A stretch of 64,000 nt of DNA, from the NCBI GenBank assembly GCA_001244265.2, contig CDLV01000018.1, positions 1 to 64,000 on the forward strand. Reading direction: 5' to 3'. Of the stretch, positions 1-64,000 are shown one piece after another; position 1 is the stretch's first letter, and each line of letters begins with the position of its first letter. Below the pieces are notes generated by a model. It ran no database searches. It was not told where the DNA came from and saw only the letters and a program-made list of their open reading frames with translations. The stretch comes from Microbotryum violaceum (Eukaryota). A program made the position numbers and the translations under genes.

Positions 1-3
1 TAC

Positions 4-358
4 TGTGACAAGTCCACTCTCAGCTCGGCAGAGGCGCCTCGGTCGGTGCGCGCACCCGCTAGCCCGCCCCCCTGCGCTGGGGACTTAGACGCGCCGGGTG
101 GATCCGTGCGCTGCCCACTAGGCCGCCCCCTTGCGGTGGGGACTTAGGCGCGCGCGACTGCCTTAGCGCGCTAGCAACTTCACGCCGCGACTGGCCTATC
201 CCAGCGGGGTCCCCTTTCTATTTCTTAGTTCCCTCTCACCACTTCTGTTCAACAATCGACCTCTCCTGACAGTAGTGTGATTGTCTCATAGGTATGCTGA
301 AATAGACACACTTCTGTTCAAAATCGACTCTCCTGACAGTAGTGGTGATTGTCTCATA
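4..358 (+). repeat. 5' LTR of Copia A1
   Basis: Matches 4896-5280 apart from several small deletions; terminal ~55-bp unit present twice. Confidence 0.93.
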
Positions 359-370
359 GGTTATTCGCCC
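359..370 (+). promoter_or_regulatory. Primer binding site (copia/Ty5-type, tRNA-iMet anticodon-arm complement)
   Basis: GGTTATTCGCCC abuts the LTR end; 10/12 match to GGTTATGAGCCC. Confidence 0.8.
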
Positions 371-387
371 ATCGACCTACCGCTGGC

Positions 388-6729
<6,342 letters not shown>

Positions 6730-9204
6730 ACCCCACCACGCCTTCGTCCCCCAGGGACCCCAACCCTCTTGCGTCTTCGATCACCGATCAACTCGCTACC
6801 CTGCAGGCCCAGCTCGCCGCCCTGCAGGCCTCGCAGCCCCCTGCCGCCACCGCCTCGCAGCCCCTGCCGCCCCCGCCTCTGCCGCCGCTGCCTCGCAGCC
6901 CACTGCCGCCGCCGCCGCCGCCACCACCGCATCAAAAGTCGTGTTTCCCAAGCACGCTCGCCTAGACGGCTCCAAGTCGTTCACGAACTGGTTACGCCAG
7001 CTCCGGCTCACGCTTCCGAATCAGATTCGTGGTTACGTCCTTGATGGAGTCGTTCCCCCGACGTGGACGGCCGACCAGCTGGCCGCTCGTGACGACGCCG
7101 CGCGGGAAATTATCGTCGGCTCGATCGACTCCGCCGACGTCTCGGCAACCCTCGACGCCATCCCAAGCGACGACCTGTCGGCGCCACGCATCTTCACCGC
7201 TCTCAAGGCTCGTTTTGCACCGGACAATGCTACCCGCACCCTCGAGTTGTTCGCCCGCCTTTGGGATTTCAGGAAGATGCCTGCCTCCGTCGAGGCATAT
7301 GACACCTGGCTGCGCGAGTACATGTCCATTGTACAAGAAATTCGCGACGCCAAAACTTCGCTCAACGACGTACTCGCCACTCACGTGCTTGCCATGGTCC
7401 CATCATGCCTCGACAGCTTCTGACTCACGTTCACGGACGAGCAACGCAACCAACGCGACCTTCCCGAGCTGACGACGCTGACCGACCGCATTCGCGTCCA
7501 ACTTCGTTCGGCGGGGCTCTCCACCTCGCACTCGGCCATGCTCGCTACCGCCTCCCATGCCCCGCCTGCCGCGCCCCCGGTCACCGCCTTCGTGACTGCA
7601 CCTCACGCGCTCAACACCCCCCACCGGCCCCTGCCGTCGCTGCCACAAGAAGGGTCACTGGGCCCTCGACTGCAAACCGCGAGGCGACCAAAACCGAACC
7701 GGCGACAACAACCAGGACAACACACCCTCATCGGCGGCTCAACAACCGAATGTCGGCTATTTCGCCTCCTGCCTGCTTGCTCGCCGCCATCTCCCGACCG
7801 ACGCCTTCGTCGTTGACTCGGGCGCCACGACTCACATGGTCGCCGACCGCTCCCTGTTCACGACTTATCGTCCAACGGCACACACCAAGATTGGCGGCAT
7901 TGCCGGCGGTGTCACGGCCATTGGCATGGGGATGTACCGTTTGTTGCCAACACCGGACACCCGATCATGTTGCGCGGCGTTCTGCACGCGCCGGGCCTTC
8001 ACGTCAACCTTCTCTCCGTCTCTCGCCTTTGTGACACCGACCGCGTTCGGCTTGCCTTCACCAGCGACAGCATCGACATCACCAAGGACGGCCAGGCCAT
8101 CGCTCACGGTACACGGGTTAACGACGGTCTCTACCTCCTGGACGCGGACCACACCAAATGTCAGCAGCTTGCCTTTCTCTCACGCTCTGAGTCTACCGTG
8201 CCCCTACTTACCCTCCACCGCTGCCTCGGCCACCTTGCTCCATCCTCTATACAGAAGATGATCGCTGCGGGTTTGCTGGACGGGTTTGGGGCCGGGTACA
8301 GTGACAAAGACGTAGAAGAGTTTGTTTGCAATGCTTGCCTTGGTTCCAAAGGCCATCGTCTTCCTTTTCCCGACTCAGAGTCACATTCCCCAAGAGACTT
8401 GGTCTCGTGCACAGCGATGTCCTGTCGTTTCCCACTCCGTCCTTGACCGGGAAACGCTATCTTGTCACCTTCCTTGACGACCACTCTCGCAAACTTTGGG
8501 CATACGCAATCGATCACAAAAGCGACGTCTTCCCGACCTTCCAGACTTGGCTCGCCGAAGTGGAGTTAGAAACGGACGCGCGTCTACAAATCCTCCGCAC
8601 CGACAACGGCGGCGAATACCGATCCAACGCGTTCACGGAGTTCTGCCAGTCCAGGGGCATTCGTTGCCAATACTCTATTCCATATACGCCTCAGCAAAAC
8701 GGCCGTGCCGAACGTGTCAACCTCTCCATCGTCGAGGGCGTCCTCGCCCTCCTTGCTGACTCCCACCTGCCGGCCACTTTTTGGGATGAAGCGGCTGCAT
8801 ACTTCGTTTATTGCAAAAACAGGTGCTCACACTCAGCTTTGGCCAAACAGACTCCACAATTCGTTTGGAACGGCCAACGCACCACGACCACCGCCCTTCA
8901 CCCGTTCGGCTGCGCGGCCTGGCTCACGGTCGCGCCGGACCTTCGCAGCAAGCTCGACCCCAAGGCCGCGCGCGTGATTTTTACTGGTTACGACCTCGCT
9001 TCCAAGGCTTTCCGGTTCTTCGACCATTCCACCAACAGGGTTGTGCTTGGCCGAAATGCCACCTTCCTCGACGACGACTTCCCTGGCCTACCAGTCAACA
9101 CGCCCGTCGATGCGGACGACGCCGAACGCCAGTTTGTCATTCACGCCAACACGCACGCCACCGCCGCCACACCCGCTCCCGCCGTCAAGACGAGGACCCC
9201 ACTA

Positions 9205-9310
9205 GTAAGGTCGGCGCACATGGACGTCTCATCCCCTCTTGATGATTCTGCCATGAGCGCCGTTGACGTGGCCCCAGGGTACACTGGCGGATCCTTACTT
9301 AATTCTACAG
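9205..9310 (+). other. Conserved structured intron-like element (copy 2, family B)
   Basis: GTAAGG...CTACAG, 106 nt; differs from the family A copy 1 at only two positions I could see. Confidence 0.7.
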
Positions 9311-9407
9311 ATACCAGCCCCTCGTCGTCTCCGTCGCTCGCCCCGATTTCGTCTCCCGCCCCGTCCTCAGGGGGGTACCGTCCATCGAGGACTCGGATGA
9401 TCCGCTT

Positions 9408-9582
9408 TGTGATGTTGTCACGCCTGCTCAAGCGGTGGTAAGTCTCTGATCGAAGGACCAAGGGAGACCAGACCAAGAAGTTGCTTGTTACACACCTGCT
9501 CAAGCACTACAGTAAGTTACCACATCTAGAGGGGTGAAAGATGATAGTAAGAGTAGTGCTCACCTGCTCAAGCGGTGGTAAG
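9408..9582 (-). mobile_element. 3' part of an LTR C
   Basis: Reverse complement of ~6358-6532. Confidence 0.88.
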
Positions 9583-9949
9583 TGTGAGATCAAATATCTC
9601 CTTCATGTCCTTCTTGTATCTTGTACCTACCTCAAAATCCTCCTCTCTTCGTTTTGATCACTTTTGGCCTACTTTTCACCACCTTAGCTCTCCCACTCTG
9701 GGCCTGGTCTCTGCACCTGGGCCAGGTCCGTGCGCCTGACTTTGGCTGGGCTGACTTGGGCCCAGCCAAATGGCCCCACTCTGGTTTCTCTCCTGCTCAA
9801 GCAACTTCTTGGTCTGGTCTCCCTTGGTCCTTCGATCAGAGACTTACCACCGCTTGAGCAGGTGTGTAACAAGCAACTTCTTGGTCTGGTCTCCCTTGGT
9901 CCTTCGATCAGAGACTTACCACCGCTTGAGCAGGCGTGACAACATCACA
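9583..9949 (+). mobile_element. LTR C lacking the 68-nt GT-AG segment
   Basis: Matches 6098-6532 except for exact loss of 6377-6444; flanks GTAAG and CTCCG do not form a TSD. Confidence 0.9.
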
Positions 9950-11113
9950 CTCCGGCTGCGTCGCTCGATCTACGGTCTTAAGCAGGCCGGTCGCATCTGG
10001 AATCGCCACATTGACACATTGCTCAGGAGTCTTGGGTACACGGCAACGGGCACTGATCACTGCATTTACTCTCGCGTTGATGATCAGAAGCAGCCCCATT
10101 ATATCGCATTATATGTCGACGATCTCCTCATTATCAGCCCCGCCCTCGACGAGATTGAGCGTGTCATCTCCGGCCTCGAACAGCGATACGGCGTCAAACA
10201 ACTCGGCCCTGCAGAATACATCCTCGGCATCCAGATTCGACGCCTGGAAGACGGCTCCATTGCTTTATCTCAGGAGCGCTACATCATGGACGTGCTTGCC
10301 CGCTTTCACTTCGACACCACAACGCGCGGCGCTACGGTGCCAATGACGCCCGGCCTCTCGCTCACGGCAGTACCGGGTCAGGGAACGGAACGCATTCGGT
10401 CGTGGTACCTGCAAGCCATCGGCTCCCTCCTATACATTTCACTCGGCACTTGCCCCGACATTGCCTTCGCCGTCTCGTACCTGTCCCGGTTCGCCAACAA
10501 CCCCGGCCGCCGCCATTGGGTCGCCGTCAAACACGTCCTTTGCTACCTTCGCGCTACGTACCGTGATGAGCTACTCTACGCCTGCGGTCCAACCAAGATT
10601 ACGGGGGTGGTTGGCTATTCCGATGCAAACTGGGGTGCCTGCGTTGACACGTCAATCTCCACAATGGGCTTCGTCTTTTACTTGGCCGGCTCCGCTGTCT
10701 CTTGGTCATCGAAGCGTCAGACTCGAATAGCAGATTCCACCACTGATGCCGAATACCTCGCCTTGTCGCACGCTGGTAAGGAGGCCATTTACCTCACACA
10801 ACTCCTCTCCGAGCTCCATGTTCGCCCGATCGATGCAGCCCACATCTTCACCGACAACGAGGCCGCGGCCGCCGTCGCTCACGACCCCGTTCGCACCTCC
10901 GGCACTCGGCACATCCGTCTCCGCGAGCACTTCGTCCGCGACATGGTCAACCAGGGCGATATATCCCTCTCCCACGTTGGCACAGCGAACATGGTTGCGG
11001 ACCTATTCACCAAAGCGCTAGGTCCCAAGATTTTTGGTACGCATTGCTATGCTCTGGGCCTCCGGACGCGACACCCACGGCTCAAGTCTACCTCGCGTTC
11101 GCGTGGGGGGGGG

Positions 11114-11447
11114 TGTGAGGAATCCACTCTCCGCTCGGCTCAGGACTTAGGCGCGCAGAGCAAGCCTGGCGCACCGGCCCAGGACTTAGGCGCGCGCTTG
11201 CCTGGCGCACCGGCCCAGGACTTAGGCGCGCGGAACAAGCAAGGCGCATTGACTCAGGACTTAGGCGCGCGGAGCGAGCCAGGCGCACACAGCCCCAGGA
11301 CTTAGGCGCGCAGGGCGAGCCTGGGCCATTGGCTCAGCCCCAAGGTTCGCAGCCTGAGGACGTGAGGCGCGGCTCTCTTGTTGTTAGCTTCCTATTCATC
11401 ACTCTTGGCTATAACTACATCGCTGACGTAGTAGAGTTGATCGAATA
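11114..11447 (+). repeat. 3' LTR of Copia B1 (single terminal unit)
   Basis: TGTGAGGAATCC...GATCGAATA with tandem GACTTAGGCGCGC units. Confidence 0.92.
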
Positions 11448-12157
11448 CCGCCCCTGCCTGCGAGGTCCCTGACCAGGACTCGCTCGCACCCCCTGCCCCT
11501 GACCAAGGCTCCTCTGCTCGTGAGCTCCCTGACCCGGAATCACCTGCATCAAGCGCTTCTGACCAAGGTAGCTCTGACTCGGCCATCTCCACGCCTTGTC
11601 CTTATGAGACGATCACCACTACTGTCAGGAGAGGTTGATTGTTGAACAGAAGTGGTCTATTTCAGCATACCTATGAGACGATCACCACTACTGTCAGGAG
11701 AGGTTGATTGTTGAACAGAAGTGGTGAGAGGGAAGCTAAGAAACAGAAAGGGGACCCGCGCTGAGATAGGCCCAGTCGCGGGTGAAGTTGCTAGCGCGCT
11801 AAGGCAGTCGCGCGCGCCTAAGTCCCCACCGCAAGGGGGTGGCCTAGTGGGCACGCGCACGGATCCACCCGGCGCTGGCGCGCTGAGTCAGTCGCGCGCG
11901 TCTAAGTCCCCAGCGCAGGGGGCGGGCTAGCGGGTGCGCGCAACGACCGAGGCGCCTCTGCCGAGCTGAGAGTGGACTTGTCACCCCCCCCCCCCCCCCA
12001 CGCGAATGCGAGGCAGACCCAAGCCGTGGATGTCGAGTGCGCAAGCCGAGAGCATAGCAATGCATGGAAAAAATCTTTGGGCCAAGTGCCTTGGTAAAGA
12101 TGTCGGCCACCATGTTGCTTGTCCCCACGTGCGAAAGAGAAATCTCACCCCGATTCA

Positions 12158-13781
<1,624 letters not shown>

Positions 13782-14363
13782 GATTTCGCCGAGTGCGTGT
13801 GAAGAATCCACTCTCCGCTCGGCTCAGGACTTAGGCGCGCGGATCAAGCCGGGCGCATCGGCACAGGTCTTAGGCGCGCTGAGCGAGCCGGGCGCATCGG
13901 CAGAGGACTTAGGCGCGCGGAACGAGCCAGGCGCACCGGCTCAGGTCTTAGGCGCGCGGAGCGAGCTGGGCGCATCGGCAGAGGACTTAGGCGCGCGGAA
14001 CGGGCCAGGCGCACCGGCTCAGGACTTAGGCGCGCGGGCGCAGGACTTAGGCGCGCGGAGCGAGCCTGGGACTTAGGCGCGCCGGCTCAGGTCTTAGGCG
14101 CGCGGAGCGAGCCTGGGACTTAAGCGCAGGGAACGAGCCTGGCCCAAGGGTTAAGCCCAAGGGTCCCAGGCTGAGGACTTGAGGCGCGCGGCTCCCATAC
14201 TGTATGTTGTAATATTCATCACTCTTGGCTATAACTACATCGCTGACGTAGTAGAGTTGATCGAATAGGTTATAAGCCCAACGAGCTACCAGCCCGCCGC
14301 TCGCTCGCATTTTTCCTCGAGCCCAGCCACTCGAGCCGCCCACGTCCATCGCACCATCGCACA

Positions 14364-17300
14364 ATGGACAGCGACCCCACCACGCCTTCGTCCCCAGGGA
14401 CCCCAGCCCTCTTGCGTCTTCGATCAGCGATCAACTCGCTACCCTGCAGGCCCAGATCGCCGCCCTGCAGGCCTCGCAGCACCCTGCCGTCGCCGCCTCG
14501 CAGCCCCCTGCCGCCACCGCCTCGCAGCCCCCTGCCGCCACCGCCTCTACCGCCGCTGCCTCGCAGCCCACTGCCACTACCACCACCGCATCAAAAGTCG
14601 TCTTTCCCAAGCACGCTCGCCTAGATGGCTCCAAGTCATTCACAAACTGGTTGCGCCAACTCCGGCTCACGCTTCCAAATCAGATTCGTGGTTACGTCCT
14701 TGATGGAGTCGTTCCCCCGACGTGGACGGCAGACCAGCTGGCCGCTCGCGACGACGCCGCGCGGGAAATTATCGTCGGCTCGATCGACTCCGCCGACGTC
14801 TCCGCAACCCTCGATGCCATCCCAAGCGACGACCTGTCGGCGCCACGCATCTTCAACGCACTCAAGGCTCGTTTCGCACCGAACGACGCCACTCGCACTC
14901 TCGAATTATTCGCCCGCCTTTGGACTTTCGGAAGATGCCCGCCTCGGTCGAGGCCTATGACACCTGGCTGCGAGAATACATGGCCATCGCTCAAGAGATT
15001 CGCGACGCCAAGACATCACTGAACGACGTCCTCGCCACGCACATTCTCGCCATGGTACCGTCCTGTCTAGACAGCTTCCGTCTAACGTTCACGGACGAGC
15101 AGCGCGCCCAGCGCGAACTCCCGGAGCTCACGACTTTAACGGACCGTATCCGCGTTCAGCTCCGATCCGCCGGCCTCTCGACCTCGCATTCGGCCATGCT
15201 CGCCGACACCCCTCTTGCCCCGCCTGCCGCGCCCCCGCCACCGCCTGCGAGACTGCACTTCACGTGCAAAGCATCCGCCCACCGGCCCTTGCCGCCGCTG
15301 CCAAAAGCGAGGTCACTGGGCCCTCGACTGCAAGAACCGGGGTCAACAGACACGTACCAGCGACGACACCCAGGACGACTTGTCTTCTTCCACGGCTCAC
15401 CGACCGAACGTCGGCTATTTCGCCTCCTGCCTGTTTGCCCGCCGCCAACTCCCGACCGACGCCTTCGTCGTCGACTCGGGCGCGACGACTCACATGGTCG
15501 CCGACCGCTCCCTGTTCACGACTTATCGTCAAACGGCACACACCAAGATTGGCGCATTGCCGGCGGTATCACGGCCATTGGTATGGGGGATGTAGCGTTT
15601 GTTGCCAACACCGGACACCCGATCACGTTGCGCGTGTTCTGCACGCGCCGGGCCTTCACGTCAACCTTCTCTCCGTCTCTCGCCTTTGTGACACCGACCG
15701 CGTCCGACTCGCTTTCACCAGCGACAGCATCGACATCACCAAGGACGGCCAGGCCATCGCTCACGTACACGGGTTAACGACGGTCTCTACCTCCTGGACG
15801 CGGATCACACCAAATGTCAGCAGCTTGCCTTTCTCTCACGCTCTGAGTCTACCGTGCCCCTACTTACCCTCCACCGCTGCCTCGGCCATCTTGCTCCATC
15901 CTCTATACAGAAGATGATCGCTGTGGGTTTGCTGGACGGGTTTGGGGCCGGGTACAGTGACAAAGACGTAGAAGAGTTTGTTTGCAATGCTTGCCTTGGT
16001 TCCAAAGGCCATCGTCTTCCTTTTCCCGACTCGGAGTCACATTCCCCGAGAGACTTGGCCTCGTGCACAGCGATGTCCTGTCGTTCCCCACTCCGTCCTT
16101 GACCGGGAAACGCTATCTTGTCACCTTCCTTGACGACCACTCTCGCAAACTCTGGGCATACGCAATCGATCACAAAAGCGACGTCTTCCCGACCTTCCAG
16201 ACTTGGCTCGCCGAAGTGGAGTTAGAAACGAACGCGCGTTTACGGATCCTTCGCACCGACAACGGCGGCGAATACCGATCCAACGCGTTCACGGAGTTCT
16301 GCCAGTCCAGGGGCATTCGTCGCCAATACTCCATTCCATACACGCCTCAGCAAAACGGTCGTGCCGAACGTGTCAACCTCTCCATCGTCGAGGGCGTCCT
16401 CGCCCTCCTTGCCGACTCTCACCTGCCGGCCACCTTTTGGGACGAAGCGGCTGCATACTTCGTTTATTGCAAAAACAGGTGCTCACACTCAGCTTTGGCC
16501 AAACAGACCCCACAATTCGTTTGGAACGGCCAACGCACCACGGCCACCGCCCTTCACCCGTTCGGCTGCGCGGCCTGGCTCACAGTCGCGCCGGACCTTC
16601 GCAGCAAGCTCGACCCCAAGGCCGCGCGCGTGATTTTCACTGGTTACGACCTCGCCTCCAAGGCTTTCCGTTTCTTCGACCATTCCACCAACAAGGTTGT
16701 GCTTGGCCGAAATGCCACCTTCCTCGACGACGACTTCCCCGGCCTACCAGTCAGCACGCCCGTCGCTGCGGACGATGCCGAACGCCAGTTCATCATTCCC
16801 GCCGACACGCACGCCCCCGCCGACACGCACGCCCCGCCGACACGCCCGCCCCCGCCGTCAAGATGAGGACCCCACTAGTAAGGTCGGCGCACATGGACGT
16901 CTCATCCCCCTTGATGATTCTGCCATGAGCGCCGTTGACGTGGCCCCAGGGTACACTGGCGGATCCTTACTTAATTCTACAGATACCAGCCCCTCGTCGT
17001 CTCCGTCGTTCGCCCCGTTTTCGTCTCCCGCCACGTCCTCGGCCGGGGACCGTCCATCGATGACTCGGATGATCCGCTTGACCTCCTGAACTCCGACACC
17101 GCGGTTCGCCTCAACCTGATGGACGTACATCGATCCGACGACGACACCTCGGTGACACCCACGCCCGCCGCTGCCGCCTGGCAGCCCCCGATGACGACTC
17201 TCCTGATGAGATCGATTTCCTCTCTCGCCATCATCGCGCTTTCATCGCCACGGACGACGACGACCCCGCCCTCGAAGCCATTGAACCCGTCAAATCGATC

Positions 17301-18944
17301 ACTAGCGATCCCCAGACCTGGCGTGAAGCGATGTCCAGCGACGAGCACGACCTCTGGGCTCAAGCTGCCTCAGACGAGTTCACCGCCATGCGTGACGATT
17401 TCAAGGTGTTCACCATCGAGCCCCGCTCCTCAGTACCGCCGGGCGCCACCATCGTCACCTCCAAATTCGTCTGGAAGACCAAGCGCGATGCACAGGGTGA
17501 TATCACAGGGCGGAAGGCACGCCTTGTTGCACAGGGAAATCGCCAGCGCAACGGCATCGACTTCTCGGAGACGTTCGCACCCGTCGCCCGTTTCTCCTCC
17601 ATTCGCTGCCTTCTCGCCCTTGCCGCTGCCAATGGCTACCACGTTCATCAGGCCGACATCGACAAGGCTTACCTTCACGGCGAGCTCGATCACAATATCT
17701 GGATGACGACGCCACGAGGCTTCGACTTCCCGGGCGACAAGGTTCTCCGGCTGCGACGCTCGATCTACGGTCTTAAGCAGGCCGGTCGCATCTGGAATCG
17801 CCACATCGACACATCACTTCGAAGTCTTGGGTACAAGGCAACGGGCACTGATCACTGCATTTACTCTCGCATTGATGATCAGAAGCAGCCCCATTATATC
17901 GCATTGTATGTCGACGATCTCCTCATTGTCAGCCCCGCCCTCGACGAGATCGAGCGTGTCATCTACGGCCTCGAACAACGATACGGCGTCAAACGGCTCG
18001 GCCCCGCAGAATACATCCTCGGCATCCAGATTCGACGCCTGGAAGACGGCTCCATTGCTCTATCCCAGGAGCGCTACATCATGGACGTGCTCGCCCGCTT
18101 CCACTTCGACACCACAACACGCGGCGCTACGGTGCCAATGACGCCCGGCCTCTCGCTCACGGCTGTACCGGGTCAGGGAACGGAACGCATTCGGTCGTGG
18201 TACCTGCAAGCCATCGGCTCCCTCCTATACATTTCACTTGGCACTCGGCCCGACATTGCCTTCGCCGTCTCGTACCTGTCCCGGTTCGCCAACAACCCCG
18301 GCCGCCGCCATTGGATTGCCGTCAAACACGTCCTTCGCTACCTTCGCGCTACGTACCGCGATGAGCTACTCTACGCCTGTGGCCCCGCCAAAATTACGGG
18401 TGTGGTTGGCTATTCTGATGCGAACTGGGGTGCCTGCGTCGACACGTCCATCTCCACAATGGGCTTCGTCTTTTACTTGGCCGGCTCCGCCGTCTCTTGG
18501 TCATCGAAGCGTCAGACTCGGGTAGCAGATTCCACCACTGATGCCGAATACCTCGCCTTGTCGCATGCTGGTAAGGAAGCGATTTACCTTACGCAACTCC
18601 TCTCCGAGCTCCACGTTCGCCCGGTCGATGCAGCCCACATTTTCACCGACAACGAGGCCGCCGCCGCCGTCGCTCACGACCCCGTTCGCACTTCGGGCAC
18701 TCGACACATACGCCTCCGCGAGCACTTTGTCCGCGACATGGTCAACCAAGGCGAGATCTCTCTCTCACACGTCGGCACAGCGAACATGGTTGCAGACATA
18801 TTCACCAAGGCGCTAGGTCCCAAGATTTTCGGTGCACATTGCTATACTCTAGGTCTCCGGACGCGTCACCCACGGCTCAAGTCTACCTCGCGTTCGCGTG
18901 GGGGGGGTGTGAAGAATCCACTCTCCGCTCGGCTCAGGACTTAG
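14364..18944 (+). CDS. Copia B gag-pol polyprotein (frameshifted as assembled)
   Basis: ORF pieces with a zinc knuckle ([14 protein letters not shown]), DSGATTHM protease, integrase DDE, and a continuous RT-RH ORF at 17331-18944. Confidence 0.85.
16878..16982 (+). other. Conserved structured intron-like element (copy 3, family B)
   Basis: 105 nt; the 1-nt deletion lies in the predicted terminal loop. Confidence 0.68.
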
Positions 18945-19980
18945 GCGCGCGGATCAAGCCGGGCGCATCGGCACAGGTCTTAGGCGCGCTGAGCGAGCCG
19001 GGCGCATCGGCAGAGGACTTAGGCGCGCGGAACGAGCCAGGCGCACCGGCTCAGGTCTTAGGCGCGCGGAGCGAGCCGGGCGCATCGGCAGAGGACTTAG
19101 GCGCGCGGAACGGGCCAGGCGCACCGGCTCAGGACTTAGGCGCGCGGGCGCAGGACTTAGGCGCGCGGAGCGAGCCTGGGACTTAGGCGCGCCGGCTCAG
19201 GTCTTAGGCGCGCGGAGCGAGCCTGGGACTTAAGCGCAGGGAACGAGCCTGGCCCAAGGGTTAAGCCCAAGGGTCCCAGGCTGAGGACTTGAGGCGCGCG
19301 GCTCCCATACTGTATGTTGTAATATTCATCACTCTTGGCTATAACTACATCGCTGACGTAGTAGAGTTGATCGAATAGTGCGTTCCGTTTCGTTTTCCAG
19401 ACGAACTTGGACGTGACGATGGTCGCGCCCGTGGGTACCGTAGAGCGGTCCTCGATGGTGAAAACCTTGAAGTCGTCGCGCATGGAATTGAACTCGTCAT
19501 CGGCGGCCTTGGCCCACACTTCACGTTTGTCGCTCGACATTGCCTCGCGCCAGGTCTGTGGGTCGCTTGTGATGGACTTGACTGGCTGGATGGCCTCAGC
19601 GTCAGAGGTGTCGTCGTCGGTCGCGATGAAAGTGCGGTGGTGTCGGGTGAGGAAATTGATTTCGTCCGGCAATTCGTCACGAGAGTGGCGCCCAATGAGG
19701 TTGAGTTTGTCGGGCGACTCCTCAGCCGATGCGGGCTCGCGGAACGTGCTGAAGTCGGGGCGGTGCACGTCCGGTGGGTCGAGGCGAACCTGGGGCTGTG
19801 AGCTGATGAGGTCGAGAGGATCGGCGGAATATTCAGAGTCGGTTGGCAAGGCCGAGGGTGACGATGATGCAGGGAACGGCGGTGAGGGCGCAGGCGAGAG
19901 CGCAGGCGACGGCGACGAGGGCAGCTCAGGAGACGGTGAAGAGGACGGTGCAGGCGACGGTGACGAGGACGATTCGGCAT

Positions 19981-20086
19981 CTGTAGAATTAAGCAAGGTT
20001 CCGCCAGTGTACCCTGGGGCCACGTCAACGGCGCTCATGGCAGAATCATCAAGAGGGGATGAGACGTCCATGTGCGCCGACCTTAC
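19981..20086 (-). other. Conserved structured intron-like element (copy 4, family A)
   Basis: 106 nt; the variant ACCTTGCT still pairs with AGTAAGGT through a G-U wobble. Confidence 0.7.
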
Positions 20087-20825
20087 TAGTGGGGTCCATG
20101 TCTTGACAGGGTCTTGAGATTCGGCAATGGAGCGCTGGCACAGTGCGTGTCGGTGTCTTCCTCGGTGGAGTCGCCGAGTAAACCGGGGAAATCAGTGTCG
20201 AGGAAGCTGGCATTTCTGCCCAAAATGATCTTCTTAGTCGTTGTGTCGTAGAAACGGAAGGCTTTGGAAGCCAGGTCGTAGCCGGTGAAGAGAACACGAA
20301 CCGCCTTGGGGTCAAGTTTCGAGCGAAGTTCGGGCGCGACCGTGAGCCAAGCTGTGCAGCCGAACGGGTGAAGCGCCAAGGCGTGGGCACGCTTGCCCTG
20401 CCAGACGGAGTTCGGTGTTTCCTTGTCGAGGGCCGAGTGTTGACACAGATTCTTGCAGTATACGAAATAAGCTGCGGCCTCCTCCCAGAATGTCTTGGGT
20501 AAGTGTGCGTCCGCAAGAAGTGCAAGCACGCCTTCGACGATGGAACGATTGACCCGCTCTGCACGACCGTTCTGTTGAGGTGTTCGAGGGATAGAGTATT
20601 GTCGGCGTGTGCCGCGTGCCTTGCAGAAATCCGTGAACGCTTTCGAACGGTATTCGCCACCGTTGTCGGTTCGGAGGACCTTCAGTGTTGCACCCGTCTC
20701 GAGTTCGACTTCGGCAAGCCAAGTCTTGAACACGCCGAACACTTCGCTTTTGTGTCCGATTGCGTAGGCCCAGAGTTTGCGGGAGTAATCGTCGAGGAAC
20801 GTGACAAGGTACTGTTTGCCAGTCA

Positions 20826-21119
<294 letters not shown>

Positions 21120-22808
21120 TCAGCGTCCAGCAAGTAGAGCCTGTCGTCGAGTCTTGCGCCTTCAGCAATGTTGTTGCCGTCTTTGTCAATGTGTATGCCG
21201 TATTTCGTGAAGGCGACGCGGACGTCGTCGGTGTCGCAGAGACGTGAGACCGAGAGAAGGTTGACAGGCAGGCCTGGAGTGTGCAGCACACCAGTGAGCG
21301 TGATTGGATGACCCGAGGCGGCAACGAAGGCAATGTTTCCCGTCCCGATTGCGTTAATGCCCCCTGCAATACCACCAATCTTTGTAGGAGCGACGTGTCG
21401 ATAGTTCGTGAACAGTGACTTGTCCGAGACCATGTGCGAAGTGGCGCCTGAGTCAATGACGAAGGAGTTGGCGCGAAGCTGGCAACAATGAGCGAGAAGG
21501 CTGGTAGCGAGACATCCGACATGGTGTTGCGAGTTGGCGGTCGAGTTCGCCGTGTCGGCCTTTTTGCCGTTCTCGAGAGCCTTTTTGCAGTCGGAAGACC
21601 AGTGATTCTGCTTGCAGGAGCGACAGGGTCCTGGCGGCGGGTGTTTCGCTCTCACAGGGCACTCCGCCACACGGTGCGAAGGGCTGCGACAGGCAAGACA
21701 CTTGGGACGGGTAGGACGTGACGACGACGAGGCAAGAAGGGCCGATTGGGTGCTGGGGACGTTGGTGGACCGGAGTTGAACACGCATGCGGTCGGCGAGT
21801 GAATCGATGGCAGGGAGAGATCGTTGGGTGCGCTGTTCGTCGGTGAATGACGCCTTGAAGCTCTCGAGGGACGGGTGTGCAATGGTGAGGAGTGTGGCGA
21901 GAACATCATTGATAGTCGTCTTTGTATCGATGATTTCTTGCGCAATGGCTTTGAACTCCATGATCCAACCGTCGAATTCGCCAACGGTGCCGGGCATGGG
22001 CCGGAAACTCCATAGTCGTGAGAAGAGCTCGAGCGTGCGAGTGGCGTCATCCGGAGCATACCGCGATTTCAGCGTCGAATAGATTTTGGGCACTGTGAGG
22101 TCGGCGGTAGGGATTTGGTCGAGGACTGCCAAGACGTCGGCTGAGTCGATCGAGTTCGCTAGGAGCTCACGTGCCACGACATTGCGTGCAGAGCGGTGCG
22201 AAGGTGTCCAGTTGGCGGGCACGATCCCGTCGAGGACATATGAGCGGATGTCGTCCGCGAGGCAGAGGCGAAGCTGGCGTGTCCAGCTCGCAAACGTCTT
22301 GGGCCCATCCAAGCGTGCGTGCTTGGGAAAGGCGGTGCGAGAGGTGCCGGACGATGTGGCGGATGTGGCAGTGGTGAGACCCGACAGCAGCGACGTAAGT
22401 GCGGCGAGCTGTTTGGCGGGGATTGTTGGGTGGGCACCCGTCGTTAGGGGTGACGACGTGTCCATGCCAGCGGTAGGTCGATGGGCAAATAACCTATGAG
22501 ACGATCACCACAACTGTCAGGAGAGGTTGAGAGTTGAACAGCAGTGATGAAAAGGAAGCTAAGAAACAAAAGGGGGGCCCGCGCTGGGATAGGCCCAGCC
22601 GCGGGTGAACTTGCTAGGGCGCCGAGGCAGCTGCACGCGTCTAAGTCGCCACCTCAAGGGGGCGGCCTAGCGGCGCGCGCGCCGAGTCCGCTGGCGCCTG
22701 CTCGCTGAGGCAGTCGCGCGCGCCTAAGTCCCCACCGCAAGGGGGCGGGCTAGTGGGTGCGCGCGACGATCGAGGCGCCTCTGTCGAGCTGAGAGTGGAC
22801 TCTTCACA

Positions 22809-22957
22809 CTTTGATCTGCGCAGCGCTCTTTGCGTGCAGGGGTTTGATTTTCACCCAGCTGCTTGTCGTTGTTGCTTTATTACCTCTTTTAGCCCTTTTT
22901 GTAGTGATTCTAGCCAACCCGAAGGATCGTAATTTATGAGCCCAGTTAAACAAAAAA
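22809..22957 (+). mobile_element. 3'-terminal fragment of LINE family 1 with A-rich tail
   Basis: Diverged reverse complement of ~24227-24366, followed by AAACAAAAAA. Confidence 0.85.
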
Positions 22958-25096
22958 CACTTTCACTTTCACTTTCGAAATTGCGCCACCCGCCACCTTT
23001 GAAGCTACAAGTGATACATCAGCCTACATTAGCATGGAGACCGGCAACACCGGCCCACCCCACCATCGGCGTCCGCGGCAATAAGCATCCCAATTGGGAC
23101 AAAGGAGACGCAAGTCCCTATCGCCACTGCGACCTATGCCACCGCTGCAATTCAAAAGACCAAGCAAACTCCCGAGCAGCAGACCCAACAACAACACCGT
23201 GCCAAGGCTTTGACCCAAATGTTCGAAGTCATGGGTGCTGTACCGGGCAATTACACCAACCGGTTGCAAGCCACCTTTGCCATGGACGAGTACCCTGTTG
23301 CTACCGCTACATCGCTCAAGTATTTGGCTCTCAACGCCAATTGATCCATTTGAAACATCTTTGACTTTGCTCTCGACGTTACTTTGACTGTCCAAGGCGC
23401 CTCAAAGGCCTCTCCCGGGGACAAGGCCGATCTGCTCGGTTGCGTCACGAGACTGCTCTCCCCGCAATCACCCCTGTGCTTCGACGCCGAGCTCACCCTT
23501 CCCAAGCACCTTGCGGCGTTTGCGCCCCAGATTAGGGGTATCCAACACTCGTCTTTCGTCAGGGCCGGTGTGGTCAACCACTGTATCTCCGTGGGATTTG
23601 TTTTGGTGAAGGCACGTGACTCGGGGCTTACGGCCCCACTGGCGCTTACTTGGCACTCTGCAAAGGCTCACTTTGCAAAGGCCCACCACTTCTACCACAA
23701 CATGGTCGAGCTGCGTATCAACGTCGGTGTCGCAGTGGTCCCATCCAGGGATGCCATTGTTGACTCTTTTAAATCAATTGTTACCAAAATCACAGCCAAG
23801 GGACACCGTTGCGAGCTGGTACAAGTCTTGCGCGCGATCCACGTCGATAACGACTCGGCCTATGCGCACTTGGCCGGCGAGTTTCGGCCTTTATCCGCTT
23901 CAACAATGATGCCCTTTTCAAAGCCCCTAACAACACGCTGAAGGAGCTCCTACCGTCGAAGGTCTCTCTAGCCACAAGAGGCAACATGCATACGGCGGTT
24001 CGTCACGACTATGAACAAGAGGCGGCCTGTGCTCGGTGCCACTTTGTGGGGCATGTGGAGACCTGCGCACTGGAACAGGAGAGGAGCCAGTGTAAGGCCC
24101 GTGCGCCTGGGCCTTAGGAAGAGGGGACGCGCGCCTGGGCACTCTTAGTCTCTCTCCAGCAACTGATACGAGTGTCCAGGTGAGCACAAGGTGGATCAGA
24201 AGGCATTGTCATACTTTTTTTTTTTTGACTGGGGCTCATAAATTGCAATCCTTCGGGTTGGCTGGGACCGCTACAAAAAGAGCTAAAGGAGGTTATAAAG
24301 CAACGACGGCAAGCAGTTGGGTGAAAGTCAAACCCCTGCGCGCAAAGAGCGCTGCGCAGATCAAAACTCGCCAAGCACCTAACGCGGACTCCAACGGGCG
24401 GTGAGTACTGCTGCCGCTTCACATCCCAAGAGCGGGAGCAAAGATACTCGAAAACCAGGCAAGAGCGCCTAGAGAAAGAAGGGGGAGAGTATACAGAAAG
24501 TCACGACTGGGGATACGGAGAACCAGGAATACTAAGACAGAGAGGAGAGGAACACACCCGAGGGGCCAAGGTAGGGGGTCGAAGCCGGAGGTAGAGGTCC
24601 CCAGGGACTAACAGGCCGCAGCCAAGCCCCAGCTACTCGTCACCCCGACAGCGCCTGATGTCCTCCCTTGGCTGAATCTCGAGTGCTGGCTGTTGAGCCG
24701 TCGGGGCCGAGAGAAAAGCGATCCAGTACAACGAAACGAGCCTCGCCTTGACGCGAGGATATTGACCAGAAACGAGCGACCTTCGTTCCCAAGCCATGCC
24801 GTAGATCTTGACCAACGCGAACGAACGAACCATTCAACGGAATCCAACACACGGCTTAGGAGTAAAAGGAGAAGTGGCTGAAGCGTAGTCAACAACCGAG
24901 CAACAGGAACGAGAAGAGGAAGGGAAGGGAAAAAAGGGGGGAAAGGAGAGGGAAAAACTTCACAAAGCCTCCAACGCAAAGACAATCGACCTGGCTTGCC
25001 GATCCATCCAAGAACAAAAAACCGCTACTGCGCAAAGTGGAGAGAGAGAGAGAGAGAGGTGCGCAGCCTTCCACTGCGCAACAAGTTCCAAGACAG

Positions 25097-28000
25097 TCAG
25101 CTTCTAAAAGAGGAGTCGACCTCCGAAAAAGAGGGGAGGAAAATGGGAAGGAAGGACTTAACTCGGTCACCACACCTCCCAATCTCGAGCCCCAGGCACA
25201 AAACCCGCTCGAGAGAGAAAATCTCGCTCAAACGCTCTGAGTGCACTGGGGAGCGAGGGAGGGGCCACGACCTTGTCCAGCTCGAACCGCTGATGAACGC
25301 GCCAGCGGAGCAGGTGCAGCCGCTGGAAGCCGATCGCGCAAGCCAGCCGAACCCACATCCATTTCGAGGTCGTTCTCCCACGACCCGCAAAAGGGGGAGC
25401 CCCATAGTCAGCTGCTCCGGAGTGAACGTCGACGGATCGACGTCGGTATCCTCGATGCCCAGCTTGTCGAACAGAATGCGAAGCACCCCACCCAGAAGCT
25501 GGTCGAGTACGCGCACTCGAAGAAGTAGTGCGACACCGTCTCGATGACCACTGCATTGTTGCCGCAGAACAGACACGTCGGCGAAGAGGCATGTCCCTGA
25601 GTATGCTGCCTCTTGCGCGTCGGCGTCACGTCGTACATGAGCCGCCAGTGGGTGTCCTGCTCCACAGCAGACGCGAACCGGTCATGAAGCCATCTCCAGA
25701 AGCGCTTCCTATCGCTCTGAGAAGACCCATCACGGAAACGCTTGACACGATCCTCCCTCCCTGGGAACCGAACCACGTTCACAAGCCGACGAAGCTTGCG
25801 AATCGTAAAAGGTTGGGTGAGCCCAAAGAAGTTGAAGCACCGAGGACGGGGAGCCTCCTTGAGAGGTATCCGAGCAGGTCGCAACGCGGTCTTGGGCAGC
25901 AAGGCTTTCGCCTTGAGCAACTGACCCACGCGCGACCACACGTGCTCGTGCTGTAGGGCGGGTTCCTTAGAGTGCTGCCAGAACCCGCGTCAATGACCAA
26001 CCAGAGCCCAGCCCTTCCCTTCGTCCCTCCAGTACAGGTCCGCGATCTGCGCAAACTTCGCCACTGCGTCCGCATCGTCATATGCGTGCTTGGCACCTTC
26101 AGCATAGAGTGAAGGGAGGCGAGGCGGAAGCGAGAGCAATTCGGGAGCGTAAGGAGTTCGGACTTGATGGTTGGAACTGTGACCCTGGCAGCTGCAACGA
26201 CTGCCCCCCAGCGCGTCGAGTCGCGATACAGCTTCTCGACCCGAGCCGTGCTGCTGAAGAACCCCCACGGACTGAAATCGCGGGTCGCAGCGACGAGGGA
26301 CCTCCAGCTCTCGCGAGCTAGGGGCGCCCAGATCGCCTCGTTCGAGCCCGCCACAGCATCCCAAAATCGAAGCGCCACCGAATGAACGATGTCGCCGATT
26401 GAAATCAAGCCCAAGCCACCGTCCTCCGAGCCTGGAACACGAAATCGCGAGCGACGGTATTTCGCCCTGCTCCTCCCCAAACAAAATCCGTAAGTGCTGT
26501 CTCCGCCGCCTTAATGAACCATTGAGGCGGTATGTCGAAGGACAGCACGTGGAGGACCGTCGAGATGATGTGAGCGTTGGCATAGAAGACCTTCCCACTT
26601 GGCGAAAGTGTCCGGTCTCCAGCGGCGCGGGTCTTGGCCTTGATCCTGTCAAGAACATGGGTCCAAAACAGTTTCGAGTCACCGTGGCGAAAGAAGGCAT
26701 AGCTGCACCACTTGAAGCTCTCCCCTCCTGCACCGTTGGCAGCGCCTGCGCAGTCTCGTCCCGAAGCCAGTTCGGTCCGAGTGGTAGCACCAGCGTCTTG
26801 TCCGTGTTGGTCTTCCGTTGGTTGCCTCGTACCACGTCTGCGACAGCGTTTCCAGCTTCGACAATGCCGCCGGTGACTCCACCACCACCACAGCATCGTC
26901 GGCAAACGCCAGATGCGTAAGCTGCGCACGCGGCCCCCCTGGCCACACCTTCTGCAGGTCGAGCGCGATCCCGCGCCGAACGAGGGCGTTGAGGAAGGGC
27001 TGGAACGTGATGTTCCAAACCGGGCACGAGAGGGGATCCCCCTGACCGAGACCACACAGCAACCGCACCAACTCCGTGGGGAACCCATTGATGAGGTAGC
27101 GCACCCCCAGAGTCTCGGGATCGTACAGAGCGCGCAGCAGGGAAATGAAACGCTCACCAAAGCCAAAGGCCTCAAAGACGTCGAAGATCCATGCGTGATC
27201 GACTCGATCGTACGCGCTCTGCTGATCCAAGGACAAGAGGGCGCCCTCGGGGAAAACTTCAGTGCCTAGCAACTTGAGTTTTTCGAGAAGGAGAGTGAGA
27301 TGACTTCCCGCGTCTGCTGAACGTCTTGATGGCATGAACCCGTGTTGCGCCGGCGGCAAAAGCTCGCCGAGCACCCCATTGAGTCGCGCCACCAAGACCT
27401 TGCTGAGGACCTTGTAGGTTGTCTCGCGCAGTGTGATCGGTCGATATGCCCCAGTGATTTCAGATTGGCCCCGGTTTGTTCTTGGGCAAAAGCCGCACCA
27501 GCCCCTCTGCCAAGGACGCCGTCATTTTGCCGCCCCCAAATCGAGTTGAACAAGTCCAACAGCTTGGGAGCGAAGTAGGTCGGCAGCGCCTTGAAAAGCT
27601 CATACGGAATGCCCGAAGGCCCCGGTGATCGCCCTGAATCCGTCTTCTTCAACGCCGCTTCGACCTCGGAAAGGTTGAAGGGCTCGTCAAGCGCCACTCT
27701 GGCTTGAAGGGGCAGCCGACGACCGAACGTAGGGTCCGAGCGGTCGTCATCGTAGCATTTCGCCGCGCGAATAGGGTCGAGCAGGGACCGACGTGGGTTC
27801 GTCGGGTCGCCACGAGCTGGGTCCGGCGTGAAGAGCGACTGTGCGTGCCGTGAAGCAATACCCAGCGCCTCCTGCATGTCAACGGTCTCGGTGCCATCCA
27901 CATCCTCCAGCGAGACGATGCTCGTCTGGCGACTCCGGCGGTTGAGACGCGTGCGAATGCTTGCCGATTGACCTTCCCTCGAGTCGACTGACGGCACATG

Positions 28001-29159
28001 CGCACGAATGCGCAGCCACTGAGCCTCCTTTACCGCCAACTGATCCAACTGCGACTTGGCGAGAGCATACGCATCGCGCTCGGCCTCATTCATATGTTCA
28101 CGCGTGCCTCCAGCGCCTCCATGACGGATTGGTTCTCGGCCCGCAGTCGGCGCATGTCGGCACGAGTCGAGCGGTATCGTGCATGGCCAGCGACTGCAAC
28201 CGCCCGCAGAGCGGCGTCATAGACGTCGCCGAGCGGAGCGGTCCCCTCGAGCCTTCGATAGACCTCGTCGACGACCCCGGGAATCGATGCGACAAAGTCT
28301 TGATCGTCAAAGACCGTTGGGTTGAGCCTCGAAATGAAATCGCTCGTAGAGGGAAGAGAAAGGGGGGTTCGGCATCAGCGTTCAATGTAGGCAATGCGAA
28401 AGTCGCAACTACAGGTCTGTGGTCCGAGCAGGGCGCATCGAAAAGTGTGGAAGCGCTCAACAACCGGTTTGCCCAATTGCGCTGGACAAGGATATAATCG
28501 ATCCGCGACCACGAGCAGATTTCTCGTTTGTCCCCCCTACCAAGGTAGTGAGGGCGAGTGAATGCCGGGGTGATGGGATGGAGTTGTCGGATCGTGTTGA
28601 GTGGGTTGAATGCGATCTTTGACAGCAAGGTCTGCCAGTGCGATACAGGAGTCCAAGCGCGATCGGTGATGGCCACTCGGTCGACCGATACATCCGGACA
28701 ATCATTGAGATCGCCGGCCAAGATCCGAAGAGTCTTGGGCCCCGGAGCGGTGAAGTGCAGGAGCCCGTAGAAGTCGCGACGTTCTTCCCCCTTGACCGGC
28801 GCATACATGTTGATGATCTCGATATCGAGCTCCTCAAGACGAAACACCGAGCGCAGGATCCGACCGTCGAATTGAGGGGCTTCTGCAAACACGACCGGGG
28901 TAGAGGAGAGGAGGCGGCCCGCCAGAGGTGAGCCATCGGGTATAAGGGTAAGGACATGAGGTGCGAAACGAATACAAGCTCCTGGCCAAGCACTCTCGAA
29001 GCCTTCGCGCAACGCATTGTAGCTGAGGTGGTGCTCTTGCAGGAGAATGGCCGCAGGGGCCGGCCGAAGGGTTTTGAGATAGCGGATGATTTTGACTTGG
29101 TTGACTGCGTTCTTGATCGATCGGACGTTGAACGTCAACACGGTGAGGGACTCAATCAT
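25097..29159 (-). CDS. LINE family 1 ORF2: AP endonuclease, reverse transcriptase, CCHC finger (frameshifted as assembled)
   Basis: [50 protein letters not shown]...[10 protein letters not shown]. Confidence 0.88.
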
Positions 29160-29196
29160 GAATAAATTGGATCAGCGCCGCCCCCCTCGAATTCGG

Positions 29197-30847
29197 TCAT
29201 CTCGGACCTGTGACCCCCTGAACTGTTGCCCCTGAGCCGTCACCCCCTGATGCACCGAGGATCATGGCGGATCCCGCCCGGCTGACACGTTGGTTGCCGG
29301 GTGCCGAGCTCCAACAAAGGCGTCGAGGACTCGTCGAGGCTATCGAGGTCGTCGAGGTTGCCGATGATTCCGACGTGCCGCCGGACAAAGGCGATGCCGG
29401 AGCAGAAGCAGAAGGCGAAGGAGAGGTCGGGGTCGAAACGGGCGCCGCTGTCGTCGTCTGCGTCTCCTTTGTTGGGCCCGTGGTCGCACGGGTCAACATC
29501 TCTTTCCCAGTGTCGCCGCCCTCCGGTTCGGTCAAAGCGACCGATTCGCCGTCGTCGTCGTTGTCGTCACCGTCGCCGTTGTTCGCATCGTCCTTGTTGC
29601 CGGTCGCGGCACCTGCGGGGTTAGCACGAGGTCCCAGCTGGATCATGTTCGTGCCAGAGGCACGAGAGTTCAATGCGGCAGGCCCACCGTGCTTCCCATT
29701 CTTTCCGGCAACTCGGAAGCCGGTGGTCGAAGTCGAAGTCGAAGTCGAGGCCCCCGGAACAGGGGCGGCGGTGGCCGGAGTCGAAACCGGCTTCCTGCAA
29801 GCCCCCACTGGTGTCCGGCGCGATTGCACACGGCGCAGTAGTGCGTCTCAAATTCGTGTCGCAAGCCGTACTTGGCGCCCAGGATCTCGATCTCTTGTGG
29901 CAAGGCGGCGTTGAGCGCAGCCTTCTGCGTCTCGGTGGAGCCTTGGAAAAGATCAGCATGTAAGCGAAGGTACGCGCAGTGGAACCCGTCTTTGGTCATG
30001 GCCATCGTGTCACCGTTCGGATCGACCGCGAGGCCCGCTGTAATTGCATGAGGGTATACCCTTGCGTGCAACCAGCGTGGCCGAAGGAGGAAGTGAGAGC
30101 ATCATCGAGAGATTTTCGGAGCACGGAAGCGGGAATCGCGCTGGAAGAGGAGGGTAAGGTGAATCGCACCTGGACGATGTGGTTTAGGGGGGAAACACTC
30201 GGGAGCTCGGTGACCATCTCTTTTCCGTGATAGGGGAATGGACCCGCTGCAGCGGCTTCGAGACAGGCCTGGTCGGATTCGAACACGAGCTCGTACATAT
30301 GACGAGCAATTGGGAACCTCTTCATTGCCTTCGTCACGATCGGGTTCAGCTTCACACATTTCGAGAAGAGCTTCTCGACCTCGGGGTCAAGCTCGGTGCC
30401 CTCGGGCCGCGCGAACATGAATGGCGTCTCGGCCAGCCCAAAGTGCTTACGCAGCGCAATCTGTACAGGGCCTCTTGGGGACCCAGTACCATCCATGATG
30501 ACTCGGATCACGTTGGAGGCCGGCATCGCGTCGTTTCGTACCGCCCTTTGAGCAGCTCGTGCGAGAGCCAGCGCCTGCAAAGGCGGGCTGGAAGGGTCAT
30601 GCAACAGTACCATCAGCCGGCGGGTCGACTTGGAGGATGGTACGATGCCAAGGGCTTTGAAAGCCTTCTGCATCGACTTCTCATGGTCCAATTGAGCCTG
30701 AGAAGCCTGGGCAGACCAGGCTGGAGGATTAACGGTTCCTCCAGTGACCGTCTCACGGGTTTCCGTGTTGAGTGATTCATCTCTCAACACGTCACCAGCC
30801 CACGGAGCGTTGGGCGGGTGCGGGGGTGGGCCGGGCGGATCCGGCAT
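29197..30847 (-). CDS. LINE family 1 ORF1 (gag-like, zinc knuckle; frameshifted as assembled)
   Basis: ATG at 30847 (MPDPPGPPP), CAVCNRAGH knuckle, low-complexity C-terminus just upstream of ORF2; the 3' boundary is approximate. Confidence 0.75.
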
Positions 30848-30923
30848 CACTTCTTGTCGACGTCCTGTAGCTCTTGAAGCGGTTGGTGGGCGACTGTACA
30901 CACTTTGTGTGTGTGTGTGTGTG

Positions 30924-31904
30924 TTTTTTTTGTGTTTTTTTTTTTGTTTTTGACTGGGGCTCATAAATTGCAATCCTTCGGGTTGGCTGGGACCGCTACA
31001 AAAAGAGCTAAAGGAGGTTATAAAGCAACGACGGCAAGCAGTTGGGTGAAAGTCAAACCCCTGCGCGCAAAGAGCGCTGCGCAGATCAAAACTCGCCAAG
31101 CACCTAACGCGGACTCCAACGGGCGGTGAGTACTGCTGCCGCTTCACATCCCAAGAGCGGGAGCAAAGATACTCGAAAACCAGGCAAGAGCGCCTAGAGA
31201 AAGAAGGGGGAGAGTATACAGAAAGTCACGACTGGGGATACGGAGAACCAGGAATACTAAGACAGAGAGGAGAGGAACACACCCGAGGGGCCAAGGTAGG
31301 GGGTCGAAGCCGGAGGTAGAGGTCCCCAGGGACTAACAGGCCGCAGCCAAGCCCCAGCTACTCGTCACCCCGACAGCGCCTGATGTCCTCCCTTGGCTGA
31401 ATCTCGAGTGCTGGCTGTTGAGCCGTCGGGGCCGAGAGAAAAGCGATCCAGTACAATGAAACGAGCCTCGCCTTGACGCGAGGATATTGACCAGAAACGA
31501 GCGACCTTCCTTCCCGAGCCATGCCGTAGATCTTGACCAACGCGAACGAACGAACCATTCAACGGAATCCAACACACGGCTTAGGAGTAAAAGGAGAAGT
31601 GGCTGAAGCGTAGTCAACAACCGAGCAACAGGAACGAGAAGAGGAAGGGAAGGGAAAAAAGGGGGGAAAGGAGAGGGAAAAACTTCACAAAGCCTCCAAC
31701 ACAAAGACAATCGACCTGGCTTGCCGATCCATCCAAGAACAAAAAACCGCTACTGCGCAAAGTAGAGAGAGAGAGGGAGAGGTGCGCAGCCTTCCACTGC
31801 GCAACAAGTTCCAAGACAGTCAGCTCACAAAAGAGGAGTCGACCTCCGAAAAAGAAGGGAGGAAAGGAGGGGAGGAAAATGGGAAGGAAGGACTTAACTC
31901 GGTC
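30924..31904 (-). mobile_element. 5'-truncated LINE family 1 copy (~950 bp plus A/C tail)
   Basis: 30952-31904 is near-identical to 24227-25168; flanked by the 16-bp direct repeat TTGTGTGTGTGTGTGT at 30905-30920 and 31905-31920. Confidence 0.92.
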
Positions 31905-32577
31905 TTGTGTGTGTGTGTGTCTTTTTTTTTTTTTTTGTAGAAAACGTTCATCATATTGCCCCAGTTCCTGTTCCCCTGTTTTGGCCTACGGAAAAACTAG
32001 ATGGAAGACTACGATGATAACACAAACCGCCCGCAAAAGTGCGAGAAACGAGCCAAGTCCACCAATCCGAGATTCGGATTCAAATGCCCTAGCCAAGCGG
32101 TTGCTCCCCCCAGGAGACTAATGAGAGAGAGAAAGAAAGATGAAGAGAAAAAAGAAAGAAAAGAAATGTACTAACGACAGAAGGCCCACCCCACAGCCAC
32201 TTCCCACTCGGTCGAGACGAAGACAAGAGCACGACTGCGCAACCACCACGACCCTCGACGCTCCAAGTCTCTGCTCAGTCACAACAAGACGCGGTGAAGG
32301 TCCCTCAAAACCTCCCCCATCGGCAGTCCCTGGCCCCTCAAAGCCGACTTTCTGCCTGTGTCCGCTGATCCCTCCCTTGACTCAGAACCCCGAAGCCGAA
32401 GAGCGCGAGCCACACCGAGTCGACGCCAAATCGCGAGATGGTCCATGATCCGCAACGGTGAACCTGTAACAAATGAAAGATGAAAGCGATCTATTTAGTG
32501 TACAGTAGGAGAAAATGATGTCACGAGAATTTGGTGTGTGTGTGTGGTGGTGGTGGGGGGAAAGTCAAACCCAGCCT

Positions 32578-35500
32578 CTACTGCCCTCTCCTCCCCCAAG
32601 CTCCTCCCGCCCTCAGCTTCAACCTCTCCTCCAAGATGATCCTCCTCCTCACAACACCCTCCATCTTCGTCCCCACTTCTGCATCCCCCACCTCCCGCTG
32701 CTGATCATCTCCAAGACCAGCCCGGTGAATATTTCGATCGTCCTCCCGCTCCTTCTTGATCGCGTAGACTGGCCTTGAGCTTCGGAAGTCCGAACATGCG
32801 TTGAACAGCCGTGTAATGCGTGTTGTCGATCGTGTCGAGCCCCAGTGCGTCGCAGAGCACGCTCCTTGCCGCGATCCAAACGTTCCCAGAGTCAACGCAG
32901 TCGAAAAAGTAGTGGTCGGTGTCGTCCACCGGCGCCTCGCAGACGAGGCACACGGGAGAAGTGTCGTGATTCTGTTGGTGTTGCAGCTTGCGCGTCGGGG
33001 TGAAGCGGAGAATCAGCTTGAACCAAACTTCCCTCTCCCTCGCCGTCAGTGCCTTCGAGTTGACCGCCTTCCAAAAGCTCCTGAGGTCGTCCGGCTGCGG
33101 TGGTCCCTTGAGCCCGAGCGTGTTGGTAAAGGCCTTCGCGTTCAGGACCCGGCGGATGCGACGGATGGTGTACGGTCGAGCCATGTTCAGCAGCTTGTAC
33201 TGGCTCGCCTGCTGTGGAAGCACCGGGTCCGGAAGGCGCTGCTCCATTGCGAAGCGGGCCACGGGCTTGGGGAGAATCGCCTCGAGCGGTGCGCTGGTGC
33301 CGATCCGGGGAGGCACGTTGAGCCGTCCTGCCGCCACCGCCACCGCCAAGGGCGTGTTCTTGTGTCGATCGACAGTAAACCGGTACCAGGCCGCGATTGC
33401 CAGTCGCTGCGGGAGCCCGTGTCGATCGTACTCGCTGTTGTCGCCGAGCACATCCGCCGGCGGCGTCCAAAGGTGAAACCCCCACCCGCATACAACTCGC
33501 GCCGGTAGAGATCCGCCACCTTCGGGTAGCCCTGGAGACGAAGGTAGTCAGGTATATGAACCGCGTCGATGGTCTGTCTCCCTCTGATGGGGTGTGGAGG
33601 CTGCCGAGCAAGGTGGGAAGCGCGAGCAGGTTCGCGGTGGTCAAGGTCCTCGGGTTGACCTGCGCGTCTTGCTGTTTCGGAACCCCAATGCTGCTCGCCA
33701 TCGGGGATGGAGGTCGCTGGGGATGGGAGTGGATGGATGTGGCCAGAGATCGGTGGCCAGGTCGAGGTCGGACTGAGCTCGCTGGAGTGCCACGCGCGCA
33801 AGTCCTTGCCAGATCGCGCCCGAACCGCCGAGAAGAACGTCCCAGATCCGTGCCGCAACCGCGTCCACGACGTCCTGCATCCTGATCACCCGAGTCCCCC
33901 CTTGAGCTTGGCTGTGAACACGATATCTCTGCCGTAGCTGGTCCTGCCCTTGCCCCCACGGACGAAATCGACGAGCATGTCATCGAGCTTCTTGACGACT
34001 TCGGGCGGCGGGATGTCGGCTGCAAGGAAGTGCAGGATCTTGGGGATGGCGTACCAATTGACGTAAAAGGCACGGGTGTGGTGTGTGAGCCAGCGATGCT
34101 GAACCCCTTCCAGCGTCGCCTCGAGGCGTTCGATGAGATTCGCGTAGGCGAGTTCGGTGTCGCCGCTCGGGTCGAAGGGGAGGCCGATCCACTCGAGCGA
34201 CTCGCCTGCGGCCTTGACGACGAGCGGGCGTTGCCCCGGGTCCCAGCGGCGTCCGATCGGTAGGACGACCGTCTTGTCCGTGTTGAGCCGGCCATTCGTT
34301 GCATGCCTCCAGTCGAGCGCCAGGTCATCGAGCAAGTTGAGTGACCCCAAGCCCGCGACGGCGACGACAACGTCATCGGCAAAAGCAAGCGATGTAATGG
34401 CGCGGCTCTGTGGGTACGGATGAAGTGCAGGTATGGAGAGATTCAGCGCGATGTTTCGACGGTGTAGAGCATCCAGAAACGGCTGAAACACGATGTCCCA
34501 GACCGACGACGACGCCGGGTCCCCTTGGCCGAGCCCACACGTCAGTCGTACCGGCGCCGTCAAGAACCCATTGATGATGTAGCGGGCCGAGGTCGAGTCA
34601 CCCGAGTAGAGCATCCTCAGCACGCGAAGAAAGGTGGCAGGAGCGCCCAGAGCGTCAAAGATGGCAAAGATCCAGTCATGCTCGACGAGGTTGTAGGCGG
34701 ACGATTGGTCAAGAGATAAGAGTGCGGCCGCGGGAACTCGGTCCTGCGCGCGCCAACTTCCTCGATCAGGAGACGAAGGTGTAGTGCAGCGTCAGCCGAT
34801 CGGCGGTCCTTGACGAATCCGTGCTGCTGCGGCGGGAGGAGATCCGGTAGAATTTGGTTCAAACGGGCGACATAGACCTTGGTAAAGATCTTGTAATCGC
34901 ACTCGCGCAGGGTGATCGGCCGGTACGCCGAAAGTTCGGCGCGATCAGCATTCTTCTTGTGTCGCTTGAAGATGAGGCGCACGAGTCCTTGGCCCTGCTT
35001 GGGAGAGAGTGAGCCTCGCTCTATCATCGCGTTGTAGGCCTTGGTCAGCACCTTGGCCCACGCCTTGGGTGCGGTCTGGTAGAGTTCGTAGGGCACGCCC
35101 GACGGTCCCGGCGATTGCCCCGGGTGCGTCGTCCCGATCGTGGCCACGACCTCGTCCTCGGTGATTGGTCGCTGGAGTAAGTCGTTCTGTGATTCCGAGA
35201 GTCGGCGCAGAAAGAGAGGATCCGAGCGCGGGTCGTCGCAAGTCCGCGCCGCCCTGATCGGCGCGAGGAAATCGTCCCGAAGTCGGTCGACGCGGTCCGG
35301 GTCACGAGGCTCAATGTGGTAGAGGCGCTGGAAATGCGCCTGCGTGTGGTCAAGAGCGACATCAATGTCATGCGTTAGCTCTCCGTTGCTCAAGCGCAGT
35401 GCTGTGATCTTGGAGTCCGAGTTCCGCGCGCGAGCTTGGCGTGGACCGGCCGCGACAGTCGTTCCTCGGAGGCGATCTCGGGTACGTGGGCTCGGATCCG

Positions 35501-36585
35501 GAGTAGGCGCGCGCGCTCCTCGACCGCCCGCTTGAGTTCCTCGGACGTCCTTGTCCATTCTGCCGTTTCCGCCTCCCCCATTCCGGTATCGCCTCCAGAT
35601 CCTGCACCCTCCCCACCAAATACTCCATCCGTTCCGTCCGCTCCCGATGCAACCTCCTCGCCATCTCCCACCCCTATCCCTGCACGCCTTCAGAATGACC
35701 TCGAGCTCCCCCACCGGTTCCTCCCCGCTTGCCCCTTCCAACCATCCTTCCATCATCCGCTGGAATTCCACCGTCTTAAAGGTTGTGGTGTTGATTCGAT
35801 GTAGTTGGTTTGATGTGGTAGGTAGGCTGAGCTGTGGGAGGGTCGCATCAGGATCGTCTGAGAGAGCCAGCACAATCAAGACCGGTCGGTGATCGGAAAG
35901 CTCCTTGGGATAGTCGTAGATCGTCGAGGCCTGATCGAGTCTTTTTTGGTGTGTCCGTTGCAGGAGAAAGTAGTCAAGCCGGGAGAAGGAGTTGGGTCGC
36001 TTGCGATTGGGATTAGGTCGAGTGAAGGATGGGGTGATGGGTGTTTGTAGCGGATGCAGTCCGTGTAGGCCGAGTCGAGCTTGCCGATCAGGATTGGCCA
36101 GTGGTGGCCGCGCCAACTTTGGTTCCGCCGATCGACTTCTGGGCGCGGGCAGTCGTTGAGATCACCGCCAAGGAGTCGGAGGTGGGATTTCTGTGTTTTG
36201 TGAAATAAGAGTTTGTCAAAGAATTTCGCTCGTTGCTTTGGGTCAACGGGCGCGTAAACGTTGTTGATTTCTAGAATTTTGATGTCGCCCGCAGACGAAA
36301 GGACGTGACGAGGAGCCGGCCGTCGAGTGCCGAGTGGGTGCGCAAGAGCTCGGCGTCGATCAGGGGGGAGTCAGCCGGAATTAGAGTCAGACAATGTTGG
36401 TTGATGAAGAGCTTGCCCTCGTACTCGTCCTTGATGAGTTGCCAGAGGTGCGGTCTGATGAAGTGCTCTTGTATGAGAATGGCCGATGCTTTGAAAAGGG
36501 ATAGGTAGTTGTAAATGTCACGTCGTTTCTCCGGGACCCCCATGCCCCTCCTCACGTTCCAGGTGATGATGGTGTGCTTAATCAT
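32578..36585 (-). CDS. LINE family 2 ORF2: APE, RT, CCHC finger (frameshifted as assembled)
   Basis: [55 protein letters not shown]...DTDHYFFDC; the 3' boundary is approximate. Confidence 0.88.
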
Positions 36586-38831
36586 TAATGGGTAGTTGAG
36601 GTCGAAGCGCTCTTGGCGGTGGTGACGTCCTCAAAGAGGGGAGGGCGGGCAGGACATCGTCCTCGGCTCGTGGTCGGACCATCTTTTCTCCTCGGCTACC
36701 CCCTTTGCTTTCCCTCGGTCCACTTTCGTCACGCCAACCGGCATCGCCGCCGCCGCTGACATCGACCTCGTCACCCTCCGCCCCTCTGTTCCATCCTTGA
36801 CAACGACGCGGCTCTTCCCTTTGATGATCACTCGCTTGGCGTCGGTCGGTTCGTCACTCGGGTCACTGAGGTCCGCCGCAGTCTGCGACCTCTTCATTAC
36901 CGGCTTTTTGAACTTCGAAGCGGTCCCCCTGATATTGATGGAACGTATCTCACCGTCCTCATCCCACGTGGCAAAGTTGTGACGCACCAAAGGGGTTTCA
37001 GCGTCGAGCCTCCTCTCGATGCTTTGGTCCCGCTCGAGTCGTGCCTGCTCAACCCAGTTAGCTCTGATCCTGTCCCACTCCTCCCCCTCGCGAAGCGACT
37101 TGGCAAGAGTTTCGGGTGACAAAGGTGGGGTTGGTTCGTGGGTGTCGATTCGCGGGAAGCGGTGGCGGCGGTTGCTGTTGCGTCGCTGTCGTCGTCATTG
37201 CCCAGCCTGTTCGTCTCCCCTAAGTCCGTCGCTTCCGCGTTCTCCGCTTTCGTCGCTCCCCCTGCCTCGTCCACATCGTCCACCTCCGTCGCCACCTCCC
37301 TTTCCTCCATCTCCGTCGCCACCTTGCCTTCTGTTTCGCCCCTTCCATCCGCCATCACCTCATCCTCATCAATCACCTCTCCATCGGATCCTCCGCAGTC
37401 CTCTAAAACCGACTCGTCCTCGCTCTTAAGTATGATGGCCTCCGTTTTCACGGTCGCCTCTGATTCCATCTCCGAGTCCTCCGAGTCCTCGTCATCCGCC
37501 TTATCACCAGCGTCCTCCTCCCCCGATTCCTCTGGCCCCTGTCCGCTCTGGCCAGTTACCGCTTCCTCCTGTCCCTCCTCAACCTCGAGCCCGGCGAAGC
37601 GATTCTGTGATGCGATCCTGTTAACAACCGGCACAGGAATGGGGGCCTCGGCCTCCGCAATGTTGGTGTCGTTGGTGATGGTGTTCTTGTTGGCGTTGGT
37701 GTTGCCGTTGCCGTTGCCGTTGTGAGCCTCCTTTCGCTTGCTCTCCTGATCCAGTCCGCAGGTTCCCACGTGACCAACGAAGTGGCACCTACTGCAAGCC
37801 GCCTCCTTCTCATAGTCATGGCGAAGGGCGGTGACGGGGATGCCTCGAGTGGGAAGGCCGATTCTCGAAGGTAGGATCTCTTTCAAGGTCGTGTTAGGGC
37901 GTTTGAACAGGGAGTCATCATCGAAGTGTAGGAAAGCTGAGTAGTCTCCGGCAACGTGGGCAAAGGCCGAGGCGTTGTCCACGCTGATAATGCGCAGAAC
38001 CTGCACAAGTTGGCACGAATGTCCCTTGCCTGACAAGTCCTGCACTAGTAATTGGAACGATTTGATGATGGCATCCATGGAAGGCACTCCTTGAACACCG
38101 ACGTTGATTCGAAGCTCGACCATGTTATGGTGGAACCTGTGAGATTTCGCGAAGCGGGCCTTCGCCGATCGCCAAGTGAGAGCAGGGGGCGTCGTAAGCG
38201 CAGCGTCACGTGCCTCGCCGGTGACGAACCCAACTGTAACGCGATGGTGAGCCGCCCCATTACGCAGGATTGATGAATGTTGTACGCCTAGGATCTGTGG
38301 TTGATAGGCTGCAAGGTGGTCCGGCAGAGGAACTCCAGGCTCAAAGCAGATAGGAGAGATCGGCGATAACAGCCTCGTGACGCAGGCCACGAGATCGGTC
38401 TTGTCGGCATGAGACGCTCGCGAGGCGCTCTGGTGAGACAGAGTCACTTCAAGGGCGTAATCAAAGATGTTCTCGACAGACCGGTTCGCGTTCAAGGCCG
38501 AGAATTTCAGCGATGTGGCGGTGGCGACGGGGTAGAGTTCGGCGAAGTAGATGGCCTGGACCCAACGATCCATGCGGTTTCCGGGTACAGCACCCATGGC
38601 TTGTAGGAGGCTGCCCAGAGCCTTGGCACGCTGTTGTTGTTGTTGCTGTTGTTCAGGTGACTGAGTCGCCTGACTCGCAGCGGCGGCATAGTTGGGTGCG
38701 GCGGTGGCGGGGCCCGTGGCTTGCGTCTTCTTCGAGCTTATCGGGATCTGGTCGCGGGGTGGCTGGACGCTGGTGGCGGACACCGGTGGTGGCGGTGCCG
38801 GCGGTGGGGACCCAGGGTCTCCTGTAGACAT
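36585..38831 (-). CDS. LINE family 2 ORF1 (zinc knuckle, acidic tract)
   Basis: 644-aa ORF at 36897-38831 with [13 protein letters not shown], continued by 36631-37122; its TAA overlaps the ORF2 ATG. Confidence 0.82.
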
Positions 38832-40257
38832 CTTGTCGGTGTATCACTTGTTAACTCGAGTATCGAAGACTGCGGTAGGGCGATTTCGAAGTGAAGTGAA
38901 GTCAAGTGGCGACTGATACGAGTGTCCAGTGTCAATTCTACATACTTTGGTCCTGTGATCCTTGTCGTCGTCGCTCAGGTGTACACTCCAACAGGGTGTA
39001 TTACACTTTTTTCAATAGATAAAGGTCGGCAGTTCGGATCCCGGTGGGGCATTTTTGAAGGATGCTATTTTCGCCCGCCGCGGAGAAAAGCCCGAGCAGG
39101 ACCGGCGCAAGGTTTAGCCCTTGGGCCGACCTAGTTATTTGATCTCTAATGGCCGTGACGAATGAATGAATGAACGGTGGGGCCATTAGAGATTCGTCTA
39201 ATCATGCTTAGAGTATCTCTAAGTCTGGTGGTGGCGGGTGTAAGGCTCGGTTGCCTTACGCTATTTAACTACCCTTCTGATTTCAATATGCATCTATTGA
39301 AATTGTCAGTCTTTTGGACTGTGTAACCTAGTCGTGAAGGGCCTGGGGTATTACAGCCAGAAGGAAGCAAACAACAACACCGGAAGGCACAACAAGCACC
39401 ACAACAACCCAACCAACACAACTACCAACAACAACGCTTCCGAGGTTGTGGCCCCTAGCCGCGGCCTCGGAACCGACCAACTCGCATCACGGAACCATTT
39501 TGCGGGGCTCAAGGTCGAAGGAGAACAGGAGGAGGATGCAGGAAAGCAGGTCGAAGAAGGAGACGAGGATACGGGCGCCAAGGCGGACAATGAGGATTCG
39601 GACTCGGATGGGAACGCCGGAGCGGGCATTGACAAGGCGGGAGGCGACGGCAAGGATGACGACAAGGACGATGACAAAGACAACGACGAGGACAACAACA
39701 AGGACGAACAGGACGACAGCTCGGAGGAAAGCAAACGAAGGGAGGACAAAGGAAACGATGGGGATGACGTGATGAAAGATGGAGCAGAGGAGGACGACGA
39801 AGGGACGGCGACGGAGGTGGAAGAAGAGGTCGAGCAGGAACAGGGGGTACAGGACGACAGCACCATGATCATTGACGACGACCAAACGACGATCACCACG
39901 GTTTCCCGCAAGTCGACTCCTCGGAATCCCTTGTGGCCTCCACTATCTCCGGAGACGTTGGCAAAGTTGCTGCGGGAGGGTGCAGAGTGGGACCAAGCTA
40001 ACGCCGAAGCTGCTGCACGTGTCCAAGCAGAAAAGGAGGCAATCATCAATGCCCAACTCAACGCGGAGGAACCGCTTGTTCGCCACCAATTTGCAGAGTG
40101 GGGTCAGGAAGGTGGACAACTGCGATTCATCAACATTTGTGGCACCGGCTCCTGGTCAAACAAGAAGATGAAGAGGTCGCAAACGGTGGCCAATCTCAGC
40201 AATTCGAGTGACAACCCGGTTGATGTCAAGCGCGTTCTGAACAAGGTCAAAGGTTGA

Positions 40258-40482
<225 letters not shown>

Positions 40483-40778
40483 TGATCAAGCACCTCGTCA
40501 CCAGCTGGAACGTGAGGAGTTGCATGGGGATCCCGGAAGAGCAACGCAACATTAACACCTATTTATCAACATTCAAAGCATCCGCCATTCTACTACAAGA
40601 ACACTTCATCAAACTGGAACTCTGGCAATGTATCAAGGACGAGTACGAGGGCAAGGCCTTCATCAGCAAACACTGTCTGACTCTGATCCCCGCCGACTCG
40701 CCCCTGATCGACGCCAAGATTTTGCGCACCCACTCGGCACTCGACGGACAAATCCTGGTCACCTCCTTTTGACTTTGA

Positions 40779-41906
<1,128 letters not shown>

Positions 41907-43339
41907 TGATCGGCGGACGCGTCTTTCCATCTGCGACTCTTGATCGAGGAGCTGGGCGCACGCGGCACCGAGTTCCCTGACGCGGCGCTCTTGTCTCTAG
42001 ACCAATCGTCGGCTTACGACCTCATCGAGCACGAATGGATCTTTGCCATCTTCGACGCTCTCGGCGCTCCTGCCGCCTTCCAACGCGTTCTGAGGATGCT
42101 CTACTCGGGTGACTCGACCACGGCACGATATATCATCAAAAACTTCTTGACTCCGCCGGTGCGGCTGACGTGTGGGCTCGGCCAAGGGGACCCGGCGTTG
42201 TCGTCGGTCTGGGATGTCGTGTTCCAGCCGTTCCTGGATGCTCTGCACCGTCGAGGCATTGCGCTGAACCTCTCGCTTCCTACCATTCACCCCTACCCAC
42301 AGAGCCGCGCCATTACATCTCTTGCGTTTGCTGATGACATCGTCGTCGCCGTCGCGGGCTCGGAGTCACTCACCTTGCTCAACGACCTGGCGCTCGACTG
42401 GAGGCTCGCAACCAATGGCCGGCTCAACACCGACAAGACCGTCGTACTACCCATTGGGTGTCGCTGGGAGGCTGGCGATCGTCTGCTCATCGTCAAGACC
42501 GAGGGCAAGTTGCTCGAGTGGATCGGCCTATCTTTCGACCCCACCGGCAACACCGAACTCGCCGACGTGAATCCTGTCGCACGGCTCGAAGTGGTGCTCG
42601 ATTCGGCCCGGGACCGGGGGCTCACACACCACACCCAAGCGTTCTACGTCAACCGATACACCATTCCCAAGATTCTGCACATCCTCTCTGCCGACATCCC
42701 ACCGCTCGAGGTCGTCAAGGAGCTTGATTGCATTCTCGTCGACTTTGTCCGCGGCGGCAAGAGGAGGTCGTGCTATGGCAAGGACGTCGTCTTCACACTG
42801 AGGTTCAAGGGGGGTCTTGGGGTCATGCGGATGCAGGACGTCGTCGACTCGGTTGCGGCACGCATCTGGGATGTGCTTCTTGGCGGTTCAGATGCGATCT
42901 GGCAGGGACTCGCGCACGCGGCAATTGTACGAGCCCATCCCGCCCCCGACTTTGACTTGGCAACTGATGCGTGGCCTTGCGACTACACTCCGATCCGAAC
43001 CGATCTAAACCCAAGATGGCAGGCCGTGTTGAAGGTACCATTGACGCACAATGCGCAAGTCAAGCCGAGGACGTTGACGCTCGCAAATCTTCTCGCTCTT
43101 CCGATCAAGTTGCACACCCTTCACTACCTACCAGGAGCACCAGCTGTGTCGCGATCACCCTACGACGCCAACTATGCTGCGTTTGCCAATTACACCAAGG
43201 TAGCGGACCTGTTTTGACGCAAGCTGTACCCGGGCGGGGGCTTTCATCTCTGGACGCCGCCGACGGATGTGGTTGTCAGCAACAGCAAATATGATCAATG
43301 GGGCCGCCCACAACGAGAGCACATTGTGGCATGGTACCA

Positions 43340-44821
43340 ACATGCGATCAATCGATTAAGGTTCACACCAATATCTCAACCGGTGGCGGCAGTACAAATC
43401 AACGGGCCTCCCCGAGTCCGCTGAAAGGCACGAGATTGCTCTCGAGCCTCACTGGTTCCGAGTCCAAACTGAAAGGATCAAAACGTATAATTCGCAGGCG
43501 AAGATAAACTACTCAAAAGACTAAGGTCAAGAGGCGCCCATGGCGCCGCGCGCAGGGTGGCTTGAGGCGGTCATGAGGCGCTAGTGGAGCCGCGCCTTAC
43601 ACTCTCCCCAACTTGAATCAATCCCCTCATCCAGCTTCTAATCCAAACGAACAAGCGTCCTCCTTATCAGTTTGGGATGCAAGCCAACGGGCATCATCCT
43701 CTTCTGAGTCACTTGAGATGCCAACAAATGCTGTCGAGTCCCCTGACTCCTGGTCCTCTTGGATTGCAGCAACCATTTGCGGTCCAGGTGTTGGTCGCGA
43801 GGGAGCGGGTGTCAATGAAGTGCCTGGCTTGGAAGGACAGTCCGCCGCAATGTGACCGTGAACATCACAGTGGAAGCAGCGCCCCTCATGCAGAGCCTTG
43901 TCCCTGGGTGTGCGGTCCAAACCAGCCATTGGTCAACCACTCGTCTGATGAGCTGTGCTGTTGTTCTGTTCTTGGTGCACTTGGTCATTTCGCAAACCCA
44001 TGCGTCGGACCCCTGTTGTTGCGCGCTCAAGAGTGATTGCTTCCCACAAGGACTGAAGATACGCAACAAGTTGGTTCATCGTGAATTTGGCCACATCAAA
44101 CGACGGGGAGGCGGTTGCGCGGAGGTAAAGAAGCTCGTCACAGCGGTGTAGGAGATGATCCTTGAAGAGCTCGTCCGAGATTACCTGGGTCCCGCCAATT
44201 GATCCCGCTTGGCCACGTGCTGCGATCAACGTTGCCACAAAATCACTGAGGGTCCCTGTTCGGTGCGCGTTGTAGAACGCATGTTTTGCCCCCAGCCCGG
44301 TCTTCTCGTTGATAAATTGGGCCTTGACCTCCTGGGCAAACTCGGGCCACGACTTGAGTGCCTTCACTTTGTCGCGGCAATCGATGTACCAGTCCGCGCC
44401 TTTGCCCTCCATCTTGCAGCCAGCCTCGCGGATGAGGTGCACGGCAGCGATCTTGCCGCCGTAATTCCACTCCGCCGACTCAATCGCGTCTTTGCAGCCT
44501 GCCAGCCAACGTGTCACATCCCTCGATTTGAAACCAGCATTCAGCGTCGGCAGCTCGAGCTTGACCCGCCGCGCTACATTGTCCGTGTGAGGCGGCCCGT
44601 CACGAGTACCGCTCGACATTGCTGTATTCGTTCCTTGGTCTTGGCGGCGTTCGGGTTGGTGTTCTTGGGGCTGGGCAGGGGTGGGGGTAGGGGGGCCACG
44701 TTCGTGTTGTGGTAGCGGTATCTTGGTATCTGTACCGGTTCTGGTGTCTTGTATCTGTATCGTATTGCTATCGGTTCTTGTCTGTATTGTATCTGTTTCA
44801 GTATCGGTATCTGTCTGTGTT
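43340..44821 (-). mobile_element. Gag-only Gypsy-type LTR element remnant (leader, gag, PPT, 3' LTR)
   Basis: gag from ATG ~44619 (W.EFAQEVKAQF, CFHCDVHGHIAADC) to stop at 43627, purine tract TGGGGAGAG, LTR starting TGTAAGG at 43601; the distal LTR end is approximate. Confidence 0.72.
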
Positions 44822-47729
44822 ACCAATCAAACGCATTCACGGAGTTCTGCAAGTCCAAGGGCATTCGTCGTCAATACTCTGTCCCTTACACACCTCAGCA
44901 AAACGGTTGTGCCAAACGTGTCAACCTCTCCATCGTCGAGGGCGTCCTCCCTCTTCTTGCTGACTCCCGTCTGCCGGCCACCTTTTGGGATGAAGCGGCT
45001 GCGTACTTCATTTATTGCAAAAACAGGTGCTCACACTCCGCTTTGGCCAAACAGACTCCAGAATCCGTTTGGAACGGCCAACGCACCACCGCCACCGCCC
45101 TCCAACCGTTCGGCTGCGCGGCCTGGCTCACGGTCACCCCGGACCTTCGCAGCAAGCTCGACCCCAAGGCCCGCGCGTGATCTTCACCGGTTACGACCTC
45201 GCCTCCAAGGCTTTCCGTTTCTTCGACCATTCCATCAACAAGATTGTACTTGACCAAAATGCCACCTTCCTCGACGACGACTTCCCCGGCCTGCCGGTCA
45301 ACACGCCCGTCAATGCGGACGACGCCGAACGTCAGTTCGTCATTCCCGCCGACACGCCCGCCCCCGCCGTCAAGACGAGGACCCCGCTAGTAAGGTCGGC
45401 GCACATGGATGTCTCATCCTCCCTTGATGATTCTGCCATGAGCGCCGTTGACGTGGCCCCAGGGTACACTGGCGGATCCTTACTTAATTCTACAGATACT
45501 AGCCCCTCGCCGTCTCCGTCGCTTGCCCCGTTCTCGTCGCCCGCCACCTCCTCGACCGGGGGACCGTCCCTCGACGACTCGGATGACCCGCTTGACCTCC
45601 TCAGCTCAGACACCGCGGTTTGCCTCAACCTGATGGATGTGCATCGATCCGACGACGACAACCTGGCGACACCCGCACCAGCCGTTGCCCCCGTTGGGCA
45701 GCCCTCCGATGACGACTCCCCCGATGAGATCGATTTCCTCTCTCGTCACCACCGCGCTTTCATCGCCACAGAAGACGACAACCCCACCCTCAACGCCATC
45801 GAGCCCGTCAAATCGATCACTAGCGACCCTCAGACCTGGCGTGAAGCAATGTCCAGCGACGAGCACGACATCTGGGCTCAGGCTGCCGCCGCCGAGTTCA
45901 CCGCCATGCGCGACGACTTCAAGGTGTTCACCATCGAACCTCGCTCATCTGTACCACCGGGCGCCACTATCGTCACCTCCAAATTTGTCTGGAAGACCAA
46001 GCGCGACGCACACGGTGATGTCACAGGGCGGAAGGCACGTCTCGTAGCGCAAGGTAACCGCCAGCGCGACGGCATTGACTTCTCGGAGACTTTCGCACCC
46101 ATCGCCCGTTTCTCCTCCATTCGCTGCCTCCTTGCTCTTGCCGCTACCAATGGTTATCACGTTCATCAGGCCGACATCGACAAGGCTTACCTCCACGGCG
46201 AGCTCGATCATGACATCTGGATGACGACGCCACAAGGTTTCGACTTCCCGAGCGATAAGGTTCTCCGGCTGCGGCGCTCAATCTACGGCCTCAAGCAGGC
46301 CGGTCGCATCTGGAATCGCCACATTGACACATCACTCAGGGGTCTAGGGTACAAGGCAACGGGCACTGATCACTGCATTTACTCTCGCATTGATGATCGG
46401 CAGCGGCCCCACTACATCGCCTTGTATGTCGACGATCTCCTCATTATCGGCCCCGCCCTCAACGAGATTGAACGTGTCATCTCCGGCCTTGAACAGCGAT
46501 ACGGCGTCAAACGACTTGGCCCCGCGGAGTACATTCTCGGCATCCAAATTTGCCGCCTGGACGACGGCTCCATTGCCCTATCCTAGGAGCGGTACATCAT
46601 GGACGTGCTTGCCCGCTTTCACTTCGACACCACAACACGCGGCGCTACGGTGCCAATGACGCCCGGCCTCTCGCTCACGGCCGTTCCGGGTCAGGGAACG
46701 GAGCACATTTGGTCGTGGTACCTACAGGCTATCGGCTCCCTCCTTTACATCTCCCTGGGCACTCGACCCGACATTGCTTTCGCCGTCTCGTACTTGTCCC
46801 GTTTCGCCAACAACCCCGGCCGCCGCCATTGGATTGCCGTCAAACACGTCTTTCGTTACCTTTGCGCCACGTACGGCGACGAGCTTCTCTACGCCCGCGG
46901 TCCAGCCAAAGTCACGGGTGTGGTCGGTTATTCCGACGCGAACTGGGGCGCCTGCGTTGACAAATCCATCTCGACAATGGGTTACGTCTTTTACTTGGCT
47001 GGCTCCGCCGTCTCTTGGTCGTTGAAGCGTCAGACTCGGGTAGCAGATTCCACCACCGATGCCGAGTACCTGGCCTTGTCGCACGCTGGTAAGGAAGCGA
47101 TCTACCTTACCCAACTCCTCTCCGAGCTCCACGTTCGCCCGATCGATGCAGCTCATATCTTCACCGACAACGAGGCCGCGGCCGCCGTCGCTCACGACCC
47201 CGTTCGCACCTCCGGCACCCGGCACATCCGCCTCCGCGAGCATTTTGTCCGCGACATGGTCAATCGAGGCGATATCTCCCTCTCACACCGTGGCACAGCA
47301 AACATGGTTGCGGACCTATTCACCAAAGCGCTAGGTCCCAAGATTTTTGGTACGCATTGCTATGCTCTAGGTCTCCGGACGCGGCACCCACGGCTCAAGT
47401 CTACCTTGCGTTCGCGTGGGGGGGAGGTGTGAGGAATCCACTCTCCGCTCGGCTCAGGACTTAGACGCGCGGAATGAGCCGGGCGCATCGGCTCAGGACT
47501 TAGGCGCGAGGAGCGAGCCTGGCGCCTCGGCTCACGACTTAGGCGCGCGTAGCGAGCCTGGCCCATTGGCTCAGCCCCGAGGTTCGCTAGCTGAGGACTT
47601 GGGGCGCGCGGCTCTTTTACTGTTAGCTTCCTATTCATCACTCTTGGCTATAACTACATCGCTGACGTAGTAGAGTTGATCGAATAGGTATGTTGAAATG
47701 AATTCATCACTCTTGGCTATAACTACATC
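44822..47729 (+). mobile_element. Copia family B, copy B3 (5'-truncated within integrase; nonsense in RT)
   Basis: IN-RT-RH colinear with B2; TAG ending the ORF at 46586; 3' LTR from 47428, cut inside its second terminal unit. Confidence 0.93.
45390..45495 (+). other. Conserved structured intron-like element (copy 5, family B)
   Basis: 106 nt; substitutions only in predicted loops. Confidence 0.7.
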
Positions 47730-48415
47730 CATAGGATGCCGAGGCGTGGTAGTAGTCGGCATACGGTGCAGTGAGACAGCAAAGGTAGGCCAGGCTTACA
47801 CGTTGGTTTCAGATGTCTACAAAAATACAACAAAAAAAGTCGGCGGGACAGCAAGGGAAGAGTGCTCGATCGCCGATTTGGCCTTTGGCCTTTACTAGGC
47901 TGTAACTCCTGCAGGAAACCACCGAGCACCGGCGGCCAGCGGCAATGCATCGACGGTTGCGGGCGAGGCGTTCCCCTCCAGCAACGGAAGAGGCAGCGGC
48001 TTGGGCTTGACACCAAGTACGATGTCCACGACTTTGTGGCCCATGAAGAGTAAGGTCATCTTTCTGTGCCATGACGCATAGTTGGACTCGTCCTTGAGTT
48101 TGACGAAGGAGAGCTTCTCGACCGTCTTGCCGTGAGGCAGTTCGGTAGCTGTGAATAGGCTCATAACCTATGATGGATTTGGGATGCTATGTATCTCGCA
48201 CTGAATGACACTTCAGTCAGAACTGTTGCGAGAGCGAACGGAGAAGAGACTAAGAAGTAAAGTGTCACCCAGGCGCACTAAACATACTAACAAGCTATTT
48301 ACTTGTAAGGCCAGGGCAAGATTTATAAAGCAAGAATATCTTCCGTTCAGCATATCAGAAATATAATCAGGAGTTCAAACCTAATCAGAATAGAAACTCT
48401 TCAGACTCTTAACCA
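47730..48415 (-). mobile_element. Copia family E 5' fragment (LTR, PBS, gag N-terminus)
   Basis: PBS GGTTATGAGCC at 48168-48158, LTR ending ...CATA at 48169, gag start MSLF...KLKDESNYASWHRKM; the outer LTR boundary is uncertain. Confidence 0.75.
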
Positions 48416-48419
48416 CTAA

Positions 48420-49330
48420 CTGTGACACTTCTCTTCGAGCTCCGGCGAACTCTCCTTGAGCGCGAGTGGGACAGCTTCTGCATACATAAGAGTGTCAGCC
48501 TCAATATCAAGCAAGCTTGAACTATCACTAAGATCAGATCGTTGAGATCAACAGTAGAATGACTGACCGGGAACCGGCGGAGGAGCTCCAGTCCCCTCTC
48601 GCAAATCGAGGGGAGGGGGGTCAGAATTTGCTTCCAACTCCGTGTCACACGGCAAGCGAGCATGTTTAACCACGTCTAACATGTATGCGCGTTGGTCAGC
48701 ATAGAAGTTGTCTGTAGTGGCTTGAGTGGGCTCCAGCTCCAGTCCAATTCAGACTGAAACGCAACCGCCGCGACCAACGTTTCCATCGTTTGACAAACAA
48801 AAACGCCACAAGCGTTGCCATCGGGCTGTCGCATAAACTCTGTCCTAGGCATCAAGTCCCCCTTCTTCAGTACTCGCGGTTTCACGATCACTCGCTCCCA
48901 CTCTGCGTACGGAATTGTGGGCCGGTCACTGCCTCCGGTGACACGAGGGATGGGTCCTTCTGCCCGAGCCGTGAGGAAAGGAACGATGTTCTGCGATCAT
49001 CAGCTCGGTGGATTATAGTCAGCCTATCAGGTAAGCGGGATCCACACAAGTCGCTTTTCCCTTTCACCTTCAAACAATTGGCAAAGTTTTGTTCCGGCGA
49101 TGGAATGTTCGAGGACCGGGCACAATGTCAGGTGATCCGCCGGATGCTGATGGAAAGAGATCGATGGAGCACCGTGAGATGTTTCTATTACGGCGAGGCA
49201 ACGTTCATATTTACAGGCTGTCCATTCGTGCTCCTGTTCCGGTTGGTTTTGCCAATGAAGGATAGGAGGAGGATCGGTGAGGAAGGATTTTGTCAGTTTT
49301 GCTTCCTAATCAGCAACTTCAACTAGCCAT
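48420..49330 (-). pseudogene. Ulp1/C48 peptidase-like fragment, probably from a DNA transposon
   Basis: RQPDGNACGVFVC matches the Q-x-D/N-x3-CG catalytic-cysteine motif; no intact ORF; boundaries approximate. Confidence 0.5.
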
Positions 49331-50265
49331 CAATGACTGCTTATGCTTGCAAGCAGTATCGACATACGTCAGTGGCCATGTACAAAGGAAGCCTGAGAAT
49401 TGTTATGGTGTCCATGAGCGTCCATTCATCTGCTTTCCTTCGGTCGCCAAGAATCAGCGGCCATTGCCCGTAGTCGGCTTTCTCTTCCGCTGACCAGAGG
49501 CGGTTCGACGACATGATCGCTTAACGTTTGGCTTGCATTGTGTCATACGCCAGCTGGAAATGGTTGGGTGCACAATTTTCGAGGAGGTTGACGACTTGGC
49601 GCAGTCGATCCATGGCTTCTTCGCCGCCATCGGAGGAGCTGGCTTCGGAGTCGTCGACGGCGGGTCAGAGTCGTCGACGGCGGGGTCAGAGTCGGCGTTC
49701 GAGTCGACATCGTCGGAACAGCCCTCAGGAGTCATTGAGATTTGATTGGAGGGCCTCACTGAGGGAGATTGGTCAATGATATCGGGGTCCCGCTGGCCCA
49801 AGTCTTTTTTTCTGGGTAGACGTAGTCGAGGACATCTGGGAGGTGCCACGTGCAGGTGGGCTGGTCATGTCGTTCGTTGGTCGGGTCCCAATGCGGGGTC
49901 GGCCACCCTTGTTCTGGAGCGTTGCATTCATCTTCTGACTGGACATGACGTATGCGAAACGAGTTTTGGAACCAAGGAGTATCGGTCGATGGCAACGGAT
50001 GGTAGGAACTGGCGTGGTGCGGTGAACATGAGTCGAAAGTAGAAGTAGGCGTTTGGCGCGATGCGACGCGTCAAGCAGGCTACGTGCACCCAGACAAAAT
50101 TGAGCAAGGTCGCTGGCGGCGATACGCGGCTGTGCAGTGCATGCAGGGCCTACTTTGCTTGGGCATTGACACGCATTATCGGATCACTTGACCAGTTGTA
50201 GTACCCAGTAAAAGAAAGAGTGAATATTTCGATGCCTGGGGGTCTTTATCGAGCCCGGGGACTCG

Positions 50266-50876
50266 CAAGGGTTCTCGATCTGATCTGATCCTGATCCTAG
50301 TAGGATCAGATCGATCCTGATCCTAGCTGGGCAGGATCAAGATAAGAAAAAAAGGAAGGTGGGGGGGAGGCGATGGAGCGTCGTTACTTGGTAGATAGCC
50401 CTTGAACTGATACCTGCCGTTCACAAGAGCGTGCTACAGGGTATGTACCACTATCCGACATGAACTTTATTACACAAGTCTAAACCGACTATAAAATTCT
50501 GTTCGCATTTTGTAGATGTCATGCGGAACCCACCTACACCGGCGAGGGCAACGCGCGCAATCGGAGCTCATAAAAAAAGGCGAATCAGTGAGGTGATCAT
50601 GTCGGATGATGATCGTGATAGTGATTCCGACAAAGATGAGGAAGATAGTTATGATGGGCACGATAGTGGTGGCAGTAGTGAGAATGATGCGCTCGACACC
50701 GATAGCGACAACTTGTGAGATGTAGTCCATCTGTTGCCATATAAGGCAGTTAAATGTCTCAGATCAAATTGATCCTTCTGGATAGGATCAAGAAAGGATA
50801 GATCAACGCGGATTGGGGAAAAAAAAAATCGGATCCGATCCGATCCTCCGGTGATCTGATCCTATGAGAACCCTTG
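50266..50876 (+). mobile_element. Non-autonomous TIR DNA transposon (hAT-like ends)
   Basis: TIR CAAGGGTTCTC...GAGAACCCTTG, many subterminal GATC(C/T) repeats at both ends, internal basic/acidic ORF remnant; no TSD recognised. Confidence 0.72.
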
Positions 50877-51039
50877 CCGGCGGGGAGGGGAGTACGGGCA
50901 CGATTTTCAACTACACGAGATCCGGGTGAGAATGCGTCTTACCAAGGGTGGACGTACTTGGTGGTCGTGTAAAAGGGCTCGTCGAGTTTCAGGGTGATAC
51001 ATGGCATACCACACGAGATACAGCGGATTGCCCAGCTAC

Positions 51040-51280
51040 GTGGTAGTTGCACCATCCTTAATTGGTAAACGCACCTTTCTTCCGGAGCAAACGCACCAAC
51101 TTGCGCGAAGAATGCACCATTTGTAAGTGAACGTCCTCGATGGTCGGGGGTAGACGCGCGCGCGTAATTGGTAAATGCACCATTTACTCGCGGCATTATG
51201 TATGGATGCATGGGGTCAAGCTTCGGGGGTAAACGCGCGGGGGTAATTTGTAATTGCACCATTTGCTCGCGGCATTAACC
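51040..51280. repeat. Dispersed GCACC(A)TTT / AATTGGTAAA repeats
   Basis: About six GCACC-centred motifs, including two GTAATT.GTAA.TGCACCATTT.CTCGCGGCATTA units. Confidence 0.6.
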
Positions 51281-51637
51281 CATTTTCCTTGTACTTTGTA
51301 TTGTTGTTTCTTTGAACCCCTGCTCAAATCATGTATAACGTGCCATCCTCCCGCTATTTGAATCCATCCTCCCGTTAATTTAACGAAATCCCACTGGTAG
51401 AAGACAAGTCCTGAGTAGACAACAGGTAAGATGCTGAGTTGTAAAGAACTTTTGCATTCCAGAAGGGTCTGTCTAGTTTCTTAATGTGTTTCTTTTAGCG
51501 GTCTGTGCTTGTCAAAGCAGCCTGTCTAGGAAGATGTTGGTGTATGATCAGACTGAAACGGTCATAAAACGGTCCTAACCGATAATGGCCCCTATCGCAT
51601 TCCAAATTCGATTTGTGACCAGTAAGAAGGAAACCAA

Positions 51638-54600
51638 CTAATGCGCCTTCTGCGATCCATGGGATTGCGCATGCTTCGAAAGGTCGAAAGCTTGCTCCAT
51701 GAATTGCTCAATCTCGTAGAAGTGTTGCTTCTTGGAACCAGTTGCAACCGAAGAAACAGGCTCGCGTCCGGCAACATAGCTGCACCATGAGAGATATGCA
51801 CAGTCAATCATTGGGTGGTCCGACTTTACAAGTGCACCATCCACTTACATTCGCTTCGAAGCATGATGCGCAGTCTCACGCATGGCAGTCTCCAATCGAG
51901 GCTGCATGTACTGCCATGCTCCTCCGTTGATCGGCTACACGCGTAGCGAAGCAGTAACCCACAAGATCTAATCAGCAAGCAGCAGCAAAGGACATTCCTG
52001 ACCATCAGGAAGTACGCACTTCTTCTTGAACCCAGTATTGCACTGCAGAGGGAGGCGGTAAAATCACTGTCAGCGTGGATATCACCAAGGCATAGCAGTG
52101 AACAACTCACCTGCATTGGGATACCTATCCAAATGCGGCGTAATAAGATCGTAGGGAAGCGGAGATAGTTGCTCCACACGCGAAATCGCCACAATCGCTT
52201 GGAGGCCCCGCTTTTCGCGCTCTGCCAAAAGAGCGTAGTAGACTTGACCGGAGCAGAGCTGTGGCAGTCAAAAGTAAATATGCAAGCAATGGGAGAAGAT
52301 GGCATTTTTCTCATTCAGACGCTTACAATGTGGCGCTGTACGTCTTCCGCCGCGCCAAACCCTTCCGGTTCCGGCTCGGGAATGTACCGCTGAAAGTGCG
52401 TGTCGGGTCCCATCTCCTCAAGCGAAGAGCGGGCTTGGGGATGACGTAGCAAGTTCTTTGAGAAAAAAACGATGAGCGGCTTGCGGTAGTCACGATGAAT
52501 CTGGCGGCGCAAAGCGTGGAAAATATTGGACTATGGCCGAAGTAGACAAAACCAGCAGGTTAGCTCAAAATAACGAACGACCTTTAAACGATGTGCAGAA
52601 AGCATATATACAGGGATCGTGGGGTAAACTAGCTGCATGTTACAATCTTGATGTTGGCGAGCTTGCTTCTCCGAAGTGGGGTAATAGAATGGATGGTCGT
52701 CGCACAGTTGTAGGAATCGTTCGATCCTGGCCGAGGAGTGCTCCGGCCCTTGGCCATCGTAGCCATGAGGTAGCGACATTACGAGACCAGACCGCTGCAA
52801 CCACTTCTTTTCACCGGAAGCAATAAACTGTAGTAGTAGCAGGTCGAATAATGATCTGAGCATATGTCTGAAGTGGGGAGAAAATCTGCACTCCACTGAC
52901 CTGATCGATCATAATCTGAGCACCGTTAGCAAAATCTCCGACTGAGAAGGAAGAACATTAGCCTGGGCCAAACTTTACTGTATCGACACGATCACAATCT
53001 CTTCACTCACACTGTGCTTCCCAGATGACGAGCAGGGCAGGATCAACCAGCGAGTAGCCCAACTCAAACCCTAGGACGCCGAACTCGGAGAGAGACGAGT
53101 TGCAGACGGTCACAGTGGCTTGATCCTCAGACAGATGGGCCAGAGGCATATAAAGCGCATCGGTGTTCTGTTCGTGCAACACCGCATGGCGCTGCGAGAA
53201 CGTGCCGCGCTCGACATCCTGACCCGATACGCGAACATGAGTTTTTTCCAGAGCCAAAGTTCCGAATGCGAGTGCCTCCGCAGTGGAGTAATCGACGCCT
53301 TTGCCATCTTCAACCGACGTTCCGCGCGTCTTCAGAATCCTTGCAAGGTTGCGATGCACCTCGAAGTCTTTTGGATAAGTAGAGATGATCTTGCCGACCT
53401 TTCTCAACACATCAAACTCGACGCCCGTCGGGCGCGCCTCCAGCACATTCTCCTTCAGTTCGCGGGGACTCGGAAAACCGTCCCAGGATGACGACAGCCA
53501 TTCTTTGGACGTCGGCTTGTACTCCTTGCTCGCTTCAAATGACTTCTCGAGCATCCCCCAAACCCAGCTTTTGTGCTTCTCCGTCTCTTCGTTTGTAAAC
53601 GTCGACTCTTCCACCAGTGCTTGCGTGTAGACGTCAAGCGTGGTTGGCTTGTCCTTGATTACTTGGTACATCTTCGGCTGCGTGAACATAGGCTGATCGC
53701 CTTCATTGTGTCCATGTCGACGGTAGCAGATGAGGTCAATAACCACGTCCTTCTTGAACATGGCGCGGAAATCCGCGGCCAGCTGGCAAACGAAGGTTAC
53801 GGCCTCGGGGTCGTCACCGTTGACGTGGAAGATGGGCGCATCGATCGATTTGGCAATGTCGGACGGGTACGGTGTCGAGCGCCCCTGAGCAGGGTTGGTA
53901 GTAAAGCCAATTTGATTGTTGACGATCAAATGAATCGTTCCACCAGTGCCGTAATACGGTAAGTCATGGAAGCCCATAGTCTCGTATACGATGCCTTGTC
54001 CGGCGAAAGCAGCGTCGCCGTGCAGTAGCAAACCCATCGCGCTCGAGAGGTCACCTTGGCCTTCAAAGTGTTGAATGCCCTTGGTCTTGCCCAATACGAC
54101 GCCGTCCTCAGCCTCCAAATGGGACGGGTTCGCAACTAAACTAAGGGAGACCTTCTTGCCACTCGGTGTTGGTCGAACGTAGTTTGCGCCGAGGTGATAC
54201 TTGACATCAGCTGCTGCTTCCTGAGTCGGGTCGAGCGAAGGAGCGAACTCGGCCAATATTGCTTCCGTCGGTTTGCGAATAACGTTGGCGAGCACGTTCA
54301 AGCGACCGCGATGAGGCATGCCAATAACGATCGATTGCACACCCAGCTCGACCGAGCGATCGATCAGCGCCTTCATGCCCGGGATCATCGATTCAGCACC
54401 TTCCAGACCGAACCGCTTCTCGTTTGGGTATTTCGACGCGATGAAGCGCTCGAATGAGTCGGACCAGATGAGCCGATCGAGAATCATTCTCTTCTCGTCG
54501 ACGGTGTACTTCCAGGGCTCAGGGATCTCGATTCGTTCGCGGATCCAGTCGCACTCGTCGCGGTTCGGTATGTGAATGTACTGAATGCCAATAGAGCCGG

Positions 54601-55734
54601 CTGTTAAAGCATCGCGGTCGGAATGGGACAGTCAGCTAGGCAGTCATCGGTCACGCACGCTCCGAGATCGAGAATGAGGTCCATTGGCGACTCGACGTAC
54701 AATAAATTTGCTTGCAGGCGTCGATGATCTTACGCAGCGACATTTTCTCCACTCCTTGCTCTTTGAAACGGGGCAGAATGCCGGCACCCAGTTCGAATTC
54801 CATGTCCAAATCTTTTTCGGTCCAGCCGTAGTTCTCGATTGTGAGTTCGGGCGGCATGGTCGAAGAGAGATCGGGCTGATTGATCCCAAGTGGATCAAGG
54901 TTTGCGATGTGATGGCCACGGACTTGAAAAGCTCGAACAAGAAGTTGGACCTGCGAAAAACACGTTCTCGATCCGGGTGAGCATCAACATAATCCAGACT
55001 CTTCGGACTGGGGCTGTGTGCAGTCGAGTTAGGCCAGATACGATGGCTGGGTGCGGGCCATCCTCCCGCCATCCGCATAAGGAGAACCGTCCAGCGTTGA
55101 CATCGCCGATAACGAGAGGAGCCCTCTTCCAGCAAACAGACTCACTTTCATATGATCTTCAACGAGGCCTGAGCCGTTCCCACCGGCCAAACTGAAAGGA
55201 GCGTTGCCGTCGGTTGAGGGTAGCGAGACGAGACCCGGGGGAGATCGGAACGCATCCTCGGAGCGCAATCCAGAGTCCAACCCGGAAAAGTACGTGGCCC
55301 ACGAAGGGTGTACTGACGATGGGTCCTGTGTGAATCAAGTCAGAAGGCACGGCCACGGTTAGTGCCAGAACTAAACAGCCATGCGACAGAATCGTCGTTC
55401 GCGGGGGATAGTGCAACGTAGCCCGCGTGGAGCACATCGGTGGCGGCGCGTCGACGCCAACCAGATCCGCCAAGACACGCTACCTCCGAGGACGCACCTG
55501 CCTCCAGCATCTGAGCATCTCCTCAGCGTAGTAAGCATTATTTCCGTTCGCGAACTGATCAACTGGCGACGGGGCTTTGGCAGTGTCGGATGGAGTCGCG
55601 GTCGCATGCGGGCCGCGGGTCATGGAAAAAGCAGCGGTATGATCACGAACGACACCTCTTGCAATAGAGGTGGCGTAGATGTTGTTCCAGGCCGGGAAAC
55701 GACAAATCAAAAGCCGTCGACCCGTAGACAACAT
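51638..55734 (-). CDS. KGD1: 2-oxoglutarate dehydrogenase E1 component, mitochondrial (multi-exon)
   Basis: [32 protein letters not shown] motif [44 protein letters not shown]-terminal YVAGREP/ATG; GT-AG introns; Arg-rich N-terminus. Confidence 0.96.
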
Positions 55735-56570
55735 AGCTGCGACGAAGGAAATATGTCGGAACGTGTGGCGAGGCGCAGAGCGATGCGGTCGGAGCGAGAG
55801 GACGGCGTCGAAGGTGGAAGGGTGTTCGAGTCGTACACAGCGAAAGAGCGAAAGAGAGCGAACCGGAGCGAACCCGTTATGGCCCGAGCCTGCAAGTAGC
55901 CCGCCCACTGCCCGCCCAAGCAGTGTGCAGCGTCTTGCAGCCGTTCAACGTTCAGATCAATACTGGCCCCGGCGATTGAAAGCTGACAGGAGTTTCTTTT
56001 TCTGTAGAAGCCCAAAAACACTTGAACCCAAAGCCAAACATGAACCTCGGTGCGGTGTAGTACTGCTTTTTTTTTTTTGCTTTTTTCTTTTTCACCCGAA
56101 GATTTTCCCACGCCATCAGAGAGAGGTAGACCATAGATGACGGGGCACGGGCTGTGGGGATCCCGGAACATTCCCGAATACCGAGTACGACTCGACATGA
56201 AGTTAAAGCCATGGTCATGGGTGGTCGGAATGAAGGACGAGGAATCAGACATGGCCTCGCACAAGTCTTCCCAAATTGGCCTCCGGGGGGTCTCTGCCTG
56301 TGGGCGATGGTCGCCTCGCGAGTTTGCCAAGTGATCCAGACTGGAGTTTGCCTGGGCTATGTGAGAGCCCTCCTTCACCTCTTGCTTGTATTCCTTTTCC
56401 GCGTTCGGACTTTCAAGACTATATGTGTTGTCATCATGCAGGGAAGAAGCAGAGCCGAGAGAAGGACAGCGCGGGCTACCGATTACAGCCATAATGGGAA
56501 CACCTCCCCAAAGCCTACGTGCCCCAATAAAAGAGCCTGCCCATAACCAGAACGGAATTTGACCAGGTAA

Positions 56571-58428
56571 CTACAGCAATGAATCCATTCTGTGAGTGGA
56601 AGGGATTGAGTCAGCTATCGCGACAGTTTCCTCGATCAACTCCATCGCCGCGCCACGCACCTCCTGCACACTTCAAGAACGGCAGCTACAACTTCCAAGT
56701 GCAACTCTCGTTGCGTCTGACCTTCCGCTCCACCTTCGCCGCCTGACATCTCCCCCCTTGCCAGCCTGTTGATCTCTGCAAGATTTGCGTTCTCCACGTT
56801 CGCCGACGCGCTGCCCGCCCCGATCCCTCCCCCGCCAGCGGAAGGCGGCCGGAATGCGGCGAAAGGCCACTGAGAGAACTCGGCGAGCAACTCGTCGCAT
56901 TTTGCGAAAGCGGCCTCGCGTGCATCGTAGCTGAGATGGACAAGCGCATTCTCGAGTACGTTGGCAGAAAAGGCGGCGCAGACCATGCTTACGGCTCGAA
57001 TAGTCCGGTATCGGACTCGCTCCCCATAGAGGTCGGAGGTGGGTACTGCCGCGGTGCGAGCCGTGAGTAGGCCAAGAGTACGCCGTAGAACGTCATCTTT
57101 AAACGTCGGGTCCGAAACTGGATGCGTTGCCATGTCGAAAAGTAGGAAATTGCGTTTCTCCGTCCGCAGCACGCCCTTGTCAACGAGACCTTTCGCCAGT
57201 CTCTCTCGAACTTGCTTGAGCTGGTATCCGATCTTCATGACGTTCCATGTCTCGCCTATGAACAAGATCCGTTCGTCTTTTGTTAGCGGCCAAGTGCAAA
57301 GCGCCACCAGCGCCCCGACAACGAGTGTGTGACCAGCAATGGTCGGTGCAGGAATCGACGAGATGTGGCGGCAGAAGGGCAACCGCTCACCTGACATCAA
57401 ATCGATCCAGGTCCCAACGCTCATTCTTTCTGAGATCTTCATCATCTTCAAGGCTTCGTCGAGCAAAACTTCTCCAGTGAGGCGATCGTCGACCACCTCG
57501 ATGTAGCTGAAGCGAACAGGGCCAACATGTCAGCAGTGAAACGCTCACTCCCTTCCGGATGCCCAGATGAGAACGACGAGCCGCCTTAGATATGATGGTC
57601 GCATCATACGTGGAAACCACCGGAACTTACCGATCGGCCAGCGGGAACCTTCTCCGATTGGGGTCTCGGACCATTGCGATTCGGTGGCGGAGAGCAAGCT
57701 CGAGCACGATACAACCCCTGAGCGTGTATGAGATGTTGTCGTTCCAAAACGAGAGATAGCCCTACACACAGGATGGTGGATAGGAGGAGGAGGATCAGCG
57801 CTCGTCCTCCTGACTTGACGAGGATGACCCGATGCCCGACCCAGGCTTTCTCGGCCAACACAACCTCGAGTAGGAGCGTGGTGACGATACCGATGGTCTG
57901 CGCTCAGATACAAGCGGTGCCGTCCCAATGCGTTGGCGATCCAATTGCGCGGTCGGTCCGACGCCCCGTCGTGGGCATTGGCCAAACCATGACCGAAGGC
58001 GCGTCGAAGTGCCCCACGTCGCGAGTGACGCCGTCACGTTGGGGGGGACAAGCCCCATGCCGACATGCAAAACACCGGAACGAATGACCGCATGAACGCA
58101 CCTGCTTGTCCTTGAGCCCGAGCAAGAGCACCTCTTCCATGAGGGTCAGTTTGGGCATGATCTGATCTTCGGAGCTCTCGAGGTCACGCTCGTCGAAGGC
58201 GACACGATGTCCAGCTGGAGTCGTCGGTCGCGACGAGGCCCCACCTGCACCCGTCGCTGCAGCGGACACCCCACCGAAGCGTTGGGAGGGCGAGTTGCCG
58301 TTCAGACTCGCCCCTGGAGGCGAACTAACACCTGGGGCTAGGGGTGCGGTGCCATTGTGGCTTGTTTGGGCGCCGCCATGGGATGGCCCCCCTCGTCGAC
58401 GCGAGAGGCCGGACTGAGTCGTGGCCAT
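56571..58428 (-). CDS. VPS74: Golgi phosphoprotein 3 / Vps74 (multi-exon)
   Basis: GLSRRR N-terminus, [71 protein letters not shown]-terminal RMDSLL*. Confidence 0.95.
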
Positions 58429-58817
58429 TCGTTCGCCTGTCGTCACGCAACGGAGTAATTGCGGCCCGTGACTTCGCGTGTGGGTTTGCCGGGAGTGTAC
58501 AAGAATAGTGAGCCGCCTCGAGGTCCCAGCAGGTATGATCGGTGGCGGATGCTCGTTCGATAGGTTATGAGCTGAGACGTGAACGATCCGTGACCGATGT
58601 GCTTGACTGCAGCAGGAGGCGGCAAGGCAGCGCGCTGCAGCGCGTGGAGGGCCAATCGCAGCCCGAGTGAACTTGGGTCGCTGGCAGGAGTATCGGCCTG
58701 TACTGGCAGCTGCTGGCACTCGCTGGCAGGGCGCGGCGCCGGCTTTTGTGAAAGCGCGCGCAGGCTCGCACGCTCGTGCCGCTCTTGCGCTTACTACTGA
58801 CCCACATAGACAGCAGC

Positions 58818-61650
58818 ATGTACGTCGTCGAATACTCGTCGTATATCGCTGCGATCGCTCATTCCGCTCCTTGCTCTGCTCATCAACTGTGTATCTCGAT
58901 CAATCCTACGCGCAGGTCCGCGCTCGAGCTCCTGAACCCTCGCGCCGAGAGCGTGCGTCGCAATCAGGCGTTCCAGATCAATGTTCGTGAAAGAGCCCCC
59001 TTCCCATACATCGACGGCCTGAAGTGTTTTGCCATGCGTGGCAGTGGTAATGGAGATCGATGAGCTAAATCCTGACCTTTGCATCCGACTTTGGGTAGGC
59101 CACCGGAGCGATAGGCCTTGCGAATGTCGTCAAGAGCAACTTGGGTGAGTGAAATCCGGCCTTACTATCTACACCGGGGTGTCAACCATCCTTCGTGCAT
59201 GCGCAAGAGTCGCAACTGCGCAGAGCCTCACTTAAGTTCCACGTCGATCGTCGTGGCGTCGTCCCCTTGTCCGCGAACATGCCGCTCCAAAGCACTCGGG
59301 GCGTGGTCACGCGCTGTTTCGTGATACGGCCGATTCTCCACATGAGCCACACCTTGTACTGATGTACCGCCTCGATTGTATCGCCATAGGACCCCGGGGT
59401 ACACTCAAGATGCTTGTCGACGGCGCCGGTCAACTAAAAATGACCAAAGATGGCAAGGTTCTCCTCAGTGAGATGCAGATTCAGGTATGTGCGGTCACCT
59501 AGAGATGCACCTGAGCACGAGCTTGTCTAAAAATTCGTGCTCAACCCGCTTCTCTCCACTTCCACTTCACGCCCTGTGCCAGAACCCAACCGCTGCTCTG
59601 ATCGCGCGAACGGCAGTGGCCCAGGACGAGATGACCGGCGACGGAACCACGAGCGTAGTCCTTCTCGTTGGTAGGTTGATGACCCTTATTGGGAAAAGTT
59701 GCCATGCCGCCGAGAGTGCACTGACGTGACGAGGTTCCGTATTGTCTCAGGTGAATTGCTCAAGCAAGCCGAGCGCTACACCTCTGAGGGAGTGCATCCC
59801 CGCATCCTCGCTGATGGCCTTGACATTGCCAAGAACAGTCTCACGACGTTCTTGGACAAGTTCAAAACTCCTTTCGCGATGAGTGGCTCGCCATTTCACG
59901 AGCTCTTGGTCAATGTTGCCTTCACCTCTTTGGCCACTAAAGTCCACAAATCCTTGGCCAAAGCCCTGTCCCAGTCCCTTGTCGATGCCGTACTGGCCAT
60001 CCGACGGGTTTCTACCGTTGGAGAGATCGCGACGAAGTCTCTCATAAGGTCGCCGGATGGCGCGAGCGCATCCAAATACTTGCCGATCGATTTGCACATG
60101 GTCGAATTGATGAAGATGCAGCATCTGACCGACACCGACACCCGTCTCATCAAGGGCCTCGTGCTCGATCATGGACCTCGACACCCAGACATGCCCAAGC
60201 GTCTGACCAACTGCTCAATCCTCATTTTAAACGTGTCGTTGGAATACGAAAAAACGTATGTCGTGCCCTTTGCAAGGCGCCTCAGAGATTGGAAACGGAC
60301 TTCGCGGTCTGTTCGAATCAACTGACCTTCACCTCTCCCGGCCTACAGGGAGGTCAATTCGGGCTTCTTCTACTCCTCGGCGGAACAACGCGAAAAGCTC
60401 GTCGAGTCGGAACGCAAGTTCACTGATGCCAAAGTCCGCAAGATCATTGAGCTCAAAAAGATGGTGTGCGACAGCCAGCTCGATAAGGACGGGAATATCA
60501 TCGGCGAACCGAAGAATTTTGTGGTCATCAACCAGAAAGGGATCGACCCACTGTCGCTTGACATGCTCGCGAAGCAGGGGATCATGGCACTCCGACGAGC
60601 CAAGCGACGCAATATGGAGAGGTGCGTCAGACGTGCTCTGTCAATGTCGATGCAGGGTCACTTGCGCAGGCTGCTGAGACAGCCATCTTCTTTCTCGACG
60701 TAGGTTGCAGCTCATCTGTGGCGGAACCGCTCAAAACTCCGTGGAAGACCTTCAGCCCGAAGATCTTGGCTATGCGGGTCTCGTCTATGAACACACTCTT
60801 GGCGAAGAAAAATACACATTCGTCGAGGAAGTCAAGGACCCGCAGAGTGTGACGTTGTTGATCAAAGGTAAGCGTAGTCAAGGGACGGGTTGCCTTCGTT
60901 CAATCCGAGTCATTGACCTTCACCCGCACACACCTGCACGCAGGGCCGAATGCCCACACTATCGCCCAGATCTCGGACGCGGTTCGGGACGGCTTGCGCG
61001 CAGTCAAGAATGCGCTTGAAGACGGTGCTCTCGTTGCGGGAGCGGGAGCGTTTGAGATCGCTGCCCATGCTTATCTGGCAGGGGAAGTCAAGAAGAACGC
61101 GAAGGGCCGTACAAAGCTGGGAGTGCAAGCATTTGCGGATGCGATGCTCGTGATCCCGAAAACACTGGCCGTGAACGCCGGCCTAGACGTGCAGGACTGC
61201 ATCGTTGCGTTGCAGGTTAGTGTCCTTTTCTACTGGTAAACGAAAGAAGTATTTATCTTACAGCTTTTGCATCTTCGGTTTGTCTTTTGATGATCAGGAC
61301 GAGGCGGCCGAAGGGAATGTCGTTGGGCTGAACCTGAGCACTGGCGAACCAATGGACCCTGTTACGTACGAACGAGCACCTGGCATGCATGTGATCGCCG
61401 ATAGCGAGAGTATACTCATCGGTGTGGACTTCTCTCTGTTTCAGTGAGGGTATCTGGGACAACTATCGCGTCAAGCGTCATATGATTCACTCTGCGTAAG
61501 TCATTGCACGCACAGATTCCAAGCGCGCGAGCTGACCCCGCCCTCCGTCCGCCTCGTTCTTGCAGAGCCGTGATTGCTTCGAATTTGCTGATCACTGACG
61601 AAATGATGAAGGCCGGAAGAAGTAGTCTCAAGGAAGGGCCGCAGCAATAA
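58818..61650 (+). CDS. CCT6: T-complex protein 1 subunit zeta (multi-exon)
   Basis: [92 protein letters not shown]. Confidence 0.96.
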
Positions 61651-61721
61651 TCGCATAGATACTTTGCAGTGCGTCCGCCCACTGATTATTCTGCAATCTA
61701 GAAATTTAGGGTATACATCGT

Positions 61722-63730
61722 CTATTTCTTGGCTAGCTTGATGGTTGCATACGCGTCCCAGCCGATGTTTTCCAATGTCTGCACCTTTGCGAGAACTTCA
61801 TCCTCTAGTCCTACAGCATACTCCGCCAGAGCCGTGTTCAGCCTGCCCATTCCCCCTGCTGCCAGGATTCTGACAGCAAGGAGACCAGCATTCATCGAGT
61901 TGTTGATGGCCATTGCCGCGACAGGAATCCCGCGGGGCATCTGTACGATTGAGTACAGCGAGTCGACGCCGTCCAAGCTGGAGCCCTTGACAGGCACACC
62001 GATAACCGGCAAAATCGTTTCACTTGCAATCATGCCCGGTAAATGCGCCGCACCCCCAGCTCCAGCGATGATGACCCGGATCCCGCGACTTGCGGCGGTT
62101 CGAGCGAACTCGACCATGCGGCCAGGTGTCCGGTGAGCTGACACGATCGACAGCTCGAAGGGGATCTCGAACTGGCGAAGGACGCTGGAGGCGTTCAGCA
62201 TAATAGGCAGATCCGAATCCGAACCCATGACAATCGAGACAAGTGGTGATCGAGCCGATCGGGTCGCCTCCTGCCGTTGGGCCTTCTCGGCGTACTCCCC
62301 TGGTAAGAGTTCAACCAGTTGTTCGAGCTGCGAACGGACGATCTCATCGGACTCGCCGACTATTGTCACGTGACCCATCTTCCTGCCCTTGCGACACCCT
62401 GCCTTTCCATACAAGTGCACAGCTGCTCCGAGCTCGATGGCCTTTCTAACTACGCCAGACGGACCCATGAAATCTGACTGAGCTGAGGCCGACAACCCGA
62501 GCAGATTGAGCATGGCGGATGATCGTGGGAGAAACTGGATTGGCGGCAACGGCAGTGACAAAATCGCATAAAGGTGAGCGGTGTACTGCGAGATGGAGCA
62601 TGCTTCGATGGTATAATGGCCCGAGTTGTGCGGTCGTGGTGCGATTTCGTTGAGCAAGAGGCGGCCTGTTGACATTGAGGTGAGGTCAGCTTGGCATGCT
62701 ATCGCACAAGAATCTCAAAAATCCACGAGCAAAAACGGACCATCCGATAACCAAAACATCTCTACACCAAACACACCGACGGCCCCCTCCCCGAGGGCGT
62801 CAATGGCTCGCACGGCAAGCTCCTGTGCGCGCTCGTCCACCGGCTTCGCGGATATGCTGAACGCGCCCTTCTGTTTTGACCCGACCCCGTAATCACCGTC
62901 GCACAACGGTCGAAGGGGGGCATACACGATGTGGCAGATGCTATCCCGGTGAACAGTCTCGACTGCGGGATATGAACGCGTACTTCCATCGGCACCGCGG
63001 ACAACCATAACGGCGACCTCTTTGACGAAGGCGGCCCACTTTTCGGCGTAGAGGCGATCGGTCGGAGCTCTCGCGCCTTGAATCGTCAGCGACGAGTCCG
63101 GGATAAGGGCTTCCAAGGCGAGTTCAATGTCGTTCTCCGAGCGCAGCACGAAGTTGCCCTTGCCGTCGTAGGCGAGGTGTCGGGACTTCAGCATGAGAGG
63201 ATAGCCAAAATCCTTGGCCGCATCTCGCACCGAATCACGCAGGTCGGCCCGCGGGTCCACAGAGTCGGCGGCTGCGGCGCCCGTTCCCGTGATGGGCAAA
63301 AAAGGGGCGACCGCAATACCGCGCTCTTGGAGATAGAGTTTTTGTGTGTACTTGTCCTGAATCGTACGAATGACGACCGGAGCGGGGTAGATTCTGACGC
63401 CTTCACCCGAGCGCCCTCCGGTGGACGCGAAGTCGTGTTGCACCCGCTCCAGAGCAGCGATGTCGACGTGCTCAATCTCGATGGTCAGAATATCGACGTT
63501 TTGGGCGAGTTGCCGAATGTGCGACTCCGAGGTGAAGGGTCCATTCAGGTGGGAGAGAGGACCGGGCCCAGAGCCAGCCTGTGACGAAGTCGAAGCAAGC
63601 TGCGACAGAGGCAGCCGCTCGGGCGCCGACACTTGCTTAGCCGGTGCCCCTTCTTCTGGGTCGAGCACAATGATCGGGATAGACAGAGGCGATGCAGCCT
63701 GAAGGAGCATTCGCCCTAGTTGGCCACCAC
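61722..63730 (-). CDS. ADE2: Phosphoribosylaminoimidazole carboxylase (PurK-PurE fusion); first exon not resolved
   Basis: GGQLGRM, TIEIEHVD, LAYDGKGN, NEIAPRPHNSGH, RKMGH, MGSDSDL, SAHRTP, AGAGGAAHLPGM; intron at ~62671-62741; acceptor upstream of 63730. Confidence 0.96.
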
Positions 63731-64000
63731 CTAGAATCGGATAGCAGAGGGGCGATCGAGCGTCAGATGGACCTAGCTACCTACGCGAAAGGCGATCGTG
63801 AGATATGCGGGATCGAGGGTACACATCCGTCTATTCTGATAAGACTCCGGCACCACGGGGAAAGACACCGAGGGCAGACACCATGTACGTGGGCGAGCCG
63901 GCTCCGGCTGTTCGAACTTGCGGCGGAGCAATCCAGTCGGCCTGACCGTGCCTCCGTTGCGCGCAATCAGAGCAGAGGAGACTTGCAAGTGACTCCCAGA

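Follow-up and report, generated by a model that had tools for sequence, protein, structure and literature searches.

Does the end of a Ty1/Copia LTR in Microbotryum violaceum contain an intron, or does a duplicated stretch of DNA merely resemble one there? The whole 64,000-nt stretch analysed (contig CDLV01000018.1, positions 1–64,000; hereafter the window) opens with a nest of Ty1/Copia elements, in which a Copia element, A, lies at 4–5280 (+). Near the end of its 5′ LTR is a candidate and as yet unproven 68-nt intron, GTATGC..CTGAC..CATAG, at 292–359 (+). An earlier note on this DNA had proposed that removal of this segment regenerates both the LTR terminus and the PBS, leaving the element with an intron and with ends that remain usable.

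The coding region of A (ORF 1340–4369, in a broken reading frame) contains the domains rve (residues 218–314), SH3_retrovirus (378–445) and RVT_2 (695–791); the integrase domain is upstream of the RVT_2-type reverse transcriptase, and the element is of the Ty1/Copia type. Its 5′ LTR (4–358, +; TGTGAC...CTCATA) has a two-unit form. A pyrimidine-rich block containing ..TTAGCTTCC.. (the pre-unit block) precedes unit 1 (240–290, +; 51 nt), which copies the LTR end and has a predicted hairpin. Unit 1 is followed by the 18-nt filler GGTATGCTGAAATAGACA (291–308, +), which holds the donor-like GTATGC, and by unit 2 (309–358, +; 50 nt), which is the true end of the LTR and has CTGAC at 332–336 (its A at 335). 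The PBS-like sequence GGTTATTCGCCC (359–370, +) comes next, and the gag ATG is at 388. The 3′ LTR (4896–5280, +) has a G-run PPT immediately upstream and likewise contains two units (5160–5211 and 5229–5280) around a filler (5212–5228). The 5′ and 3′ LTRs are 98.6% identical in aligned columns; between 4–358 and 4896–5280 there are only 5 substitutions, but also a 24-nt indel and ten indels of 1 nt. The ORFs of both A and a second family, B, are broken many times, and the many indels and broken frames mean either that the assembly is indel-prone or that the copies have decayed. The flanks of A (..TAC and AGTTA) are unmatched as a TSD, the left one being cut by the window edge; A is a recombinant mosaic, as is the split element DC described below. 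A search of Rfam with 1–600 gave no match at E ≤ 1, and a metagenome scan seeded with ATAGGTATGYTGAAAT returned 119 loci, in none of which the likeness to the LTR extended past the seed. These Copia elements are very abundant in anther-smut fungi.

The LTR end is indeed present twice around the filler, as units 240–290 and 309–358. BLAST aligned 240–293 with 309–361 at 94.5% identity over 55 columns, and the E value of 5e-16 shows that the duplication is not due to chance; a repeat search found exact 17-nt repeats at 261–277/328–344 and 277–293/345–361. The repeat, put at about 55 nt by the earlier note, is duplicated as claimed and comprises 50–52 nt of LTR plus GGT. The U5 duplication is absent from the TRF listing, the repeat having fewer than 2 copies. 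The segment 292–359 also reads as described: it is 68 nt long, runs from GTATGC through CTGAC to CATAG, and has a branch-like A 24 nt before its final G, which is the first PBS base (359). Its removal joins ..CTCATAG (285–291) to GTTATTCGCCC (360 onwards), giving the same string as 353–370. A small correction to the earlier note concerns this rebuilt end: the two units here differ by three 1-nt indels, so that unit 1 supplies no more than the final 14 nt of the LTR letter for letter.

LTRs in the window were inventoried by BLAST and motif scans. In family A, four of the five LTRs contain two units (A5 and A3, the 5′ and 3′ LTRs of A, and C and S) and one, D, contains a single unit. The solo LTR S (13399–13781, +; TSD GATTT) has two identical units (52/52). 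D (22495–22808, −), the 5′ LTR of a split element, DC, has one unit that runs straight into the PBS GGTTATTTGCCC. As the earlier note had it, S and D belong to the same subtype, with 302/313 positions identical (96.5%) and a difference of 69 nt of gap in total. C (11603–11985, −), with two units, is the 3′ LTR of DC. The DC element itself (A-type, 11601–22808, −) is split by two insertions 12 nt apart, the solo LTR S (TSD GATTT) and a 5.6-kb B element (TSD GTGCG). Although D and C belong to the two halves of one physical element, they are only 88.6% alike and of different subtypes, and the DC flanks, CAAAG and AGGAC, share no TSD. Relative to A, DC is a mosaic, with 82–100% identity per 250 nt and 0 mismatches over A coordinates 4001–4750, a pattern that points to recent gene conversion or recombination between elements. 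Because elements here are mosaics of lineages, recombination must be frequent; and because D resides in a recombinant element whose partner LTR is of another subtype with two units, it cannot show how its unit was lost.

Family B has coding DNA 64–77% identical to that of A and carries the U5 duplication in one of its four LTRs. The full B element (13798–19377; TSD GTGCG) has LTRs identical at 469/470 positions: the 5′ LTR (13798–14267, +) contains a filler-like GTATGTTGTAATAT followed by one unit, with no upstream unit, and the 3′ LTR lies at 18908–19377. In this element 14202–14268, the LTR end plus the first PBS base, is intron-like (GTATGT..CTGAC..TAG). Two further family B LTRs, both without 5′ LTRs, complete the set: B′ (11114–11447, +) has one unit and no filler, and B″ (47428–47729, +) has two units around the filler GGTATGTTGAAATGAAT, the second of which ends after 26 nt. 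As the duplication is found in both A and B, it is either old or mobile between lineages. Unit number is polymorphic in both families in steps of exactly one period, as seen for S versus D and for B″ in contrast to B′. Copy number also varies elsewhere in these LTRs: the family-B U3 (13819–14142, 18929–19252 and 11136–11324) holds arrays of a GGACTTAGGCGCGCGG-containing repeat with periods of 39/78 nt and up to 5.6 copies, and the GGACTTAGGCGCGCGG motif has 2–3 copies in A-family LTRs, differing in number between LTRs.

GGTTAT.. stands directly after the LTR at 359, 14268 and 22494 (−), and a G-run precedes the start of each 3′ LTR. We take a PBS starting GGTTAT directly after the LTR to have Ty5-type letters. 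Ty5 is described as priming from half of an initiator tRNA (PMC5371799). ARAGORN found no tRNA genes in the window that could be set against the PBS-like sequence. An ATA/GGT junction between LTR and PBS occurs at all five sites of this PBS type in the window. The A and B versions differ at positions 7–8 from a canonical-looking form, GGTTATGAGC, which is found after ATA at 48163–48171 (−) and 58560–58568 (+). The site at 48163–48171 (−) is followed by a Copia-gag-like N-terminus, indicating a third Copia family, without the duplication.

The units of any one LTR are closely alike, matching at 49/51, 51/52, 52/52 and 52/52 positions. Between the subtypes A3 and S, units match at 44/52 positions (8/52 differ), and between families at 35/52 (17/52 differ). 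By this comparison of sequences, the units of one LTR evidently evolve in concert. The filler common to both families makes independent duplications unlikely. Between A3 and B″, identity is 13/17 in the filler, 35/52 in the unit, 17/25 in the pre-unit block and 16/20 at the LTR start; the corresponding values between A3 and S are 15/17, 44/52, 21/25 and 18/20. With few LTRs compared, the filler is thus not clearly better conserved than its neighbours. Its first 14 nt are identical at 13/14 positions between families versus ~67% for the units, a difference that is not significant, and the filler may be under modest constraint. The expectation that GT, branch site and AG would be conserved above neighbouring bases was not borne out in this small sample, an outcome close to what the earlier note had itself named as refuting its proposal. 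Immediately before the PBS, each terminal unit is predicted to form a hairpin (in one case by pairing of TCACCACTTCTGT with ACAGTAGTGGTGA); such hairpins are predicted in 240–290, 309–358, 14216–14267 and 22546..22495, in both families and from differing sequences. Single-sequence folds gave weak z-scores (+0.55 to −2.88) and placed CTGAC at the hairpin edge. RNAalifold on 12 units returned no consensus structure from a MAFFT alignment that had family B out of register.

Nowhere in this GC-rich LTR is the AT content higher than in the filler, whose ATG is the only one between the pre-unit block and the gag start. This ATG opens an upstream ORF of 2–3 codons: A and S have ATG CTG AAA TAG, B″ has ATG TTG AAA TGA and B has ATG TTG TAA. 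From A to B″ the changes are Leu-to-Leu and stop-to-stop. Two 8-mers of the filler, GGTATGCT and GCTGAAAT, have 7 and 8 matches in the window versus 1.0 and 1.9 expected, all but one of which are in LTR fillers or at the A-family gag site 780–798. The A-family gag reads GCTGAAAT-TGC-GGTATGCT at 780–798, 5698–5716 and 22073..22055 (−). In the filler the two 8-mers overlap to give GGTATGCTGAAAT, and in gag they are 3 nt apart; family B gag lacks both. This sharing with gag fits a filler picked up by template jumps, and chance is also possible. Derivation of the filler from tRNA read-through or a decayed PBS copy was rejected, as it accounts for too little of the sequence, with only GGT.ATG matching.

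Host introns provided the standard against which the candidate was judged. A 541-aa 2-oxoglutarate dehydrogenase ORF in the window is 99% identical to a Microbotryum saponariae protein, which, with the closest named relative of ADE2 (below), assigns the window to an anther smut or to very near kin. Alignment of the M. saponariae protein to the window yielded eight KGD1 introns. These are 68–195 nt long, with the donors GTGCGT, GTGAGT (three times), GTACGT, GTCAGT, GTATAT and GTAAGC, branch sites of the CTAAC/CTGAC kind 9–31 nt from the end, and CAG (seven) or TAG (one) as acceptors. The segment 292–359 fits this host grammar in donor, branch site, acceptor and length. A scan of 127,864 positions on both strands of the window for 68-nt segments of the form GTNNG..CTRAY..YAG, with CTRAY 8–40 nt from the end, gave only four hits: 292, 19769 and two sites in KGD1, one of which is a proven intron while the other overlaps a further intron of that gene. 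With so few positions matching, the intron-like form is not trivial.

The individual signals can, however, be traced to other properties of these LTRs. The repeat offers three GT..AG registers (272, 275 and 292), of which only that at 292 is intron-like, and it is made by ATA/GGT: the AG/GT register arises because the LTR ends in ATA and the PBS starts with GGT, as in every element of this PBS type. Recovery of the one-unit form upon removal of one period is true of any tandem duplication, so that the “splice-proof” property claimed for this LTR end reduces to an AG/GT register within a repeat. All 13 full units contain CTGAC and the terminal ..ATA, those of D and B′ (one-unit LTRs that lack a donor) among them; the conservation of CTGAC can therefore not be credited to the candidate intron, and ATAG/G is kept equally in D and B′. 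The donor-like GTATG is retained in all filler variants, those of A, S, B″ and the B element. Overall, the intron-like appearance of 292–359 seems to be mostly a by-product of features that these LTRs have anyway.

Contigs from four sequencing runs, none of them recorded as RNA, were aligned to 1–1500 (likeness 90, share 2), three of the runs (X12, X16 and X18) being guessed to be RNA and one (X14) being of DNA type. The contigs were built from 31-letter words, presumably the Logan word size. No 291>360 joint was found in X12, X16 or X18 contigs, whose 31-letter words cannot resolve near-identical units of 50–52 nt. A single one-period joint, 265>332, was found in X14 at a depth of 3.2, the one-unit form having hardly any word of its own. 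Because such words cannot separate the one-unit from the two-unit form, neither the absence of 291>360 nor the rarity of 265>332 is informative. In X12 and X16 contigs, the filler is flanked by unit sequence on both sides, and its occurrence in these two runs argues against the two-unit form having been created by assembly of the window. Contigs also joined 361 back to 238 across the filler (361>238), at a depth of 421.2 in X12 and 47.5 in X16; this joint reflects either a shifted alignment of the two-unit form or a three-unit form. Depth rose near 200–250 in two of the runs guessed to be RNA; at 201–350 it was ~3.5-fold that at 1–100 in X12 and X16 and ~1.0 in X14, and the filler contig was as deep as the leader in X12 and X16; as contig depths, both values are hints only.

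Taken together, we lean towards an old, homogenised tandem duplication of the U5 end that is kept uniform by unequal template switching. The duplication would cover the last ~52 nt of the LTR, with its predicted hairpin, and the first PBS bases, with a short filler at the joint, and would most likely have arisen by template switching of reverse transcriptase. Lying upstream of the PBS, it would be copied into both LTRs in each cycle and thereby inherited; unequal template switching or recombination between the units would keep them alike, and occasional exact removal of one period would give rise to one-unit LTRs. The units stand head to tail around a filler, are homogenised, and vary in number between related LTRs by exactly one period, as in a tandem repeat made and resolved by template switching or unequal recombination. 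Template switching by reverse transcriptase is known to delete and duplicate direct repeats in retroviruses and LTR elements, and the present case resembles those in having head-to-tail repeats in a reverse-transcribed region, precise loss of one period and variable copy number. It differs in that the repeat spans the U5/PBS border, is homogenised and occurs in two Copia families, and in that the mechanism is deduced. Several observations sit less well with a plain duplication: 292–359 is a good intron by host rules, of a pattern seen at only 4/127,864 positions; GTATG is kept in every filler variant, and the first 14 nt of the filler agree at 13/14 positions between families (not significant); and the B element retains filler and one unit after loss of the upstream unit, which a neutral relic need not do. 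The switching origin and the homogenising are also steps that we infer. That the repeat was collapsed or expanded during assembly or sequencing has a negligible probability. The ten 1-nt indels between the 5′ and 3′ LTRs of A hint at indel-prone sequence, but four separate LTRs of the window, as well as contigs of other runs, share the two-unit form and its filler, which an artefact fails to account for.

A well-formed though unlikely reading is that 292–359 is a real spliceosomal 5′-UTR intron, with transcription starting upstream of 292 and the filler and unit 2 being spliced out. Because unit 1 repeats the LTR end, the spliced RNA would keep the U5 end and PBS, its reverse transcription would yield one-unit copies (D and B′, for instance), and the intron would aid mRNA accumulation in an intron-dependent host. 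GTATGC, CTGAC at 24 nt, TAG and the length of 68 nt all fall within the range of the eight host introns, the combination is rare in the window (4/127,864), GTATG is kept and one-unit LTRs occur in both families, and splicing would rid the leader of its single upstream ATG. In Cryptococcus, mRNA accumulation is documented to depend on introns (PMC3744415); the host here is Microbotryum. Against splicing, the AG/GT is provided by the LTR/PBS junction, CTGAC is also present in donor-less LTRs, the signals are not conserved above their neighbours, and no spliced junction was seen among contigs, which had no power to show one. One-unit LTRs are explained equally well by template switching or recombination between the repeats. 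The B element, moreover, has an intron-like segment without a back-up unit. Progeny of spliced RNA would lose the intron for good, so that the design would be inherited via unspliced RNA only and regenerated ends would help only dead-end copies; if spliced RNA is unpackaged, the rebuilt ends would bring nothing. The extra unit would at most be a fail-safe, by which spliced templates yield viable intron-less copies. A version built on this, which we regard as quite improbable, is that filler plus unit 2 form a working 5′-UTR intron common to the two Copia families and that the one-unit D and B′ are retro-copies of spliced RNA. The lone intron of the B element would then give a spliced RNA that serves as messenger only, and in A, S and B″ the upstream U5 copy would leave the spliced RNA a competent template. 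It is similarly doubtful that some other cis function preserves the filler and that the duplication doubles a functional module, the candidates being an AT-rich core-promoter/TSS element ahead of each unit, a poly(A) signal at the R/U5 border and an upstream ORF that tunes gag. We assume the filler to resemble promoter and poly(A) motifs, and it is the most AT-rich part of a GC-rich LTR. The architectures pre-unit plus unit (D, B′), filler plus unit (B) and pre-unit plus unit plus filler plus unit (A, S, B″) all occur, as if pre-unit and filler were interchangeable, each being an AT-rich block directly preceding a unit; the Leu-to-Leu and stop-to-stop changes of the upstream ORF from A to B″ would also suit such a function. 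Only three filler variants bear on this, and one of them, that of B, encodes a shorter peptide, whose sequence is therefore not conserved.

Splicing of LTR-element RNA as such has precedents. Drosophila copia splices its own RNA. So do Arabidopsis Ty1/Copia elements and BARE, for which introns in the pol region are described as giving rise to gag RNA (PMC5580714, PMC3735527). These elements belong to the same superfamily as A and B, and their splicing separates translated from genomic RNA; their introns lie in the pol region, none being inside U5 or rebuilding an LTR end. The major splice donors of retroviruses lie in R in deltaretroviruses and foamy viruses and after the PBS in HIV and MLV. 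The candidate shares with these a donor-like site in the 5′ leader; retroviral acceptors, in contrast, are kilobases downstream, whereas both sites of the candidate are within U5 plus the first PBS base. A 5′-UTR intron in a terminal repeat, retained in genomic copies, is described for Penelope and Chlamys elements (PMC8557442). They represent another class, which uses target-primed reverse transcription, and retention there is put down to this mechanism and not to a duplicated end. Introns within the LTRs of maize LTR retrotransposons, supported by long reads, are presented in passages of 10.64898/2026.05.08.723830 as the first such evidence. The maize LTRs are long, with introns averaging 1,303 bp and non-coding RNAs, and these passages tie the introns neither to the PBS nor to a rebuilt LTR end.

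LTR introns are not mentioned in the main-text parts of two Microbotryum genome and transposable-element papers (PMC4469406, PMC10502011), and our literature searches returned no description of a U5-confined intron that regenerates the LTR end. If spliced, the segment would thus be the first case found of an intron wholly inside U5 that leaves the priming and integration ends intact. One-unit copies would then be a natural marker for counting the progeny of spliced RNA, and expression of the transposon would be tied to two processes of basidiomycetes, spliceosome-coupled silencing and the dependence of mRNA accumulation on introns. If unspliced, it serves as a warning that any duplication across an ..ATA/GGT.. 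junction creates an AG/GT register and may be mistaken for an intron. In both cases, a homogenised U5 duplication in two Copia families of anther smuts is a character for tracing lineages and recombination.

Elsewhere in the window, the ADE2 gene (63710..61935), whose best named relative is from another microbotryomycete, is split into two ORFs by an in-frame TGA at 62715–62717 (−). The ~70 nt around this TGA have the form GTCCGT..CTGAC..CAG and lack a counterpart in homologues; the stop probably lies within a short in-frame intron, a nonsense allele being the less likely explanation. ORFs with Exo_endo_phos and RVT_1 domains at 28098–29171 (−) and 41910–43217 (+) are pieces of non-LTR retroelements, and the 24–47 kb portion of the window is largely repeat-derived.
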